IMG/VR virus record: IMGVR_UViG_3300028416_000004 | Location: 168,515-232,514 of that record | Reading direction: 5' to 3' (one strand) | Length of the DNA: 64,000 bases | Part shown: positions 1 through 64,000 of the stretch, piece after piece | How the letters are laid out: each line of letters starts with the position of its first letter | Position numbering within the stretch: position 1 is the first letter of the stretch | Position numbers and translations under genes: made by a program | Notes under the pieces: generated by a model | Seen by the model: the letters and a program-made list of their open reading frames with translations, nothing else | The model's database searches: none | What the model was told of the DNA's origin: nothing

Positions 1-1089
1 GGAGTTATAGAATCAGATATTCAAATTGATGAAAATTTATTATTAACAAGCTTAAGTTCTGTAACTGAGGATTTTAGGAATCAAATAATAAACACATTTT
101 CATTTAGAGTAAATCCAGATGATATAGGATTAACAAATGAACAATATCTAACAAAATACTTAAGACCTTCATTATCAATGGGTAAAAGAGCTTTAGTTGC
201 TCAAATTATAAAAATGATTTTTGGACCTAAAGAAAAAATAAACCCAGACTCAGAAGTTCAAGAAAAACTATTAAATGCTGCTGCTTGTGGAGAAAAGATG
301 TATTCTATTTCTAATAATCCAGGAGTAACTGAACAAGAATTAGAATATAATAGAGTTGAACTAAAAAGACAGTTAGAGGCTGGAAAAATTGAATTAATAG
401 TTTCTTGTCAAAAAGTTGAAATAAGCTTACCAGAAAATTTTGAAGATGAATTTGATTTAGTTTCTTCTGAAGACTTAGGAATATCTGAAAGCCAAAGACC
501 TAATCCAGCAGAATCTTTTACATTATTAAATAATTATGTAAAATCAGAAATGCAAAGACAAAGAAATGAAGAAGATTCTACACAAGTAAAACAAAGTTTT
601 TTTCAAATAGTTATTGAAAAAATAATGCAATATATAAGTGTTTCTTTATCTGTTAGTCCTGAAATGAATCAAGTATTTGGTGTTATAAATGCTGAGTTAA
701 TAAAAACTGGACAAGAACCTTTGAGCTCTAAAGAAATTTTATCAAGTCCTTGTGAAATTTGTGAATCTTGTAAAAGTGGAAATGAAAAAGATTTTGAGCA
801 AAAATCAGCATTTTCTAAGAGTATAATAAATTCTTTATATTCTATCGTTTTATCTATGCTTATAAGAAGGTTAGTTTCTGAAGCTAAATCAAAAATAGCA
901 AAATTAATACAAGAAAAAGCAAAAGAGAAAATCTTAAAATTAATAAAGAGACAAAAAGAACAATTTGACTTTTTAAAGAAAATTCAAAACGCTTCTGAAA
1001 AAGTTAGTAAAGCAACAGAATATAAAGAAAGGTTAAATTCTAGTGGATTAAAAGATGTTTTTAATTTTAGAAAAGAAGATAATCAATAA
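1..1089 (+). CDS. Hypothetical protein, 5'-truncated by the window edge (probable virion/baseplate-region protein)
   Basis: The frame of the 178..1089 ORF stays open back to position 1 (GVIESDIQIDENLLL...), so the true start lies upstream of the window. No recognisable domain. Confidence 0.75.
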   Translation, partial: GVIESDIQIDENLLLTSLSSVTEDFRNQIINTFSFRVNPDDIGLTNEQYLTKYLRPSLSMGKRALVAQIIKMIFGPKEKINPDSEVQEKLLNAAACGEKMYSISNNPGVTEQELEYNRVELKRQLEAGKIELIVSCQKVEISLPENFEDEFDLVSSEDLGISESQRPNPAESFTLLNNYVKSEMQRQRNEEDSTQVKQSFFQIVIEKIMQYISVSLSVSPEMNQVFGVINAELIKTGQEPLSSKEILSSPCEICESCKSGNEKDFEQKSAFSKSIINSLYSIVLSMLIRRLVSEAKSKIAKLIQEKAKEKILKLIKRQKEQFDFLKKIQNASEKVSKATEYKERLNSSGLKDVFNFRKEDNQ

Positions 1090-1104
1090 TTTATTTAAAT
1101 TTAA

Positions 1105-1112
1105 TATTTATA
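1105..1112 (+). promoter_or_regulatory. TATTTATA motif (candidate phage late-promoter element)
   Basis: Exact TATTTATA on the coding strand 3 nt before the ATG at 1116; the same motif precedes many other genes. Confidence 0.45.
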
Positions 1113-1115
1113 AAT

Positions 1116-1532
1116 ATGGGTTGTATAAAAGTTGATGATAAATTACAAAAATCTGAAGAGCTTTCTAAGTTTTTACTTTTTTTGTTTAAAGAGAATAGAG
1201 TAAAAATACCTAAGTTTAGTTTGTTTCAAATATTACTATCTAAATTTAGACCAGGCTTAGATAGTGATTCTATAAGTTCTGAAATTATATCAAAATTTGA
1301 AAAAATAGGAATTCCAACTGGACCTTTAGAGAATGGAACTCCAAATGTAATGGAAGAATATACTAAGCTTGTAACTAATGAAATAGTTGATGCTATTCAA
1401 AATGATATGAGAGTTGATATTGCGGTAGATTCAGGTATGAATGTTATATCTAGTGGAGCGAATGGAGGGGGTCCTCTTGTTGCAACTGGTGCTAATGTTG
1501 CACCTCATAGTGGAAGTGGATTAGCTACATAA
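1116..1532 (+). CDS. Hypothetical baseplate-region protein with Gly-rich C-terminus
   Basis: 138-aa ORF next to the gp5-like gene; C-terminus GANGGGPLVATG...GSG. Confidence 0.6.
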   Translation: MGCIKVDDKLQKSEELSKFLLFLFKENRVKIPKFSLFQILLSKFRPGLDSDSISSEIISKFEKIGIPTGPLENGTPNVMEEYTKLVTNEIVDAIQNDMRVDIAVDSGMNVISSGANGGGPLVATGANVAPHSGSGLAT

Positions 1533-1537
1533 ATATT

Positions 1538-1699
1538 ATGGAAGAGGTAACAAAAAGAAGTAAAACTCAAATTTTAAGAGAAATTCAAGAAACTGTAGAT
1601 GAATTTTTACAAAAAAAACAATTAGTTGAAAGTTTACTTGAAGAAATTGATAATTTAGAGTTAAAATATTATGAACTTCAAAAAGAAATAAAAAAATAA
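1538..1699 (+). CDS. Small coiled-coil hypothetical protein (53 aa, not in the ORF track)
   Basis: ATG at 1538 to TAA ending at 1699 (MEEVTKRSKTQILREIQETVDEFLQKKQLVESLLEEIDNLELKYYELQKEIKK); it fills the gap between 1532 and 1704. Confidence 0.7.
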   Translation: MEEVTKRSKTQILREIQETVDEFLQKKQLVESLLEEIDNLELKYYELQKEIKK

Positions 1700-1703
1700 T
1701 AAA

Positions 1704-2729
1704 ATGAGTTTAGATGGATTATCTGAAAATTTGAATATTATGGGAGGTCAATCTTCTGTGTTTGGAGATGCAACTCAAGGCAATAGGATAATATATTTGG
1801 GTAAAGTAATAAGTAATGAAGATGCTTCTAATATGGGAAGGCTTTTAGTTACTATAATAGATTTTGCTTCTGAAACTGGTATAGAACAACCAGGTAAAGA
1901 TAAAAATGATAATACTCCAAAAATGGCTTATCCATTAATACCTCAATTTGTAAATGTAATACCTAGAGTTGATGAATTAGTTTATGTATTTTTGGAAAAC
2001 CCTAAAGACCAAAGTTCTAGAAGGTTTTATGCAGGACCAATTAGAAGTGTAAAAAAAGCTCAAACAGAATTTGAAAGTACTTCTTCTTCTAATGAATTAT
2101 TTACTGTAAATACATTTTCTAGAGAAAATAAAAGTGTAGATGTACAAAATTTTATAATAAAAGATAATATTAGATTAGATGGTAAAAATAATGCTAATAT
2201 TGCTCTAAAGCCTAGAGAAGTTTTAATTACTGCTGGAGGTTTAAAAGATAATAGTTTTGAAAAAAATGAAAAAACAGAATGTTATATTCAAATAAAAGAT
2301 AATTTAGAACAAACTCGTGAAAAAATAGCTCGTTCTTCTTTGGATATAAATCAAAATATAATTACTAGAGACTCTTTTTCTCAAGCTAACATTGTAGCAT
2401 CCAATATAAATTTAATATCCTCAAATAAGTCTTCTAGAAAAAATAGAGCACTAGATGAAAATGGAAATCTAAAAGATTTATCTAATGTTGAGATAAATAC
2501 GAATCCAGATTTAGAAACTTATGGAGATTTAGCAAAAGAATTACATCCTTTAGTTTTAGGTGATGAATTGGTGAAACTTTTAAAGATTATAATTAGATTT
2601 TGTTTAAATCATAAACATACACCACAAGAAAAACCTTATGCTACAGTAGAAGAAATAAATCTTTTAAATGAATATTTATCTGATGAAAAAATACAAGAAA
2701 TTCTTTCAAAATCTGTAAGAACAAATTAA
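1704..2729 (+). CDS. Baseplate hub/central spike protein, gp5/VgrG-like OB-fold
   Basis: N-terminal YLGKVISNEDASNMGRLLVTI...AYPLIP...IPRVDELVYVFLEN matches the gp5 OB-fold pattern; C-terminal LVLGDEL...NHKHTP has the spike-tip HxH motif. Confidence 0.75.
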   Translation: MSLDGLSENLNIMGGQSSVFGDATQGNRIIYLGKVISNEDASNMGRLLVTIIDFASETGIEQPGKDKNDNTPKMAYPLIPQFVNVIPRVDELVYVFLENPKDQSSRRFYAGPIRSVKKAQTEFESTSSSNELFTVNTFSRENKSVDVQNFIIKDNIRLDGKNNANIALKPREVLITAGGLKDNSFEKNEKTECYIQIKDNLEQTREKIARSSLDINQNIITRDSFSQANIVASNINLISSNKSSRKNRALDENGNLKDLSNVEINTNPDLETYGDLAKELHPLVLGDELVKLLKIIIRFCLNHKHTPQEKPYATVEEINLLNEYLSDEKIQEILSKSVRTN

Positions 2730-4585
2730 GTTGTTCTTATTTTTAAATCTGCATCAGGATATCTAACTTCAAACATTGATAAAGGCGTTGAATATATAGT
2801 GTTATCAATTAAATTTATTAAAGTCTTTCTTATGTTATTAGAAGCACTAGAAGGTAATAGAGTTGTAGGTCCACTAGCTTGAGAAATTAAATTAGAAGAA
2901 TATAATCCTCCATCTAAATTGTAAACTCTTATTCCAGAAACATTTATTACACCTGGAACTTCTCTTAGGATATCTGTTAATTGAGAAATATAAACATGTT
3001 GTCCCATATCCCAATTGTCAATATTAAAATAATCTTTTAATTGTTGCAAACAAGTTACTTTAACTTCATTACTATTAAAACTTTTATCTGTAAGTAAATC
3101 TATTTCAAAAGATAAATTAACAACTTTTGCATCATTTATTTCTATAAAGTCATTGATAGCTCTATATTTAGAAAGATAGTTTACAAGATTATTTTTTAGT
3201 AAACTTAAAGAAGTTTCTGAAAGTTTTCCATTAGAATCTTTAGATAAAACATAAAGTTGAATTTTATTATCATTAACTCTTCCATTAATTCTAAAAGGAG
3301 CACCAAATTTGCCAGGTATCTGTTTTGCTCTTGCAATATAATCTTCAAGCGTTATACATCTTTCTTGAGCTGCAAAATTACTAGATGCAGCATATCTAAT
3401 TTCTTGAACATTAGGCAAACCTCGACCTCCTAATGCTGGAATAATATTAGTCCCTTTTGTTGAAGATAAGACAGAATCGTTAACTGTAGCATTAACTCCT
3501 TGTATTACAGCATTTATGTTTCCTATTTTATTTAAAACGTTTGTACCAACATTAGATTCTTCCCCGCCTCCTATTCTATATTTTATAAATAGAGTAGAGT
3601 CAGCAGGTAATTTTTCACCTAAAGAAGTATTATTTAATATTCTTTCATAACTAACTTGATTAGCACTATTTAATGCTAGACTATTTAAGTATTCAGCATA
3701 TGCATTAACATTTGGTGTACCACCTCCAAAAGTTAATTTACAAGAACCATCTGATAAAAATTCTTTTGTAAATCTTCTATTTACTTCAACCCATCTCCCA
3801 TAAGAAAAAGAACCAGTAGAAACCCCAGTATCTTCTAAGAAGATTTCATCTTCAGCTAAGTGGTCTACTTCGTAATATTTGTAATCAAAATTTTTATAAT
3901 CAGTATATGTTGGAGGAATGTTTATGTTAGTTCCTGGAAGAACTATAACATCTAAAATTTCTAAAATATTAGTTTGTGATAAAAACACCTCTAAAAATTC
4001 TGTTTCAGAATCTTCATCTGTGATAATTTTTTGTAAAGTTGTAGTTATACCAGCAACTGCAAATTCTCTTTTTGTGATATTATATCCTAATATATTTTGT
4101 GAAGCATCAAAAATTGGATTTATAATTCTATTAGTAACACCAGTTTCAGAAAAATCACTTGAAAAATCAACTTGATTAACAGTTTCAAAAGATTGGCCAT
4201 TCCCATCAAATCTAACTCCAGGTCTATAAATAGGCAAATATTGTTCGTCTGGTCCTGTAGAAATAGCTGGAACTCTAATAGTTATATCGACAAGAGTGGA
4301 GCTACCTCTAACTCCAGGTACTTTGTATCCTAAAGTTTTAGCTAATCTATAAGCTGAAGAAATTTCACTAACTCCATCTAAAAATAATTCATTAAATCTT
4401 TTATCTGTATAATAAGATAATAAATCAGAAACATAAGCAAGTAAGTCTACTAAAGCCATACCAGCACTTGTCACATTGAAATCTTGCCATTGTTTTGGAA
4501 AATAAACTTTTAAAACTTTTTCTATATCTTCTCTTATAGTGTTAAAATCTCTTTTAAGATAATCCTGCTTTTTTAATACTGGCAT
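2726..4585 (-). CDS. Baseplate wedge protein (T4 gp6 / baseplate J-like)
   Basis: Motifs RDFNTIREDI...WQDFNVTSAGMALVDLLAYVSDLLSYYTD, LAKTLGYK, YRIGGGEESNV and RCITLEDY are typical of gp6/J wedge proteins. Confidence 0.9.
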   Translation of the reverse strand: MPVLKKQDYLKRDFNTIREDIEKVLKVYFPKQWQDFNVTSAGMALVDLLAYVSDLLSYYTDKRFNELFLDGVSEISSAYRLAKTLGYKVPGVRGSSTLVDITIRVPAISTGPDEQYLPIYRPGVRFDGNGQSFETVNQVDFSSDFSETGVTNRIINPIFDASQNILGYNITKREFAVAGITTTLQKIITDEDSETEFLEVFLSQTNILEILDVIVLPGTNINIPPTYTDYKNFDYKYYEVDHLAEDEIFLEDTGVSTGSFSYGRWVEVNRRFTKEFLSDGSCKLTFGGGTPNVNAYAEYLNSLALNSANQVSYERILNNTSLGEKLPADSTLFIKYRIGGGEESNVGTNVLNKIGNINAVIQGVNATVNDSVLSSTKGTNIIPALGGRGLPNVQEIRYAASSNFAAQERCITLEDYIARAKQIPGKFGAPFRINGRVNDNKIQLYVLSKDSNGKLSETSLSLLKNNLVNYLSKYRAINDFIEINDAKVVNLSFEIDLLTDKSFNSNEVKVTCLQQLKDYFNIDNWDMGQHVYISQLTDILREVPGVINVSGIRVYNLDGGLYSSNLISQASGPTTLLPSSASNNIRKTLINLIDNTIYSTPLSMFEVRYPDADLKIRTT

Positions 4586-4603
4586 ATTGTGTTTGTTTAA
4601 TTA

Positions 4604-4990
4604 TTAAAATTCTCTTGGTATATTTAGTGTTACAGAATCTGTAACTCCAAAGAAAGTGTTTATTTTAAATACTATTTCTATTGTTAATAAATTAGTTTCT
4701 TCTTGTTCTGTGAAAAAAATTTTTACTATTGTTATTTGAGGAATAAATTCAGCAACCTTTTCTTCAATATCTTTTTGTAGTTCAGATTTTGTAAAATCAT
4801 CCAATGGCTCCATAATATAGTCGTATATTGGTGAAAAAAGAGTACTTCTCATAGGTCTTTGCCCTCTTCTTGTTGTCAATAAAGAAATTAAATCAGCCTT
4901 TAAAGCTTGTTCAGTTGTTTGGTTAGTATCAAATATACCACCTGTTGTTGTTTCTTTAAAAGGAAATTTAATATTTATACTATTAGCCAT
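4604..4990 (-). CDS. Baseplate wedge protein, gp25/GPW-like
   Basis: 128 aa; INIKFPF...LKADLISLLTTRRGQRPM...IYDYIMEPLD fits the gp25 family; adjacent to the gp6-like gene. Confidence 0.9.
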   Translation of the reverse strand: MANSINIKFPFKETTTGGIFDTNQTTEQALKADLISLLTTRRGQRPMRSTLFSPIYDYIMEPLDDFTKSELQKDIEEKVAEFIPQITIVKIFFTEQEETNLLTIEIVFKINTFFGVTDSVTLNIPREF

Positions 4991-5114
4991 TATGTTTTTT
5001 TATTATAAATAGTAAAGTCAAAAAAATTAAAGACTTTTTTAATGCACTATTTATGTTATATATAATAAATACTAATTAATATATATAATTTAAAATAAAA
5101 ATAAACTATAAAAT

Positions 5115-6521
5115 ATGGGAAGACTTAGAATTTATCCTGACAAAAATAACACAATAGCTTCTGGTTATTTCGAAAACTTTAACTCTGCCTATAATCCAGG
5201 TACTATATTGTGGTATGGGGGGTCTGGATTAAGAAATAGTATATCTAAATTTTTGATTCACTTTGATTTAGAAGAATTAAAAAATAAATTAAATTCTAAG
5301 GAGATAAATTCTGATTACATCTCTTCTTATAGACTTAAGATGACAAATGTAGTTCCAGACGGAAAATTGTTAGAAAGTGATTTTGAATTTGCTAGATTGG
5401 ACAAAAAAATAGCTTCTTCTTTTGATTTAATCGCTTTTCCTGTCAATAAAGAATGGGATGCTGGTAGAGGTTATGATTTAATGGGTCAAGAATATATAAA
5501 AACTACAAAAGGCGATACAAATTTAACTGGCTATTCAAATTGGAATCAAGCAACATCTATTACTTCTTGGGATGAGCCAGGAATTTTTATAAATCCTACA
5601 GCTTCAACAACTAATTATTCTATTCAACATTTTGATGTTGGAGACGAAGATTTAGATTTAGATATAACTAATATCGTAAAAGATTGGCTTAGTGGAGGTT
5701 CTGAAAATTATGGTTTAGCAATTTCTTATACAAGAGATTATGAATTAATTTCAGGATACACTAGGTATATGTCTAGATTTTATACTAAGCACACTAATAC
5801 AGCTTTTAAACCTTATATGGAAATTGTGTATGACAATCAAATAATAAGAGATGATAGATTAAGAGTAGCAAATAATAGAACTTCTAGGTTATTCTTAAAT
5901 TTATTTAGTGGAAATACATCGGCTAATTATTTTTCTGCTGGAACTGTTTCTATAAAAAACTCTGCTAATCAAGATGTTATAACTGGATTAACGCCAAACC
6001 AATTAACAAAAGGTGTGTATTATGTAGATGTTTTAATGACAGGTGCAACAAAAAATCAAATTTATAAAGATGTGTGGAATGATATAACATTTTCCCCAGG
6101 CATTGACAAACAATCTTTTGAACAAAAATTTCATATTTTAGGTAATTATTATACTAATTTTCCAAAAGAAATTAATCAATATGTAGTTGAGTTATATGGA
6201 ATATCTAATAATCAAATTCTTAAAAAAGGAGAATTGATAAGAATATATGCAGAAACTAGAGTTGAATATAGTACAAAAACTCCTAATGAATATTATGGTT
6301 TAGAATATAGATTAATCCATAATGAAATTACAGAAGTTATACCTTGGTCTTCTTTCAATTCAATAGTAATAGATGGTTGCACTAAAGAATTTATTGATTT
6401 AGACACTTCTTGGCTTTTATCTAATCAAAATTATAAGATTGAATTAAGAGTAAATGAACTAGGAACTAAAAGAGTATTGGATGAAACGGTTTATTTTAAG
6501 ATTTTCAATGAAAGAAATTAA
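5115..6521 (+). CDS. Virion structural protein with DNRLRE/CBM96-like domain
   Basis: FLIHFDL...LKM...W..G..YD...W...G...DLDITNIVKDWLSGGSENYGLAI...FKPYMEIVYD resembles the DNRLRE domain. Confidence 0.6.
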   Translation: MGRLRIYPDKNNTIASGYFENFNSAYNPGTILWYGGSGLRNSISKFLIHFDLEELKNKLNSKEINSDYISSYRLKMTNVVPDGKLLESDFEFARLDKKIASSFDLIAFPVNKEWDAGRGYDLMGQEYIKTTKGDTNLTGYSNWNQATSITSWDEPGIFINPTASTTNYSIQHFDVGDEDLDLDITNIVKDWLSGGSENYGLAISYTRDYELISGYTRYMSRFYTKHTNTAFKPYMEIVYDNQIIRDDRLRVANNRTSRLFLNLFSGNTSANYFSAGTVSIKNSANQDVITGLTPNQLTKGVYYVDVLMTGATKNQIYKDVWNDITFSPGIDKQSFEQKFHILGNYYTNFPKEINQYVVELYGISNNQILKKGELIRIYAETRVEYSTKTPNEYYGLEYRLIHNEITEVIPWSSFNSIVIDGCTKEFIDLDTSWLLSNQNYKIELRVNELGTKRVLDETVYFKIFNERN

Positions 6522-6575
6522 AATTCATTGACTTTTTTATTAAATTCCTTAAAATAACAATTATAAATATTCCAA

Positions 6576-9539
6576 ATGGCAGATATTATAAAAAAAATAA
6601 AAACCAATAAAGATGTAAATGTAATAACTTACTTTACGACAGTTGATGCGAGTTCAAAAGAAATTTTTGAAAAACTCAAAAATATTTCCAGTTTACCAAC
6701 TATAAATAGACAACTTAGAATTTGGGATACTATACAACAACAAGGAAAAGAAGCTTATGCAATAAAAGGAGCAAATAATAAAGTTGTTGAATTGTTAGAA
6801 ATGGTAGATGGTTCTTATTGTAAAAGAATACCTTTAACTAATGAATTTAAATTTTTATCTGAAGATGAAGAAAAGAATGTAGTTAAAGGTAAAGTTTTTT
6901 ATGCAAAACAAGATTATGTAAGACCATTAAAGAATGAAACTGTTGAAGAATTTATAGAACAAGCAATAGCTTACTCTGGAAATTCAGCATATTCAAATGT
7001 TTTTAATACAATTCAAAAAAAAACAGATTACTATGCTGACATAACTTTAAAAAGGAGTATAGATACACTCGATACTTTAAATGTCAAAAATAATCTTTTA
7101 TCTGAAGTACCAACTCAAGAGTCAGACACTGGTGTTGTATGTGGAACTTTAGTAGCTAGACAAAAAGTTTTAGATGAAAATGGAGAAAGAGCTTTAATTC
7201 CTTTGGCAAATGTTCCAATAGTTATTTTTAATCCTTCAGAAGAATTTCCTACATATACTTCTCAGGATGAAAATGGCAATAGAATAACTTTGAATGTCAT
7301 ACAAAATTCAGAACCAGAAGATTATTCAGATTTAAACTCTTATGTTTTAGATGTAGGTGTAGATAAGGCAAGAGAAGCTTTAGGGAGTAATGATGTTGGA
7401 GAGGAGTTTGATGGATTGAAACCTTTGTTAAAATCTGTTGAAAGTTTAAATTTACCTGAACATTATAAATATTCAACTATTACAAATGAAAAAGGAGAAT
7501 TTGTAATTCATGATGTACCTACTGGAAATCAAGTTTTATTATTTGAAGTAGATTTATTAAAACAAGGGATGAATAAAAGTGAAGTCGCCTTAAATTTCTT
7601 CCCATACACTAATGAAGAATTACCTAACATAGATAATGTACCTCATTTTTATTATAGGCAAATTCCAATCTCTGTAGTTTCTTCTTGGGGCGAATTTCAA
7701 ACTGGATTTACTGAAGTGAATATAACTTCTAATTTAGATATGAGAAAATGGTCTACTTTTTATGTATCTCCCATTTCTGTTGAAGATAATAATTTAGAAG
7801 AACTTTTTGCTTTAGGTAATTTTAGTAGATTAAATATTTTAGCTAAAGATATGACTAAAGAAGGATATCCTTTAACTACAGAAATAGTAGAAGTGGATGA
7901 TATTTTTTCTAGAGTTGAAAATCAAAGATTAGAGTGGTTTAATGAAAATAAATTTACTAAGTCACAGATTAATTTTAGTAAAAATAATTTTCAAACTTTT
8001 AAACTACCTGCTAATCTTTATGACCCAAATGGAATATCATCTAAAGATGGTGGAAGAACTAAATTAAATTCTAAAAAAGGTGTTTGGTTATGTTCTTATC
8101 AAATGAAAATGTATTACGAAGGAAATCCAGATGTTTATCGAACAACTGGATTTTTAAGAGATAAATTAGAAGAAAATGCTGTTCATTCAAGTCATTTTGA
8201 TGCTAATAGAGGTGTAGACTCTAATCCTTCTTCTGCTACTGGCAACGGATACAATACTTCTATCAACACTTTTCCATATGAAAGAACTTGGACAATAAAT
8301 TACCCAGAACCTTATAAAATACCTTCACTACCTATAGAATATAATGAAAAAGACTTCAATAATCAAGTTGAGCCTAGATATTTAGATGGTGATTTAGCTG
8401 GGTTTTATTATGGTCAAGAAGAATCAACAGGGTATGGACTTATGACTCCCTTAGAAGGAGGTGATGCTATATATAATAAATTTTCACAGACGATTACTAA
8501 AAGTAGAATATATAAATATGAAACAGATGTTTCTTGGCATGAAGAATATTCAAATGGATTTAGAAAATCACAACACTCTAATCTTTTTCAAGGTAAACAT
8601 TTTACTGTAAAAAGTGGAGAAAAGTATCAAAGAATAGAATGTGGATTTGCTTATTGGTTAAAACCAGAAGGTTGGGGTAGAATTAATAATCAAGGTTGGG
8701 GTGATATTATGTTAAATTCAGATATTAATTCAAATTATTCATCTTCAGACAATAAACTTATACCTCAATCTTATATAGGTGCAAATTATAGACAGAGTGA
8801 AAATTTATTATTAAAAATGGATAGCTCAATTTCTCCTTCATGGTTAAGACAAGGTGCTATTGATTTTTATAGAATTGTAGATGATTCTCCTCAATTTTTA
8901 GAAGAAAAAATACCATCACCAATTAAAAAGTATGGCAAAGTTGTAATTGAAAATATCTACACCAATAGAGAAAAGGCTATCTCTAGGCTTGAATTACGAA
9001 TAAGTAATAAAAAAAACTATAGAATGAGAATTTCACAAAATTCTGTTATTGAAATAACAAATAATGGTGCCATAAAATCTGAAATAACAGTTAATGGTGA
9101 TAAGAGACAAGTTGAACCAAAAAAATCTATCTCTTTTAATGTTGCATCTTATACTGAAATTACATTTACTTCAAATTTAGATTATGATATTCAAAAAAAT
9201 TCTTATGATACTTGTAATTATACATTTAAGTTTAAAAATAGTGAAATTAAGAAAGTAGACACTATAATTTATGATTATTATAACTTTACCTTAACAGCTG
9301 GTGAACAAACTCAAATACCAACTAGATATTTAGTTACGACAGTATATAGTGCTGAAGGTAATGTAAAAATCAAGAAAAAAGGAGTTAAGAAGTGTAAAAA
9401 AACATTCAATCAAGCAGGCACATATCAGATTAATGGTTTGATTTTTGAAAAAACTAAATCTTCATCAGCATTAAGCTTCACTTCATCACGAGTAGGTCAT
9501 GATTGTGCTGATGGTGGTATTAAAATTTTGAGAGTTTAA
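6576..9539 (+). CDS. Large virion structural protein with prealbumin/carboxypeptidase-regulatory-like domain
   Basis: 987 aa; YSTITNEKGEFVIHDVPTGNQVLLFEVD beta-sandwich motif; lies in the structural operon. Confidence 0.55.
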   Translation: MADIIKKIKTNKDVNVITYFTTVDASSKEIFEKLKNISSLPTINRQLRIWDTIQQQGKEAYAIKGANNKVVELLEMVDGSYCKRIPLTNEFKFLSEDEEKNVVKGKVFYAKQDYVRPLKNETVEEFIEQAIAYSGNSAYSNVFNTIQKKTDYYADITLKRSIDTLDTLNVKNNLLSEVPTQESDTGVVCGTLVARQKVLDENGERALIPLANVPIVIFNPSEEFPTYTSQDENGNRITLNVIQNSEPEDYSDLNSYVLDVGVDKAREALGSNDVGEEFDGLKPLLKSVESLNLPEHYKYSTITNEKGEFVIHDVPTGNQVLLFEVDLLKQGMNKSEVALNFFPYTNEELPNIDNVPHFYYRQIPISVVSSWGEFQTGFTEVNITSNLDMRKWSTFYVSPISVEDNNLEELFALGNFSRLNILAKDMTKEGYPLTTEIVEVDDIFSRVENQRLEWFNENKFTKSQINFSKNNFQTFKLPANLYDPNGISSKDGGRTKLNSKKGVWLCSYQMKMYYEGNPDVYRTTGFLRDKLEENAVHSSHFDANRGVDSNPSSATGNGYNTSINTFPYERTWTINYPEPYKIPSLPIEYNEKDFNNQVEPRYLDGDLAGFYYGQEESTGYGLMTPLEGGDAIYNKFSQTITKSRIYKYETDVSWHEEYSNGFRKSQHSNLFQGKHFTVKSGEKYQRIECGFAYWLKPEGWGRINNQGWGDIMLNSDINSNYSSSDNKLIPQSYIGANYRQSENLLLKMDSSISPSWLRQGAIDFYRIVDDSPQFLEEKIPSPIKKYGKVVIENIYTNREKAISRLELRISNKKNYRMRISQNSVIEITNNGAIKSEITVNGDKRQVEPKKSISFNVASYTEITFTSNLDYDIQKNSYDTCNYTFKFKNSEIKKVDTIIYDYYNFTLTAGEQTQIPTRYLVTTVYSAEGNVKIKKKGVKKCKKTFNQAGTYQINGLIFEKTKSSSALSFTSSRVGHDCADGGIKILRV

Positions 9540-9554
9540 TTTTAAAAAAAACTA

Positions 9555-11882
9555 ATGAAAGATAAAATAAAAATATTATTAGGTGAAAAAGATGTTTTTC
9601 CTCAAGTAAATAAAGATGTTTATATAAATTTAGAAATTTATAATTCACCTAATGAAATTAAAAAAGAGTTAGTTAATAATGACTTTAATGTAAGAGAACA
9701 ATTTAACAAAGAAAGAAGAGAATCTTTGAGATTTTGTATATATGGAACCTTAAATTCAATCTTTTCTGATACCAACAATTTATCGATAGAAATAAAAACT
9801 AATCATGAAGATTTGTTGTTTAGCCCAAGAATAGAACCTAATGCTAAATCTTCTGTTACACATAAAGTGTTATCAGCACCTTTATCAAAAAATAATAATT
9901 TATCTAAAAATATATTTAAAAAAAATAAAAGTTGTTTTAATTTTTTGTTTGAAATTAGCCCTGATATAAATAATTATGGAGAAACTAAAGTTTTAGAAGT
10001 TAAAATTATTGATGAGGAAAAAAATATTTTTGCCAATTTTGAGATACCATTTTTATTTTTCGATTCTGAAGGTAATTTTATTGATTTTGGTACAGAAACA
10101 GTTGATATAGATATAGACGGTAATGAACAAGTTGTAGAAAATGATTTTCCTTTTTTTTATGGAACTCATTGGATAAAACAAGAATTTAGTCTATCTAAAC
10201 CCCTCAAAATATCCCTAGTTAAATCTGAATTTGATAATTTAAATAATTTAACTGTAAACGAAAGAACGGGTGAAGTAAAGTTTTATGCTAAATTAGAAAC
10301 GCCTAGTTTATATGGGGTTGAAGAGGCTGAAATTTATATAGAAAGAGATGAGACTTTAAAAGACCCAAATGAAGATTTTGTTTTTGAAAATCAAATTTTA
10401 AAATGGGAAAAAGGAGAACAATTTAAAGAAGTTAATCTACAAGTTTTAGATGATTTATTTACGGAGGAAGATGAAAGAATTATTTTTGGTATTAAAAATC
10501 TAAAATATTCAGAAAAAGATATTAATTCTAATTTTGAATTAATCATAAAAAATGATGATTTACCATCTCCTATAGGGTTTGAAAGTAAGCAATTTGAAAT
10601 TACTTCTGGAGATAAATTGAATATATCATTAGAAGCAGACACTCCAATAAAAGGTATTAATCAAACTATAGATTTAATTTTAGATGATGTTAATAGTACA
10701 ATAATAATAGGAGAGGACATAGAGAATACTGGTACTATTGAAGACCCAGAATTTAGAAAGACCATACTTTTAAAAGAAGGTTTAGATTTATTTGAAATAG
10801 AAATAGATATAAAAGAATATTTTAATTATGGATTAGATAAAAAAGCTATTTTTAAATTAGAAAATCCTACTCAAAATATTAAAGTAAAAGATAATTTAAA
10901 ACAACTTAATTTAACTGTAAAAGATAAATCAGTAAAAAGATATACTACATACAAAATAGATAATGACCCTTTAAGAGGTCAAGGTATATTTAGATTGTCA
11001 TACCCTAGTCCTAAATTAGTGGGGGCTCCAATATCTTTTGCTAATACGAATCTGTATTCTCAATATAATGTAACTAACAACTTTACTTATAAAATTAATA
11101 TTATAAACGAAGGAGAAATTGTTTTATATGATAATAAATTAATTAATCCTGGGGAGGTTGTTACAAGTATAAGTTCAAGTGATGGATTTCAAAACTTTGA
11201 GTTTACATTACCTTCTAATTATTCTTTTGATAAACAAAATGTTTTTTATGAAAAATCAAAATATAAGTTTGTAATAACAGATATAGAAGATTCTTCTAAA
11301 ATACAAGTTATAAAAAATGATTACATAACTTTCGCAGATGTTAATATAGATTCTCAAGCATTAGATTCTTCACTTGATTTTTCTGGTAAAACTTATTATT
11401 TAACTTCAGAAATTTTAAAAATAAAAACTAGATTAGATTTAAATGGTGATTTAAAAAGTGAAAAGGCAATTTATGATATAATCAATAACGCTAAGATTAA
11501 CACAAGTGATAATTTAACTGTAATTAAGCAAAAATTAAGAGATGCAGGTTATTATAAAAAAAATACGTTTACATTTTTGAATAATAAATTTGATGAAAAT
11601 AAAATAACTTCCACAGCAAATAGTATATTGAATTTTATTAGTAAATATCCAACCTTTGAAATACCTAACTTTTTTACTCCTTCAGATGAAATTAGTAGTT
11701 TCTCTATAGATTGCAAAATAAATGGTTTATTAATATTAAGTAAATTATTTAGCAAAACATCAGCAGTTACTAAAGTTAATAATATTAAATTTGAAGAAAA
11801 TCCTATAAAATATACTTATTTTAAAGAAGTAGATGGTAGTAATTATACATTAATGCCAGTAGAACCATTAAATAATTATTAG
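9555..11882 (+). CDS. Virion structural protein with Calx-beta-like domain
   Basis: EDFVFENQILKWEKGEQFKEVNLQVLDDLFTEEDERIIFGIKN matches the Calx-beta pattern. Confidence 0.6.
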   Translation: MKDKIKILLGEKDVFPQVNKDVYINLEIYNSPNEIKKELVNNDFNVREQFNKERRESLRFCIYGTLNSIFSDTNNLSIEIKTNHEDLLFSPRIEPNAKSSVTHKVLSAPLSKNNNLSKNIFKKNKSCFNFLFEISPDINNYGETKVLEVKIIDEEKNIFANFEIPFLFFDSEGNFIDFGTETVDIDIDGNEQVVENDFPFFYGTHWIKQEFSLSKPLKISLVKSEFDNLNNLTVNERTGEVKFYAKLETPSLYGVEEAEIYIERDETLKDPNEDFVFENQILKWEKGEQFKEVNLQVLDDLFTEEDERIIFGIKNLKYSEKDINSNFELIIKNDDLPSPIGFESKQFEITSGDKLNISLEADTPIKGINQTIDLILDDVNSTIIIGEDIENTGTIEDPEFRKTILLKEGLDLFEIEIDIKEYFNYGLDKKAIFKLENPTQNIKVKDNLKQLNLTVKDKSVKRYTTYKIDNDPLRGQGIFRLSYPSPKLVGAPISFANTNLYSQYNVTNNFTYKINIINEGEIVLYDNKLINPGEVVTSISSSDGFQNFEFTLPSNYSFDKQNVFYEKSKYKFVITDIEDSSKIQVIKNDYITFADVNIDSQALDSSLDFSGKTYYLTSEILKIKTRLDLNGDLKSEKAIYDIINNAKINTSDNLTVIKQKLRDAGYYKKNTFTFLNNKFDENKITSTANSILNFISKYPTFEIPNFFTPSDEISSFSIDCKINGLLILSKLFSKTSAVTKVNNIKFEENPIKYTYFKEVDGSNYTLMPVEPLNNY

Positions 11883-11900
11883 TGAGATATATTTATATAT

Positions 11901-12221
11901 ATGAAAGAGACTTATCAATATAAAATAAGATTAAATGTCACTCCTTTTGGGGGAATAAAAACTAGTACTGGTTTAATTTCAGATGCTTATGATAAAGACT
12001 TTTATATAAATATCCCAGTATACAAGACACATAATTTAGAGGGATATGTAAATGTTGACATTGACCCGTCAAGAGCTACTATGGAAAGACAATTTATAAA
12101 TCCTTTTTTTATAGAATTAGGTTTTTTTGAAAATGTAGAATCAGTATTGAGTTCAAATACAAGTTCCGACAATTCCATACAAATTAAAGCTCAAAATTAC
12201 GGAATAGATATTAATAAATAA
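11901..12221 (+). CDS. Hypothetical protein (structural operon)
   Basis: 106-aa ORF with TATTTATA at 11890-11897. Confidence 0.6.
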   Translation: MKETYQYKIRLNVTPFGGIKTSTGLISDAYDKDFYINIPVYKTHNLEGYVNVDIDPSRATMERQFINPFFIELGFFENVESVLSSNTSSDNSIQIKAQNYGIDINK

Positions 12222-12223
12222 AA

Positions 12224-13054
12224 ATGTTAAAGTATAAAATAGTAATAAAACCAGTAAATCTATCAGATGCTACAATAGAAAATAACTTTAGCGTTACAAA
12301 TGGTTATTTAGTTTATGATAATTCTAAAGTTGAACAAGGAGTTTTGGTTGATGAGTTTAATGTTCAACAATTTTTAGAAGACCCCAACAATTCTGTTGTT
12401 GTCGAAAAATTCAAAAAATACCTTAGAGAATATACTAATGAATTAGAATTTAATGAAATATTTTATAAACCAAAAAAAGTAGCTCCAATACTTAATGATT
12501 TTTATAATGAAGAAATTAGATTTAACTCTGAAGCAAATCCAGCATTAATAACTGATGCAATAAAAGATACAGAGGTTATATATTATCAAAATAATAATTA
12601 CGACTTTTTAAGTAATCAAAGAATGTCTTTTGAAAATAAATCTTTATTATTTGAGTCTTTAAGTGCTAATACAGAATATAAAGATTACTATATTGATTTT
12701 AAAGTTGATTTAAATAAAAGCCTTATAGGCAATAATGATTATTCAAATTATATCAAAGATTATAAGGAAGATGATATTGTCTATAAAAATTCTTTTGTAA
12801 ATTTAAATGATAAAGTTAATCCATTTGAGTTTTGGACAAATGAAAAAAATACAAAAAAATGGATTACAAGTCCAGAAAATACTGAAGAAATAAGAGTTCA
12901 AGATTTTGAAAATATAGCTTTAAAATTCGAACAACAAGCAGAAGCTGTAAAAGACAAGAATAGCATCGAATTTGCAACTCTAAATAACAAAGCAATACAA
13001 GCTAGAAAAGTTGCTGATTTAGAAAGAGCTAAATTGAATAGAAAAACAAATTAA
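12224..13054 (+). CDS. Hypothetical protein (structural operon)
   Basis: 276-aa ORF starting 2 nt after the previous stop. Confidence 0.65.
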   Translation: MLKYKIVIKPVNLSDATIENNFSVTNGYLVYDNSKVEQGVLVDEFNVQQFLEDPNNSVVVEKFKKYLREYTNELEFNEIFYKPKKVAPILNDFYNEEIRFNSEANPALITDAIKDTEVIYYQNNNYDFLSNQRMSFENKSLLFESLSANTEYKDYYIDFKVDLNKSLIGNNDYSNYIKDYKEDDIVYKNSFVNLNDKVNPFEFWTNEKNTKKWITSPENTEEIRVQDFENIALKFEQQAEAVKDKNSIEFATLNNKAIQARKVADLERAKLNRKTN

Positions 13055-13114
13055 CAATTTAATAAAACTTTAAAAATATTTTTAATTTATTATATTTATA
13101 TTAAACGATAATTT

Positions 13115-13993
13115 ATGAGTGTAGGTATATACGGTACGAAAAAGTTGGCAGACATAACATCAGATGATGTAGATGTTTTATATGCATATAGTCCTAGTAG
13201 AGAAGATTTAGGAGAAGTTACTTTTAAACCTTTATATAATGCTATTAATGAAAGTGATTTACTTAAAATGATTGGAGTTGATGGTATGTATAAGTTAAGA
13301 TTGCCTGCCGATATTTTTAATAAAATAGGTTTTTACTCCTTAATGATAAAACCTAAAACTTTTCAAGTTACAATAAGAGATTGTTCATATGTAGTTACAG
13401 AAGATGAGACTGGTGTGCAATTATCCAAAAAAGGTGTAGTTATACCTGCGGCACAATTTAGAAAAACTAATGGACTAGTTGGTTGGTCTGTTGAATATAT
13501 AGGTGCTGATGGGAGAAAGATAAAAAATTTAAATAGAATAATAACAAGTAGCGATTTAGTAAGTCCTTCTGTAAATACAACAACTGTTAATAGGGGTGCT
13601 ACAACTTATAATTTAGATAGCACTGGAAGTAATTTATTTTTAACCTTAACGCCTGATGAAGGAAGTATAGTTTCTGGGGGTGGTGCAGCTAATTTAGGAG
13701 ATGCTGGACAGGTTATTTTATTGTCTAACACTTATTTTGACCCTATTTCAATAGAAGTTGAAATGGTAGAACATGATGTTCAAACTTTATCTTATGCTCT
13801 TTATGGTAATACCACTAGAGATAATGAAACTGGTACATTAACATATTATGATGAAAATAATAATATTTATAGACAATATAATTTATTTACACAGAAAAAA
13901 CAGTTCTCTCAAGGTAGTATAGATATTCGTCAAATAAGAGACAATATAAATTTCAATCAAGATTTTCAAACAATAACTCAAGGTTTAAAATAA
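13115..13993 (+). CDS. Hypothetical protein, probably structural
   Basis: 292-aa beta-rich ORF with TATTTATA at 13093-13100. Confidence 0.65.
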   Translation: MSVGIYGTKKLADITSDDVDVLYAYSPSREDLGEVTFKPLYNAINESDLLKMIGVDGMYKLRLPADIFNKIGFYSLMIKPKTFQVTIRDCSYVVTEDETGVQLSKKGVVIPAAQFRKTNGLVGWSVEYIGADGRKIKNLNRIITSSDLVSPSVNTTTVNRGATTYNLDSTGSNLFLTLTPDEGSIVSGGGAANLGDAGQVILLSNTYFDPISIEVEMVEHDVQTLSYALYGNTTRDNETGTLTYYDENNNIYRQYNLFTQKKQFSQGSIDIRQIRDNINFNQDFQTITQGLK

Positions 13994-14037
13994 AATATTT
14001 TTTTTCTTTTTAAGAATATATTTTAATATTTATATAT

Positions 14038-14673
14038 ATGAAAAAGAAAGTTAAAAAGTTAGAATTAAAAAAATTGATTCAAGAGTATAATTATTTGTTG
14101 ACAGATGAAACTTATAAACAAGAAGTTGTTTCTGAAACTAAATCTGATTTCCTTAAAGAAGTTCATAATAAAAGAGTTGATTTAGGTTTAATAAAAGATG
14201 AACCGTACACTCCAGAAAATGATAACAATAACAATAAAAAGGAAGAAGGAAGTAAAGGTGAAGAAGGGAATGAAGCAGAAGATAATAAACAAAACTCTAA
14301 TAGTGAAGACGAAATAACAAATGATTCAAACAAAAAAGAAAAATCACCTAAAGTTAAAAAAATATACAGAGAAATTGTAAAAAAAACCCACCCAGACAAA
14401 GACAAAACAGAAAAGTATATAGATTTATATAAAGAAGCAACTTCTGCATATGAAAAAAACGATATAGTAGCCCTAATATTTATTTGTTCTAAATTAGATA
14501 TTGAAATTGATTTAGAAGAAGATGATATAGGAAGTATAACTTTAGCAATTAAAGAAAAGAAAAAAGAACTACAAAATATAGAAATGTCTTATTTGTGGTT
14601 ATGGTATAATTCTAAAACACAAGAACAAAGAGATAAAGTGGTAGAATTGTTTATAAGTAAAAATGTCAAATAA
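14038..14673 (+). CDS. J-domain (DnaJ-like co-chaperone) protein
   Basis: KVKKIYREIVKKTHPDK...LYKEATSAYEK is helix II, the HPD loop and helix III of a J-domain. Confidence 0.8.
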   Translation: MKKKVKKLELKKLIQEYNYLLTDETYKQEVVSETKSDFLKEVHNKRVDLGLIKDEPYTPENDNNNNKKEEGSKGEEGNEAEDNKQNSNSEDEITNDSNKKEKSPKVKKIYREIVKKTHPDKDKTEKYIDLYKEATSAYEKNDIVALIFICSKLDIEIDLEEDDIGSITLAIKEKKKELQNIEMSYLWLWYNSKTQEQRDKVVELFISKNVK

Positions 14674-14730
14674 AAAATTGCATCATACTTTATTATAAAT
14701 AAATCATAATATTTATAATAAAAAATTATT

Positions 14731-15468
14731 ATGGCTTTATTAAATTTTATTATGGTGGTATTACCACCTGTTGTTTATAGTGGAATAATCTATTTAACAT
14801 CACCATACAAATCTATCAGCTTGACTAAATCATTACAATATCTAATTGGAGGTATTTTATCTATACCTTTAGTGATGTTATTTAATTTACTATTACCTTA
14901 TAAATCAGACTTATTAACCAGTCCATTTGTTTTCTGCTTTTTCGAAGTTGCACCACATGAAGAAATATCTAAATTATTAGTTTATTTTATTATATATAAA
15001 ATAATGGATAAACAAAAATCAAAACACCCAATAGGTACAATGTTTTATATGGGAATGGTTGGTCTAGGCTTTGCTATGATTGAAAATGTACAATACTTAT
15101 GTAGGTTTGGCGAAAAAATATTATTTATAAGAAACTTTACATCAACATTTGCTCATATGATATTCGGTATGTTTACAGGTTATTGGATATCTTTAAGTAA
15201 AATTAAAATAAATAAATATAGCACTAGGTCTGTATTTGATATTGTTATGTCTAGTAAACAAAAAATTAGGTTTTTTGTGTATGTGATGATTGGTTTAATG
15301 TGTGGTATTGGTTATCATGGGTTATGGAATTATAATTTAACTGTTTCAGGCAAATCAGCACCATCAATAATGATTTTAATGTTGTTTATAGGTTTAATTA
15401 GTTCAAAGTTTGCTTCAAACAATCTTAGAAACAAAAAAAATATAAATCAAGAAAATGAATATAATTAA
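14731..15468 (+). CDS. prsW: PrsW-family intramembrane glutamic/metalloprotease
   Basis: Multiple transmembrane segments and all family motifs: EEISK, GLGFAMIEN, AHMIF and YHGLWN. Confidence 0.9.
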   Translation: MALLNFIMVVLPPVVYSGIIYLTSPYKSISLTKSLQYLIGGILSIPLVMLFNLLLPYKSDLLTSPFVFCFFEVAPHEEISKLLVYFIIYKIMDKQKSKHPIGTMFYMGMVGLGFAMIENVQYLCRFGEKILFIRNFTSTFAHMIFGMFTGYWISLSKIKINKYSTRSVFDIVMSSKQKIRFFVYVMIGLMCGIGYHGLWNYNLTVSGKSAPSIMILMLFIGLISSKFASNNLRNKKNINQENEYN

Positions 15469-15494
15469 ATAACTATAAAGCCAAAAAATAAATT

Positions 15495-16055
15495 ATGGAA
15501 AATTTAGAACAAATTTTAAATGAAATATATAACCAAACACCATATTTAGAGTATCAAAATAAAACAGAATTTAAAAAAGAATACCCAGCAACATATGGTG
15601 AAGTAACAAAACAATCCACAAATGCTATTGTAAACCAATTCAAAAAACACTTCAATCAAGATACAATATTTTATGACTTAGGTTGTGGGTTAGGAAAAAT
15701 GGTAATACATGTTGCTTTACAATATAACCCTAAAAAATCTTGTGGTATTGAGTTATCAAAAGAAAGAATAAAGGGAGCAAATGATTTAAAAGAAAAACAT
15801 TGTAAAGACAATAAAATTATTTCTTTTATTGAGGGTGATTTCTTTGATAATAATTTTAGTGATGCTACCGTTATTTATGTAGATAACACCGCTATGTCAC
15901 ATGATATTACAAAAAAGATTATTGATAACTTATCGAAAGGTTGTTTATTTATTTGTAGAAAAAAACCACATTTTATTGAAACTGAGGAACTTAGTGCAGA
16001 TAGATTTAAAACTGGGTATAAAAAACCAGATATACATTTTTTAATAAAAGAATAA
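15495..16055 (+). CDS. DOT1-like class I SAM-dependent methyltransferase
   Basis: YGEV, FYDLGCGLGK, CGIELS, FIEGDF and ATVIYVDN follow the DOT1 motif order. Confidence 0.75.
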   Translation: MENLEQILNEIYNQTPYLEYQNKTEFKKEYPATYGEVTKQSTNAIVNQFKKHFNQDTIFYDLGCGLGKMVIHVALQYNPKKSCGIELSKERIKGANDLKEKHCKDNKIISFIEGDFFDNNFSDATVIYVDNTAMSHDITKKIIDNLSKGCLFICRKKPHFIETEELSADRFKTGYKKPDIHFLIKE

Positions 16056-16061
16056 AAAAAT

Positions 16062-16907
16062 ATGAAAGATTTAATAAAACTTTATGAAAACTTTTGTTTT
16101 TTAAAGGAAATCCCTTTTAAATTAGATGATAGTGTTAATAGTTATGATGACACAACTCTTTTTTGTCCAGCTGGTATGCAACAATTTAAAGACAAATTTA
16201 AAAATCCTGATAACACCACAATAGCAAATATACAATCTTGTATTAGGTTAAATGATTTAGAAGAAATCGGTGATGGTACCCATATGTTACACTTTAGAAT
16301 GATTGGTTTGTTTTCTTTCGGTAAAATGACACTTAATGAGGCTGTTGATTTTTGGGTGGATTTTATTAAAGACTTCTTAGGTATAAAGATTGATTATGTT
16401 ACTATTCACCCAGATAAATTTGATACTTGGAAATGGTTATATGAACGTCATAAAATACCAATTAAATTAGATAGTGAATGTATTTGGTCAGATGGTGAAA
16501 TGGGTGGTTATTGCACCGAGTTTTATCATGATGATGTTGAAATTGGTAATATCGTAAATACAATGGATAAGTTTATTGATGTTGGTTTTGGATTCTCTAG
16601 AATTAATGATATTATTAATGGTAAGAACGAATTAACAAAAAATGATATATTGAGTGATGCTATCAATAAGATTATTGAAGCTGGTTTTAAACCTGGTCCA
16701 CAAAAACAAGGATACGTGCTTAGGAGACTTTTAAGGCAACTTTATAAGGGTGGTGGTAGTATTGAACATCCATTCTTCACAAAAGAGGTTGAGAGACAAG
16801 AAAAGGCTAAAGTAAGATATGAAAGGCTTAAAATTAAACATCGTGACAAACCAAAAGAATGGTGGTTTGATACACATGGAATTGATTTAGATGAAATGGA
16901 GGATTAA
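16062..16907 (+). CDS. Truncated alanyl-tRNA synthetase-like protein (catalytic core only)
   Basis: TLFCPAGMQQFK, QSCIR.NDLEEIG, FRMIGLFSFG, EIGNIV, IDVGFGFSRI and GYVLRRLLR match the AlaRS N-terminal domain; only 281 aa, with no editing or C-Ala domain. Confidence 0.85.
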   Translation: MKDLIKLYENFCFLKEIPFKLDDSVNSYDDTTLFCPAGMQQFKDKFKNPDNTTIANIQSCIRLNDLEEIGDGTHMLHFRMIGLFSFGKMTLNEAVDFWVDFIKDFLGIKIDYVTIHPDKFDTWKWLYERHKIPIKLDSECIWSDGEMGGYCTEFYHDDVEIGNIVNTMDKFIDVGFGFSRINDIINGKNELTKNDILSDAINKIIEAGFKPGPQKQGYVLRRLLRQLYKGGGSIEHPFFTKEVERQEKAKVRYERLKIKHRDKPKEWWFDTHGIDLDEMED

Positions 16908-16925
16908 AAACCCTCCATTTTTTTT
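16894..16925 (+). terminator. Intrinsic terminator between convergent genes
   Basis: AAATGGAGG (16894-16902) pairs with CCTCCATTT (16912-16920), followed by a T-run. Confidence 0.75.
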
Positions 16926-16926
16926 A

Positions 16927-18147
16927 TTATAACAAATTAAAATAGTTGTTTGTAGTAGGGTCGTATTTTAATTCAGAACTATTTCCACCATTAAATAAAT
17001 TATGGATTAATTTATCGTATGTTTTTGATATTAATGGGTTTGATACATGATATCTCCATAAAGATTGTTTATTACGTTCCTTATAGTATTCCAGATTTTT
17101 ATCGTGGTTTTCCAATATCCAGTTTAACATTTCACCACCTTTTCTTGAATCTGAGTTTTCATAATAATAACCTATATCTTTACACATTGGTGCGTTATGT
17201 AATACAGGATAACCCATATACGCAACATCCAAATAAAGATAGTTTAATGGGTTCATAATTTGATGAGAAACAACAATATCCAAAAACTGAGATACAACAT
17301 AAGAAGTTTGATATCTATGTTCCATTGTTACTTTTTTGTCCTTATATAAGTCCAAACTTTTAATAATTGATATGAATGGTGGATTTTTATCCAAACCACC
17401 TTTTTCGTGTTTTCCGTTTGTTATCATCAACTTATCAATCTTATTTTTACCAATTTCTGTACGATAAGATTCTTCTGCAATTAAAGTTGGTATAACAGCG
17501 GTTTTAACCATATTTAAGTTTGGTTCCATAATACCAATAACCTTCTTTTCTTTTGTTGGGTCGTATCTATGGTCTTTTTTATATTTTCCTTCTTTGCTTA
17601 ATTTATTGATTGAGTTTAGGGATGAATCCAAGAAACTATTATCCCATAAGAAAGGTACACTTATTGCGTTTGTTCTATAAAGTGTTTTAAAGTAACCACT
17701 ATTATTATAATCTTGTTGTGGCACATACCAAACTTCATCAACACCTTCATCAACAATATGTGGCTTTCCTTCTTTAAATAACATCTCTTCAATGAATAAA
17801 ACATAATTGTTACCACACTTATAATTAATAACTTTATTGGTTGGTTTTTGTTTCTTAAAATCTTTAATTGTTTCGTTTGATATTTGTGCTCCCATGGATA
17901 TAATTAAATCCATTTCTCTGTATTTATCTTTTAATAACGAAACATTAATTCCATCGAAGTGTTTTGGTGGGTTATTTAAATCAATATCCAACGTATTCAA
18001 TAAATAAATTTGATAATTCTTTTTTGATTTTTTTAATAGGTTAATCATCATAAGGATGTTTAGTTTCATCCCATTTGTCCACATTGATTCTTTTATATCG
18101 TTTAATGCTATGGTAATACCTATTTTTATATTTTCTGTATCCATCAT
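16927..18147 (-). CDS. DUF2827-like putative glycosyltransferase-fold protein
   Basis: IGITI...WTNGMKLN, IGIMEPNLNMVKT and NPLNYLYLDVAYMGYPVLHNAPMCKDIGYYYE match DUF2827 as recalled (no search run). Confidence 0.7.
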   Translation of the reverse strand: MMDTENIKIGITIALNDIKESMWTNGMKLNILMMINLLKKSKKNYQIYLLNTLDIDLNNPPKHFDGINVSLLKDKYREMDLIISMGAQISNETIKDFKKQKPTNKVINYKCGNNYVLFIEEMLFKEGKPHIVDEGVDEVWYVPQQDYNNSGYFKTLYRTNAISVPFLWDNSFLDSSLNSINKLSKEGKYKKDHRYDPTKEKKVIGIMEPNLNMVKTAVIPTLIAEESYRTEIGKNKIDKLMITNGKHEKGGLDKNPPFISIIKSLDLYKDKKVTMEHRYQTSYVVSQFLDIVVSHQIMNPLNYLYLDVAYMGYPVLHNAPMCKDIGYYYENSDSRKGGEMLNWILENHDKNLEYYKERNKQSLWRYHVSNPLISKTYDKLIHNLFNGGNSSELKYDPTTNNYFNLL

Positions 18148-18380
18148 ACTATTCTTGGTTTTTTTGTGTTTTTATAGATATCAGAGTTAAATTTCTTCAA
18201 GTCATCTAATGAAATATTTAGTTTTTTTCTCCACTTTGTTATAACGTGTTCGTAACCATTATTATATAACTCACATTCTTCTAAAACTGGGTTATCAACA
18301 CCTACTTCATCTATATCATAAGATGGGTCCGAAATTAAATATAAATCTCTTGTTATCTTATAATAAATATCTTTTTCCAT
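18144..18380 (-). CDS. Small hypothetical protein
   Basis: 78-aa ORF whose stop overlaps the DUF2827 start by 4 nt. Confidence 0.6.
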   Translation of the reverse strand: MEKDIYYKITRDLYLISDPSYDIDEVGVDNPVLEECELYNNGYEHVITKWRKKLNISLDDLKKFNSDIYKNTKKPRIV

Positions 18381-18418
18381 AACTTTTAAACCTTTAAAAA
18401 TAAATATAAGGGAATAAA

Positions 18419-18446
18419 AAAAGGTCTAAATAATTTTAGACCTTTT
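18419..18446 (-). terminator. Intrinsic terminator closing the adhesin cassette array
   Basis: AAAGGTCTAAA-TAAT-TTTAGACCTTT hairpin with an A-run on the + strand (U-tract on the minus transcript), just after the 18466 stop. Confidence 0.75.
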
Positions 18447-18465
18447 ATATTGTTTTTTTTATTTA

Positions 18466-19152
18466 TTATAATCCAAATCTTCCTTTGGTTGTGTTATAAT
18501 TTTGTAATACTTCACTATCTGTTAACGCTCTATTGTAAATTAAAGTATTACCAATTTTTTTATCACTAGCAACATAACTACCACCTGGATAACTATTAAT
18601 AGATATACCTTGTGTTGTTTGTGCTTGACTACTAGAATTAGAAGACCCAAACAAAACTCCATTATGATATAGTGATACTGTAGATGTACCATTATAAGTA
18701 CCAACTATATTGTGCCAATTACCATCTTCTAAATCTGTTTTTAATATTTTAGGGGTTGCAGTACCATAAAAAAACTGTATACCACTATTCTCATAAAACC
18801 AGTATGTTCTAGAGTTAATACCTAAACCCTTACTTAATAAAACTTTATTATTAGATAATAAATTGAATTTAACCCACATAGAAACTGAAACAGAGATGGT
18901 ATTTAAAGAATCTGAATTTGATATTGAAACATAATCATTCACACCATCAAATGACACAATTCCTCCATTATCAGTTAAGTATGTTACACCATTGGTTAAT
19001 GTACCATCATTATTATTTGATGTTAAATCATTCCAAATAGTACCTGTACCTGGATATGATAATGTATTTCCTGCATCTAAATGTAACACTAACCCATCTG
19101 TTATTATATTTGATGTTTGTCTTGGTCTCACCCCTACTCTTGTTTGTGCCAT
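18466..19152 (-). CDS. LamG/concanavalin A-like lectin-domain protein (putative receptor-binding or decoration protein)
   Basis: GLVLHLDAG...SYPGTGTIWNDL, FDGVNDYV, SVSMWVK, WHNIVGTY and IYNRALTDSEV. Confidence 0.85.
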   Translation of the reverse strand: MAQTRVGVRPRQTSNIITDGLVLHLDAGNTLSYPGTGTIWNDLTSNNNDGTLTNGVTYLTDNGGIVSFDGVNDYVSISNSDSLNTISVSVSMWVKFNLLSNNKVLLSKGLGINSRTYWFYENSGIQFFYGTATPKILKTDLEDGNWHNIVGTYNGTSTVSLYHNGVLFGSSNSSSQAQTTQGISINSYPGGSYVASDKKIGNTLIYNRALTDSEVLQNYNTTKGRFGL

Positions 19153-19175
19153 AATATTTTGTTTTTTAATTTATA

Positions 19176-19835
19176 TTATTTTTGTTTTCCGTTTCCTGAA
19201 TTGTATAGTTGTGATACTTCTGTTGGTGTTAGTTCTCTGTTCCAAATACCTATTTCATCCATATTACCATTTAAGAATTGACTAGATGTTCTCCTACTTA
19301 ATATAAAACCATTTACAAAACCCAAAGATGTACAATCAGTGAATGTTGTTGTACCAGCAGAAATTAAATTACCATCCATATACATATTTAATAATTTAGT
19401 TGACTCATTCCAAGCGAAAGCAACATGTCTCCAAACATTATTACCTATAGTTAAACTTTGTGATAAATAACCCCCATTTGTTTTGAATGCGTATAAAATT
19501 ATTGATGTAAATTGGAAAGTAAAACCCATAGACCCATTTGAACCGAAATTAGGTGTTTGAAAAAAACAGGCCGTACCTGTATTATTTTTATACACCCATC
19601 CACTTACCGTAAAATCTCCAGTAATACCAACATCACCTGTGTATTGTACATAATCATTAACACCATCAAACTTAAATCCTTGATTAATTTTACCTGTGTC
19701 ATATGTTGTTCCATTAATTAATGTTAAATCGTGTCCATTCCCTGTTTGGTCTATTGGTGTTCCATCAGCTCTATAATAAGCCAATAATCCATCCCATATA
19801 CCAGGTCTTCTAACCCCCACTCTTGTTTGTGCCAT
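19176..19835 (-). CDS. LamG/concanavalin A-like lectin-domain protein
   Basis: FDGVNDYV, FTVSGWVY, WRHVAF, LYMDG-like MYMDG and GNMDEIGIWNRELT. Confidence 0.85.
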   Translation of the reverse strand: MAQTRVGVRRPGIWDGLLAYYRADGTPIDQTGNGHDLTLINGTTYDTGKINQGFKFDGVNDYVQYTGDVGITGDFTVSGWVYKNNTGTACFFQTPNFGSNGSMGFTFQFTSIILYAFKTNGGYLSQSLTIGNNVWRHVAFAWNESTKLLNMYMDGNLISAGTTTFTDCTSLGFVNGFILSRRTSSQFLNGNMDEIGIWNRELTPTEVSQLYNSGNGKQK

Positions 19836-19879
19836 TTTTTATATTGTTTTAATTTTATTTGTTATTTTTAAAGAAAAAA

Positions 19880-19905
19880 AAAGGGTTTAAATAAATAAAC
19901 CCTTT
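19880..19905 (-). terminator. Intrinsic terminator-like hairpin
   Basis: AAAGGGTTTA-N6-TAAACCCTTT 10-bp stem with an A-run on the + side. Confidence 0.65.
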
Positions 19906-19922
19906 GTTTAATCTTTTAATTT

Positions 19923-20129
19923 TTAGATTACCTCTTCAGTTGATGTCCATTCAGGTCCTTCACAAATTGTAATCATTTCTTCTTTTGTGTAATCTGTGAA
20001 TGAATCACCTTCAACGATGAATTTTGTTCCATCGATTGACTTTCTTACTGTATCAGCTGTTGAATAACCTGTACATAATGAAAAGTCGAATGTTGTAATC
20101 TCTGCGATGTCTTTAATTGCGTATCCCAT
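19923..20129 (-). CDS. Small acidic protein (putative fibre partner/chaperone)
   Basis: 68 aa; RKSIDGTKF...EW pattern; lies between adhesin genes. Confidence 0.65.
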   Translation of the reverse strand: MGYAIKDIAEITTFDFSLCTGYSTADTVRKSIDGTKFIVEGDSFTDYTKEEMITICEGPEWTSTEEVI

Positions 20130-20222
20130 TTTTTTTGTTTTTAATTAATTATTTGTTATTTTATTCAATTATAAATATCTACCAATTTTTAATAATAGAG
20201 ATATTTATATTTTTTTTTTTTT

Positions 20223-21656
20223 TTAAATTCCACCACCATCGGTGATTGTCCATAAATCACTTAAAATTAAGTTTGATTTTGCTGCTTCAGCTGGACTTCC
20301 TATTGTGTATTTGGACGTACCAAAGTTAACAGACAAACCACTTACGGGGTTAAGTGCGTTCCATGCAACTAATAACTTATCATATTCAGTTGTTGTTATA
20401 GTTGAACCTCTTAGGAAATCTTTCATATTAGAAACAGTAGATATATCCCAAGTGTCTAATCCAACAACATCACACACACCTAAACCATAAAATGGTTCAT
20501 ACATAATAACTGGTCCAGATGTTCTTATTGTAATACCTGTAACATCAATATAATCAGCACCACACCCATTAAACATACCAGCGTATCTATTACCAAATGT
20601 TGTACAATTACTTAAATCCCAACCACTTACATTTAATGATGTTAAATTAACTGTGGGTGAGAAGGTATTAGATGTTGAAGTGACTTGAGAAACATCCCAT
20701 CCTGTTAAATCTAAATCGCCTGATATACCACAACCACGGAACATACCAATAATATTAGTGAATGGTACTGTTATATCTTCAATACCAGTTATTGTGGTTA
20801 AATTAGGTGTAGCTTGGAAGGTACTTGAGAAATTAACACCTAGTGTTCTAAAAGTAACTCCACTTACATCAACAGAAGTCAATGATATGTTATAGTAGAA
20901 CATTTGTCTGAAATCACTACAATTAGATAAATCCATTCCTGACATATCTAAAGATGTTAATGATGTACAACCTCTAAAAGTTTGGTACATAGTATATACT
21001 TTAGAAGTGTTAAGTGTGTTAAACCCTGTTACTGTAGTTAATGAGGTACAATTATAAAATACCTCTCTAAATTGAACATTTGAAGTTGTGTTTAATTTAC
21101 ATCCAGTAAAATCTATTGAAGTTAATGATGTACAAGATTGGAAACCACCAGTATAACCCCAACCAAAAGAAGTACAAGAAGTTAAATCCCAACCAGCTAA
21201 AGACATTGTGGTTAATGATGTACAACCATTAAAAGCATTTGCTAATGTATTAACTAATGATGTATTTGGAATATCTGTGGCATAAATTTCTAAATTACTA
21301 CACCCTTGGAAAGAAGTACCCATACTTCTCCATTCATTATAACCCCACTGATTAACTGACATCAATTTTTCTCTATCAGTACCATTAAATTTAGGCCAAG
21401 GTAAATTACCTAAGACTTTAATTGTATAAATTCCTGGTGTTGAATAGACGTGAGTTAAATCAGTATCATTATATGATGTAATTGTTGATGTTGTACCATC
21501 ACCCCACTCAATCGTTGCATTATAAACACCTAAATTTCCAGCACCTAAAATAAATGTATCACTCGCACTACCAGCATTTTCAGTGTTTATTGTAAATATA
21601 AATTTTCTTTTTTCCAAGGAACCATCTTTGATTCCAACTCTTATCTGTGCTGCCAT
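20223..21656 (-). CDS. DUF285/BspA-like leucine-rich-repeat surface protein with N-terminal PKD-like domain
   Basis: IEWGDG...THVYSTPGIYTIKV (PKD-like), VNQWG, and repeated ~25-aa units (F..CTSLT.LD.SGWD.S.V). Confidence 0.8.
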   Translation of the reverse strand: MAAQIRVGIKDGSLEKRKFIFTINTENAGSASDTFILGAGNLGVYNATIEWGDGTTSTITSYNDTDLTHVYSTPGIYTIKVLGNLPWPKFNGTDREKLMSVNQWGYNEWRSMGTSFQGCSNLEIYATDIPNTSLVNTLANAFNGCTSLTTMSLAGWDLTSCTSFGWGYTGGFQSCTSLTSIDFTGCKLNTTSNVQFREVFYNCTSLTTVTGFNTLNTSKVYTMYQTFRGCTSLTSLDMSGMDLSNCSDFRQMFYYNISLTSVDVSGVTFRTLGVNFSSTFQATPNLTTITGIEDITVPFTNIIGMFRGCGISGDLDLTGWDVSQVTSTSNTFSPTVNLTSLNVSGWDLSNCTTFGNRYAGMFNGCGADYIDVTGITIRTSGPVIMYEPFYGLGVCDVVGLDTWDISTVSNMKDFLRGSTITTTEYDKLLVAWNALNPVSGLSVNFGTSKYTIGSPAEAAKSNLILSDLWTITDGGGI

Positions 21657-21658
21657 AA

Positions 21659-21880
21659 TTATTCTGTTATTTCTTCTTCTTCATTGTTATCAACATCAAT
21701 TCCATAAACATTTAATAACTCTGTTTTCCAAGATGTTTCATCATCGAATATTGTGTGATTCGGTAAACCTGTTTCGGTTTGTTGTGGTGGGTCAGTTTTT
21801 CCGTAGTGAACAATTGAATTATCTTCATTTGTTGCAATCCACCATTTTTCATTCATTTCTGTTTTTGTTACTATTATCAT
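21659..21880 (-). CDS. Small acidic protein, translationally coupled to the DUF285 gene
   Basis: 73 aa with an acidic tail; its stop is 2 nt before the 21656 start. Confidence 0.65.
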   Translation of the reverse strand: MIIVTKTEMNEKWWIATNEDNSIVHYGKTDPPQQTETGLPNHTIFDDETSWKTELLNVYGIDVDNNEEEEITE

Positions 21881-21908
21881 AATTTATTTTTTTATATAAA
21901 TATCATAT

Positions 21909-21933
21909 AAAAAGGGAGATATTCACCTCCCTT
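21909..21933 (-). terminator. Intrinsic terminator after BspA-like gene 2
   Basis: AAGGGAG-N8-CTCCCTT hairpin; the + strand A-run is a U-tract on the minus transcript. Confidence 0.75.
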
Positions 21934-21942
21934 CATTTTTTT

Positions 21943-22056
21943 TTATTAAACCGTTACAGTCCATCCTTTTGATGTTGCTATAGCAATATCTTCAGGAGTT
22001 AAATCAGCTGTACCAGGGTTATACCTAACATCTATTGTTTGAGATGTTGCGTTACC
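21943..22056. repeat. 114-bp perfect direct repeat, copy 1 (3' end of BspA-like gene 2)
   Basis: Identical by eye to 24501-24614 (offset 2558). Confidence 0.9.
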
Positions 22057-24144
22057 TAGGTTGTTAAATATGTTTATTAAAGCCAATCTAGACAATTTGT
22101 TTGTATTATAACTATGTGATTTAGTTAAACCAAAAATATTAGATTCAGATAATTCAAAATTACTTCTTAACATAAGGTTAGCACTTGTTACGTTAGACAT
22201 ATCTAAACTACCAATTTTTCTTAGTTCTATACACCTGTCAAAAGTATAAGTCACATTTGTCGTTAAAGAAAAATCCAAATCAGGAATAATTTCAATTTTA
22301 CTAGAATTAAATAAATAATGTAAATTTGATTGTGAATTACTTGTATTGATTTGTGGTATAGTTTTTAAACCTGTACCTATAAACATTGCGTATATATTTG
22401 CACTATCTGTGTTAAAGTCTGATGGTAATTCTCTTAATGATGAACAACTATGGAACATATAACTCATATTTGAAACACCTGAAGTATTAATTAAACCATT
22501 TGGAAATCCTTCTAATGAACTACAATATATAAACATATAGAATGTTGTAGTACAATTTTGTAAATCTAATAATGGTAAGTTTTTTAAATTACTACATCCT
22601 TGGAAAACATTACTTAAAACTGTTGCAGATGAAGTATCTAAACCAGTAACAGTTTCTAAACTACTACAATTTAAAAACATTTTATTCATAGTAGTCACAT
22701 TACCAGTGTTTTGTAAATTAACTTCTTTTATCTTATTACTACCATCAAACATTTGTATTGTACTTGTACAAGAAGTTAAATCCAATGATATTTTTTCTAA
22801 TGAAGAACAATCTTTAAACATATAATCACATTTCGTTGAGTTTGAAGTATCAAACCCTTCAGGTAATTCTAATATACCTGAATTAAAAAACATATATTGC
22901 ATATTTGTAACACTGTCTGTGTTTAATAAATGTATTTTTCTTAAAGATGAACAATAACCAAACATACCATACATATTTGTACAACCACTAGTATCAAAAT
23001 CTTTAGGTATTTCTAATAACGAATTACAACTATGAAACATATAACCCATATTTGAAACACCAGATGTGTTAATTAAACCATTTTCAAATCTAACAATAGA
23101 AGAACAACGAACAAACATATAGTATGCTGTAGTACAAGAAGTAAAATCTATTTGTGGTACATCAATTAAACTAGAGCAACTTTCAAATAAATTACTTAAA
23201 TTTGTTGCAGATGAAGTATCTAAACCTGTTACAGTTTCTAAACTACTACAACCTTTAAACATTTTATTCATGTTTGTCACATTACCAGTATTTTGTAAAT
23301 TAGCTTCTTTTATCTTATTACTACCCTCAAAAATTTGTACTGTATTTGTACAAGAAGTTAAATCTAACGATATTTTTTCTAATGAAGAACAATTTTTAAA
23401 CATACTACCACATTCCGTTAGGTTTGAAGTGTCAAAATCAGATGGTAACTCTATTAAATTAGAACACCCATTAAACATACTAGTACCATTTGTAATGTTT
23501 GTCATATCAAATGATACCAATTTTTTAATTTTTGAATTAACAAAAAGACTAGTCGCATTAGTTATACTATGTGAACCAATAAATTCGATTTGTTCCATTT
23601 TTTTATGGTACGCACTCCCAGGTCTAAAAATACTTATATTTTGACCAGCTATTTTAACATCCAAAATATTAGAATAAGTAGCTACGTTTAATTCAGATTG
23701 ATAAGCGTAAGCTAAATCAAATTTAGTTAATGCACCTGGTACTTGTGGTGTTATTTTAACAATTACTTGTCTATATCCTTCAGATGTTAATGTTGACTCA
23801 TCAAGGTCTTCCCAATTCAATACATGATTTACTCTGTGAGTCGCACTTGTTTTTGATATACCATCATAATTAATAATGTTTCCATCACCCCAATCAACAG
23901 TAAAATCATCATTAACTGCAAAACCAACATAACTTGGTGTGTTTTCATATACACTAACCAACATGTAAACAACTTCATCACCATTATTAACTTCAGGCAA
24001 CGTTAACCAATCACTTGGTCTCACATAAGTATCATTAAATGTTGTTGTTTTTTCATATGTATAATTTAATTTATTATATCTTACCGTAGCATTCGGTAAG
24101 TACATATATTTTGGGGCTTGAACCCCTCCTACTACTTGTGCCAT
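21946..24144 (-). CDS. BspA/DUF285-like leucine-rich-repeat adhesin, paralog 2
   Basis: 732 aa; DWGDG beta-domain followed by ~23-aa MF..CSSL..L..LDTS..TNM repeats; paralog of 24504..26726. Confidence 0.85.
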   Translation of the reverse strand: MAQVVGGVQAPKYMYLPNATVRYNKLNYTYEKTTTFNDTYVRPSDWLTLPEVNNGDEVVYMLVSVYENTPSYVGFAVNDDFTVDWGDGNIINYDGISKTSATHRVNHVLNWEDLDESTLTSEGYRQVIVKITPQVPGALTKFDLAYAYQSELNVATYSNILDVKIAGQNISIFRPGSAYHKKMEQIEFIGSHSITNATSLFVNSKIKKLVSFDMTNITNGTSMFNGCSNLIELPSDFDTSNLTECGSMFKNCSSLEKISLDLTSCTNTVQIFEGSNKIKEANLQNTGNVTNMNKMFKGCSSLETVTGLDTSSATNLSNLFESCSSLIDVPQIDFTSCTTAYYMFVRCSSIVRFENGLINTSGVSNMGYMFHSCNSLLEIPKDFDTSGCTNMYGMFGYCSSLRKIHLLNTDSVTNMQYMFFNSGILELPEGFDTSNSTKCDYMFKDCSSLEKISLDLTSCTSTIQMFDGSNKIKEVNLQNTGNVTTMNKMFLNCSSLETVTGLDTSSATVLSNVFQGCSNLKNLPLLDLQNCTTTFYMFIYCSSLEGFPNGLINTSGVSNMSYMFHSCSSLRELPSDFNTDSANIYAMFIGTGLKTIPQINTSNSQSNLHYLFNSSKIEIIPDLDFSLTTNVTYTFDRCIELRKIGSLDMSNVTSANLMLRSNFELSESNIFGLTKSHSYNTNKLSRLALINIFNNLGNATSQTIDVRYNPGTADLTPEDIAIATSKGWTVTV

Positions 24145-24184
24145 AATTTTTTATTTTTTTAATTAATTTGTTATTGTTTTTTTA

Positions 24185-24415
24185 TTATAATGTAGTTTCT
24201 TCTTCTGAAATATTATCTTCTTCTTCCTCTTCAGGTTTATTGAATATATCAATAAATCCTTCAGGTTCATCATCATACCATTTCCATCCATCAACTGGAT
24301 AGTTGTATGTATCTTTTTGTTCTTTTAATAAAGAATAATCACCATTATACACCGCATTCGGTGCATAATACCAACCTTCTTCGGTTTCTTTGTAAAATCC
24401 TAGTTTTAATTCCAT
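24185..24415 (-). CDS. Small acidic aromatic-rich partner protein, copy 2
   Basis: 76 aa; near-identical to 26756..26980 (FYKETEEGWYYAPNAVYNGDYSLLKEQKDTY). Confidence 0.75.
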   Translation of the reverse strand: MELKLGFYKETEEGWYYAPNAVYNGDYSLLKEQKDTYNYPVDGWKWYDDEPEGFIDIFNKPEEEEEDNISEEETTL

Positions 24416-24461
24416 TTTTCTTTTTTTTATTTTTTAATTTGTTATTTTTTTTATAAATATG

Positions 24462-24490
24462 AAAAAAGAGAGGGAGAATACCCCCTCTTT
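24462..24490 (-). terminator. Intrinsic terminator after BspA-like gene 1
   Basis: AGAGGG (24469-74) pairs with CCCTCT (24483-88); the A6 on + is a U-tract on the minus transcript. Confidence 0.75.
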
Positions 24491-24500
24491 AATTATTAAA

Positions 24501-24614
24501 TTATTAAACCGTTACAGTCCATCCTTTTGATGTTGCTATAGCAATATCTTCAGGAGTTAAATCAGCTGTACCAGGGTTATACCTAACATCTATTGTTTGA
24601 GATGTTGCGTTACC
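24501..24614. repeat. 114-bp perfect direct repeat, copy 2 (3' end of BspA-like gene 1)
   Basis: Identical by eye to 21943-22056. Confidence 0.9.
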
Positions 24615-26726
24615 CAAGTTGTTGAAAATGTTAACTAATTCAGTTCTAGATAACTTACCATGAAGATAAGTATGTGATTTAGTTAAACCATATATATCAG
24701 ACTTACCAATACCATAGTTATTTCTGAACATATTTGTTGCGTTAGTTACAGATGAAAAATCCAAACTACCTATTTTTCTAAGTCTTGAACAATAACCAAA
24801 CATTTCTCTACTATCTGTAATATTGGAAGTATCCAAATCAGGAATTTCTTCAATACCTGATTGTCTAAACATATAATAACCACTAGTTATATTTGAAGTA
24901 TTAATAGATGGTATTGTTTTTAAATTAGATGTTGTTTGAAACATATAAAGCATATTTGTTGCACTATCTGTATTAAAATCAGATGGTATTTCTATTAAAT
25001 TTGAACAATAACCAAACATACTTTGCATATTCGTTACACCTGATGTATTAATTATATCATTATCAAATCTTATGATTGAATTACACCCATAAAACATACT
25101 TGAAGTCCTTGTACAACTTTGTAAGTTAATTTTAGGTAAATCCATTAATTTATTACAACCATAAAACATTTGATGTGTTATTGTCATTGAACTTGTATCT
25201 AAACCAGTTATTTTAACTAAGTTTGAACAGCCGTAAAAAGCATCTTGTCCACTTGTTACATTGGATGTATTTATTAAATTAATTTCTCTTATCTGAGAAG
25301 AATTTTTAAACATATTGTGCATACTTGTACAACTAGATAAGTCTAATGTTGGTAACGTTTTTAATTTATAACAATGCGAAAACATCTCTCCAGCGTGTGT
25401 TATATTAGAGAAATCTAAATCAGGAATTTCTTCAATATCTGCTTGTCTAAACATATAATAACCACTAGTTATATTTGAAGTATTTAATAAAGGTATTCTT
25501 CTTAAAGAACTACATTTATTAAACATATAAGTCATATTTGTTGCACTAGATGTATCAAAATCTTTAGGTATTTCTATTAAATTTGAACAATGACCAAACA
25601 TACCTTGCATATTCGTTACACCTGATGTATTAATTATATCATTATCAAATCTTATGATTGAATTACACGCATAAAACATACTTGAAGTCCTTGTACAACT
25701 TTGTAAGTTAATTTCAGGTAAATCCATTAATTTATTACAACCATAAAACATTTGATGTGTTATTGTCATTGAACTTGTATCTAAACCAGTTATTTTAACT
25801 AAGTTTGAACAGCCGTAAAAAGCATCTTGTCCATTTGTTACATTGGATGTATTTATTAAATTAATTTCTCTTATCTGAGAAGAATGTTTAAACATATTTT
25901 GCATACTTGTACAACTTGTCAAATCTAATGTTGGTAATTTTTCTAATGAACTACAATACGCAAACATGTCATATACATTTGTTAAACTTGTTAAATCCAT
26001 ATCTTCTGGTAACTCTATTAATTTAGTACATTGTCTAAACATATAATAACCATTAGTGATATTAGACATATCTAAAGAAACTATTTTTTTAATAGTTGAA
26101 CCATTAAACATACTGTTACTAGCCACAATACTATTTGAACCAACAAACTCAAATTGTTCGAATTTTGGGTTATTACCACCACCAACTTTTAAATAATTGA
26201 TGTTTTGTCCAGCCATTTTCATATCCAAAAGACCTGAAAGACCTACACCACCATATACACCATTAAGCATTGATTGATAGAATGATTGATTATTGAAATG
26301 AGTTAAACCACCAGGAACTTGTGGTGTGATTTTAACAATTGCTTGTCTATATCCTTCTGATGTTAATGTTGATGGGTCAATGTCATCCCAATTTATTGAA
26401 TAACCTGTTTTACCATCAACAGCATTCACACTTGTACTATTTTGGTCATAATTAATAATATTTCCATCACCCCAATCAACAGTATAATCACCTCTAACTG
26501 AGAATACGATACTATTTGGGTTATTTTCATAAATTGCAACCAACATGTAAATTACTTCATCACCTTCATTTACCGCTGGTAAATCCAACCAATCCGCTGG
26601 TCTTGTATAAGTTTTGTATGGTGTTGTATCGATTGGATAATTATAATTTAATTTATTATATCTTACCGTAGCGTTAGGTAAGTAAATATATTTAGGTGCT
26701 TGTACACCTCCTACTACTTGTGCCAT
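24504..26726 (-). CDS. BspA/DUF285-like leucine-rich-repeat adhesin, paralog 1
   Basis: 740 aa; same N-terminus (MAQVVGGVQAPKY) and C-terminus as 21946..24144; LRR-like repeats. Confidence 0.85.
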   Translation of the reverse strand: MAQVVGGVQAPKYIYLPNATVRYNKLNYNYPIDTTPYKTYTRPADWLDLPAVNEGDEVIYMLVAIYENNPNSIVFSVRGDYTVDWGDGNIINYDQNSTSVNAVDGKTGYSINWDDIDPSTLTSEGYRQAIVKITPQVPGGLTHFNNQSFYQSMLNGVYGGVGLSGLLDMKMAGQNINYLKVGGGNNPKFEQFEFVGSNSIVASNSMFNGSTIKKIVSLDMSNITNGYYMFRQCTKLIELPEDMDLTSLTNVYDMFAYCSSLEKLPTLDLTSCTSMQNMFKHSSQIREINLINTSNVTNGQDAFYGCSNLVKITGLDTSSMTITHQMFYGCNKLMDLPEINLQSCTRTSSMFYACNSIIRFDNDIINTSGVTNMQGMFGHCSNLIEIPKDFDTSSATNMTYMFNKCSSLRRIPLLNTSNITSGYYMFRQADIEEIPDLDFSNITHAGEMFSHCYKLKTLPTLDLSSCTSMHNMFKNSSQIREINLINTSNVTSGQDAFYGCSNLVKITGLDTSSMTITHQMFYGCNKLMDLPKINLQSCTRTSSMFYGCNSIIRFDNDIINTSGVTNMQSMFGYCSNLIEIPSDFNTDSATNMLYMFQTTSNLKTIPSINTSNITSGYYMFRQSGIEEIPDLDTSNITDSREMFGYCSRLRKIGSLDFSSVTNATNMFRNNYGIGKSDIYGLTKSHTYLHGKLSRTELVNIFNNLGNATSQTIDVRYNPGTADLTPEDIAIATSKGWTVTV
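24830..25940. repeat. Intragenic tandem duplication with 582-nt (194-aa) period
   Basis: For example 25025 aligns to 25607 and 24841 to 25423; a ~330-bp core differs at only about 5 positions. Confidence 0.85.
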
Positions 26727-26755
26727 AATTTTCTATTTTTTTAATTAATTTGTTA

Positions 26756-26980
26756 TTATAATTCACCTTCAGGTGTTTCTTCAGTTATTTCTTCTTCAGG
26801 TTTATTGAATATATCAATAAATCCTTCAGGTTCATCATCATACCATGACCACCCATCCGTTGGATAAGTGTAGGTATCTTTTTGTTCTTTTAATAAAGAA
26901 TAATCACCATTATACACTGCATTTGGTGCATAATACCAACCTTCTTCGGTTTCTTTGTAAAATCCTGGTTTTGTTTCCAT
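26756..26980 (-). CDS. Small acidic aromatic-rich partner protein, copy 1
   Basis: 74 aa; paralog of 24185..24415 (offset about 2565). Confidence 0.75.
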   Translation of the reverse strand: METKPGFYKETEEGWYYAPNAVYNGDYSLLKEQKDTYTYPTDGWSWYDDEPEGFIDIFNKPEEEITEETPEGEL

Positions 26981-27012
26981 TTTTCTTTTTTTTTATTTTT
27001 TAATTTGTTATT

Positions 27013-27591
27013 TTATAGTTTTATTAACACATCATGAGTAATTAATCGAATTAATTTTGTTGTTTCAGGGTTATTTTTATGTGTTTTTCTTATAGAAGAA
27101 TAAAACCCCATTCCAGACCAAGCATATTCAACCAATATTCCGTTTGGTTTTAACTCATCAACAATTTTTTGATACATACCCATCAATTCATTTTCATTCT
27201 TAAATGGTGTGTAACAATAAACAATATCATATTTACCATAATTATGATTCATAATATCATCAACATACAAATCGATATTATTATCCCAATAACCTTTTAG
27301 GTTTTTATTAAAAAAATCAACATACTCTTTATACTTCTCAACACCAAAAAAATTAAAAGTTTTGTCCTCAAATTTTTTGGATTCAATATAAAAGTTATAC
27401 ATCATTGTACCCAAACCAAATCCAGCATCACATACGTTAAATGTTGTTTTTGATGGTGTTAAATTTATCATTCTGGGAAAAATATTTTCGAATTGGGTTG
27501 TTGTTGGTTCGATATAATACCACTCATTGGTGTTATCAACAAAATCATTATTGTTTAATTCTTGTGATTTTATTTTATATTCTTTTTTCAT
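27013..27591 (-). CDS. Class I SAM-dependent methyltransferase
   Basis: VCDAGFGLG (motif I), FFGVEK, YVDDI and YDIVYCY. Start placed at Met 27591 because the listed ATG at 27627 lies inside a terminator hairpin. Confidence 0.75.
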   Translation of the reverse strand: MKKEYKIKSQELNNNDFVDNTNEWYYIEPTTTQFENIFPRMINLTPSKTTFNVCDAGFGLGTMMYNFYIESKKFEDKTFNFFGVEKYKEYVDFFNKNLKGYWDNNIDLYVDDIMNHNYGKYDIVYCYTPFKNENELMGMYQKIVDELKPNGILVEYAWSGMGFYSSIRKTHKNNPETTKLIRLITHDVLIKL

Positions 27592-27604
27592 AAGTGTTAA
27601 AAAT

Positions 27605-27640
27605 AAAAAGAGGGAGGAGTATTTCATCCTCCCCTTTTTT
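27605..27640 (-). terminator. Intrinsic terminator after the long fibre gene
   Basis: GGGAGGA (27612-18) pairs with TCCTCCC (27627-33), flanked by A- and T-runs. Confidence 0.8.
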
Positions 27641-27694
27641 GTTTATGTATTAAATTAATAATACATTGGTTTTAGTTTAATCTAGGGTTGTAGA

Positions 27695-30445
27695 TTATGC
27701 TAATGGAGTAAAGTTACCATAATAATCAGGGTTTACAGCAATTGCTTCTTGTCCGTAAATCACAACTGATGCTCCAGTTTCAGGTGCTACATTGAACGTG
27801 AAGGTACCTTGAGTGTTACCTTTAGCATCTACTACTGAACTGAAAGTATAATCAACATCTCTTTCTTGTAATAAACCATTTAAGTAGATTGCTCCACTTC
27901 CATTAATTAATACACTGAAATCTACAGTTACACCATCTCCGACTGCACTATTTAAAATCACAAACTTCCCGACATTAACAGCGTTTAAAATCATAGATTT
28001 GATTTCAACTAATGCTCCGTTAACACCATCTTTGATAGCTTGGTCGATTGAGTTTTGAACTGAAATCTCAGCAGATAACACAACTTCTAATGAAGCGTCA
28101 GCAGCAAGTCTTGCAGCTTTCTCTACAGAGTCAGCAGCTTCGAATGCAGCTGTTACAGCAGCGTCACCAGCAATTCTTGCGTTTTGTTCAGCTAAGTCAG
28201 CAGATTCTCTAGCAGCAACTTCAGTTGAGATATCAGCGTTTACTTTAGCTTCTAATGAAGCGTCAGCAGCTTCTCTAGCAGCAACTTCAGTTGAGATATC
28301 AGCGTTTACTTTACCTTCTAGTGAAGCGTCAGCAGATTCTCTAGCAGCAACTTCAGTTGATAAAGCAGCGTCATTACTCAATACGTAAGAAGCAAATGCT
28401 TGGTCGTTTTCAGTATCAACAGAGTTGATTAGTGTTACGATTTCAGCAAATGAATCTTTATCAGCATCAGAAGCCTCTAAGATAGCATCAATTCTACTTT
28501 TTTCAGTAGATACTTTAGCCTCTAATGAAGCGTCTCCTGAAACTCTCGCTGATTCTTCAGCAGATACGTCAGCATCGATTTTAGCTTCTAATGAACCATC
28601 AGCAGCAACTCTTGAACTAGCTTCAGAACTGATTGCAGCTTCTCTAGCAGCAACTTCAGTAGAGTATTCAATAGCGTGAGTTGATTCCTCAGTAGACAAT
28701 CTTAATTCTAATGAAGCATCAGCAGCAGCTCTAATACTAGCTTCAGCAGATACGTCACCTGTTACAGTAGCATCAAAGTTATCTAAAATTCCTTTAGTAA
28801 TGAATGATAAAGCATCATATCCAGCTAAACTATCTGGTTGAACACCAGCTTTGTTTAAACCTTCGAATGTTCTTTCTCCAGCTGTACCTTCAGCAATAAC
28901 ATCTTTCATTCTAATGTTGTTATCACCATCAACTTCGATTGTTACATCATCAGTTAAAGGTAATGCATCGATTTCAGCTTCCAATGAAGTATCACTAGCT
29001 AAACGAGTTGATTCTTCAGCATCTAATTCACTAACAACTTCTGCGAATGAATCGATTGAGTTTAAGTCAGTGTTAGCGATGATTGAAGAAACCTCACTTG
29101 ATAATACTGTAGCGATTGAATCTTCAGCTTCAGTAGCTCTTGAAATCTCAGCAGCTAATGCAACATCTAATGAACCATCAGCAGCAATTCTTGCAGCTTC
29201 TTCACTAGCTATAGATTCATTTAAATCCTTAGACTCAAGTTCGATTTTTTCATTTAATGAAGCATCAGCAGATACTCTTGAACTTACTTCAGATTCGATA
29301 GCTGTATCATGCTGAGCATCTTTAGCTGTAGCTCTAGCTATCTCAGCGTTTAATTCATTTTGAAGGTCAGTATCTGTATTTATCGCTCTAGTTATTTCGT
29401 CATCGATTTTAGCTTCTAATGAACCATCAGTAGCAATTCTTGCAGATTCTTCAGCTGACATGTCAGCATCGATTTTAGCTTCTAATGAACCATCAGCAGC
29501 AATTCTTGCAGATTCTTCAGCTGACATGTCAGCATCGATTTTAGCTTCTAATGAAGCGTCAGCAGCTTCTCTAGTAGCTTTCTCTACAGAGTCAGCAGCT
29601 TCGAATGCAGCCGTTACAGCAGCATCACCAGCAATTCTTGCGTTTTGTTCAGCTAAGTCAGCAGATTCTCTAGCAGAAACCTCAGTTGAGATATCAGCGT
29701 TTACTTTACCTTCTAATGAAGCGTCACCTGAAATTCTTGAAGATACTTCAGTTGATAAAGCAGCATCATTAGATAATACATAAGATGCAAATGCTTGGTC
29801 ATTTTCAGTATCAACAGAGTTGATTAATGTTACGATTTCAGCGAATGAATCTTTATCAGCATCAGAAGCCTCTAAAATAGCATCAATTCTACTTTTTTCA
29901 GTAGATACTTTAGCCTCTAATGAAGCGTCTCCTGAAACTCTCGCTGATTCTTCAGCAGATACGTCAGCATCGATTTTAGCCTCTAATGAAGCGTCTCCTG
30001 AAACTCTCGCTGATTCTTCAGCAGATACGTCAGCATCGATTTTAACTTCTAATGAACCTTCAGCATCTTTAGCTCTAGTAGTTTCATCACTGATTGATGT
30101 CTCTAATGAACCTTCAGCATCTTTAGCTCTAGCAACTTCAGCATCGATAGCTGCATCATGTTCAGCATCTTTTGCTTCAGCTCTAGCAACTTCAGCAGCG
30201 ATTTCAGCATCATGTTCAGCATCTTTTGCTTCAGCTCTACTCTTCTCGTTGGTAATTGCTTGTTCTAAATTTTGTAAGTCGTCAACTAACCCAGGTAAAT
30301 CTGATTTCTCAATACCAATTGGTCTTAAAATTTCAGCATCAGTCAATTTACCGTCTGATTGTTTATTTAAGATAATCCTAGTTCCACCTGTAAAATTGTT
30401 TGTTGGCTCTACTGGTGCTTCTAATAAAAATAATCTATTTTCCAT
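27695..30445 (-). CDS. Long repetitive coiled-coil tail fibre/whisker-like protein
   Basis: 916 aa Ala/Glu/Ser-rich 18/21/22-aa repeats (EESAR.AAD.SLEAKID), DSFAEIV motifs, and a C-terminal IYLNGLLQ..DY..F..AP..G domain also seen twice in 31808..32521. Confidence 0.7.
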   Translation of the reverse strand: MENRLFLLEAPVEPTNNFTGGTRIILNKQSDGKLTDAEILRPIGIEKSDLPGLVDDLQNLEQAITNEKSRAEAKDAEHDAEIAAEVARAEAKDAEHDAAIDAEVARAKDAEGSLETSISDETTRAKDAEGSLEVKIDADVSAEESARVSGDASLEAKIDADVSAEESARVSGDASLEAKVSTEKSRIDAILEASDADKDSFAEIVTLINSVDTENDQAFASYVLSNDAALSTEVSSRISGDASLEGKVNADISTEVSARESADLAEQNARIAGDAAVTAAFEAADSVEKATREAADASLEAKIDADMSAEESARIAADGSLEAKIDADMSAEESARIATDGSLEAKIDDEITRAINTDTDLQNELNAEIARATAKDAQHDTAIESEVSSRVSADASLNEKIELESKDLNESIASEEAARIAADGSLDVALAAEISRATEAEDSIATVLSSEVSSIIANTDLNSIDSFAEVVSELDAEESTRLASDTSLEAEIDALPLTDDVTIEVDGDNNIRMKDVIAEGTAGERTFEGLNKAGVQPDSLAGYDALSFITKGILDNFDATVTGDVSAEASIRAAADASLELRLSTEESTHAIEYSTEVAAREAAISSEASSRVAADGSLEAKIDADVSAEESARVSGDASLEAKVSTEKSRIDAILEASDADKDSFAEIVTLINSVDTENDQAFASYVLSNDAALSTEVAARESADASLEGKVNADISTEVAAREAADASLEAKVNADISTEVAARESADLAEQNARIAGDAAVTAAFEAADSVEKAARLAADASLEVVLSAEISVQNSIDQAIKDGVNGALVEIKSMILNAVNVGKFVILNSAVGDGVTVDFSVLINGSGAIYLNGLLQERDVDYTFSSVVDAKGNTQGTFTFNVAPETGASVVIYGQEAIAVNPDYYGNFTPLA
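28110..29995. repeat. Nested intragenic repeats (63/66-nt units; ~450-bp block duplicated at 1395/1461-nt offset)
   Basis: 28411 aligns to 29806 (offset 1395) and 28116 to 29577 (offset 1461); 63-nt tandem units at ~29403-29540 and ~29900-30050. Confidence 0.85.
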
Positions 30446-30726
30446 TTGTTTTTTTAATTATTATGTTTTATTCTACACTCTTTCGTGTCGTTTTTGGCAT
30501 ATACATAATTAATTTAAATATAAAATAGGATTATAAATATAAATGATTAAAAACTATTAAAATATTTTTATACAAAAAAATATTTATTAAAAGTTTTTTT
30601 TAATATAAATGTGAAATAAATCTTCAAATTTTGTTTGAGAGATTTCTTGATATAATATATAAATTTAAATATTTGAGCCTTGGAAGCTCATTGCAATTAA
30701 TAAATATAAAGAAAAAAAAATAAAAA

Positions 30727-31464
30727 CTATTTTTTAACATTTTTTAACAAATAATCTACCTTGTTTATTTTCTTTAAAATATATAAACCTCTAATTTTAA
30801 AAAACTTATTACAATATTCTAAAAAACTTTCATATGTTTTAAATTTGTTAAATTTAGGAATGTTATATGATTGTAAAATATTAAATTCTTTTTTACATTT
30901 TTTATTTTTAAAATTTTCAACTTTGAAATCTAACATTTTTTTTATTTCATTTTTATAATAAAAATTATTGTCAAAAAAATGATTTTCTAAAAAAGAAGGT
31001 ATTTCTAATTTTGTTGAATAATAAAAAAAGCGAATAACTTTTATTAAGTTAGGTATTTTACTTTTGTCTGTTGTTAATAATTTTTGAAAATCTTCAGTAT
31101 ACAACTCTTTAACTTCTTTACTTTCTTTAATTGGTTTACCTCCATTTTTATAAATGCACCAATCAACATAAATATGTTTTAACTCATGTAACAAAGAATC
31201 AACTGTTAAATTATTTACATTCAAAGTAAGATAAGATATATATTCATTTTTGTCTTTATGGAATCCAGATTTATCATGTAAATACTCATTCAATTGACCT
31301 AACTCAATAATAATTTTATCTACACCAAAATTTTCATATATACCTTTTAAGGATTTAATGTCTATGATTAGTTTTTCATTAATATTATCTTCAGAATAAT
31401 AGTTTGATATTTCTTCTACAATAAAATCTGTTAAATTTTTAACTACTAAAGATATTCCTAACAT
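30727..31464 (-). CDS. Hypothetical protein with HExxH zincin-like motif
   Basis: LLHELKHIY preceded by a beta-strand; 245 aa. Confidence 0.55.
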   Translation of the reverse strand: MLGISLVVKNLTDFIVEEISNYYSEDNINEKLIIDIKSLKGIYENFGVDKIIIELGQLNEYLHDKSGFHKDKNEYISYLTLNVNNLTVDSLLHELKHIYVDWCIYKNGGKPIKESKEVKELYTEDFQKLLTTDKSKIPNLIKVIRFFYYSTKLEIPSFLENHFFDNNFYYKNEIKKMLDFKVENFKNKKCKKEFNILQSYNIPKFNKFKTYESFLEYCNKFFKIRGLYILKKINKVDYLLKNVKK

Positions 31465-31496
31465 AATAACAAAAAATTAATATGTTATAATCTTAA

Positions 31497-31721
31497 TTAA
31501 AGGTTATAAATAAGATTTTTTAAATTTTTGATTGAATTTGTATAAGACAAAGGTTTACAGTTTCCTTCTTCAGTTAAATAAAGATTAACTAAATTTAATA
31601 ATTCTTCAGTTTCATCAAAAATAAAAGAAACTTTATTCTTATTTTTTTCAACCGAAATTTTTTGGTTGTTCAACTTTAAGAAAGCTGCTAAATATAAATC
31701 GTTTGTTTTGTACTTATTCAT
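31497..31721 (-). CDS. DUF5659-like small protein
   Basis: YKTNDLYLAAFLKL...KVSFIF pattern as recalled for DUF5659. Confidence 0.6.
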   Translation of the reverse strand: MNKYKTNDLYLAAFLKLNNQKISVEKNKNKVSFIFDETEELLNLVNLYLTEEGNCKPLSYTNSIKNLKNLIYNL

Positions 31722-31807
31722 GTTTCAATTATTTTATAGTTCTCATTTTTGCGTTATTAATAAATATGATTTTTTTTTTTATTTTATGATTTATATTAAT
31801 TTTATTT

Positions 31808-32521
31808 TTAAAAAAATCTATAAGTACATTTTATTCTAGAATCTTTTAAAGGTGGGTATTTGAATATAATTTGATTATCAACAATTTCATAATCATAATC
31901 TTGACTATCATCTTGTAGTAATCCATTTACATAAACATGTTCAGAGTTTATTTCAGGTAGATTTTGTAATAAAAATATATTATTAAATCCATCAGCAACC
32001 CCTTCTGGTATTTCTTTGTCTGAAATTTGAAGTTCTGGGGAGATTTTTTCTATTAGTCTATAAGTACATCTAACTTTTGAACCTAAATAAGGTGCTTTTC
32101 TAAATGTTATAACATTTCCGAATATAGTATAATCATTTTCTTCTCCTGGGTCTTGTAAAGCTCCATTTAGATAAACATGCTCAGAGTTTTCTTGTGGTAT
32201 TTGAGATAATATAAATTCTCTATTTATACCATTAACTATCCCAGTAGGTATCTCTTTATCTAAAAAGCTTTTTTCGTCTTTATTGTCTATTGATAGGGGT
32301 TGCCAATCAGTAGTGGTAAAGTTCCAATCAACATCTTTTAGAATATAAAAAGAATTACTTTCTAAAATATACACCATCATCCCAGACTTTCGTCTCTCTG
32401 CTGGTAAACTATTTAATTGAAATGCACTATTAAGAACAGCATAAGAACCAACATCCATAGGTGTAGCATATATGTTGTTGTTTAAAATGTTCCTACTATT
32501 ATATGTAATTAAAGATGGCAT
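31808..32521 (-). CDS. Tail fibre-associated protein with two repeated beta domains
   Basis: N-terminal LPAERRKSGMMVY; two copies of G..NG.N..F.L...P...SEHVY.NG.LQ...DY.I..N.I.F...P...S...CTY. Confidence 0.65.
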   Translation of the reverse strand: MPSLITYNSRNILNNNIYATPMDVGSYAVLNSAFQLNSLPAERRKSGMMVYILESNSFYILKDVDWNFTTTDWQPLSIDNKDEKSFLDKEIPTGIVNGINREFILSQIPQENSEHVYLNGALQDPGEENDYTIFGNVITFRKAPYLGSKVRCTYRLIEKISPELQISDKEIPEGVADGFNNIFLLQNLPEINSEHVYVNGLLQDDSQDYDYEIVDNQIIFKYPPLKDSRIKCTYRFF

Positions 32522-32548
32522 ACTAATAAATAGTAAATTTTTAATTTA

Positions 32549-33592
32549 TTAACCTCTAATTAACCGAATCCATACATTATCTGCAACTGCTGTAAACCAA
32601 TAATTCGCATTAAAGTAAGCTTGACCTTGATATGTATCTAATATTGTAGGACCTACATATACACCATTAATATCCCAATTTGTAGAATTATCTAATAAAG
32701 ATATGTTATAAGCTGACAATATATAAGCATCTAAAATTGGAATCTCTTCAACTGTACCTCCAGTTGGTGTTGAAGTACCTACGACTGATTTCCCTGTTAA
32801 ATTTTGAAACTTTTCAAATGTAACACTTTGAGGTTGTATAGTTGTACGACCTGAATAATTAATAAAAACATCACCAATAACATCTACAGCTTGAGGATTG
32901 TTAGTTTGGTCTCCAATAAATATTTGCGCTTGATTTATGGAAGGTAAAGGTGTTAAAGCTCCTATTGGAGCAAATAAATTAGATAAATCAGTAGAACCTG
33001 AAGAAATTACCCCAGAAACTTCAAAATCACCATTAATAGTTAATCCTGTAAATTCATCTATAACAACTTCTAAAATGGAAGAATCACTCTTAGATAAAGT
33101 TAATTTATTCGCATTATCATATGTTAAACCATTAGTAAATACATCAGAACCAATTGTAGAAAAAATATTATACAAATCAGTTCCTGCAGAGTAAATTACT
33201 CCACCATTTTCAGCTAACCTAGCATTTTCCGTGTATAAAGAATTACTCTTATTAGCATTTATGTTAACACCTCCAGCAATTACCGTATTATAAATATTAT
33301 CGTCAATAGTATTACTTAACCCTCCTAATATTGCTGAATAATCAGAATTAGAACCTATAGCATTAGTTAAACCTCCTAATACTGCTGAATAATCACCTCC
33401 AGCATCACTATTGGAATTTTTTAAAACAACTGAATTGTTACCACTACCAACTTCAAATAAGCTTAATGTACTTCCACTACCTAATACAACACTATCAATC
33501 TCACGCTTCAATGTACGCAAATTAACAGCATCCTTATCATACTTGGGGTCTGATAAATTTAATCCTCTTCCGTTTTTAAAATCGTTTGACAT
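32549..33592 (-). CDS. Tail fibre-like protein with YadA-head-like repeats
   Basis: NLSDPKYDKDAVN neck-like motif; GDYSAVLGGLTN / SDYSAILGGLSN repeats. Confidence 0.65.
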   Translation of the reverse strand: MSNDFKNGRGLNLSDPKYDKDAVNLRTLKREIDSVVLGSGSTLSLFEVGSGNNSVVLKNSNSDAGGDYSAVLGGLTNAIGSNSDYSAILGGLSNTIDDNIYNTVIAGGVNINANKSNSLYTENARLAENGGVIYSAGTDLYNIFSTIGSDVFTNGLTYDNANKLTLSKSDSSILEVVIDEFTGLTINGDFEVSGVISSGSTDLSNLFAPIGALTPLPSINQAQIFIGDQTNNPQAVDVIGDVFINYSGRTTIQPQSVTFEKFQNLTGKSVVGTSTPTGGTVEEIPILDAYILSAYNISLLDNSTNWDINGVYVGPTILDTYQGQAYFNANYWFTAVADNVWIRLIRG

Positions 33593-33608
33593 ACTATTAA
33601 ATATTTAT

Positions 33609-34742
33609 TTAACTAATGTATTCCGTATCACAATCAGTTGACCCATAATCATCTAAACTGGTAATAAATTTACCTATTGTATCATGTTTAGTTACAACCC
33701 AACAATCTAATCCAACATCTGAACCAAAATATGTAAATTCAATTACAGTTCCTCTTTTTAAATTAAAATCATCACTAGAAGCATTTGCATTTGTCAATTC
33801 AATTCCAGTACTATCTCCAATACCATAAAAAATAGAAGTATTATATGTTATATTTACTGATATATATTCTTTAAATGTATTTGAATTCCGCATATTAGCA
33901 ATAATTATAACATCTCCTGTATTTCCTGTTGTAGGTAAAAAGTTTTTATTTGTAGGATTTGATTGAAATAATGAATAAAATTTATTTACTTCTAAAACTA
34001 TTGAGTTACTTAAATTTTCTCCTGTTAAGTTTATGAAATTAGTATCGTATTCTTTTTGGTTTACATCACCATTAGACTCTAAAGTTAAAACATTTGTTAG
34101 GTTATTATCATTAGATATATTATTAATATTTAACTTTGAAACATATACCATATCATCATCATAAAGATTAGTCATTGAAGAACCTCCTAAAATCGCACTT
34201 TTATTACCAAGACATTTTAAATCATACAATGTACTTGTAGAAGAATTTATAAATGAATAATCTCCATCTATTTGAACATATTGACCAGATGCAAAAGAGT
34301 AATCTCCATAAGTTAAAGTTCTATTATTTATACTAGTCGAACAAGCTCCAGAAGAAATACTTAAATTATTTAATGACAAAGAATAATTTCCATAAGATTT
34401 ACACTCATCATTAGATGTAAAAGAATAATCTCCAAATGATGTAGTTTTATTTCCTTGTGCAAAAGAATAATTACCAATAGCAGTTGTTTGATGTCCAGAA
34501 GCAAAAGAATAATCACCACCAGCAACATTTTTATATCCATTAGAAAAAGAAGTATTTCCAGATGAAAAATTATCATTACCAGCAGCAAATGAATAATTAG
34601 CAGATGCTAAATTTCCAGTTGAATTATCGGCTATTATTGAATAATTTCCAGTACTAGCACTCCACAAAGAGGTCAAACCAGATAGACTATTAATTTTAAT
34701 TCTACCTTCATTTATATTATCTCCACTTAATATTAAATCCAT
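33609..34742 (-). CDS. Tail fibre-like trimeric protein (gp9/gp10-like N-terminus, YadA-head-like 14-aa repeats)
   Basis: SGDNINEGRIKIN; repeated G.YSFA.G..T.A. Confidence 0.7.
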   Translation of the reverse strand: MDLILSGDNINEGRIKINSLSGLTSLWSASTGNYSIIADNSTGNLASANYSFAAGNDNFSSGNTSFSNGYKNVAGGDYSFASGHQTTAIGNYSFAQGNKTTSFGDYSFTSNDECKSYGNYSLSLNNLSISSGACSTSINNRTLTYGDYSFASGQYVQIDGDYSFINSSTSTLYDLKCLGNKSAILGGSSMTNLYDDDMVYVSKLNINNISNDNNLTNVLTLESNGDVNQKEYDTNFINLTGENLSNSIVLEVNKFYSLFQSNPTNKNFLPTTGNTGDVIIIANMRNSNTFKEYISVNITYNTSIFYGIGDSTGIELTNANASSDDFNLKRGTVIEFTYFGSDVGLDCWVVTKHDTIGKFITSLDDYGSTDCDTEYIS

Positions 34743-34757
34743 ATTTTTTTATTTTGT

Positions 34758-35852
34758 TTATTGAATTCTAGATTTAAAAAAATCATAATGCTCAGTTCTT
34801 AAATTACTAACAAAATTATTTATAACCCAGAAATAATTTGATGAATTATAATAAAAGAAAGTTAATTCGATATATTCATATTCATATAAATATAAAGATT
34901 TATTATCAATTTTTTTTGGAACATCATTAAAATAAGATAAATATACATTAGGAGGAAAATATAAACGAGTAACACTACTTTCATCACTAACTAATTTTAT
35001 TTTTTTTCCAAAATCTGAAGAATTAGAAGTAGGCATTGTAAAAGTATTATAATTACCAACTTGATAAGTTCCATTTGTCTTGCTAACATATCCATTATTT
35101 AAGGTTATATTAATATTTTGTCCTGTTATGTGATTCCAAACAAAAAAAGATGAAGGAATTACCAAATCTTTCGTTATGACATTTCCATTTAAATCTATAG
35201 ATAAAACTTTTGTTGGAGGAGAAGAAATGTCTTCTACTGTATCTATTTTAACAGAAGGAACATATACAGTATCATCACTCCCCCCAGTTATATTTTCACC
35301 TCCAATAATAGCACTTCTATCACCTGTTATTAATGAATTTTTTGAATAAACAAAAGAATAATCGCCAATAGCAGATGAATTATAACCACTTGCAAAAGAA
35401 TAATTTCCAGAAGCAATTGTCTGATATCCAGAAGCAAAAGAATAATCACCAATAGCAGTTGTTTGATATCCAGAAGCAAAAGAATAATCACCAATAGCAG
35501 TTGTTTGATATCCAGAAGCAAAAGAATAGTTTCCTATGGCAGTTGTTTGTAATCCAGAAGTAAAAGAAAAATCTCCAATTGAACTACCACTCTCTCCTGT
35601 TGCAAAAGAATAATCTCCATCAGCACTTACATTTTTACCATAAGCAAAAGAATATAATCCATTAGATTTGCTTTTTAGACCTCCAGCAAAACTATAGTCA
35701 TTTGAAGATATATTATTTGTATCATTTATAGATATAATTGAATTGTTACCAGTAGTAGAACTCCAAATATTAGAATCCCCAGAAAAATTTTCATTTATTT
35801 TATCTACAGCTTCAAAAGTTGTATCGCTTGTTAATATGTAATTAAAACTCAT
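34758..35852 (-). CDS. Tail fibre-like trimeric protein (gp9/gp10-like N-terminus, YadA-head-like 14-aa repeats)
   Basis: SDTTFEAVDKINENF; tandem GDYSFASGYQTTAI. Confidence 0.7.
   Translation of the reverse strand: MSFNYILTSDTTFEAVDKINENFSGDSNIWSSTTGNNSIISINDTNNISSNDYSFAGGLKSKSNGLYSFAYGKNVSADGDYSFATGESGSSIGDFSFTSGLQTTAIGNYSFASGYQTTAIGDYSFASGYQTTAIGDYSFASGYQTIASGNYSFASGYNSSAIGDYSFVYSKNSLITGDRSAIIGGENITGGSDDTVYVPSVKIDTVEDISSPPTKVLSIDLNGNVITKDLVIPSSFFVWNHITGQNINITLNNGYVSKTNGTYQVGNYNTFTMPTSNSSDFGKKIKLVSDESSVTRLYFPPNVYLSYFNDVPKKIDNKSLYLYEYEYIELTFFYYNSSNYFWVINNFVSNLRTEHYDFFKSRIQ
35350..35570. repeat. 42-bp coding tandem repeat (about 5 units)
   Basis: GCAAAAGAATA recurs at 35392, 35434, 35476 and 35518; the same unit occurs at 34459-34517 in the neighbouring paralog. 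Confidence 0.85.
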
Positions 35853-35869
35853 AATTTTTATATCTTTTT

Positions 35870-37054
35870 TTAAATAAATCTATCACTCAATAAAGCATCA
35901 AAACCCGTTGTTGAATTATATTTTTGAAAATTTTGCAATGTTGTTATATTTGAAATTACCCATTTTATTCCTGAACTAATATTAATACAAGTAAATTCAA
36001 CAGTTTCATAAATAAATAATTGAAAATTCTTAGTATTACCATATGTATATGTATTACTTGTTATTAATGTATCATTCAATTCATCTTTTCCTCCACCTAA
36101 AACTATTAAATCTAAAGCTCCTATAACTTTTATTTTAACACCACTTGTATTTGGCATAAAAGACAAAATTCTTACAGAATCTCCAATTGAAGCAGTAGTA
36201 GGTAATCTTAAGGTGTAAGCAACTGATGGAGATGATAATTCATTAATTATATAAGAAGAGTTTATATTAAGATTTCTAGTAATAGGTTGACCATTTATTT
36301 GTTGCCAATTTTTATAGTTATCAATACCATCGCCAGGTAAACTTGTTTTTTCTACATTTTTAGTAGTTGTATTATAAACTAAAACATCACTACTAGAAGA
36401 ATTACCAGTAACTGTTTGAATGTTTAAGTATGGTACATATACAGTTTTTGGAGAATTTGCACTTATATTTTGTCCACCTAAAATTACACTATAACTAGCA
36501 GACGAACTTAAGGATGAGTATGGAGAACAAAAAATAGATGAATATAATCCATCATTTACATTATTTAATCCACCAAATATATTAGAACCTCTTGAATTTG
36601 AAGTAGAGTTATAACCTTGTAAATAAATGACACCACCTGAAGAAGTTATAACATTATTTGCTCCTATACAAAAATTTTCAGAATAATTAACTGTATCTCC
36701 TAAACCAACTGTATTTCCTGAACCATAAATTACACTCAACTTACTAGTTGAAATATTATTTTGTCCATATAAAGAATTATAGTCTTTTACTGAATTGTTA
36801 TTTTTACCAATCAAAAAACTTGAATTGTTACCAGTTAAATTTTGACCATAAATAAATGAATAATCACCATTAGATAATGAGTTTTCGCCACCAACAACAC
36901 TATATTCTCCTAATGATTCATTATTAGTGGAATTATTTGCTACTATAGAATAAGAACCAGTACCAGCAGTCCATAAAGACAAATTATTATATATATTATT
37001 AATTTTTTGTCTTCCTTCTTCTAATGTATCTCCTGTGTTTATTATATTTGACAT
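35870..37054 (-). CDS. Tail fibre-like trimeric protein (gp9/gp10-like N-terminus, beta-helix repeats)
   Basis: TGDTLEEGRQKINNIY; LWTAGTGSYSIV shared with its paralogs; G.N/S repeats. Confidence 0.7.
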   Translation of the reverse strand: MSNIINTGDTLEEGRQKINNIYNNLSLWTAGTGSYSIVANNSTNNESLGEYSVVGGENSLSNGDYSFIYGQNLTGNNSSFLIGKNNNSVKDYNSLYGQNNISTSKLSVIYGSGNTVGLGDTVNYSENFCIGANNVITSSGGVIYLQGYNSTSNSRGSNIFGGLNNVNDGLYSSIFCSPYSSLSSSASYSVILGGQNISANSPKTVYVPYLNIQTVTGNSSSSDVLVYNTTTKNVEKTSLPGDGIDNYKNWQQINGQPITRNLNINSSYIINELSSPSVAYTLRLPTTASIGDSVRILSFMPNTSGVKIKVIGALDLIVLGGGKDELNDTLITSNTYTYGNTKNFQLFIYETVEFTCINISSGIKWVISNITTLQNFQKYNSTTGFDALLSDRFI

Positions 37055-37064
37055 ATTTTAAATT

Positions 37065-38594
37065 TTAAATAAATATTTGACTACCAACATTTCCAAATGT
37101 AGTACCCGTATTACCCCAATATAAATTCAATGCATAATCTACCCCTGATGCAGTAGCTTTATTCATATAAGTTCCAGTATATGTTTGATAATAAGGATGA
37201 GTTATTACTACTGCTAAATTACCACCTTGTACATTATTAATTGTATAAGAGCCATTCACATCTGTTGTTGCTGAAAATAAAGTACCAGCACCACCACCAA
37301 GAGCTTGATTAATTTCATCTGCAATTACATTTTCATAAGGTGCATCAACTCCTAATTCTACATCTGCGTTAGCACTAACTACAATAAAAATAACAGTAGC
37401 ACCAGTAATCGGACTTCCAACTAATCCTGAAGGGTCACCAGGAGCATAATCTTGATAAATTCCACCAGAAATATTAAATATTCCAGCTGAAGCAGTAAGA
37501 GCTTGTTCACTTCTTCCCCAAGTGGTAACATTTTGTTTTACTCCAAAAATGTTAGTAATTTCTTTAGTATTACCTATTCTGTATAAGAAGAAAGTATCTG
37601 GAGAAAGTGGTGTAGAATAAGTTCTAATAAAATCAGGTACTCCTTCTTGTTTTGGAATTCTAAAAATTGTCCCACCAGTAAATGCTGTATCATTAACATC
37701 ATAAGTTACTTGTAACCTATAATAATCTCCATCAGAAACGTTATTAAAACTGAATATTGGAGAAAATGTATCTAAAGTACCTACAACACTAGGTTGGTCG
37801 CTTATAACATCTATATTAGGTTTTTGAGGAGCAACAAAATAAGTAAAAAGAGCACCATGTGAAGTTATTCCAGAAAATTTTCCTTTATTTATTGTTTCTG
37901 CGTTCCTACTTGTTTCTACTAAAAAGTCTCCACTGTCACTTAAACCTGATAAGGTTATATTTGTTGCAACTCCACCACTTAAAATTTGATATCCTCCCAA
38001 ACTCTTATCTCTTTCTAAAGGAAATTCATATCTTGTATCTATGAAATATTGAGCTTTATCTTCTAAGAGTGGTTGTGCAAATTGATTTTCTGGTTTTATT
38101 ATAAACGGTAAATCTAACGTATAATTTGGTAAAGTTACAGTTGAACCAGTATCATATAGTGTAATTAAAGGGTTTTCTAATATTTCAGAAATAGTATCTG
38201 TTGTTATTGTTTCTGCGGTTGCTCCTATTGTAGTTGCAGAATCTGGTAAAATCTCATCTCCTTCTATATCAAAGTTGTTAAAAACTGTATTGTATGTAGG
38301 GAAATCTAACTTATAAATATCATATATAGTTTTCGTAATAGCACTAAATGATGATGTGTTTGCAGTATAAGTATAAAATATTTGTTTTTGATTGTTTATA
38401 TTAACTGAAATCCCATCTATGACTTGATTGTAAAAATCAAATGTTGCACCCTGTAAACTAAAAAGTGGTACTGGGAAAGTTTTTGGCTCTAAGATAGGTT
38501 CATAAATATAAGGTATATGATTTTGAATAAAAACTTGAGAAATACCATCATTTTCACCAATTGTTCTAGATACTATTTGTTTATTTAATGACAT
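37065..38594 (-). CDS. Virion structural protein with C-terminal carboxypeptidase-regulatory-like domain
   Basis: ATTDVNGSYTINNVQGGNLAVVITHPYY; located in the tail module. Confidence 0.55.
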   Translation of the reverse strand: MSLNKQIVSRTIGENDGISQVFIQNHIPYIYEPILEPKTFPVPLFSLQGATFDFYNQVIDGISVNINNQKQIFYTYTANTSSFSAITKTIYDIYKLDFPTYNTVFNNFDIEGDEILPDSATTIGATAETITTDTISEILENPLITLYDTGSTVTLPNYTLDLPFIIKPENQFAQPLLEDKAQYFIDTRYEFPLERDKSLGGYQILSGGVATNITLSGLSDSGDFLVETSRNAETINKGKFSGITSHGALFTYFVAPQKPNIDVISDQPSVVGTLDTFSPIFSFNNVSDGDYYRLQVTYDVNDTAFTGGTIFRIPKQEGVPDFIRTYSTPLSPDTFFLYRIGNTKEITNIFGVKQNVTTWGRSEQALTASAGIFNISGGIYQDYAPGDPSGLVGSPITGATVIFIVVSANADVELGVDAPYENVIADEINQALGGGAGTLFSATTDVNGSYTINNVQGGNLAVVITHPYYQTYTGTYMNKATASGVDYALNLYWGNTGTTFGNVGSQIFI

Positions 38595-38595
38595 A

Positions 38596-41160
38596 TTAAT
38601 CTGGATAAATTATTGGAGTTAAATTTCTAACAACTTGTTGATATTGCACTTGTTTAATTTCTTCTTCATATACTTTTGTGTTTGAATTAATTAAGTTTGT
38701 ACTTGGATTAACCTTCTCAGACAATGTAACTCTAAAATCAGAAATGTCAATATTTACCTCTGGTTTATTTGAAATATTTGCTGTAAAATTGTTTGAATTT
38801 ATAGAAGGGTCAAAATTATTAGAAATACTAACAGTAAAATCAGAAGTCTGCACTGTAGGCTCAAGAACTAAAGGTAAATCAACTTTAAACTCTGAACCAT
38901 CATTTATACCTGGTTTATAAATAAATCTATGTCTATTAAATTCAGTATTTCCATATGTTGTTCCATATGTCGATATTATGCTAGTGGAAGGAACTAAAAA
39001 AGGTACTAAATCTTGAAAGTTTCTTTCTAATAAACTTAAAAATTTATCTAACTTCTTAAATGTTAACCTATTTGAATTTTGATTATTAGTCCATAACATA
39101 TAAGTTATGTATATTTTTTTCAAATCTTTATAGGTACCTGTGGTTCCATTTTGCCAATCTTTTGTTTTTCTATTTCTTGGGTCTACATTGTTTTTGTAAA
39201 TATAATCTAACCATTCATATATGGTTATTCCTGACATATTATTTGGAACAATAGTATTTACATCTTCAACTTGCCAATCAAAAGGTACAGTTAATCCTGA
39301 GAAATAATAAGAAGTTGAACCCCAATTCCACCAACCATACCCTAACTCATACCAATCCATAACATCACACTCGATAGCTCTAGATGGTCTTAAGTCTACA
39401 TTTATTTCTTTGGAATTTACAATACTTCTAGTATTTCCTGTTTTAGTCTTTAAGTTATCAACTCTTTTTAAAGGGTCATACTCTGTACCTAACCCATCTA
39501 TAAAGCTTTGACCATTACCTCTACCTAGACCTCCAATTTGAAAAATTTGAGAATTTACATCTGGATAACCATCATTATTTATGATATTACCATTTTCATC
39601 AAATGCAAGAGCATCATTTAAATCTCTTGAACTAATTTCATCAAAAAGGTTAGCTGGTATAAAAGATTCTGGTTCATTACTATTTTCTATAGTAAAAGTA
39701 TTTGGGTCAAATACATCAGTTTCTCCTATATTTAAATCAAGACTTCTTGTTACCTTTTTAACATCATAAACAAATTCTTCTAAATTAAAAAGACATTTAG
39801 GCGCACCTATTAATTTAAAAATAAAACTTATAGCATCTCTAGTACCTCTTTTTTTATAGAGCCAAACTATGTTTACCATAATTCTTCTCCACAATTCTAA
39901 GTTATATTCTTCGAATGATTTATTAGATGAATCAAATTCTCCTGCTAGATAATCTATTACATTTTCTGAATTAAAGGCATTCGGCAATTTAGCCCCTAAC
40001 ATATTAGCTAGTCGTACTAAAAATTTATTTGGTACACTTTCAGAACCATCATAGCTAACAGAATGAGCATAAGCAATACCGTCTATATATTGTTTAATTG
40101 AATCAAATTGCTCAGCATATACAGTTGTTAATTTTCTATAGGCTTTATCTTGAGAATCTAAATCTATAAAATTCTCAGGAAGCATAGTTCTTAGCATTAT
40201 GTTAGTTTTCTCTTCATCTATATATCTTGCAACTTCTAATATATTTTCTACATAAGAATCAAAAGAGTTTCCATAACTATCAGGAGCAAAACCATCAATC
40301 GTCTTTGGCCATTCAAATATTTTTCTTTCATAAGTGCCTATTTCGCTATTCGGAACTAAAAAAGTACCATCATAAATAATTTGCCTCTCCAGATTTGGTA
40401 AAGTTCTTTTAAATTGACCCACTCTTTCTCTAGTAGGTCTTATATATAAAGGATAATTAAAACTACTTAAACTAACAGACTCTTGAGGTAATAAAATACC
40501 ATCTATTGTAAATTGCAAATATTGATTCAAAGAATAACTATAAGAAGTTATTTTATGAATTTCGTTCATAAATGTATTACCAGTACCAAGATTTTGAGAA
40601 TCTCCACTTAACTGTATAGCAAAAGAACTAGTTTCATTAAATAAATCTATTTGTGATTCTGATTGTTCAGACCTACCAGAAACATATAAAATGTCACCTT
40701 GATTAGTTATTGATGAAAAAGCTATTTTAAATGTTGAAGTATTTTGTATAACATCATGAGAATAATCATAAATAGTCACTCCACTATTAATAGATTTTGA
40801 AAGAAAAGCATAAGGGAACGTGTCTATTATATTATTTATTGCATTAGCTACTTTAGTATAAAAAGAACCGAAATAAGCATAACTTGTAGCGTCCTCTGGC
40901 TTTAAATTTAATTCATTTGATTTTGTTGTTATTACTTTAATAATATCAAAATCAGCTGTTTTTGTATTTTCTAAAGTTGCATAAGAACCATAAGAAAGAG
41001 TAGACCCACTAATATTATCTATAAAAGGATTTACTGTATTATTTTCTAATCTAAAAGTACCAAAAGTAAAAGTAGATTCAGAGCCTGTTGCTGCAAATCT
41101 CGTATCTCTACCTGGCGTAGGTCTGATGTCTAAAGTTGTTCCGCTATCTATTGATGTCAT
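38596..41160 (-). CDS. Baseplate wedge/tail protein (P2 gpI / T4 gp7-like motif)
   Basis: LVRLANMLG...WRRIMVNIVWLYKKRGTRDAISFIFKLIG matches the tail protein I-like Y..KGT..AI motif. Confidence 0.65.
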   Translation of the reverse strand: MTSIDSGTTLDIRPTPGRDTRFAATGSESTFTFGTFRLENNTVNPFIDNISGSTLSYGSYATLENTKTADFDIIKVITTKSNELNLKPEDATSYAYFGSFYTKVANAINNIIDTFPYAFLSKSINSGVTIYDYSHDVIQNTSTFKIAFSSITNQGDILYVSGRSEQSESQIDLFNETSSFAIQLSGDSQNLGTGNTFMNEIHKITSYSYSLNQYLQFTIDGILLPQESVSLSSFNYPLYIRPTRERVGQFKRTLPNLERQIIYDGTFLVPNSEIGTYERKIFEWPKTIDGFAPDSYGNSFDSYVENILEVARYIDEEKTNIMLRTMLPENFIDLDSQDKAYRKLTTVYAEQFDSIKQYIDGIAYAHSVSYDGSESVPNKFLVRLANMLGAKLPNAFNSENVIDYLAGEFDSSNKSFEEYNLELWRRIMVNIVWLYKKRGTRDAISFIFKLIGAPKCLFNLEEFVYDVKKVTRSLDLNIGETDVFDPNTFTIENSNEPESFIPANLFDEISSRDLNDALAFDENGNIINNDGYPDVNSQIFQIGGLGRGNGQSFIDGLGTEYDPLKRVDNLKTKTGNTRSIVNSKEINVDLRPSRAIECDVMDWYELGYGWWNWGSTSYYFSGLTVPFDWQVEDVNTIVPNNMSGITIYEWLDYIYKNNVDPRNRKTKDWQNGTTGTYKDLKKIYITYMLWTNNQNSNRLTFKKLDKFLSLLERNFQDLVPFLVPSTSIISTYGTTYGNTEFNRHRFIYKPGINDGSEFKVDLPLVLEPTVQTSDFTVSISNNFDPSINSNNFTANISNKPEVNIDISDFRVTLSEKVNPSTNLINSNTKVYEEEIKQVQYQQVVRNLTPIIYPD

Positions 41161-41343
41161 TTAAAATACTTTAATGATAAATATTTAGTTATAAAAAAAC
41201 TTATATAAATAAATTTTATTTTTTTTTAATACTATATTTATTTCTATAGGAAAGAAATATTTTTTTAAAGTAAACAAATAAAAGTTTACTTTAAAACTTT
41301 TAAAGTTATATTATAAAAAATTCCTAAAAAGAGTAAATAGAAA

Positions 41344-43404
41344 ATGGGATATATTTTAAATGAACCTAAAACTTTTATAAACGTCAAATTAACTGATGTT
41401 GGGAGAAGACAATTGTCTTTGGGTAACTTAACTTTTGTTAGTGCTGTTTTATCTGATAGAGAAGTTGATTATTCTATTGATAGAGGAAATCCTATGAGAT
41501 ATGACATTTCTAATAATAGAATCTTATCTCCTTTAGATGATAATCCTATTATTTCAACTAATTTTGATGGTTCACAGCCTATAACTTTAGAGGGAAATCA
41601 ATTAGTTTCATCTAAACAATTTTCAACAGGAGCTACTGAAAGTTATGGTTTTTTTACTGGAACGACAAGTTTAACTGCAACTACAGCTGTAGACACTTCT
41701 AAGTTGTTGGGGTCAAACACTATAACTTATGCAACCTCTCCAATTGATGGAGGTTATACAGTTACTTTAGATAATCTGTCACCTAGTGATTATTATCCGA
41801 ATGCAGGAGATTTGGTTTATATTCCTTGGGAGCCAATACAAAATAGTGGTAAAACATATTCTGGTAATATAATAGATACAGTTAATCCAACAGTTGGTTT
41901 ATGGTATAGAGTGACTAGTACAAATGGAAGTACTGACATTAGTTTAGATAGACCAATACCAGATTTTGGGGGGGTGGTTTCTACTTCACAAATAATTAAT
42001 GCATACTTTTATCCATTTAATGGAGGAGAAAATTATTACGGAACTGGAACAACTGTAAACCCTTCTTTATGGAATATGAATATAGTAAGGACTCAATCAG
42101 TTGTTGGTAGACCTTTAAATGTTGTTAGCGGTTATACTTCTTATGGTTCTATAGAATATAATGGAACTAAACAATATCTTGGTTTTACAGGAGATACTCA
42201 AGCTGTTGGTATTTTACATTACACAAATGAATTTACAGGTAATACTTATGCTGAACAACTTTTAGAGAAAACAGTTAGAATTGATTTGCCTAATGTTATG
42301 TGGCATAATATATCAGGAGATAATGGAAAAACTCTTTCTTATGGTCTTACTTTATATGATATAGATGGAGATACTGAAATTGATGATTTTAGCAATACAA
42401 CTTATAGAAATTTAAAGGATGGAGTAACTAGTTCATCTAATGTGGTTGGTAGAGTTTATCACAAATTAAAAATAGCAGTCATAACAGACCCAGAGTTACT
42501 TAATTCATTAACTTATAAGTCTAATAGAAATTACACAATACCTCCATTGAATATTTCAACTATAGGAGTTCCTAAATATCCCTTAACTACTTCTCAAGCT
42601 ACTGGTTTAGTTAAATCTGGAAAAACTTATTTTGTAACTTATTTAACGGAGAGTGAATCAACATTTTCAGCAACTTCCCCAGACACTACTTTTGGATATC
42701 CAAAATCATTACATTGTGGATATATTCAAAAATTAAATGGACAAGTTGATGATTCAGGTAATTATCAATATTTATCTGCTACTTTTCCAACAAACACTTT
42801 TCCTTATCTTAGAAATAGTCAAGATATGTTATCTTCTTCTTCTTATTCAGGTACTGGATGGAATGCTAATAAAGTACAACTTTTAGTGGCAGAAGTAGAT
42901 GACCCAAATGCGGTAGCAACTATTGAAGATGTGAATTCGAATAGTTGGAAACTTATTTCAAATGGAGTTGGTAATGGTATTTATACAGGTAGCACTTCTG
43001 ATAATACAATAGATGCTAGAGATTTAAACGCATTTCAATTTATTATTTCTCAAGAAGATTATGATAGTGGTACAACTTATGTTTTAGATAATATTTTCAC
43101 TGATAATTCTGACCACTCTACAACTGGTCTCACATTTGGAGATGAATCCTTTTTGTTTGGTAATTTAAAATCAGACATAATGGCAACTACTTACAAAACA
43201 GTTATTACTACTTTTGCAAAAAACGATTCTTTCAATAGTTCTATAAATGGTTCTTTTGATGATACTTTAGATAGTGATACATACATAACAGAAGTTGGAA
43301 TATTAGATGGAGAAGGTAATTTAGTAGCTGTAGGAAAACCTACATATCCAATCAAAAAAAATGAAGGAAGATTTTTAACATTTCAATTACAAATAGACTT
43401 TTAA
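41344..43404 (+). CDS. Baseplate/tail-collar-fibre-like protein (DUF3751-like ends)
   Basis: N-terminal KLTDVGRRQL and C-terminal YITEVGILDGEGNLVAVGK..PI.K. Confidence 0.6.
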   Translation: MGYILNEPKTFINVKLTDVGRRQLSLGNLTFVSAVLSDREVDYSIDRGNPMRYDISNNRILSPLDDNPIISTNFDGSQPITLEGNQLVSSKQFSTGATESYGFFTGTTSLTATTAVDTSKLLGSNTITYATSPIDGGYTVTLDNLSPSDYYPNAGDLVYIPWEPIQNSGKTYSGNIIDTVNPTVGLWYRVTSTNGSTDISLDRPIPDFGGVVSTSQIINAYFYPFNGGENYYGTGTTVNPSLWNMNIVRTQSVVGRPLNVVSGYTSYGSIEYNGTKQYLGFTGDTQAVGILHYTNEFTGNTYAEQLLEKTVRIDLPNVMWHNISGDNGKTLSYGLTLYDIDGDTEIDDFSNTTYRNLKDGVTSSSNVVGRVYHKLKIAVITDPELLNSLTYKSNRNYTIPPLNISTIGVPKYPLTTSQATGLVKSGKTYFVTYLTESESTFSATSPDTTFGYPKSLHCGYIQKLNGQVDDSGNYQYLSATFPTNTFPYLRNSQDMLSSSSYSGTGWNANKVQLLVAEVDDPNAVATIEDVNSNSWKLISNGVGNGIYTGSTSDNTIDARDLNAFQFIISQEDYDSGTTYVLDNIFTDNSDHSTTGLTFGDESFLFGNLKSDIMATTYKTVITTFAKNDSFNSSINGSFDDTLDSDTYITEVGILDGEGNLVAVGKPTYPIKKNEGRFLTFQLQIDF

Positions 43405-43424
43405 AAAAAATAAAATAAAAATAT

Positions 43425-44114
43425 ATGGGAGCAATAGCATCAGCAGATACAGTTTACGCCACAGCTTATTTAACAGAGATAGGAAGGCAATATTTATTTC
43501 AAGATAACAATCATCCTAGGTTTGTCGAACTTTCAGATGGTACAAAAATAGATAGATTAAAAATAGAAAGATTCTCTTTGGGAGATGCTGACGTAAATTA
43601 TAAAATTCCTTATAATTTAGAATCAGGACAAGTGCCAGATTTATCAGGAGAAAATGAAGGAAATATAACTGGAGCAAAAGGAAGAGCTTTAAAATATTTA
43701 ATTTCTCCAAATGAATCTGTTTTAGGAGATGGAGATGAAAGTTTAGAATATACAACTAGTCAAGGAGATATTACAGTTGATTTAAATAAAGATTTAAGTA
43801 AGATACCAACAGTATTCACTCAAGAATTATTAACTCTTTTAGATGAAGAGCCTACTCTAGAATCTACTTATGAATTACTTCCAAAGAATTTTGGAGAAAA
43901 TCAAGTTAAAGACAATGAATTGATTATTAATTTGAAAGAAGCTACAGAAACTACACCAGGTTATAGAATAAGAATACTATATCCTACAATAGAAGATGAC
44001 AATAATGTTTGTACAATTCAATTTGAAAAATCAAACATCCTTAAAACAACTAAAAAAGCTTTTCAAAAAGCTTCTTCTATCAAAACTCCTCAAAGTTTTG
44101 GAACAAAATTATAA
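43425..44114 (+). CDS. Baseplate protein with tail-collar-fibre-like N-terminal motif
   Basis: AYLTEIGRQYL...ERFSLGDADVNY resembles the N-terminus of 41344..43404. Confidence 0.55.
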   Translation: MGAIASADTVYATAYLTEIGRQYLFQDNNHPRFVELSDGTKIDRLKIERFSLGDADVNYKIPYNLESGQVPDLSGENEGNITGAKGRALKYLISPNESVLGDGDESLEYTTSQGDITVDLNKDLSKIPTVFTQELLTLLDEEPTLESTYELLPKNFGENQVKDNELIINLKEATETTPGYRIRILYPTIEDDNNVCTIQFEKSNILKTTKKAFQKASSIKTPQSFGTKL

Positions 44115-44124
44115 ATAATAAATT

Positions 44125-44550
44125 ATGAACAAAAATAATATAAGCCCAGCAAGAAAAACCGCAACAGACTTTGTTAAAACACCTTTAACTAGAAGGTTAG
44201 GTCCACAAGTTGCAACAACTTCAACACAAAGCAAAACTCCTTTACAAGATGTTATTGATGAAGGAAATATGGAAATTTCTTATAATGATTGGCAAGTAAT
44301 GGACCAATTTGATGAAGGGTTAAGGCAAGCACTTATAAAGTGGGTAGATACAACTAAAGAAGGCAGACAAGTATTGAGTCCTACTGGTTCAACAAGAAGT
44401 AAAACAATAGATTTTCAGTTTTACGGAAATCCATCTAATGATTTAGTAGGTGCTGGTGATATTGGTGAATTTAAATTAGAATTTAAATATACAAGAAAAA
44501 TAATAGCACCTCAATCTATTGGTGCTGCTGATAATATTTTAACTAGATAA
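44125..44550 (+). CDS. Hypothetical protein
   Basis: 141-aa ORF in the structural operon. Confidence 0.6.
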   Translation: MNKNNISPARKTATDFVKTPLTRRLGPQVATTSTQSKTPLQDVIDEGNMEISYNDWQVMDQFDEGLRQALIKWVDTTKEGRQVLSPTGSTRSKTIDFQFYGNPSNDLVGAGDIGEFKLEFKYTRKIIAPQSIGAADNILTR

Positions 44551-44575
44551 ACAAACAAATAAATAAAAAAATAAA

Positions 44576-45727
44576 ATGATTGCAGATTCAAGATTTACAA
44601 AAAAGGTAGATTCATATGTGGCTTTACAAAGAGAAAGTTCAAGAATCAAAAGTGTCTTTGAAGAAAATTTAAAATTTACTCTTTGCGATAGAACAAGCTT
44701 AACAAATAATAAAGGTAATTATTTTACATCATTCAATTTGCCTTATAAAGAAAGTAAGTTTCCTACAACAAGTAGAGTTTCAGAAGTATTTCCTGAATTA
44801 CAGCAATTAAATGTAGACCAAGCAGTAATTGTTCCTATACCTGCAGATAGTTATAGTGAATTTATAGATGGTAGAACAATTGAAATGACAGTTCCAGTTA
44901 CAGGTAGTACTACTCCTGGTGAGCTTTCTGGTGTCACTTTGTATTCAAGTACATACACAGCTACAAAACCTTTAAAGAGAGAATCTAATGTTTTATTAGG
45001 GGATAATATTGTATTTTTATTTTCAGATGATATAAATAAACCTTATTCAGGTAAAACTAGAAATGAATTGGGAGATGCTATAGATAATTCTTCTTCTACT
45101 TCTTGGAATCCAACTGGAGAATATAAAGATAGACCAGGTGCAACTTCTTATTCAGAAGTAAAAGATTTTTATAATACTGACCAAAGAACAAATGGTAATT
45201 ATGCAGTTTCAGTTACTGCTGGTTATCCAGATGGTAGAGATGGTTATAATTACGATGTACCATGTGGGTTTGCAGTATTAGATAAAGGTTACGTTGTTAT
45301 AACTCATCCTCAAATTGTAAACAACATTCCTTGGAGTTCAGGTTTTACAGAAAGTGGTTCACCTTATACTGGTATTGATGTTGATGATAAAACAAATATT
45401 TATTTCACTGGTAATAGTCTTTCTAATAATTCTTTAGAAGGAGCTATACTTTCTTATCAAGATGTAGACACTTCTTTTAAGATGACTTCTGTTTGTATAG
45501 CTATGCCTCAAGAGTTTTTTATATCAAATAACCCAACTTGGGATAAAGAAAAAGCTATATCTCAATTAAATAGTGCAACTCCAATAGTTAATTATGATGA
45601 TATATATATAACTGAAGTCGGTTTATATAATGCATTTGGAGAATTAATTGCAGTAGCGAAAATGAGTGAACCTGTTTTGAAAACTTATGTAAATGCAGTT
45701 ACTTTTGAGATTAATTTAGAAATGTAG
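44576..45727 (+). CDS. Baseplate protein with tail-collar-fibre-like C-terminal motif
   Basis: SNNPTW...IYITEVGLYNAFGELIAVAKMSEPVLK resembles the C-terminus of 41344..43404. Confidence 0.6.
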   Translation: MIADSRFTKKVDSYVALQRESSRIKSVFEENLKFTLCDRTSLTNNKGNYFTSFNLPYKESKFPTTSRVSEVFPELQQLNVDQAVIVPIPADSYSEFIDGRTIEMTVPVTGSTTPGELSGVTLYSSTYTATKPLKRESNVLLGDNIVFLFSDDINKPYSGKTRNELGDAIDNSSSTSWNPTGEYKDRPGATSYSEVKDFYNTDQRTNGNYAVSVTAGYPDGRDGYNYDVPCGFAVLDKGYVVITHPQIVNNIPWSSGFTESGSPYTGIDVDDKTNIYFTGNSLSNNSLEGAILSYQDVDTSFKMTSVCIAMPQEFFISNNPTWDKEKAISQLNSATPIVNYDDIYITEVGLYNAFGELIAVAKMSEPVLKTYVNAVTFEINLEM

Positions 45728-45748
45728 AATAATAACAAAAAAATATAC

Positions 45749-45779
45749 AAGCCTTCTTTATAGAAGGCTTTTTTTTTTT
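45749..45779 (+). terminator. Intrinsic terminator ending the structural operon
   Basis: AAGCCTTCT-TTAT-AGAAGGCTT followed by a T-run. Confidence 0.85.
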
Positions 45780-45823
45780 GAAATTACTATTTATTTTTTA
45801 ATTAAAAAACATATATTATACTT

Positions 45824-45846
45824 TGAGTTTATATTTGCAAAACTCA
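45824..45846 (+). promoter_or_regulatory. Bacteroidota-type -7 element (TATATTTG) inside a 7-bp inverted repeat
   Basis: TATATTTG at 45830-45837; TGAGTTT (45824-30) and AAACTCA (45840-46) arms; no clear -33 TTTG at the expected spacing. Confidence 0.45.
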
Positions 45847-45864
45847 TATTAAAAATACGAAAAA

Positions 45865-46449
45865 ATGACTTTAGGACTAGATATATCTACAACTGTAATT
45901 GGCATAGCTTTATTTGATAAAAATGATAAACTTTGTAATTTAGAATATATAAAATTCAAACCTAAAACAAATCTGTTTCAAAGGTTAGATGATTTTGTTG
46001 AACATTTTGAACAATTAAGTTTAGCTATAAATTTAGAAAATGGAGAAAATAAATTAGAACACATATCAATAGAAGAACCTTTAAAAGCTTTTAAAGGAAA
46101 GTTTTCAAATGCAGAAACTATACAAAAACTTACTACTATGAATGCATTTATTAGTTCTTATTTGTATAGAAAATTTAAAATAGAACCTAGATATTATAAT
46201 GTTAACACTGCTAGAAAAACTGCATTTCCTAGTTTAGTTATTCCAAAAAGTGCTACCAATAAAAAATATTTAATTTGGGAAAAAGTTGTAGAAAAAGAAC
46301 CTCAAATAAATTGGAAATACTCAAAAAAAACTCACAAGCTTATGGATGAAAATTTTGATATGTCTGATGCTTATGTTGTGGGTTATGCTGATATTGTAAC
46401 TAGAAATATAACTAATAAAAATCTCAATAAAGAAAAAGAAATAAAATAA
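45865..46449 (+). CDS. RuvC-like Holliday junction resolvase
   Basis: LGLDISTT..G, SIEEP and DMSDAY acidic RNase H-fold catalytic motifs. Confidence 0.8.
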   Translation: MTLGLDISTTVIGIALFDKNDKLCNLEYIKFKPKTNLFQRLDDFVEHFEQLSLAINLENGENKLEHISIEEPLKAFKGKFSNAETIQKLTTMNAFISSYLYRKFKIEPRYYNVNTARKTAFPSLVIPKSATNKKYLIWEKVVEKEPQINWKYSKKTHKLMDENFDMSDAYVVGYADIVTRNITNKNLNKEKEIK

Positions 46450-46450
46450 A

Positions 46451-46482
46451 ATTGTTTTAAAAATAATTTTACACTATATTTG
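46451..46482 (+). promoter_or_regulatory. Bacteroidota primary-sigma promoter upstream of primase
   Basis: ATTG (46451-54)-N20-TATATTTG (46475-82) versus consensus TTTG-N19-21-TAnnTTTG. Confidence 0.6.
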
Positions 46483-46499
46483 TTTCCACAAACATATCT

Positions 46500-47543
46500 A
46501 TGGAAAACAATAAGCAAGTTGTACTGAATATTTTAGAAAGAATTTTAGGTTCTCCTAAAAGAGATGGAGAACTTAAAGAATATGAATTTAATTGCAAGAC
46601 TAAAGTTTGTATAAATGATGAAGATAAATACAATCTTGCTTATAACTCCAAGAGTAATATATTTCACTGTTGGAAATGTAGATATAAAGGTCATGTCTCT
46701 AAGTTGATTTCAGATTATGGCAATCAGGAAGATTTAAGAAGATTAAATTTAGTTTTACCAACAACAAAATCTTTCCAGAAAAAACAAAAACCAGAAGAGT
46801 ATAGCGATTTAGTAACTTGTTCTTTACCAGAAGGTTTTAAATATTTGTCCAAAAAGAGTAATTCTAAATATTATAAGTCAGCAGTTAAATATATGCTTTC
46901 TGAAAGAGGTTGGACTTGGGATAAGATTAAAAAATACAATATAGGATATACTGAAAATTTAGGAGATAGAAAATATAGAATTATATTCCCCTCTTATAAT
47001 GAACGTGGTCAAGTTAATTATTATGTAGGAAGGTCTTATTATGGTTTAGTTAAACCAAATTATATGGGACCACCAAAAGAAGAAGTGGCAAGAGTTGATA
47101 TTATTTTTAATTCTAAAAATATTAATTTTGATATACCTGTTTTTTTAGTCGAAGGAGTTTTTGATATGGCTTCAATTTATAATGCACTTCCTATGTTAGG
47201 TAAGGAACCTGCAAATGTAATAATTAAAAAATTTGTAGAACACAACACTAGAGTTGTTCTATGTTTAGATGAAGACGCATTAGTTGATAGTATTCAAATT
47301 TATAATAAACTAACTTCATATGGATTAAAAGTATATTTTGTTGAAATTCCAGATGACATTGATAATTATCTTAAAAAATATGGTAAAAATGCTACAATAA
47401 ATTTATTGAAAATGTCTAGAGATGAAAATTTTCAAAAAATATTCCATGAATTTTCTATTAATTTTAATAAACAAGATAATGAAATAGTTGATGTAAATAA
47501 AGTAAGACAAGAATGGCAAATATTAAAAAAAACAAATCTTTAA
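46500..47543 (+). CDS. DNA primase (Zn-binding domain plus TOPRIM)
   Basis: C..C / FHCWKC zinc-binding domain, RIIFP...GR, VEGVFD and LDEDA TOPRIM motifs. Confidence 0.9.
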   Translation: MENNKQVVLNILERILGSPKRDGELKEYEFNCKTKVCINDEDKYNLAYNSKSNIFHCWKCRYKGHVSKLISDYGNQEDLRRLNLVLPTTKSFQKKQKPEEYSDLVTCSLPEGFKYLSKKSNSKYYKSAVKYMLSERGWTWDKIKKYNIGYTENLGDRKYRIIFPSYNERGQVNYYVGRSYYGLVKPNYMGPPKEEVARVDIIFNSKNINFDIPVFLVEGVFDMASIYNALPMLGKEPANVIIKKFVEHNTRVVLCLDEDALVDSIQIYNKLTSYGLKVYFVEIPDDIDNYLKKYGKNATINLLKMSRDENFQKIFHEFSINFNKQDNEIVDVNKVRQEWQILKKTNL

Positions 47544-47555
47544 ATAATTAATATA

Positions 47556-50500
47556 ATGAGTAAAGTTACAATTAAAAATTCAATAGCACATTTATCTGAT
47601 ATTCATATTAGATACGGAAGTAGGCATCAAGAATATAGAGAAGTTTTTGAAGAAACTATAAAAGATTTAAAAAAACAAAAGCCTAGAAGGATAGCTTTAA
47701 CTGGAGATTTATTTCATATTAAAATAACTCTTTCTCCAAAAGCTGTACAGTTAGCTGGTTGGTTTTTAAAAGAATTGTCTAAAATAGCACCAGTTGATTT
47801 AATTTTAGGTAATCATGATTTAAATCTACAATCTTTAGACCAAGGTAATGCAATTGAACCAATAATTGATTTAGTTAATGGCGGTTATATTGTAGAAAAA
47901 GATGCAAAAGACTTACCTATACACGTAGGTGAAGGAAATGGTATTTTCTTTTTTTTACATAGTGGTTTTTACAATATTGAAGATGATATTGTTTACGGTA
48001 TTTATTCTTGTCTGGATGATGAAATATTAACTCTAAGTAAGAAGGATAAAAACAAAACTTATATTGCTATGTATCATGGGCCCATTTATGGCTCTAGAGG
48101 AAATAATGGTTATGAGTTACATTCTAATGAATATATGATGAAGTTAAGTAGCTTTAATAACTTCGATATAGTCATGTTAGGAGATATTCATGAACACCAA
48201 GCTTTTTCTTTAAAAGATTCTTCTATTGAAAATGTAGCTTATCCTGGGTCTTTAATACAGCAAGATTATGGTGAAAGTATTGATAAAGGTTATATTATTT
48301 GGAATTTAGAAACTAAAAAGTTTGAAAGAAAATTTATACCTAATAACTATGGATTTTCTAGTTTACACATTTCAAAAGGAGAATTGTTTGAAGAAAGGTT
48401 AGAAGATTTAAAATTATCTAATAATCCTAAAAAAACAAAAGTTTCTATTGTATGGGAGGAATATGAAGAAAATTATTCTGTTGAAAAAGAAAAGCAAATA
48501 GAAAAGTTTATTAAAAACAAATATGGTTGTGAAATTATCAATATTGATTGTAAATATATAAGTAAAGAAGATGAGATTGACGAATTATCTATTGATGATG
48601 ACATTGATTATTCGAATACAGATGAATTTGAAGATTTATTAAAAGAATTTGTTGAAAATAGTGAATATGATAATGAAGAAGAAGTTTTAGAGTTATCAAG
48701 AAAAATAGATGAAGAATTAAATTATTTAATAACTAAAGGTAAAAAATGGTTTTTAGATAGTTTAGAAGTATGGAATTTATTTGGTTTCCCTTCAGAGAAA
48801 ACTACATTTGATTTCAATAAAATGACTAGTGTAACTGGTATTTTCGGTAAAAACTTTAGTGGTAAAACAAACATCATTAGAGCTTTAGTTTGGATTGCTT
48901 ACAGAAAAATATTAGGCGGTGGAGAACCATATAGATTAACTAATATGTACACCAAAGATGATAAAGCTGGTGGTAGAATTTATTTAACTATAGATTCTCA
49001 AAAGTACTATATTGAAAGAACTGTAAAAGTTAAAACTAAAAAAGATGGCACTTATGATGTTTCATATGGGGTTGAATATAAAGTTTTAAAAACTGATGAG
49101 GAAGGTAAAGAGAAGTGGGTTTCTATAGATTCCGAAAAAGCTGCAACAGAAAAAAAAGAAAGAAATAATATTATAATTGATTCTATAGGTACATTTGATG
49201 ACTTCACTAAAATTGTTTTACAAGCTCAAGGGGGTGAGGGTAACTTTTTAGATATGAGTCAACAACCTAAAAATGATTTAATCAACAAATATTTAGGGCT
49301 TGAAATTTTTAGGGATAGGTACGAATTTGCTAAAAAGACTTTTAACGACATAAAAGCAAAGCAGAAATTTTTAGGAAGCTCTAAAGAACATCAAGAATCT
49401 ATAGAAAAAGAAAAAGAATCAATTAAAAGTAACAAAACTTCACTAAAACAATATCAAGATGAAAAGTTAGATACTGAAAAATTAGTTGAAAATCAAGAAG
49501 GTGAAATATTAGAGTTAACAAAAACTTTAATAAAAGTAGAAGAAACAAAATATAAAGATGTAGATTCAGCAAATAAAATTATAGAAAAAACAAAAGAAAA
49601 AATAGATAACAATAATAGTTCTCAAAAGGATTTGACAGATTGGTTGTCTATTAATTATAAGAAAGAAATCCCTCAAGATAATGTTCTTACGGTTAGTGAA
49701 ATTGAAAGAAAATTAAAAGAAGAAAGGTCATTTTTTGAAACAGAAAAAAAAGAATATAATTCTATAATGAGTTGGGTTGAAGAGAATCCTAAACAAAAAG
49801 AGATAGATGTAAAACCTTTAAATTCTAAAATATTAGAAATAGAATCTGCCTTGTCTAAATTAAGAGATAAGTTAGAAATATCTAAAGGTAAAAAATGTCC
49901 TACTTGTGGAAATGTAGAACAAAAAGCTGATTTAGAATTAGAAAAAAAATGCACTTCAGATATTGAAAGAGGGGAAATCTCTTTAAAAAACAAGAATATT
50001 GAATTAAAAAATGCTGAAGATATAGTTTCTCACAATATAACTTTTGATAAAAAACAAAATAAATTAGGTTCAATAAAAAACTCACTAAAAGAAAGGAAAA
50101 TAAAAATTGATAACCTTAAAGAATCTTTGGAAACTTCTATGAAAATAGATGATATAAAGAAGCATAATAATTTAGTTGAATCGAAAAGTAAGGAATTAGA
50201 AAATTTAAAAAATGAAAACTTATCATTAAATAAAGAATTAGAAAGTGTAGAAAAAGATATTTCCATTTTAGAGACAAATAAAAATTCAATTGAAAGTAAT
50301 AAAGATATAAATTTAAAAATAAAACTTTATGAAGATGAAAAGAAGTCTTTAAAATTAATAATTAATCAATTGAACGATAAATTAACTTCTATTAAATCAG
50401 AAATTAGAATATCAGAAAATAATATAGAAAATTTAGAAGAAAAGTTAGAAGTTATCAAAAAAGCTGAATCTTCATTTAGTAAATACGCTATATATTTACA

Positions 50501-51056
50501 AGCAGTACATAGAGATGGTATACCTGCTAGAATTATTAAGAAAAAACTTCCTGTTATAAATTATAAAATAAATTCTATTTTGAAAAATTTAGTAGATTTT
50601 AAAGTAGAATTAACTATAAAGAGTAATGGAGACATTAAAGAATTTTTCTATTTCAACTCTTTGGAAAGAGATGGTCTTCCAATGTCTATGGCTTCTGGTG
50701 CACAAAAGTTTATTGGTAGTGTTGCTATAAGGGATTCATTGCATTTTGTAAGTTCTTTAACTAAACCATCTTTATGTATTATTGATGAAGGTTTTGGTTC
50801 TTTAGATGATGATTTAACTATTGCTATGCAATCTGTTTTTTATTACTTAAAAGATAAATATAAAAACATATGGATTATTACTCACAAAAATGAAATTAAA
50901 GATTTCGTTGATAATATAATACAAGTTTCAAAGGATAGAAGAATGTTAACTGATGAACAAATGAAAGATAATCCGAAAGCTGGTATTTCAGTTTTTGATT
51001 TAAGTCATTCAAGTAATAAAGGTGAAGTTAATAAAGTAAAAGAATTAGTCCATTAA
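47556..51056 (+). CDS. Mre11-Rad50 (SbcD-SbcC; T4 gp47-gp46-like) nuclease-ATPase fusion
   Basis: Phosphoesterase motifs HLSDIH, GDLFH, GNHD and LGDIH; Walker A GKNFSGKT; zinc hook CPTC; signature MASGAQ; Walker B IIDEGFGSLD; H-loop ITH; all in one 1166-aa frame. Confidence 0.92.
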   Translation: MSKVTIKNSIAHLSDIHIRYGSRHQEYREVFEETIKDLKKQKPRRIALTGDLFHIKITLSPKAVQLAGWFLKELSKIAPVDLILGNHDLNLQSLDQGNAIEPIIDLVNGGYIVEKDAKDLPIHVGEGNGIFFFLHSGFYNIEDDIVYGIYSCLDDEILTLSKKDKNKTYIAMYHGPIYGSRGNNGYELHSNEYMMKLSSFNNFDIVMLGDIHEHQAFSLKDSSIENVAYPGSLIQQDYGESIDKGYIIWNLETKKFERKFIPNNYGFSSLHISKGELFEERLEDLKLSNNPKKTKVSIVWEEYEENYSVEKEKQIEKFIKNKYGCEIINIDCKYISKEDEIDELSIDDDIDYSNTDEFEDLLKEFVENSEYDNEEEVLELSRKIDEELNYLITKGKKWFLDSLEVWNLFGFPSEKTTFDFNKMTSVTGIFGKNFSGKTNIIRALVWIAYRKILGGGEPYRLTNMYTKDDKAGGRIYLTIDSQKYYIERTVKVKTKKDGTYDVSYGVEYKVLKTDEEGKEKWVSIDSEKAATEKKERNNIIIDSIGTFDDFTKIVLQAQGGEGNFLDMSQQPKNDLINKYLGLEIFRDRYEFAKKTFNDIKAKQKFLGSSKEHQESIEKEKESIKSNKTSLKQYQDEKLDTEKLVENQEGEILELTKTLIKVEETKYKDVDSANKIIEKTKEKIDNNNSSQKDLTDWLSINYKKEIPQDNVLTVSEIERKLKEERSFFETEKKEYNSIMSWVEENPKQKEIDVKPLNSKILEIESALSKLRDKLEISKGKKCPTCGNVEQKADLELEKKCTSDIERGEISLKNKNIELKNAEDIVSHNITFDKKQNKLGSIKNSLKERKIKIDNLKESLETSMKIDDIKKHNNLVESKSKELENLKNENLSLNKELESVEKDISILETNKNSIESNKDINLKIKLYEDEKKSLKLIINQLNDKLTSIKSEIRISENNIENLEEKLEVIKKAESSFSKYAIYLQAVHRDGIPARIIKKKLPVINYKINSILKNLVDFKVELTIKSNGDIKEFFYFNSLERDGLPMSMASGAQKFIGSVAIRDSLHFVSSLTKPSLCIIDEGFGSLDDDLTIAMQSVFYYLKDKYKNIWIITHKNEIKDFVDNIIQVSKDRRMLTDEQMKDNPKAGISVFDLSHSSNKGEVNKVKELVH

Positions 51057-53563
51057 TCGTTTGTTTCTGGATTATCATAAGGTTGTTCTAAGTCTCTAGC
51101 ACCAGATTCTCTAAATCTTCTGACTTTAGATTTAAAATCACCTTCTTCTTTTTGTTTTTGAATTAATTCATCTTGGTATTTTTTTGCTTTTGACAAGTCA
51201 AAATTTACTTCTACTGTATTCATTCCTTTATCATTAGGGTTGTATTTATCTGGATTAAAATTGAAGAAATTTCCAGTAAACCACATTCCTCTAATGTTAT
51301 CAGCTTTAAAAAGTCGCCAAACATTCTTAGCTTCTGCGCTACGAATGTTGGTGCTTTTAGCTTCAGATTCTGATTGACCTATTGTGTGTACAGCTCTTAT
51401 GACACGATTACCAGCTCTTGAAATTCCCATAGCTACAGGATAAATCAATCTATATTTACCTGAAGGAGCTTTCATTTCATCACCTTTGTATAAAATTCCA
51501 ACTTCTCTACCTTGTGTTATTGCTTGAGTCATTAAATCTAAATTAAATGGAACTCTTGTGTTACTAGCTGAAAAAGGGTTAGAAGATTCTGTTAAAATTT
51601 TTTCATTATTAGAAAGTACACTTTGTAATTCTCCCCTTATTAATTTTCTAATTTCTGATAATTGATTTTTTTTAATATCTTCAATTTCTCTTAATTCTAT
51701 TACGTTAGGGTTGTATATTATAATATGTTTAGAGTTTTCTCTATTTACAATGACTCCATCAATTCCCAATTTAACACAATTTCTTACAAATTCAACACTA
51801 TCATACCTATAAGCTTCAATCCATATTTGAAGTAACACATCTTTTTCATTGTCATTATATTCATAAGCTGAATCAACCATCATTTCAATTCCAGTTTCAA
51901 TATTTGGAGACCAGTTACTAGTAGTTATTTCTAGTCTTGGTGACATTTTAACTAATTGAATTAATAAATCTCTATTAATATCTTTTTCCTCAGATTCATC
52001 AAATAAAATTTTTGGTGAAACCCTAACTTCATAAACATAACCTCCATCAGCATAACCTAAAGCTTCTTCGTATGAAGTTGTAAAATAAACCCCAGGACCT
52101 TCTTGGTCTGTTGCTTCTTCTGCACCAACAAATTCATCTGTAAATTTTTTAATTTTATGTGGAGAACCATGATAAACAATAAAACTTTCGTTTTCAGTAA
52201 CCTCTTTCATTAAATCATTTTCATTTATAGATTTATCATCAATATCAAATGCTTTAATTTTCCCTTCACTATCAACCCCTAAATTATCAGGTTTTATATC
52301 GCTTGCTTCAATGCCTAAATATCTATATGCTCTATTTATGTCATCAATATCATCAATAAATTTAATCATTTCTTCATCTAAATCTAATTCAGAAGTATCC
52401 AAATTATCTAAATATTGAATAGGTAAACCTTGTTCGCTTAATAAGTCTTCAAGTTGGTAAAACATATCTTCTATACTATAATCCTCCTCCAGTCTTTCCA
52501 TTATAATATAACACTTACCATCTATTACATCCGCAAAATAAAAATCAACAAATCCTTTTAGGGCTGGTATGTTTTTGTTAACTAATTTTTTTGCTAACTC
52601 AAACTCGCTTTTAGATGATGTTATTTTTAAAACTCTACTTTCATCTATTATATAAGCATTTCCAAAGTCACCAGAACCAACAAAAGATAAATCATCTGGG
52701 TTTATGTTTTGCTCTTTATAAAAACTTTCTAAATTAGATTCTTTTAAAGTGCTTTCATTTGTATAACTAGTATCAACCTTAGTATAATAACCTTTATATT
52801 TTTCTATATCTTCTTTAACTAAATTTACACATACCTTTTCTTCACCAGCAGCTATTGCAGACATAATTCTATGGTGACCATCTCTAAGTTGAACTGTAAA
52901 TGAACCTAAATCTCCATCTTGATTTTCGATAGCTTTTTTAATTTTGGTTTCAATATCTATAAATTCATTAAATGTATTATAATCTTCCTCCTCTTTAAAA
53001 TCTTCACCATCAGAATCTCTTTCTAAATCATAAAACTCTTTTTTTAATTGTTCTAAAGATTTAATATTTTCTATTAAGCTAAATTTGTTTTCAATAAAAA
53101 AATCATCTACTTCAGTTAAACTTGTGTAATTTTCATCTGGGATATATGTTTCATTCCCTATATATTCATCTAAGTCACTATCCCCTACACTATAAGGCTC
53201 TTTAACACCATCATAATCTACCTCAAATCTATTATTAAAACTAGCTATTTGATGTTCTTTTATTTCTTGAAAGTTTACTACATTCCCATAAGCATAAGAA
53301 CATTCTATTTCTACATTTTCTTCACTGTTCTTAATTAAGTTAGTTAAAAAATCCATTTTATCAGAATCATATATATTCCCCCACATTCCTTCAACTTGAT
53401 TTTTATTTACAACAATCATTTGATAAGAATCTCCATACCAAGTAACTTGTCTTCCTATGTATTCCGCAGAATTTTCTTTTATATCATCTGAAAGTTTATT
53501 TGAAAAATATTCTTCTTCAAATAAAACACTAAAAGTCTCTCTAATTATATTTCTTATATTCAT
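51053..53563 (-). CDS. Polyvalent multidomain protein: ParB-like, protein-kinase-like, ADP-ribosyltransferase-like and WYL-like domains
   Basis: DGHHR (aa 228-232); GSGDFG/VLK/DIKPDN/FD (aa ~294-441); VYHGSP...GPGVYFT..YEEALGYA...DGVIV (aa ~463 onward); C-terminal R.IYP...IRAV...WRLFKADNI. Confidence 0.75.
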   Translation of the reverse strand: MNIRNIIRETFSVLFEEEYFSNKLSDDIKENSAEYIGRQVTWYGDSYQMIVVNKNQVEGMWGNIYDSDKMDFLTNLIKNSEENVEIECSYAYGNVVNFQEIKEHQIASFNNRFEVDYDGVKEPYSVGDSDLDEYIGNETYIPDENYTSLTEVDDFFIENKFSLIENIKSLEQLKKEFYDLERDSDGEDFKEEEDYNTFNEFIDIETKIKKAIENQDGDLGSFTVQLRDGHHRIMSAIAAGEEKVCVNLVKEDIEKYKGYYTKVDTSYTNESTLKESNLESFYKEQNINPDDLSFVGSGDFGNAYIIDESRVLKITSSKSEFELAKKLVNKNIPALKGFVDFYFADVIDGKCYIIMERLEEDYSIEDMFYQLEDLLSEQGLPIQYLDNLDTSELDLDEEMIKFIDDIDDINRAYRYLGIEASDIKPDNLGVDSEGKIKAFDIDDKSINENDLMKEVTENESFIVYHGSPHKIKKFTDEFVGAEEATDQEGPGVYFTTSYEEALGYADGGYVYEVRVSPKILFDESEEKDINRDLLIQLVKMSPRLEITTSNWSPNIETGIEMMVDSAYEYNDNEKDVLLQIWIEAYRYDSVEFVRNCVKLGIDGVIVNRENSKHIIIYNPNVIELREIEDIKKNQLSEIRKLIRGELQSVLSNNEKILTESSNPFSASNTRVPFNLDLMTQAITQGREVGILYKGDEMKAPSGKYRLIYPVAMGISRAGNRVIRAVHTIGQSESEAKSTNIRSAEAKNVWRLFKADNIRGMWFTGNFFNFNPDKYNPNDKGMNTVEVNFDLSKAKKYQDELIQKQKEEGDFKSKVRRFRESGARDLEQPYDNPETND

Positions 53564-53578
53564 AATAATTAAATAGGT

Positions 53579-54730
53579 TTACTTCTTTTTTTTCTTTTTA
53601 TTTAGTGATTCTTGAGCTTTTTTCCACAAACTCTCATCAGATTGTCTAGCTTTTCCTTTACCTGTTATAAAGCTATTAACTCTTCCCATAGCCCATTGGT
53701 TTTGAGAAACTCCAGACCTATGACCAGTTCTCCAAGCAGCCATACCTTTATCATGAACTTGTTTTAAAATATAATATGGTATACCTGTTTTTTCTGATTT
53801 GTTTTCTAAAGCTTTTTTTGTGTTACTTGAAACACTCTTAGATTCATCAATTTTATTATGACTACTAGGCATTATTGAAATTCCGTATTTTTTATTTAAT
53901 ATTTTTTCTAAAGTTATAGGTATTAACATAGATATTGAACCCATAGCCATAATTGCAACTATTTTTGCTATATCTTTTGCTTGTTCTTTTAGAAATTTTA
54001 TTTCCTTTTCAGAAACTTCTTGTTTTGATAATATTTTTTTACAAATTTTAAAAGCTTCTTTAGTTTCATCTTTTTCTCTTAATGCTATTTCTTTAAATTT
54101 GTTAAAAGATTGTTTTAGTCTTTCTTTTATTTTATCTTTTTTATCATTTAAAATTTCAACATTTTCACCATACATTTTATGGTATGCTTTAGTTGATGAA
54201 CTTGTTTTGGTTTTTTCTCCTTTATCTGCCTCCCATTGTTTTGTATATGCTTTTGGGTTTGAATGATGTTTTTTTGCAAACTTGTCAATTTCTTTTTTCA
54301 TTTGAGCTCTTTTTTTAGAAGATTTAGAAGTTAGATATTTACCTGGTACTTTTATTCCCTTTTTTGTTCTGGAATCTTTTCCTCTTTCTTCTAAAGAAAT
54401 CTGTAAACTATCAGATATGATTTCTTTTAAATTATCAACTTTATTTAAGTTCAATTTATAAATTTTAATTTCTAAATTCCCATCACCCTTAATTAGTCTA
54501 TGAAATTGTTCTGACTCAATTAATATAGGTTCATTAATATTTAAATTCTTAGGAAGTTCATCATCTAATTGTATTTTCCAATCACTTTCATGTAAAGGTA
54601 TTATTATTCTATCTTCAGCATCTCTATGCCAAACTAATTCTTCATTTTTTAATTCTTTTGAGAATGTTCTAATTACAAACTTTCCATCTTTTTGTTCTTT
54701 AAAAGGAAATTTATTTTCTTCTGAATTCAT
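53579..54730 (-). CDS. Multidomain protein: N-terminal cupin-like domain, C-terminal DUF5824-like domain
   Basis: LVWHRD.EDR...WKIQLDDELP...FHRLIKG (cupin-like); TKTSSSTK and GMAAWRTGHRSG..Q.QWAMGRVNSF (DUF5824-like as recalled). Confidence 0.6.
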   Translation of the reverse strand: MNSEENKFPFKEQKDGKFVIRTFSKELKNEELVWHRDAEDRIIIPLHESDWKIQLDDELPKNLNINEPILIESEQFHRLIKGDGNLEIKIYKLNLNKVDNLKEIISDSLQISLEERGKDSRTKKGIKVPGKYLTSKSSKKRAQMKKEIDKFAKKHHSNPKAYTKQWEADKGEKTKTSSSTKAYHKMYGENVEILNDKKDKIKERLKQSFNKFKEIALREKDETKEAFKICKKILSKQEVSEKEIKFLKEQAKDIAKIVAIMAMGSISMLIPITLEKILNKKYGISIMPSSHNKIDESKSVSSNTKKALENKSEKTGIPYYILKQVHDKGMAAWRTGHRSGVSQNQWAMGRVNSFITGKGKARQSDESLWKKAQESLNKKKKKK

Positions 54731-54749
54731 AATTTTTTTTAATTATTTT

Positions 54750-55370
54750 TTACCACCATTTTCCACTTCCACTTAAACCTAACATTTTTGCATATCTAGG
54801 CAATCTACAAGACCAATATCCTGGTGTAGTTTTGTCATTTTTTTGTTCACAATTATGTCTATCAGCAAATCTTTTTCTTGCTTCTGGGTCTCGAAGTTTT
54901 ACTGCTAGTTTGCCTCCACCTTCTTTTGCACCAAATGAAACTTTTTGAATCTTTTTAGTTTTAGGATTTCTAACATAAACATAAAATTTTTTTGAACCAC
55001 CTCTTTTTGGTTTGTTTAACTTTATGTTTTTATTATTTTTTTTACCCTCTTCTAAATTTTCTTCATATTCTTCAAATGGTAAATCTAACACCACTTTTTC
55101 CCCCTCAAATATGCCAAAGTAACCTGCGTCACTTTTTATTAACTCTTCATCTTTTTCGCACAATAAAACTGAATTAGAATTATAAAGTTCTCTGACTTCA
55201 TTTATTAATTTCAAATGTTTGTTAGATGCGTATCTATAAATTGAATTCGATATGCCTAATTTGTTTTCTAGGTGATAATTTAAACTTTCACTTATAACAT
55301 TTTTAGACTCTTTAAGAATTATATTTTCCTTAAATTCAACCTCTAATATTTCTGAAATAAACTTTTTCAT
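54750..55370 (-). CDS. Phage-type hypothetical protein with basic Cys/His C-terminal domain
   Basis: KKFYVYV.NPKT..I.KVSFG...RKRFADRHNC...KTTPGYWSC. Confidence 0.65.
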   Translation of the reverse strand: MKKFISEILEVEFKENIILKESKNVISESLNYHLENKLGISNSIYRYASNKHLKLINEVRELYNSNSVLLCEKDEELIKSDAGYFGIFEGEKVVLDLPFEEYEENLEEGKKNNKNIKLNKPKRGGSKKFYVYVRNPKTKKIQKVSFGAKEGGGKLAVKLRDPEARKRFADRHNCEQKNDKTTPGYWSCRLPRYAKMLGLSGSGKWW

Positions 55371-55420
55371 TTATGCTTTTAATAACTATTAAATAAATAG
55401 TTATAAATTTATAAACATAG

Positions 55421-56032
55421 TTAAAATGAATTGTTTTTTAGGTTTGGAAAATTTTTCCAATTATAATCTCTTTTTGATTTATTGAATTTTTTACTTAAAT
55501 ACTTAACTTCACTTTTATTTAAGTCATTTTCATCTGCAGTTTCATCTGCTTTGTCGGAAAAAGTTTTTTGAGTTTTAACATCATAGTTTGAATCAAACCA
55601 AAATCTATCTTCTTCTGGGTTATATTCTTTTTTAAAATCTTCAGAATTAAAAATTTGATTAAAAATATCCATATATATATTAGATACTGAATAATTATCT
55701 GTAGATTTAGGGCCTACATTTTCTTTTACTGATTTTTTGTTTTTTTTTGATGCACAATGAGCTTTTTGGCTAAACCCTTTAGGGTTATTACAATTTATTG
55801 AATTTTTATATTTTTGACTCCAAGCTTCATCAAGACTTCCATACTTGTCAATCATCCATTTTTTTAACTCTTCAATATTAAACTTTTTATTTTCAGAATC
55901 ATACCCACAAGTATGGCAAAGGTATGGATTTTTATCTTCTTTCTCTTTTTCCCAACTATGAAAACAATTATCACAAACAATCATCCCAGAAAGTTCTTTT
56001 AATCTTTTTTTATATTCTTCATTTAAAATCAT
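55421..56032 (-). CDS. Hypothetical protein with Zn-ribbon and WSQKYK..INCNNPKGFSQKAHC module
   Basis: CDNC...CHTC ribbon; second Cys/His module; N-terminal RLKELSG motif. Confidence 0.65.
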   Translation of the reverse strand: MILNEEYKKRLKELSGMIVCDNCFHSWEKEKEDKNPYLCHTCGYDSENKKFNIEELKKWMIDKYGSLDEAWSQKYKNSINCNNPKGFSQKAHCASKKNKKSVKENVGPKSTDNYSVSNIYMDIFNQIFNSEDFKKEYNPEEDRFWFDSNYDVKTQKTFSDKADETADENDLNKSEVKYLSKKFNKSKRDYNWKNFPNLKNNSF

Positions 56033-56035
56033 AGC

Positions 56036-56401
56036 TTATTTTTTTGTAATTTTAATAAAGTCATCTACAATTTCAACTTTAAAGTCAGAAGGAGAAATGT
56101 TTTCAAAATAAATCTTATAAAATTCTAATGGATTTTTGTTATAATCTAAACTTTTTACTTCTTTTGTTTTATTTTTTTTAGAATCTTTATCTTCCCATGT
56201 TATCAAATTCTTTTTTGTGGAATTTTTATAGAATTCTACTTCATCTATAAATTGCCATTTCTTATCTCCTTTTTTCCTTTTATAAAAAACATCACCACCA
56301 ATGTTACGAACTTGATAATCATAGTTGTTAAGGTTATCATTTTCTAACATTATCCCAGATAAAAATTTAATTCTATTTGTATATGATTCAGATAATTTCA
56401 T
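56036..56401 (-). CDS. Hypothetical protein (RIKFLSG motif)
   Basis: 121-aa ORF with the upstream late-type motif at 56423-56430. Confidence 0.6.
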   Translation of the reverse strand: MKLSESYTNRIKFLSGIMLENDNLNNYDYQVRNIGGDVFYKRKKGDKKWQFIDEVEFYKNSTKKNLITWEDKDSKKNKTKEVKSLDYNKNPLEFYKIYFENISPSDFKVEIVDDFIKITKK

Positions 56402-56476
56402 ACTATTTAATCTAAAGTTTATTATAAATATTAATAAACTTTACTTTTGTGATTGTTTTATTAAATTGTTTTCATA

Positions 56477-56767
56477 ATGCACACTAGGAGACAAATAATT
56501 AAGAATCAAAAAGACTTTTTATATGAAATTAAAAAATCTTTAAATAAAGAATTTAATAATTCAAAACAAGAATTGTTAAATATAGAAACAGATGATAAGG
56601 AAATAATAGATGCTAAAAATATTTTAGAATCTAAATTTAAAAATGTCAAAATCGAAAAAGAAATAAATAAGTTTTTTATAAATGAAAATAACATTTATCC
56701 CAAATATTATGTTTGGTGGGATGAGATTAATGAAAAAGTAGAAATATTTTTATATGAAATCAAATAG
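56477..56767 (+). CDS. Hypothetical protein
   Basis: 96-aa ORF with a TACTTTTG -7-like element at 56442-56449. Confidence 0.55.
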   Translation: MHTRRQIIKNQKDFLYEIKKSLNKEFNNSKQELLNIETDDKEIIDAKNILESKFKNVKIEKEINKFFINENNIYPKYYVWWDEINEKVEIFLYEIK

Positions 56768-57092
56768 AAAGAATACAGAAAATGTTTTAATAGACCTATC
56801 ATATATGGGTTCTATGAATCAATTTGAAGAATTTTATGGTTTTTCAGTTACATACCAAGAATTAGAACAACAAAGTTATGTTGAATTTAAAGATATAATG
56901 TTTGAAAATATTAATCCTAAAATAAAATTTAGAAAATATGGAAGATTTGGTAACATATTGACTGTTAGAGCTGAAATGTATCAAGAAGAAATACAAAAAT
57001 TTGAAGAATTAATACAAAATAATAAGATTAAAACTATTTATGACTGGATAGTGAAAGATGTTACAATTTTAAAAGAAGAAGATTATGAGTGA
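56754..57092 (+). CDS. Hypothetical protein
   Basis: 112-aa ORF overlapping both neighbours by a few bases. Confidence 0.6.
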   Translation: MKSNRKNTENVLIDLSYMGSMNQFEEFYGFSVTYQELEQQSYVEFKDIMFENINPKIKFRKYGRFGNILTVRAEMYQEEIQKFEELIQNNKIKTIYDWIVKDVTILKEEDYE

Positions 57093-57789
57093 AAAAGGAG
57101 ATGCTAAAAAAGAAATGATGGATAGGTTTACTTCAATGGGCATACCTAAACCAGTAAAGCCGATTTCAAACCCCACTGTTACGCCTAAAAATACAGAAAT
57201 GGCCTCTAAAATGGAACAGATTAGGAATGGAGGTTTAAAAAATAACTTTAAACAGTTTATAGATAAATCTGAAAAAGTTTCACATTCACCATCGGCTATA
57301 CCAGTTCCTAAAGTTGGAAAAAATCCAAATGAAAAAGCTAAAAATGTACCTAATTTAAAAAGTTACTCTTCATCTTCAAGTTCTGAAGCTTCTATGTTAG
57401 AGAATATGATGTATGGAGATAGTAATGTAGCTGTAAGTACACAAAATGGTGAAATAGGTAATTATGGTCCTACAAGTACAAACACTAGACAATTGTTACA
57501 ACAGAGATTGTCAGAGAAGAAAAGTCAAGTAAATGAAAATAGCTATCAATCTGAAGAATTTTTACATTACAATTCTGATAGTAATATAACTGATGCAGAG
57601 TTAACTGAAAAAATTACAGAAATTGCTAAAAAAGTCTCAAGAGAAATGATTAAAAAAGTCATTTTGGAATTATCTGATTCTAAAGGTGGATTAGTTATTG
57701 AAAGTAAAAATGTTAAAAAAGCAGAAGTTATCGCAAAAAATAAAGTTAAAATAGACGGTAAAGTTTATAAATTAAGTTTAGATAAGTAA
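57085..57789 (+). CDS. Hypothetical protein
   Basis: 234-aa ORF. Confidence 0.65.
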   Translation: MSEKGDAKKEMMDRFTSMGIPKPVKPISNPTVTPKNTEMASKMEQIRNGGLKNNFKQFIDKSEKVSHSPSAIPVPKVGKNPNEKAKNVPNLKSYSSSSSSEASMLENMMYGDSNVAVSTQNGEIGNYGPTSTNTRQLLQQRLSEKKSQVNENSYQSEEFLHYNSDSNITDAELTEKITEIAKKVSREMIKKVILELSDSKGGLVIESKNVKKAEVIAKNKVKIDGKVYKLSLDK

Positions 57790-58211
57790 TGATGAAAACT
57801 AATTATGATATAAATTCTGAATTAATAAAAAATAAATTTTTTATTTCTGTTGAATTAAAATATAAAGATAGCTTTTTTGATGATAAATATAATTTAAAAG
57901 GATTTGTAAGTGAAAATAAAATAACCTTTTCTGTATACAAAAATAAAAAACAAATGGAAAAGGCATCTTTTGTTTTAGAAGAGAGTTTAGATAACAATAC
58001 TTTTTTGAAAGAGTTAAGTGATAGTATAAAAGATTATGATTTAATGGAAGATTTCAAAAAGAATCATTTCAATGATTTTTCTAAAGAATTATCCGAATAT
58101 ATTAAGAAAGATAATTCATCTATTATTTTGAATAACAAGCTAGTAGAAGGTTATAAAACAAAAATGCAATCAGTAGCTGGAATAAGGGGTGTCAATCAAA
58201 GTTTAAGATAA
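57789..58211 (+). CDS. Hypothetical protein (C-terminal KMQSVAGI motif)
   Basis: 140-aa ORF coupled to the previous stop (TAATG). Confidence 0.6.
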   Translation: MMKTNYDINSELIKNKFFISVELKYKDSFFDDKYNLKGFVSENKITFSVYKNKKQMEKASFVLEESLDNNTFLKELSDSIKDYDLMEDFKKNHFNDFSKELSEYIKKDNSSIILNNKLVEGYKTKMQSVAGIRGVNQSLR

Positions 58212-58212
58212 T

Positions 58213-59163
58213 ATGTTGATAAAAAAAGGTGACAAAGGAAAAAAAGTAAAAGAAATACAAAAGGCATTAGGTTTAAAAGATGATGGTATTTTCGGTTCAA
58301 ATACCGAAAGAGCTGTTAAAAAATTTCAAAAAGAAAATAGCCTTAAAGATGATGGTATTGTAGGTAAAAAAACATATCAAAAACTCCTAAAGTTAGATAC
58401 AGACAGACAAGGTTTTGATGATTCTAATGATACAGATAATAAATTAAATTATTTAGGCTCTTATGAAACGAGTTTAGGGTTAAAAATAGATAAGGCATAT
58501 TTGGACTCTGATGAATATGTTAAAGATTATGGTAAAATAGAACCAGAAAGTTTCTTTATACATCATACAGCTGGGTGGAATAACCCTTATAGTACAATTA
58601 ATAGTTGGAATATAGATGCTAGAGGGAGGATTGCTACACAATTTTGTATAGGTGGAACTAGCATAAAAAATGGAGATGATACATATAACGGAAAAGTTGT
58701 AGAGTGTTTTCCAAATAACTATATAGGTTGGCATTTAGGTAAAGTTGGAAATTTTAGTGTTTCTAAAAAATCAGCAGGAGTTGAAATTAATAATTTTGGA
58801 TACGTAACAAAGAAAGGTAATAAATTTTATAATTATGTAAATATTGAAGTACCTGAAGAAATGGTTTGTGATTTAGGTTATAAATTTAGAGGTCATCAAT
58901 ATTGGCATGCTTACACTAAAGAACAGATAGATTCTTTAAGGTTGTTAATAAATCATGTTTCAGAAATATACCCTAAAATAGATGTTAAATCAGGTTTAAC
59001 TAAATTATTAAAAGATGGTGTAGAACCTAAAGAAGCATTTGATTTTAATGAAGAAGCTTATAATGGTAGGATAAAAGGTTTATGGTCTCATACAAATGTG
59101 AGAAAAGATAAATTTGATATGTACCCTTGCCCTATGTTAGTTGAAATGTTGAGAAACTTATAA
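58213..59163 (+). CDS. Endolysin: peptidoglycan-binding domain plus N-acetylmuramoyl-L-alanine amidase (Amidase_2)
   Basis: IKKGDKG..VKEIQKALG...DGIFG..TERAVKKFQ...DGIVG..T (PG_binding_1); FIHHTAG, GVEINN and SHTNVRKDKFD zinc-amidase motifs. Confidence 0.9.
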   Translation: MLIKKGDKGKKVKEIQKALGLKDDGIFGSNTERAVKKFQKENSLKDDGIVGKKTYQKLLKLDTDRQGFDDSNDTDNKLNYLGSYETSLGLKIDKAYLDSDEYVKDYGKIEPESFFIHHTAGWNNPYSTINSWNIDARGRIATQFCIGGTSIKNGDDTYNGKVVECFPNNYIGWHLGKVGNFSVSKKSAGVEINNFGYVTKKGNKFYNYVNIEVPEEMVCDLGYKFRGHQYWHAYTKEQIDSLRLLINHVSEIYPKIDVKSGLTKLLKDGVEPKEAFDFNEEAYNGRIKGLWSHTNVRKDKFDMYPCPMLVEMLRNL

Positions 59164-59196
59164 TCAATAGTTAATTTTTAATTCATATTTATTAAT

Positions 59197-59406
59197 ATGG
59201 AAAATATATATGTTATATCAGAATCTAACAATAAACCTTTATCTAAAACTGAGATTAAAAAAATTATACAATCTGAATTAGAAAAGGCTTTTAAAAAGTC
59301 TAACATTTTAAATAAAGAAGATGTTAGAAAAATTGTTAAAGATATGATGATTAAGCAGTATAAGTTTTTCTGGGAAAAGAAAAGTTTTTGGGCAAATAGC
59401 ATTTAG
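59197..59406 (+). CDS. Small hypothetical protein
   Basis: 69 aa with TATTTAT at 59186-59192. Confidence 0.6.
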   Translation: MENIYVISESNNKPLSKTEIKKIIQSELEKAFKKSNILNKEDVRKIVKDMMIKQYKFFWEKKSFWANSI

Positions 59407-59407
59407 T

Positions 59408-59620
59408 ATGAATAAAAAAGAATTAAAAGATTTAATAGATTTAGAAGTTTCTAAAGTTTTTGCTGATATGGTTTATAAAGAACCTAAAGAAGAACCTAAA
59501 GAAGAACCTAAAGAGGAAAATAGTAACAACAATATGATTCAAACTAAAAAAGTAGGTTTAACTGAAGAAGAGTTAGATGAAATATTGTTTTACGGAGGAA
59601 AAAAAGAAAAAGAAGATTAA
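59408..59620 (+). CDS. Small acidic hypothetical protein with KEEP repeat
   Basis: 70 aa; 12-bp repeat AAGAACCTAAAG x3 at ~59478-59513. Confidence 0.55.
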   Translation: MNKKELKDLIDLEVSKVFADMVYKEPKEEPKEEPKEENSNNNMIQTKKVGLTEEELDEILFYGGKKEKED

Positions 59621-59621
59621 G

Positions 59622-60122
59622 ATGGCAACAAACATTACAACAGCAGAAGTGAAAGAATTGCAAAAACAATTTATTGAAAAAATTGGAGATTATGCAGTTA
59701 AATTTGATGATATTTCTCTTTATAAAGGATATAGTGGACAAGATGCAGTTTTTTCTGGTAAAATATTATTAGAGAAAGATTATAGTATATCTTGGTCTTT
59801 TTCTCTTGTGGATGGAATAAAAATATTAGAAGCTAATTTTGTTATTAACGATAAAAATAGAAATATATTACAAAATCTACAAGATATTTATCAAATATTT
59901 TATGAAAAATTTAATCAATTAATAAGAGATATTGAGATAGATTCAGATGTGGAAGGTTTAAGTGATGAAAGGATTAATATGACACAATCTTCAGAGGAGG
60001 AAAGTTCTCAAGAAGAAGAGGAAGAAAATATGTCAATAACAGAATCTAGATTAGTAAAAAATAGAGCTAAGTTAATTAATTCTAGTTATGAAAGAATGAA
60101 AAAATTATCAGGAATTAAATAA
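59622..60122 (+). CDS. Hypothetical protein (C-terminal RMKKLSGI motif)
   Basis: Start moved from 59577 to Met 59622 (MATNIT) to avoid overlapping the upstream gene. Confidence 0.65.
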   Translation: MATNITTAEVKELQKQFIEKIGDYAVKFDDISLYKGYSGQDAVFSGKILLEKDYSISWSFSLVDGIKILEANFVINDKNRNILQNLQDIYQIFYEKFNQLIRDIEIDSDVEGLSDERINMTQSSEEESSQEEEEENMSITESRLVKNRAKLINSSYERMKKLSGIK

Positions 60123-60142
60123 AAAAACAAAAATTATAAAAC

Positions 60143-60178
60143 AAAAAAAAACGCTCACTTAAATGGGCGTTTTTTTTT
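60143..60178. terminator. Bidirectional intrinsic terminator
   Basis: A-run, ACGCTCA-N6-TGGGCGT, T-run between convergent genes. Confidence 0.8.
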
Positions 60179-60193
60179 GTTTTATATAGATAA

Positions 60194-60547
60194 TTAGTTT
60201 TTAATTATCTTCCAACTTTCTAGAGGGTTAGTTTCATATTTTAAAGGTGTCTCTCTATAAATTATAAATTTAAAACTCCTTCCAGGATTAAGAGTATCAT
60301 TACCTTGAATTTTTATGTAATCTCCATCTTTTAACTTTTCGCTTTCAGCAGCGTCAACTATTTTAAATAAATCATCTAATTGTCTTTCCATTTTAATAGT
60401 CACACCTTCAAAATTTAAAATGACAGTTTCACCTGGCTTACTATCAAAAATACTTTCTGAAGAAGTAGGATTTTCTTTTACATGAGAAGTCATTTCTTCG
60501 TATGATTCTCTTATTAATTGTCTTATTAGTTCTTTAGTAATTTTCAT
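60194..60547 (-). CDS. Hypothetical protein (ELIRQLIRES motif)
   Basis: 117 aa with the late-type motif at 60577-60584. Confidence 0.6.
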   Translation of the reverse strand: MKITKELIRQLIRESYEEMTSHVKENPTSSESIFDSKPGETVILNFEGVTIKMERQLDDLFKIVDAAESEKLKDGDYIKIQGNDTLNPGRSFKFIIYRETPLKYETNPLESWKIIKN

Positions 60548-60622
60548 TTTTATTTATTTTATAAAAAAATCTTTATTATAAATATTAGGTTTTTTTGTTT
60601 TTTATTTATAAATTGCATAATT

Positions 60623-62521
60623 ATGACTTCAAATACAATTATTATTACAAAACTCAAAACAAATTATAAAATAGAATATAATTTTAGAAAAAATTTGAGT
60701 GACTTCATAAAAAGTTTTCCAGAAGACCAAAGGAAAATACAAGTAGAATATATACAAAATTCAGACGGTAGTACGTATGAAAATTGGTATAGAATAGTTT
60801 CTTCTGGATATATAGGTAAAGTTGTATCTTTTATAAAAGATAATGGTTTTCCATTTAAGTTTACTAATTTAACAAATGAAGAAGTTGAAGAATTAAGAAA
60901 AGAGTTTGAAAAGAGACAAGAATCTTTACTTAAAGCTTTATCTATGAAAACTGAAAATATAGATACTTCTCATATTGATTTTTCTTTTATGAATATAGAG
61001 CCATATGAATACCAAAAGAAAGCTGCTGTTTTTTTTGACACTTGTAATGGAAAAGCCTTACTTGGAGACCAACCAGGGGTAGGAAAAACTGCCTCTGCTA
61101 TGACTTACGCTGCTTGGAAAAAAAAGAAGACTCTAATAGTTTGTCCAGCAAACTTAAGACTTAATTGGAGGAGTGAAATACTTAAGTTTACTAAAGAGAA
61201 GGCGTTTGTTTATAAGTGGAAACCAACAAAAAAGTCAAAGAAAATAAATCACTCAAAAGATGAATCTATGTTCCACATAATAAGTTATAGTTCATTAGAC
61301 ACTTATATAACTATAGAGATGTCTCACAAATGTAAAAATGTATTTTGTGGCTGGAGTGAAAGAAATAGTAAAAAAAGATACAAAGATAAAGTTTGTCCAA
61401 GTTGTGGTGTTAGGAATATGGTAAATTCAAGAGCTACAAAAAATATATCCTTCACCCCAGACAAAGAAGGTCATCAATTGAATCCAAAAGATTATGAAAT
61501 ATTAATAATGGATGAAGCTCACTACATTAAAAACGACTCTGCAGATAGAACTAAATTAGCAAAGAAAACTTTAAAAGAAATACCTCAAAGATTATTATTG
61601 ACAGGCACAGCAATAAAAAGTAGACCATATGAATTTTATTCTTTGTTGAATTTTTTATATCCAGAAGAATGGAGTAATGCTCATTCATTTGGAATGAGGT
61701 ATTGTGCTGCAGAAAAGAATAATTTTGGATGGGATTATTCAGGTGCTTCTAATTTGGATGAATTATTTGAAAAGATTTCACCTTTCTTCTTGAGAAGATT
61801 AAAAAAAGATATATTAAAACATTTACCCCCAAAAACATATACAGTAATACCTATAGAGCTTAGTTCTTCTGAAATGTCTGAATATAACAAAATAAAAAAA
61901 GGAATTAAAGAAGAAATGAGTCAAGATGATAAAAATGCAGACAATAGAATGAATCACTTGACTAGGATTCAAAAGTTAAAAATGTTTACATCTGAAATAA
62001 AAATGAAAAAAGCTTTTGAGTTTATTCAAGATATCATAGATGGAGATGAAAAAGTTGTAGTATTTACTCAATATAAAAGTATTTCATATGAGGTAGTAAG
62101 CAAATTTGGAGACAAAGCAGTTGTTTTTAATGGAGATATAAATGCTAACAAAAAAGAAGAAGCAGTAGAAGCTTTTATGGATGATAAAAATATAAAGGTT
62201 TTTTCTGGTACAATTGGAGCGGCAGGTGTAGGAATAACTTTAACCTCTGCTAGTATTTCAATTTTTATAGACCAACCTTGGACTAGTGCTGATAGAGAAC
62301 AAGCAGAAGATAGAATACATAGAGCTTCTTCAAAAGCGGATAAAATACAAATAATTAGATTGGTCTGTCAAGATACTATAGATGAAGATATCGAAAAGTT
62401 GTTAAATCAAAAATCTTCAATTTTATCTAAAGTGTTAGATGGAAAAGAATTTGAGGAAACAGTAGAAGTTAAAGATGGTAGTATTTTTAATGATTTAGTA
62501 AGTTTGTTATATAATTCTTAA
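60623..62521 (+). CDS. SNF2/SWI2-family (SF2) helicase/annealing ATPase with Zn-finger insert
   Basis: LGDQPGVGKT, DEAH, LLTGT, LRRLKKDI, AAGVGITL and QAEDRIHR motifs; C.{4}C...C..C insert. Confidence 0.9.
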   Translation: MTSNTIIITKLKTNYKIEYNFRKNLSDFIKSFPEDQRKIQVEYIQNSDGSTYENWYRIVSSGYIGKVVSFIKDNGFPFKFTNLTNEEVEELRKEFEKRQESLLKALSMKTENIDTSHIDFSFMNIEPYEYQKKAAVFFDTCNGKALLGDQPGVGKTASAMTYAAWKKKKTLIVCPANLRLNWRSEILKFTKEKAFVYKWKPTKKSKKINHSKDESMFHIISYSSLDTYITIEMSHKCKNVFCGWSERNSKKRYKDKVCPSCGVRNMVNSRATKNISFTPDKEGHQLNPKDYEILIMDEAHYIKNDSADRTKLAKKTLKEIPQRLLLTGTAIKSRPYEFYSLLNFLYPEEWSNAHSFGMRYCAAEKNNFGWDYSGASNLDELFEKISPFFLRRLKKDILKHLPPKTYTVIPIELSSSEMSEYNKIKKGIKEEMSQDDKNADNRMNHLTRIQKLKMFTSEIKMKKAFEFIQDIIDGDEKVVVFTQYKSISYEVVSKFGDKAVVFNGDINANKKEEAVEAFMDDKNIKVFSGTIGAAGVGITLTSASISIFIDQPWTSADREQAEDRIHRASSKADKIQIIRLVCQDTIDEDIEKLLNQKSSILSKVLDGKEFEETVEVKDGSIFNDLVSLLYNS

Positions 62522-62550
62522 AAAAAATAAAAAAAAAAAATAAAAAAATA

Positions 62551-62581
62551 TTTGTTTTTTTGTAATGAACAATTAAATTTG
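62551..62581 (+). promoter_or_regulatory. Bacteroidota primary-sigma promoter driving the tRNA cluster
   Basis: TTTG (62551-54)-N19-TAAATTTG (62574-81), a full consensus match. Confidence 0.75.
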
Positions 62582-62627
62582 TCGTTATATAATAAAAAGC
62601 TCTTTGAAATAATGGAGATAATTAAAA

Positions 62628-62702
62628 GCTCCCATCGTCTATCGGTTAGGACATCAGGTTTTCATCCTGAAAAGCGGGGTTCGATTCCCCGTGGGAGTAC
62701 CA
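62628..62702 (+). tRNA. tRNA-Glu (TTC), CCA encoded
   Basis: Acceptor GCTCCCA/TGGGAGT; anticodon arm TCAGG-TTTTCAT-CCTGA; T-arm GCGGG-TTCGATT-CCCGT-like; ends ACCA. Confidence 0.92.
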
Positions 62703-62749
62703 CTTGTTTTTAATTTCATTATCACAAATAAGTGAAATATATAATATAT

Positions 62750-62821
62750 TGCGTGAAAGTGTAAAAGGTTGCATGGGACGCTCATAACATCTACGGGGTG
62801 GTTCGAATCCACAACACGCTA
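62750..62821 (+). tRNA. Degenerate tRNA with CAT anticodon (Met-like; possibly a pseudo-tRNA)
   Basis: Cloverleaf with CTCATAA loop and GGTTCGAATCC T-arm, but mismatches at 1:72, 7:66, 30:40 and 49:65, A at position 8, and no CCA. Confidence 0.55.
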
Positions 62822-62870
62822 CAAAGATTTAGAGTAATTAACTAAATCTTGTCTAGTTCGAAATAGACGA

Positions 62871-62944
62871 TTGAATATAGTGTAAGAGGCACGGAAAAAG
62901 GTAATACGGACTCAAGATTAAGGTTCGATTCATTATTATTCAAC
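62871..62944 (+). ncRNA. tRNA-like element lacking a foldable anticodon arm
   Basis: TTGAATA/TATTCAA acceptor-like stem, TA-GTGT..GCAC D-arm, GGTTCGATTC T-loop; the 25-nt middle has no stem. Confidence 0.45.
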
Positions 62945-63160
62945 TAGTGAGTAAGAGGTGCTCATAGAGTTTGTAGGTAACTCCACAACAAAACCTTCCC
63001 CCAAAGTCTCATGTAGGGTTATGAGTGAGGTATGTGGAATCAGGGCGGAAAGTCCTCCTACCCCCACATTAAGGACTGACGTTTTCAGTGGGTAAGACCA
63101 ACAGGTTTTAGAAAAAGGAAAAAACCGATATATCTAGCATATGTAATCTCAATATGTGAC
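62945..63160 (+). ncRNA. Unassigned structured RNA candidate A
   Basis: GC-richer intergenic stretch with several stems and a loop-bulge pairing GTAGG/CCTAC (see findings). Confidence 0.5.
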
Positions 63161-63164
63161 ATTT

Positions 63165-63238
63165 GCACCCATAGCTCAGCTGAATAGAGCAATTCACTTC
63201 TAATGAATAGGTCCCAGGTTTGAATCCTGGTGGGTGTA
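63165..63238 (+). tRNA. tRNA-Arg (TCT)
   Basis: GCACCCA/TGGGTGT acceptor; ATTCA-CTTCTAA-TGAAT anticodon arm; CCAGG-TTTGAAT-CCTGG T-arm. Confidence 0.9.
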
Positions 63239-63424
63239 CTAAAAAAAGTGATAAGTTCCAAACAAATAATTAGCTCTACCAGGGCACAAATCCGTGTGAG
63301 GTTATCTAATGTGAGGAATTTCTTTTAATATCACACCTATACATAGGTCGAAAAGATATATAAAAAATGGATTTATTTAATACTAGTCAAAATAAATTGT
63401 TTATATTAAAAGATAGCTTTTTAA

Positions 63425-63498
63425 GGTCCTTTAACTCAGTTGGTTAGAGTAACTGACTCATAATCAGTAGGTCGATGGTTCGAGTCCATCAAGGACCA
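63425..63498 (+). tRNA. tRNA with CAT anticodon, most likely Ile2 (lysidine-modified)
   Basis: GGTCCTT/AAGGACC acceptor with C4-G69 and C5-G68 (TilS determinants in E. coli); ACTGA-CTCATAA-TCAGT arm. Confidence 0.85.
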
Positions 63499-63512
63499 CA
63501 TATTAAACTAGT

Positions 63513-63785
63513 CTCCAGAAACTTCTTTTATGTAAAGCCTAAGTTGCTAAGGTAAGAATGATAGCAGTTTCTCACAATCGATTAAGCACTACATGACAAT
63601 TGTGAGGATGTAGTAATAAACTTGCATAATAAGAAGTTTCAAATGGAGTATTTCACATTGTCGGTTTGGTGGATGTGATACACGACCCTTAGACGTAAGG
63701 GCTACTCTTAATAATAAGTTGTAATCGCCCAGGGTAACGGGGACAACCAATATAGAGAAAAGCAGTTAAAATCTGTAGGCCGACA
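63513..63785 (+). ncRNA. Unassigned structured RNA candidate B (pseudoknotted domain plus multibranch domain)
   Basis: Long-range stems 63513-35/63622-48 and 63659-68/63776-85; H-type pseudoknot at 63571-63614. Confidence 0.65.
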
Positions 63786-63799
63786 CATTATTTATAAAC

Positions 63800-63873
63800 T
63801 CCTCCTTAGTTCAGTTGGTTAGAACATTTGACTGTTAATCAAAGGGTCCTTGGTTCGAGTCCAAGAGGGGGAG
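63800..63873 (+). tRNA. tRNA-Asn (GTT)
   Basis: TCCTCCT/AGGGGGA acceptor with G73; TTTGA-CTGTTAA-TCAAA arm; CTTGG-TTCGAGT-CCAAG T-arm. Confidence 0.92.
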
Positions 63874-64000
63874 CTTTTTTTTTTTAAAAAAATGTTAAAT
63901 ATATTTATTCTTTTTTTTACGATTATTTCTTTTAATAAACTTTATACCTCTAGAATATTTTTCTCTATGCCTAATCATAGCGTTTTTCATTCTTAAATCT

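What the first reader, a model, noticed from the sequence alone, without database searches (positions are those of the whole stretch)
63654..63785. Structured RNA candidate B, 3' domain: multibranch fold ending just before tRNA-Asn
Seen: TGTCGGTTTG 63659-68 / TAGGCCGACA 63776-85 closes hairpins CCCTTA-GACG-TAAGGG (63686-701), GTTGT 63718-22 / ACAAC 63743-47 with CCC/GGG and a G-GTAA-C GNRA cap, CTCT/AGAG, and GCAG-TTAAAAT-CTGT. An alternative stem TCACAT 63653-58 / ATGTGA 63673-78 would place the 5' closing strand in a loop, giving a pseudoknot or switch. It begins about 10 nt after the 5' domain, so the two may be one ~270-nt RNA.
Basis: partly seen in the sequence, partly recalled or inferred. 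Interest (0 to 1): 0.65.

Follow-up and report, generated by a model that had tools for sequence, protein, structure and literature searches.

The report
Orphan structured spacer in phage tRNA operon
It occurs in only one phage species, so its structure cannot be tested by comparison and it remains an unproven candidate.

Summary
**Observation.** ViennaRNA's minimum-energy fold reproduces the multibranch shape: a 9-bp closing helix (63659-67/63777-85) around four hairpins.

**Setting.** The element lies on the tRNA strand inside a phage tRNA operon: promoter-like site, tRNA-Glu, Arg, Met, this spacer, tRNA-Asn, T11 run.

**For a real RNA**
- It is a sharp G+C island: 44% against 27.5%, the top 0.65% of 132-nt windows.
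- The island's borders match the closing helix.
- All five polymorphic sites in 63654-63799 fall at unpaired positions.

**Against**
- Folding energy is not better than shuffles (z about -1.3).
- There is no Rfam match, even at E<=10 on 311 nt.
- It shows no similarity to tRNAs or to T4 rnaC/rnaD.
- No homologue turned up in IMG/VR, JGI metagenomes, GTDB genomes or GenBank phages, apart from near-identical copies of the same phage.
- Relatives with 77-87% helicase identity lack it.

**Switch or pseudoknot.** The proposed alternative stem has pair probability 0.001 and could not form a pseudoknot for steric reasons.

**Best reading (about 0.4).** It is a lineage-specific spacer RNA cut out of the tRNA precursor. 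Its closing helix stacks on a T-loop-like hairpin, the layout of T4 species 1 RNA.

**Main rival.** It is a functionless relic.

**Rating.** Modest interest.

The parts
62566..62593 (+). Promoter-like site (TGAACA-16-TATAAT) after the SNF2 helicase gene and ahead of tRNA-Glu. It is the presumed start of the tRNA operon.
   Evidence: Consensus scan, 10 of 12 matches. The surrounding leader is 72-77% identical to the stretch ahead of the first tRNA in relatives.
62628..62702 (+). tRNA-Glu (UUC)
   Evidence: ARAGORN; Rfam tRNA 58.9 bits.
63165..63239 (+). tRNA-Arg (UCU)
63425..63499 (+). tRNA-Met (CAU), the upstream border of spacer B
   Evidence: 74.7 bits.
63513..63648 (+). 5' domain of spacer B. 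A roughly 23-bp interrupted closing helix (63513-35 / 63626-48) encloses two hairpins.
   Evidence: MFE -36.6 kcal/mol, z -3.43, 1 of 200 shuffles as good. Perfect 10-nt inverted repeat 63518-27 / 63631-40.
63659..63785 (+). 3' domain of spacer B (the finding). A 9-bp closing helix 63659-67 / 63777-85 (two G-U pairs) encloses four hairpins.
   Evidence: Folds; pair probabilities; G+C island.
63669..63683 (+). Weak 3-bp hairpin GTG / CAC with a 9-nt loop
   Evidence: Pair probability 0.55.
63686..63701 (+). Hairpin CCCTTA-GACG-TAAGGG (6 bp, 4-nt loop)
   Evidence: Probability about 0.97; perfect inverted repeat I15.
63706..63758 (+). Long interrupted arm: TCTT/GAGA, TAA/TAT (63711-13/63751-53), GTTG/CAAC (63718-21/63744-47), TC/GA and CCC/GGG, capped by the loop AGGGUAAC
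   Evidence: MFE. GTTGT/ACAAC has probability about 0.94; the apical CCC/GGG register is uncertain.
63762..63776 (+). T-arm-like hairpin GCAG-UUAAAAU-CUGU. It has a 7-nt loop that fits the T-loop pattern UUNRA, is closed by a G-C pair, and abuts the 3' strand of the closing helix directly.
   Evidence: Probability 0.64. The layout matches the T-arm of T4 rnaC. The loop polymorphism 63772 U/C keeps a pyrimidine.
63786..63799 (+). AT-rich 14-nt linker to tRNA-Asn, with three substitutions in one haplotype
63800..63874 (+). tRNA-Asn (GUU), the downstream border
   Evidence: 68.6 bits.
63875..63885 (+). Run of 11 T directly after tRNA-Asn, the presumed end of the operon transcript
   Evidence: Read from the sequence. 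The terminator scan did not call it, so termination here is inferred.

Best explanation
Region 63659-63785 is the 3' half of a roughly 300-nt transcribed spacer (63500-63799) in a phage tRNA operon. I propose the following, all inferred except the anatomy.

1. The operon is transcribed from the promoter-like site at 62566-93 to the T11 run at 63875-85.
2. Host tRNA-processing enzymes release the spacer. 3' trimming behind tRNA-Met sets one end, and RNase P cleavage at 63799/63800, ahead of tRNA-Asn, sets the other.
3. The two compact domains survive as one or two small stable RNAs. This would parallel the species 2 and species 1 RNAs (119 and 139 nt) that phage T4 makes from its tRNA precursor.

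In the 3' domain, the 9-bp closing helix stacks on the adjoining 4-bp hairpin with its 7-nt T-loop-like loop. That gives about 13 bp, close to the 12-bp acceptor/T-arm stack of a tRNA. RNase P could therefore also cut at 63658/63659 and separate the two domains.

What the released RNA then does is unknown. A tRNA-shaped decoy or a binding partner for tRNA-handling proteins is the most natural guess.
For: **Shown**
- The fold is the MFE and is robust in the ensemble.
- It shares strand and transcription unit with four tRNAs. A promoter-like site lies upstream, and no terminator-like site was called anywhere in 62000-64000.
- G+C is 43.9% against 27.5% for the window, the top 0.65% of 132-nt windows. 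Outside one coding region and spacer A it is the only such island, and its borders equal the closing helix.
- There is no ORF on the operon strand, and the 53-aa reverse-strand ORF matches no PHROG family.
- All 5 polymorphic sites in 63654-63799 across 4 haplotypes lie at unpaired positions. With 70 of 146 positions unpaired, the naive chance is about 0.03.
- Recognisable decayed tRNAs elsewhere in the clade still score 20-28 bits against the tRNA model. This spacer scores nothing at E<=10 and is no more tRNA-like than its shuffles. It is therefore not simply a recently decayed tRNA, yet it keeps tRNA-level G+C in an AT-rich genome.

**Precedent**
- T4 rnaD and rnaC lie side by side in the T4 tRNA cluster and come from the same primary transcript as the eight tRNAs (PMC2330249).
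- Folded here, rnaC has a closing helix of its two ends with a T-arm abutting its 3' strand.
- The accepted stable RNA rnaD has z of only -0.83, so a weak z-score does not exclude a real RNA.
- Relatives of this phage carry other ORF-free blocks behind tRNA-Met that are more conserved than the flanking genes.
Against: - No homologue exists, so there is no covariation. BLAST and a covariance model find the element only in near-identical genomes.
- Relatives at 77-87% helicase identity have tRNA-Arg and tRNA-Met adjacent and lack the spacer.
- The energy of the 3' domain is within the shuffle range.
- The reverse strand of the whole spacer folds as well or better.
- The T-loop likeness rests on 7 nt noticed after the fact. 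The hairpin has 4 bp rather than 5, and the tRNA model gives no hit.
- Three of the five polymorphisms belong to one haplotype tract that begins at 63786, so they are not independent events.
- There are no expression data.
Confidence: 0.4

Rival explanations
1. The spacer is a functionless relic: leftover DNA from tRNA-array turnover or from a mobile insertion. It is transcribed passively and its fold is incidental.
For: - tRNA arrays in this clade are highly fluid, with 2 to 13 tRNAs and different orders.
- Other spacers hold decayed tRNAs: window 62750-62821 at 20 bits and L011 8694-8777 at 27.7 bits.
- The neighbourhood is rich in mobile elements. There is a group I intron in tRNA-Met of L008, inteins in helicase homologues and an HNH endonuclease 1.3 kb downstream.
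- The element is confined to one species.
- Its energy is not significant.
Against: - It has no detectable tRNA or intron similarity, even under very lax thresholds.
- A neutral relic in a 27% G+C genome should drift towards the 17-26% G+C of neighbouring non-coding DNA. This one holds 44% with sharp borders at the closing helix.
- Its polymorphisms avoid the helices.
Confidence: 0.33
2. The spacer is a cis-acting processing or insulating element, not an RNA with a job of its own. Its structure keeps neighbouring tRNAs from misfolding with each other and offers nuclease entry sites. In particular, the roughly 23-bp helix of the 5' domain could be an RNase III site.
For: - The spacer sits between two tRNAs in one transcription unit.
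- The 5' domain has a long, near-perfect duplex.
- From my own knowledge: T4 and T7 early transcripts and T4 tRNA precursors are processed at such hairpins.
Against: - Close relatives manage with 6-nt spacers between tRNA-Arg and tRNA-Met, so no long structured spacer is needed for processing.
- A four-hairpin domain is more elaborate than a cleavage site requires.
Confidence: 0.17
3. The 3' domain is a conformational switch or pseudoknot, toggling between TCACAT/ATGTGA and the closing helix.
For: - The stem exists and can be extended to 9 of 11 pairs, 63648-58 / 63673-83.
- It would form first during transcription.
- The 63656 C/T polymorphism keeps pairing as G-U.
Against: - Its equilibrium pair probability is 0.001.
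- There are zero nucleotides between it and the 9-bp closing helix, so the two cannot coexist as an H-type pseudoknot.
- Six-base inverted repeats occur at chance frequency here.
- There is no riboswitch or other Rfam match.
- No regulated gene lies downstream, only a tRNA.
Confidence: 0.03
4. It is not an RNA element at all but a small reverse-strand protein gene (63589-63750, 53 aa, TTG start) or a DNA-level site such as a protein-binding or recombination site.
For: - The ORF exists.
- The reverse strand folds about as well, as expected for Watson-Crick palindromes that could act in DNA.
- A haplotype boundary lies at 63786.
Against: - The ORF has a TTG start, matches no PHROG family and runs against the operon.
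- The closing helix and the last hairpin use three G-U pairs that would be A-C mismatches on the other strand.
- The motif is not repeated elsewhere in the window.
Confidence: 0.05

Closest known systems
Phage T4 species 1 (rnaC, 139 nt) and species 2 (rnaD, 119 nt) stable RNAs of the tRNA gene cluster
   Same: - Both are two adjacent non-tRNA, non-coding domains of about 120-150 nt each, inside a phage tRNA cluster and on the tRNA strand.
- The T4 RNAs come from the same primary transcript as the tRNAs (PMC2330249).
- rnaC has a closing helix made of its two ends with a 7-nt-loop hairpin abutting the 3' strand, as the 3' domain does here.
- Function is unknown in both cases.
   Different: - There is no sequence similarity: alignment scores are within shuffles, and the covariance model of the 3' domain finds nothing in the T4 locus.
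- rnaC carries a canonical T-arm (GGGUUCGAAUCCC). Here the loop is UUAAAAU on a 4-bp stem.
- The T4 RNAs sit at the end of the cluster; here a tRNA follows.
- The host phage is unrelated.
ROOL and GOLLD large ornate RNAs of phages and prophages
   Same: They are non-coding structured RNAs of unknown function, encoded by phages, often near tRNA islands. One GOLLD was first seen downstream of a Met-tRNA, and tRNAs sometimes lie inside GOLLD (PMC12286853).
   Different: They are far larger (roughly 580 to over 800 nt) and are conserved families with strong covariation. The Rfam library, which holds both models, gives no match here even at E<=10.
Decayed or non-canonical tRNA genes in phage tRNA arrays
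   Same: Location, strand and tRNA-like G+C content match. The clade has clear examples at window 62750-62821 and L011 8694-8777.
   Different: There is no tRNA-model hit at E<=10 on 311 nt, no ARAGORN call at relaxed thresholds, and no similarity to any of 43 distinct tRNAs of the clade beyond shuffles. The 6-bp/4-nt-loop hairpin and the 53-nt arm do not fit a cloverleaf.

Membership tests
T4-type tRNA-cluster stable RNAs (species 1 / rnaC) | Encoded within a phage tRNA gene cluster, on the tRNA strand | tested here: met
   The element lies between tRNA-Met and tRNA-Asn on the + strand. T4 has the same arrangement.
T4-type tRNA-cluster stable RNAs (species 1 / rnaC) | Sequence homology to T4 rnaC or rnaD | tested here: not met
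   Local alignment scores are within shuffles. Model R1 gives no hit in L027.
T4-type tRNA-cluster stable RNAs (species 1 / rnaC) | Closing helix of the 5' and 3' ends, with a canonical T-arm abutting its 3' strand | tested here: inconclusive
   The closing helix and an abutting 7-nt-loop hairpin are present. However, the loop is UUAAAAU, the stem is only 4 bp, and the tRNA model gives no hit.
T4-type tRNA-cluster stable RNAs (species 1 / rnaC) | Accumulates as a discrete stable RNA processed from the tRNA precursor | not testable with these tools
   This needs a Northern blot or RNA-seq of infected cells.
tRNA (Rfam RF00005), including pseudogenes | Cloverleaf recognised by the covariance model or by ARAGORN | tested here: not met
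   There is no hit at E<=10 in 63495-63805, and none on the + strand with ARAGORN at relaxed thresholds or with introns allowed.
Group I intron (RF00028) | Match to the catalytic core model, and insertion within a gene | tested here: not met
   There is no hit at E<=10, and both flanking tRNAs are intact. A relative, L008, does have one in tRNA-Met at 80.8 bits, so the model works in this clade.
GOLLD / ROOL ornate RNAs | Match to the Rfam models; size above 500 nt | tested here: not met
   There are no matches. The spacer is 300 nt.
Self-cleaving ribozymes, riboswitches, tmRNA, T-box (all Rfam 15 families) | Covariance-model match | tested here: not met
   The only hit at E<=10 is a chance 15.4-bit match of the 5' domain to SpR19. 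ARAGORN finds no tmRNA.

The most novel reading that the evidence does not exclude
The 3' domain is a new, lineage-specific tRNA-mimicking RNA. Its acceptor/T-loop-like minihelix makes it an RNase P substrate, so a roughly 127-nt stable RNA is cut out of the phage tRNA precursor. That RNA then acts in trans during infection, for example as a decoy for host tRNA-targeting nucleases or tRNA-binding enzymes. It would be a functional analogue of T4 species 1 RNA that arose independently.
Probability: 0.15. Interest if true: 0.55.

Novelty: new member of a known kind. Interest (0 to 1): 0.3.

Why it matters
Small stable RNAs embedded in phage tRNA clusters have been known since the T4 species 1 and 2 RNAs, and their function is still unknown. 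ROOL and GOLLD, which also sit near phage tRNA islands, are equally unexplained.

An independent example in an uncultured marine jumbo phage would show that such RNAs arise repeatedly. This is more so because relatives carry their own, unrelated conserved non-coding blocks at the same position. It would also give another system in which to ask what these RNAs do.

As it stands, the element is a single-species orphan with no comparative support, so its value is as a lead for transcript mapping rather than as a finding.

Tried and rejected
**Searches for homologues that found nothing**
- BLAST of 62500-64000 against 50,697 GenBank phages returned only tRNA matches.
- BLAST of spacer B against 22 related loci returned only four near-identical copies.
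- Three scans of IMG/VR with motifs from within spacer B, plus one with a motif from the adjoining tRNA-Asn gene, returned only the same contigs of this phage. The pattern was too long to find anything but identical copies.
- One scan of JGI metagenomes gave one identical 240,856-bp contig plus two chance 19-20-mers in unrelated G+C-rich DNA.
- Two scans of 185,579 GTDB genomes gave nothing.

**Attempts to find intermediate relatives**
- A protein search with the neighbouring helicase found nothing between 86% and 100% identity.
- An exact-protein look-up gave 18 contigs but no new haplotype.

**Model and family searches**
- A covariance model of the 3' domain (R1) found nothing in the window, the relatives or the T4 tRNA cluster.
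- Rfam at E<=10 on 2 kb and on 311 nt found nothing.
- ARAGORN with relaxed scores and with introns allowed found no tRNA in the spacer.

**Ideas tested and dropped**
- Decayed tRNA-His/Asp, which precede tRNA-Asn in relatives: similarity to 43 distinct clade tRNAs is no better than for shuffles.
- Homology to T4 rnaC/rnaD: none.
- Homology to the conserved blocks X1/X2 of relatives: none.
- A repeated promoter motif overlapping the closing helix: ATTTGTCGTTA is not enriched in the window.
- A small protein: no family match for the three short ORFs.
- An H-type pseudoknot in the 5' domain (CTCACAAT/ATTGTGAG with ACTACAT/ATGTAGT): only 1 nt would have to span an 8-bp helix, so the two helices are alternatives.

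**Failed run**
- A first ensemble-diversity script timed out. The rerun used mononucleotide shuffles and showed no unusual well-definedness for the 3' domain: 31% of shuffles were as well defined.

Full report
**Context**

The window is AT-rich at 27.5% G+C and belongs to a large uncultured phage.
- Neighbouring genes include an endolysin (PG_binding_1 plus Amidase_2), an SbcC-like nuclease and an SNF2 helicase.
- Identical or near-identical sequence lies on IMG/VR and metagenome contigs of up to 232-241 kb.

Directly after the helicase gene (60623-62521) comes a tRNA operon on the + strand:

| Feature | Coordinates |
|---|---|
| promoter-like site | 62566-93 |
| tRNA-Glu | 62628-702 |
| spacer A (462 nt) | 62703-63164 |
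| tRNA-Arg | 63165-239 |
| spacer C (185 nt) | 63240-63424 |
| tRNA-Met | 63425-499 |
| spacer B (300 nt) | 63500-63799 |
| tRNA-Asn | 63800-874 |
| run of 11 T | 63875-85 |

The finding is the 3' half of spacer B.

**Checking the observation**

All quoted stems are at the quoted coordinates. ViennaRNA's MFE structure for 63654-63785 is the multibranch fold described. A 9-bp closing helix, 63659-67/63777-85 with two G-U pairs, encloses four elements:
- a weak 3-bp hairpin
- CCCTTA-GACG-TAAGGG
- a long interrupted arm, 63706-58
- GCAG-UUAAAAU-CUGU

In the partition function:

| Helix | Pair probability |
|---|---|
| closing helix | 0.9-1.0 for seven of its nine pairs (end pairs 0.47 and 0.74) |
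| CCCTTA hairpin | about 0.97 |
| GTTGT/ACAAC | about 0.94 |
| last hairpin | 0.64 |
| first hairpin | 0.55 |

The GNRA-capped variant of the apical hairpin is a minor conformer, at about 0.1.

The energy is not unusual for the composition: z -1.38, with 19 of 200 dinucleotide shuffles as good, and z -1.22 with the 3' tail. Six-base inverted repeats occur at roughly chance density. The 5' domain (63513-63648) is clearly better than chance, at z -3.43. The whole spacer has z -2.18 on the + strand and -3.44 on the - strand, so energy alone does not fix the strand. The three G-U pairs of the 3' domain do favour the + strand.

**What stands out**

Composition is the strongest signal. The 3' domain is 43.9% G+C, and only 0.65% of 132-nt windows reach that. 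Those windows fall in one coding region (28-30 kb), in spacer A, and here. The island's limits, 63653-63787, coincide with the closing helix. In the near-identical locus L005, non-tRNA stretches of 40% G+C or more are rare.

The operon strand has no ORF of 20 aa or more within the spacer. A 53-aa reverse-strand ORF with a TTG start matches no PHROG family.

**Search for relatives**

This is where the case stalls.
- BLAST against GenBank phages finds only the tRNAs.
- Twenty-two loci encoding helicase relatives were fetched. Spacer B occurs only in the four with a 100% identical helicase.
- Phages with 77-87% identical helicases have tRNA-Arg and tRNA-Met 6 nt apart and no tRNA-Glu, spacer B or tRNA-Asn. 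Others have arrays of 9-13 tRNAs in which tRNA-Asp precedes tRNA-Asn.
- The protein database holds no helicase between 86% and 100% identity.
- Exact-motif scans of IMG/VR, JGI metagenomes and GTDB genomes return only the same phage or chance 19-20-mers.
- A covariance model of the 3' domain with its MFE structure (R1) finds only the copies of the same element in the near-identical contigs. It finds nothing else in 338 kb of window, relatives and the T4 tRNA cluster.
- Rfam 15 gives nothing, even when only 311 nt are searched at E<=10.

**Population variation**

Eighteen contigs carry the identical helicase, and the copies read fall into four haplotypes. The roughly 9 kb upstream of 63656 is invariant. 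The variable sites are:
- 63656 (C/T), 3 nt before the closing helix
- 63772 (U/C), in the loop of the last hairpin
- 63786, 63790 and 63793, in the linker
- four sites in tRNA-Asn

All five sites within 63654-63799 are unpaired in the MFE. With 70 of 146 positions unpaired, the naive chance of that is about 0.03. The three linker changes belong to one haplotype tract that continues into tRNA-Asn, so this is at most a hint of constraint.

**What it is not**

It is not a recognisable decayed tRNA.
- Other spacers of the clade contain relics that the tRNA model still scores: window 62750-62821 at 20 bits, with a CAU anticodon and several mismatched pairs, and L011 8694-8777 at 27.7 bits, with acceptor and T-arm intact.
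- Spacer B gives no tRNA hit and no ARAGORN call at relaxed thresholds.
- It aligns to the 43 distinct tRNAs of the clade no better than its shuffles do.

It is not a group I intron, although one interrupts tRNA-Met in relative L008 (RF00028, 80.8 bits). It is not GOLLD, ROOL, a ribozyme, a riboswitch or a tmRNA, as far as Rfam and ARAGORN can tell.

**The switch or pseudoknot idea**

The stem TCACAT/ATGTGA extends to 9 of 11 pairs but has equilibrium probability 0.001. Its 5' strand ends at 63658 and the closing helix starts at 63659. A pseudoknot would need a 0-nt loop to cross a 9-bp helix, which is sterically implausible. At most it is a transient co-transcriptional hairpin.

**Closest known analogue**

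In T4, rnaD (119 nt) and rnaC (139 nt) lie 6 nt apart directly behind tRNA-Arg. They are made from the same primary transcript as the eight tRNAs (PMC2330249). Folded with the same tool, rnaC shows a closing helix of its two ends and a canonical T-arm abutting the 3' strand (z -4.57). rnaD has z of only -0.83, so real stable RNAs of this size need not beat shuffles.

The 3' domain of spacer B has the same outline. Its last hairpin has these features:
- a 7-nt loop, UUAAAAU, which fits the T-loop pattern UUNRA
- a G-C closing pair
- a pyrimidine kept at the last loop position by the only polymorphism
- direct abutment on the closing helix, giving about 13 stacked pairs against 12 in a tRNA's acceptor/T-arm

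This resemblance was noticed after the fact and rests on few nucleotides. There is no sequence homology to the T4 RNAs.

**Supporting context from relatives**

Five relatives (L004, L008, L009, L012, L020) carry about 480-590 nt without ORFs behind tRNA-Met. These stretches are 83-91% identical to one another, while the flanking genes are 70-80% identical.
- Block X1 ends in a bidirectional intrinsic terminator.
- Block X2 follows it.
- Neither has an Rfam match.
- The 3' 190 nt of X1 also occur in three contigs where the loci fetched around the match hold no tRNA.

These blocks are unrelated in sequence to spacer B. They do show that the tail of the tRNA operon in this clade is a place where constrained non-coding sequence lives. 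ROOL and GOLLD are likewise reported near phage tRNA islands (PMC12286853).

**Verdict**

| Explanation | Confidence |
|---|---|
| Lineage-specific structured spacer RNA released from the tRNA precursor by ordinary tRNA processing, possibly split by RNase P at 63658/59; function unknown | about 0.4 |
| Functionless relic of tRNA-array turnover or of a mobile insertion | about 0.33 |
| Purely cis-acting processing or insulating structure | about 0.17 |
| Conformational switch | about 0.03 |
| Reverse-strand micro-ORF or DNA-level site | about 0.05 |

No comparison with homologues can decide among these, because the element is an orphan. Transcript mapping and RNase P/III assays would.

Noticed in passing
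window 62703-63164 (spacer A): Spacer A contains a degenerate tRNA with a CAU anticodon at 62750-62821 (Rfam tRNA 20 bits, several mismatched pairs). ARAGORN calls a tRNA-Val-like element at 62872-62944 only at low thresholds. A second G+C island at 62931-63139 (up to 51% G+C) has no Rfam match.
   Followed up: partly
window 63240-63424 (spacer C); L011 8942-9127: This AT-rich spacer upstream of tRNA-Met is about 79-80% identical over about 187 nt to the stretch upstream of tRNA-Met in relative L011. The L004-type relatives lack it. It may be a conserved leader or internal promoter.
   Followed up: no
L008 10074-10390: The tRNA-Met gene of a related phage is interrupted after the CAT anticodon by a group I intron of about 240 nt (Rfam RF00028, 80.8 bits, E 1e-18).
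   Followed up: partly
L004 8547-8807 and 8823-9030 (also L008, L009, L012, L020; alignments A3, A4): Two ORF-free, G+C-rich blocks (X1, X2) lie behind tRNA-Met in relatives. They are 83-91% identical between phages whose flanking genes are only 70-80% identical. X1 ends in a bidirectional intrinsic terminator. Neither has an Rfam match. They are candidate novel non-coding RNAs. The 3' 190 nt of X1 also occur in L036, L039 and L041, loci in which no tRNA was found.
   Followed up: partly
L011 8640-8777: Two tRNA-like elements have intact acceptor stems and canonical T-arms but aberrant D and anticodon regions (tRNA model 27.7 bits for 8694-8777). This is the same outline as T4 species 1 RNA.
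   Followed up: no
proteins P0001, P0017, P0019-P0021 and others (homologues of window 60623-62521): Several homologues of the SNF2 helicase are about 980 aa rather than about 630 aa and carry intein/homing-endonuclease domains (PF05204, PF14528). The window's copy has no intein.
   Followed up: no
window 63786-63849 versus L001, L033, L034: One haplotype is identical to the window for about 9 kb upstream. From 63786 on it carries 7 substitutions in 64 nt, four of them in tRNA-Asn. This suggests a recombination boundary at the 3' edge of the structured domain. An HNH endonuclease gene lies about 1.3 kb downstream (L005 10601-11089).
   Followed up: partly
window 28030-30263 (within ORF 27695-30445, minus strand): Apart from the tRNA-operon spacers, this is the only part of the window that reaches 44% G+C or more in 132-nt windows. 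It lies within a 916-aa ORF that has only a weak PHROG match of unknown function.
   Followed up: no

What the first reader, a model, noticed from the sequence alone, without database searches (positions are those of the whole stretch)
63513..63648. Structured RNA candidate B, 5' domain: 23-bp closing helix around a three-way junction and a clean H-type pseudoknot
Seen: CTCCA 63513-17 / TGGAG 63644-48; GAAACTTCTT 63518-27 / AAGAAGTTTC 63631-40 (10 perfect bp); TTATGTAA 63528-35 / TTGCATAA 63622-29; hairpin TGCTA 63545-49 / TAGCA 63562-66; GTTT 63567-70 / AAAC 63618-21. The pseudoknot has stem 1 CTCACAAT 63571-78 / ATTGTGAG 63599-606 (8 bp) and stem 2 ACTACAT 63588-94 / ATGTAGT 63608-14 (7 bp) with a 1-nt junction. 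This much perfect complementarity is unlikely by chance. I cannot match it to tmRNA, RNase P, SRP, 6S, a riboswitch or a small ribozyme. Inference: a possibly undescribed phage ncRNA co-transcribed with the tRNAs.
Basis: partly seen in the sequence, partly recalled or inferred. Interest (0 to 1): 0.8.

Follow-up and report, generated by a model that had tools for sequence, protein, structure and literature searches.

The report
New pseudoknotted RNA in phage tRNA operon
A 136-base stretch between two tRNA genes of an uncultured marine jumbo phage is a genuine, previously undescribed folded RNA whose helices, pseudoknot included, are preserved by matching mutations in a diverged relative, though its function is still unknown.

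Summary
The fold is unusually stable (z = -4.2; top 0.5% of windows in this genome). The interleaved stems alone would not be convincing in this AT-rich genome. The decisive evidence is a diverged copy in a related phage contig (L046). There the domain sits after a different tRNA, all loops are identical, and 8 of 9 interior substitutions form four compensated pair swaps, one in each pseudoknot stem. No Rfam family matches, GOLLD, ROOL and HDV-like ribozymes included. The domain lies inside a four-tRNA operon, and a metatranscriptome contig spans that operon at higher depth than the neighbouring gene. It is one of several independently shuffled structured modules between the tRNAs; the "3' domain" is a separate module. 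It is accessory: sister phages lack it, and one strain has a TnpB insertion element in its hairpin loop. Most likely it is a compact stable small RNA cut out of the tRNA precursor that displays conserved UAAG loops to an unknown partner. The structure is shown; processing and function are inferred. The pseudoknot cannot be a classical coaxial H-type. The family is known only from one phage lineage.

The parts
62566..62593 (+). Sigma-70-like promoter candidate (TGAACA-16-TATAAT) 35 nt upstream of the first tRNA of the operon
   Evidence: Consensus scan, 10/12 match. Weak evidence: such sites are not enriched over shuffles.
62628..63499 (+). Upstream part of the operon: tRNA-Glu 62628-62702, spacer 1 (462 nt, with a non-canonical tRNA-like CAU element at 62750-62821), tRNA-Arg 63165-63239, spacer 2 (185 nt), tRNA-Met 63425-63499
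   Evidence: ARAGORN and Rfam. Spacer 2 keeps 14 of 44 predicted pairs through double changes in 4 lineages. Spacer 1's 3' part is conserved in L046.
63505..63512 (+). Conserved lead-in AAACUAGU directly 5' of the domain
   Evidence: Present before the domain in the window, L043 and L047. L046 has it as AAACUAUAGU, although the upstream element differs (tRNA-Met, ORF cassette, tRNA-like, tRNA-Arg).
63513..63535 (+). 5' strand of closing helix P1 (P1a 63513-17, P1b 63518-27, P1c 63528-35)
   Evidence: Pairs with 63622-63648. P1a and P1b are kept in L046 with double changes (U-A to C-G twice). The P1c sequence is replaced but still pairable (this part of the alignment is fitted to the model).
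63536..63544 (+). Junction strand AGCCUAAGU (first UAAG). GCCU 63537-40 may pair with AGGU 63550-53
   Evidence: Eight of 9 nt are identical in L046. The possible 4-bp junction-loop helix stays paired through L043's A38G and U41C changes. Suggestive only.
63545..63566 (+). Hairpin P2: stem 63545-49/63562-66, 12-nt loop AGGUAAGAAUGA (second UAAG)
   Evidence: Two adjacent pairs are swapped in L046 (C-G to U-A, U-A to C-G) and the loop sequence is identical. In L047 a TnpB element is inserted in this loop at about 63551-53.
63567..63578 (+). 5' strand of P3: GUUU 63567-70 (pairs with AAAC 63618-21) continuous with pseudoknot stem 1, CUCACAAU 63571-78
   Evidence: Stem 1 pairs with 63599-606. The apical pair U-A becomes A-U in L046. 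GUUU/AAAC is invariant, so untested.
63579..63598 (+). 20-nt loop of stem 1: CGAUUAAGC (third UAAG), pseudoknot stem 2 5' strand ACUACAU 63588-94, then GACA
   Evidence: The loop sequence is identical in L046 except the covarying C63589 (C to G).
63599..63621 (+). Stem 1 3' strand 63599-606, G 63607, stem 2 3' strand AUGUAGU 63608-14, AAU, AAAC 63618-21
   Evidence: G63613 becomes C in L046, compensating C63589 to G. The duplex is -5.9 kcal/mol in each lineage and -2.3 for the mixed pair. Stem 2 was not in the model that made the alignment.
63622..63648 (+). 3' strand of closing helix P1 (63622-29, bulged U 63630, 63631-40, bulge AAA 63641-43, 63644-48)
63660..63784 (+).
   Evidence: MFE. In L046 its 5' half follows tRNA-Ser instead, with compensated changes in the closing helix and two inner helices.
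63800..63885 (+). tRNA-Asn 63800-63874 followed by a T11 run 63875-85 (probable end of the transcription unit)
   Evidence: No canonical hairpin terminator was found by the scan. The RNA contig of run X5 ends at 63865.

Best explanation
The 136-nt stretch, with its 8-nt lead-in, is a self-contained structured non-coding RNA module of an uncultured marine jumbo phage. It is transcribed as part of a tRNA operon. Shown: it folds into a long bulged closing helix that carries a three-way junction, one hairpin, and a 12-bp arm whose apical loop pairs with an 11-nt bulge at its base (the pseudoknot). Evolution keeps these pairs while leaving the single-stranded loops unchanged. Inferred: the tRNA-processing nucleases that free the flanking tRNAs (RNase P at the next tRNA's 5' end, and 3'-trailer endonucleases after the upstream tRNA), possibly with RNase III acting on the long stalk, release it as a stable small RNA protected by its terminal helix. 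It then acts in trans by presenting its invariant loops, three of which contain UAAG, to a protein or RNA partner. It is an accessory, exchangeable cassette, one of several such modules interleaved with the tRNAs, not a core phage function.
For: Structure: all pairings are present; z = -4.2; top 0.5% of windows. Covariation with L046: 96.4% of cells paired, and 11 double-changed pairs against 3.7 +/- 1.5 (0/500 shuffles) and 0-3 for slid controls. In the unambiguously aligned 86-nt interior, 8 of 9 substitutions form 4 compensated swaps; 0 of 2,000,000 random placements reach 4, and only 0.4% break no pair. Stem 2 covaries although it was not in the aligning model, and mixed strands lose 3.6 kcal/mol. 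Loops are identical between lineages whose stems and flanks differ, which argues for tertiary contacts or a binding partner. Transcription context: the domain lies on the tRNA strand between tRNA-Met and tRNA-Asn. One contig of metatranscriptome X5 covers 62630-63865 at word depth 46, against 12.5 falling to 0 over the adjacent helicase gene, and X18 and X17 show the same direction. There is no conserved ORF. Modularity: the same domain follows tRNA-Arg in L046 and an ORF cassette in L043. Spacer 2 and the 3' domain also covary. Precedent: T4 RNAC and RNAD are RNAs of still unknown function; by my own knowledge they are encoded in the T4 tRNA cluster. GOLLD and ROOL lie near phage tRNA islands.
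Against: Only three distinct full-length sequences exist, and effectively two lineages, so each helix rests on 1-2 events. P1c covariation comes from a model-fitted alignment. Nearly all pairs are Watson-Crick, so the reverse strand folds equally well; the strand is assigned from context. Contig word depth is a poor expression measure and DNA carry-over cannot be excluded (tool caveats). No RNA ends were observed, so release from the precursor is pure inference. Sister phages with 77-87% identical helicases lack the domain, and one strain carries it split by an insertion element, so it is dispensable. No partner protein was identified among the window ORFs tested.
Confidence: 0.55

Rival explanations
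1. It is a cis-acting processing or stability element of the tRNA operon. The long stalk would be an RNase III-type processing site or a block to 3' exonucleases that ensures correct release and yield of the neighbouring tRNAs. The RNA would have no function once excised.
For: It starts 13-15 nt after a tRNA 3' end in the window and in L046, with a conserved lead-in. The closing helix is about 23 bp with bulges. All spacers of the operon are structured. By my own knowledge, RNase III contributes to T4 tRNA-precursor processing.
Against: A stalk or exonuclease block does not require invariant loops, a three-way junction or a covarying pseudoknot. In L043 the domain is about 285 nt from the nearest tRNA-like gene, behind a T-run and a small ORF. 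Sister phages place tRNA-Arg and tRNA-Met 5-7 nt apart with no such element.
Confidence: 0.2
2. It is a new class of self-cleaving ribozyme that trims the 3' trailer of the upstream tRNA, functionally like the HDV-like theta ribozymes of gut phages.
For: It is a compact pseudoknotted fold with invariant unpaired nucleotides, placed just downstream of tRNAs in a phage array. Theta ribozymes set the precedent for ribozymes at phage tRNA 3' ends.
Against: No self-cleaving ribozyme family matches at E<=10. The strand order is not the HDV nested double pseudoknot. The domain starts 13-15 nt from the tRNA end, not within +/-5 nt. The X5 RNA contig runs straight through the tRNA-Met/domain boundary, though contigs cannot exclude cleavage.
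Confidence: 0.07
3. It is a DNA-level selfish element: a MITE-like or IS200/IS605-derived palindromic element, or simply a preferred insertion hairpin. The inverted repeats would serve transposition, not RNA function.
For: It has 23-bp terminal inverted repeats around a 136-bp unit. Pairing is strand-symmetric. It is present or absent, and in different positions, among close relatives. The region is a hotspot of mobile elements: TnpB in L047, a group I intron in L012, an intein in the helicase, and an HNH gene nearby.
Against: There is no second copy in the 64-kb window. No other element in IMG/VR shares the termini: the 13 extra matches to the arm pattern lack the interior, lack tRNAs and give no model hit. 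Internal covariation preserves a pseudoknot and a three-way junction, which DNA transposon ends do not need. The termini differ between lineages while the interior loops are invariant, the opposite of a transposon.
Confidence: 0.05
4. It is chance complementarity in an AT-rich spacer.
For: Interleaved perfect stems of similar size are common in this genome. About 10 other loci fold as well after GC correction.
Against: There are four compensated swaps and no broken pair in the interior. Shuffle and slide controls agree. Loops are invariant across lineages.
Confidence: 0.01

Closest known systems
Phage T4 RNAC and RNAD (stable 'species 1/2' RNAs of the T4 tRNA gene cluster)
   Same: They are small structured RNAs of unknown function made by a phage and associated with its tRNA genes. 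They are still functionally unassigned. Their location in the tRNA cluster and their processing from tRNA precursors are from my own knowledge.
   Different: There is no sequence similarity to any GenBank phage. The host and phage lineage differ. The pseudoknotted three-way-junction architecture is not known for RNAC or RNAD. Processing is not shown here.
GOLLD and ROOL large ornate RNAs
   Same: They are phage or prophage RNAs often next to tRNA islands, with multiple pseudoknots and no known protein partner. One marine GOLLD lies downstream of a tRNA-Met, and tRNAs can be embedded in GOLLD's linker.
   Different: There is no match to either Rfam model at E<=10. This domain is 136 nt (the whole spacer is 300 nt), against roughly 580 to more than 800 nt. 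The modules here change order between strains, so they are not one fixed large RNA.
HDV-like theta ribozymes of gut phages
   Same: They sit immediately 3' of phage tRNAs in arrays, have a pseudoknotted compact fold, and have a proposed role in tRNA 3' maturation.
   Different: The cleavage site of theta ribozymes lies within +/-5 nt of the tRNA end (77% within 1 nt). This domain starts 13-15 nt away, has a different strand topology, and has no Rfam HDV-family hit.
Bulge-loop or H-type RNA pseudoknots in general
   Same: There are two interleaved helices, and both are supported by a compensated change.
   Different: The connector between stem 1 and stem 2 on the 3' side is 1 nt. That cannot cross an 8-bp stem in a coaxial H-type arrangement, which needs about 21 A. 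Stem 2 must instead lie beside stem 1, joining its apical loop to the bulge at its base.

Membership tests
Any Rfam 15 family (including tmRNA, RNase P, SRP, 6S, riboswitches, small ribozymes, Y RNA) | Covariance-model match at or near the gathering score | tested here: not met
   Only the four tRNAs pass the gathering threshold. At E<=10 over 62500-64000 nothing overlaps 63513-63648 except a 9/12 promoter-like string and noise. ARAGORN finds no tmRNA.
GOLLD / ROOL | Match to the family model | tested here: not met
   No hit at E<=10.
GOLLD / ROOL | Large size (ROOL about 580 nt, from my own knowledge; GOLLD often more than 800 nt) as one contiguous ornate RNA | tested here: not met
   The domain is 136 nt. 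The modules are separable and re-ordered in L046. GOLLD size.
GOLLD / ROOL | Phage-encoded, near tRNA islands | tested here: met
GOLLD / ROOL | Homo-oligomeric nanocage assembly | not testable with these tools
   Needs cryo-EM or native gels.
HDV-like theta ribozyme | Cleavage site (5' end of the ribozyme) within +/-5 nt of the tRNA 3' end | tested here: not met
   13-15 nt separate the tRNA end and the first paired base. Criterion.
HDV-like theta ribozyme | HDV-type nested double pseudoknot (strand order P1, P2, P3, P3', P1', P4, P4', P2') | tested here: not met
   The observed order is closing helix, hairpin, P3/stem 1, stem 2, stem 1', stem 2', P3', closing helix'. The HDV topology is from my own knowledge. 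No HDV-family Rfam hit.
HDV-like theta ribozyme | Self-scission in vitro | not testable with these tools
   Bench assay needed.
T4 RNAC/RNAD-type tRNA-cluster stable RNA | Encoded within a phage tRNA gene cluster on the tRNA strand | tested here: met
T4 RNAC/RNAD-type tRNA-cluster stable RNA | Sequence homology to T4 RNAC or RNAD | tested here: not met
   blastn of 63500-63799 against 50,697 phage records at E<=10 gives only 30-40-nt noise, none in T4-like RNAs.
T4 RNAC/RNAD-type tRNA-cluster stable RNA | Accumulates as a discrete processed species | tested here: inconclusive
   It is present in RNA-library contigs at higher depth than the flanking gene, but contigs give no ends.
MITE / IS200-IS605-derived palindromic element | Multiple copies sharing terminal inverted repeats | tested here: not met
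   There is a single copy in the window. The arm pattern with a free interior finds only chance matches in IMG/VR.
Group I intron | Match to the Intron_gpI model, inserted in a host gene | tested here: not met
   No hit in the window. A true group I intron does split tRNA-Met in relative L012 and shares no sequence with this domain.
Classical H-type pseudoknot | Two interleaved helices, both evolutionarily maintained | tested here: met
   There is one compensated double change in each stem and 100% of cells are paired.
Classical H-type pseudoknot | Loop lengths compatible with coaxial stacking of the two stems | tested here: not met
   The 1-nt connector would need to span 20.7 A in an A-form model.

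The most novel reading that the evidence does not exclude
The domain would be one of a set of exchangeable RNA cassettes that marine jumbo phages insert between the tRNAs of their tRNA operons. It would have an active role of a kind not yet described for phage tRNA arrays. One option is an RNA decoy or inhibitor aimed at a host tRNA-targeting defence nuclease or another host RNA-binding protein. Another is a new self-cleaving or otherwise catalytic fold. The rapid gain, loss and re-ordering of modules between strains would then reflect an arms race fought with structured RNAs, not with proteins.
Probability: 0.12. Interest if true: 0.85.

Novelty: new variant of a known kind. Interest (0 to 1): 0.55.

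Why it matters
Phage tRNA clusters are usually read as codon-usage or anti-defence tRNA supplies, and the DNA between the tRNAs is ignored. Here almost 1 kb of inter-tRNA sequence consists of several structure-constrained RNA modules that are shuffled, lost and invaded by mobile elements between very close strains. This domain is the best supported of them. It has a three-way junction, a covarying bulge-loop pseudoknot and invariant loops. It adds a compact, tractable example to the small set of enigmatic phage tRNA-island RNAs (T4 RNAC/D, GOLLD, ROOL), none of which has a known function. At 136 nt it is small enough for probing, crystallography or cryo-EM scaffolding, and pull-downs. Its natural variants (L046, L043, and the TnpB-split L047) already supply a mutate-and-rescue series. 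Two things limit the importance: the family is known from a single uncultured phage lineage, and no function is shown.

Tried and rejected
(1) Known families: Rfam at gathering threshold and at E<=10 gave nothing but tRNAs.
(2) GenBank phages: blastn of the array and of the spacer alone gave only tRNA hits or noise.
(3) MITE idea: no second copy. The arm pattern with a free interior gave 13 IMG/VR loci, all chance.
(5) Exact or degenerate seeds from five different parts of the spacer in IMG/VR returned only the same four near-identical contigs plus one chance hit (L040).
(6) Metagenome scan gave one identical contig.
(7) Reference genomes: two seeds gave two chance hits.
(8) Helicase-anchored IMG/VR relatives at 46-87% identity: no copy by blastn or by either covariance model. 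The same held for P0004 and P0002 contigs.
(9) MAFFT alignment of window against L046 slipped in the 5' arm and was replaced by the model-guided alignment.
(10) Group I intron relationship: the L012 intron is unrelated in sequence. The 358-nt replacement in L043 is not an intron but a tRNA-like gene plus a small ORF.
(11) Search for an encoded partner (RT, Ro, ligase, nuclease) among 26 window ORFs found none. Not all ORFs were tested.
(12) Coding potential: only short unconserved ORFs.

Full report
**What is there.** The window is the end of a 232-240-kb, 27% G+C contig of an uncultured seawater phage. Its SNF2 helicase is at most 31% identical to any GenBank phage protein. Downstream of that helicase (60623-62521) lies a + strand tRNA operon:
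- tRNA-Glu 62628-62702
- a 462-nt spacer
- tRNA-Arg 63165-63239
- a 185-nt spacer
- tRNA-Met 63425-63499
- a 300-nt spacer
- tRNA-Asn 63800-63874, followed by a run of eleven T.

The finding is the first 136 nt of the third spacer.

**Checking the observation.** The domain's minimum free energy is -35.9 kcal/mol, against -22.9 +/- 3.1 for dinucleotide shuffles (z = -4.2, 0 of 200 as stable). After GC correction it ranks about 38th of 7,514 equal-sized windows over both strands of the 64 kb.

First, perfect interleaved stems (S1 >= 7, S2 >= 6) occur 48 times in the window's two strands, and 10 are at least as long in total as this 8+7 example. So the pseudoknot alone is not beyond chance in an AT-rich genome. 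Second, almost all pairs are Watson-Crick, so the reverse complement folds equally well (-37.9). The pairing alone would fit a DNA inverted repeat as well as an RNA.

**Searching for relatives.** No Rfam 15 family matches, even at E <= 10, and GenBank phages share only the tRNAs. IMG/VR holds the element only in four near-identical contigs.

Helicase-anchored relatives at 77-87% identity have tRNA arrays at the same place but no trace of the domain, by BLAST or covariance model. In several of them tRNA-Arg and tRNA-Met are only 5-7 nt apart. That raised a MITE-like rival. However, there is no second copy in the window. The terminal arms with a free interior match only chance loci in IMG/VR. 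Further seeds and the metagenome and reference-genome scans added nothing.

The breakthrough came from the protein collection. The helicase's own 90%-identity cluster has eight other variants. Their contigs include strains whose arrays differ.

**The decisive comparison.** Contig L046 carries a diverged copy at 6765-6901 (100 bits, E about 6e-23 with the single-sequence model; 141 bits with the improved model). It sits 15 nt after tRNA-Arg, not 13-14 nt after tRNA-Met, and is followed by unrelated sequence and then tRNA-Glu.

The single-stranded segments are identical to the window: GCCUAAGUUG, AGGUAAGAAUGA, CGAUUAAGCA, GACA and UAAUAAAC. The helices differ by paired substitutions:

| Helix | Window | L046 |
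|---|---|---|
| Hairpin | UGCUA/UAGCA | UGUCA/UGACA |
| Stem 1, apical pair | U-A | A-U |
| Pseudoknot stem 2 | ACUACAU/AUGUAGU | AGUACAU/AUGUACU |
| P1b | one U-A pair | C-G |

P1a is re-made as CCCC/GGGG, and P1c is replaced by other complementary bases.

On the model-guided alignment, 96.4% of pair cells are standard pairs. Eleven pairs change on both sides, against 3.7 +/- 1.5 in column shuffles (0 of 500) and 0-3 when partners are slid by 1-3 columns.

The outer helix alignment is fitted to the model, so I also restricted the test to the 86-nt interior, which is anchored by identical flanks. There, 9 substitutions occur and 8 of them form four compensated swaps. None of 2,000,000 random placements of 9 substitutions gave four or more, and only 0.4% left all pairs intact.

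Stem 2 was not part of the model that produced the alignment, so its C-G to G-C swap is not an alignment artefact. The stem 2 duplex is worth -5.9 kcal/mol in each lineage but only -2.3 if strands are mixed.

The fold is therefore real and under selection, pseudoknot included. The GUUU/AAAC helix never varies, so it remains untested.

(i) With one nucleotide (G63607) between stem 1's 3' strand and stem 2's 3' strand, a classical coaxial H-type knot is impossible. In an A-form model that nucleotide would have to span about 21 A. Topologically, stem 2 joins the apical loop of the 12-bp arm (GUUU plus stem 1) to an 11-nt bulge at its base, so it must pack beside stem 1.

(ii) A further four-base helix is possible between the junction strand (GCCU 63537-40) and the hairpin loop (AGGU 63550-53). 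This one would have classical H-type geometry. The only two substitutions in strain L043 (A38G, U41C; the first is also seen in RNA runs X11 and X17) both keep it paired. That is suggestive, not proof.

(iii) The '3' domain' (63660-63784) is a separate module. In L046 its conserved half follows tRNA-Ser at the end of the operon, again with compensated changes. Spacer 2 keeps 14 of 44 predicted pairs through double changes across four lineages. The 3' part of spacer 1 is strongly conserved. The operon is thus a string of tRNAs interleaved with several independent structured RNA modules, and their order differs between strains.

**Is it RNA?** The domain is on the tRNA strand, with a promoter-like site upstream of the first tRNA and a T-run after the last. 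Six RNA-seq runs from seawater hold the locus. In metatranscriptome X5 a single contig covers 62630-63865, essentially first tRNA to last, at word depth 46. The adjacent helicase gene falls from 12.5 to 0. X18 (11 against 0), X17 (7.8 against 3.1) and X11 (5.8 against 3.9) point the same way. Contig depth is a crude measure and DNA carry-over cannot be excluded, so this is supportive only. No ends were obtained. No ORF is conserved across the domain.

**How it most likely works.** Shown: a compact fold maintained by selection, with invariant loops, inside a tRNA transcription unit.

Inferred: release from the precursor by the enzymes that free the tRNAs, protection by the long terminal helix, and action in trans through the invariant single-stranded loops. 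Three loops carry UAAG (63540-43, 63553-56, 63583-86). Loop invariance between lineages whose stems and flanks have diverged is the main argument against a mere processing stalk or exonuclease block.

The domain is accessory:
- Sister phages lack it.
- It changes position between strains.
- In L043 a T-run and a 56-codon ORF separate it from the nearest tRNA-like gene.
- In L047 a roughly 1.4-kb element encoding a 410-aa TnpB (OrfB_IS605/Cas12f-like) is inserted in the hairpin loop at about 63551-53.

No RNA-binding partner was recognised among the window ORFs I scanned.

**Comparison with known systems.** By context it belongs with phage tRNA-island RNAs of unknown function. These are T4 RNAC and RNAD (cluster location from my own knowledge) and GOLLD and ROOL. 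It is not a member of those families: no model or sequence match, a much smaller size, and re-ordered modules.

It is not a theta/HDV-like ribozyme. The spacing to the tRNA end is wrong (13-15 nt against within +/-5 nt) and so is the strand topology.

It is not a group I intron, although a real one splits tRNA-Met in relative L012.

**Verdict.** It is a new RNA family of a known general kind, documented so far in one uncultured phage lineage and effectively two sequence lineages. Its function is unknown. Interest is moderate.

Noticed in passing
L012:10081-10390 (IMGVR_UViG_3300020185_004330): The tRNA-Met(CAU) gene of a relative (87% helicase identity) is split in its anticodon loop (...CTCAT | intron | AATCAG...) by a group I intron (Rfam Intron_gpI, 80.8 bits). 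This resembles the cyanobacterial tRNA-fMet introns. ARAGORN misses the tRNA.
   Followed up: partly
L047:7803-9185 (ENA ERZ27267786 k141_488440); corresponds to window about 63551-63553: A roughly 1.4-kb IS200/IS605-type element encoding only a 410-aa TnpB (HTH_OrfB_IS605, OrfB_IS605, Cas12f1-like_TNB) is inserted in the hairpin loop of the domain. Its right end abuts GGUAAGAAUGA, so its guide RNA would be expected to match the intact domain.
   Followed up: partly
window 60623-62521; proteins P0001, P0122, P0124, P0125, P0128: In several strains the otherwise >=90% identical SNF2 helicase is 983-984 aa instead of 632 aa, because of an intein-like insertion (Hom_end / LAGLIDADG_3 domains). 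Together with the intron, the TnpB and a nearby HNH gene, this makes the locus a hotspot for selfish elements.
   Followed up: no
window 62750-62821; L046:7103-7180: This is a non-canonical tRNA-like element with a CUCAUAA anticodon loop and a GGUUCGAAUCC T-arm (20 bits in Rfam, missed by ARAGORN). The L046 copy has a perfect anticodon stem where the window has an A-C mismatch. It may be a fifth, unusual tRNA(CAU) or a decaying one.
   Followed up: partly
L043:4186-4262 and L047:7671-7747: In these strains the canonical tRNA-Met is replaced by a 77-nt tRNA-like sequence (32 bits) with a CAU anticodon loop, a poor D-arm and a long variable region. In L043 it is followed by a T-run and a 56-aa ORF (4327-4497) that looks HTH-like by eye.
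   Followed up: no
window 63240-63424 (spacer 2) and 62935-63164 (3' part of spacer 1); 63660-63784: The other inter-tRNA spacers are also conserved structured modules. Spacer 2 has homologues in L015, L046 and L047, with 14 of 44 predicted pairs compensated. Spacer 1's 3' part is 79% identical in L046, with long invariant stretches. The 3' domain follows tRNA-Ser in L046. None matches Rfam.
   Followed up: partly
window 27500-30500: G+C rises to 0.39 against a 0.27 background, and several of the most stable GC-corrected folds of the window lie here on both strands (27507-27592, 29411-29904), inside or next to a 916-aa ORF (27695-30445, minus strand). No Rfam hit.
   Followed up: no
window 60135-60186: A 26-nt-arm hairpin (92% complementary, A/T runs on both sides) lies between convergent ORFs. 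It is the most stable GC-corrected fold in the window and is probably a bidirectional terminator.
   Followed up: no
window 16062-16907 (+): A 281-aa ORF matches only the N-terminal 100 or so residues of class II alanyl-tRNA synthetase (tRNA-synt_2c, 75 bits). The same phage carries a tRNA-Ala about 2.7 kb beyond the window's end (L003:261-335).
   Followed up: no
window 62630 (run X5) and 63244 (run X17), loose ends: RNA-library contigs of other strains join tRNA-Glu to the 3' end of a different upstream tRNA, and tRNA-Arg to an unrelated hairpin plus T-run. These are further array variants in the population.
   Followed up: no
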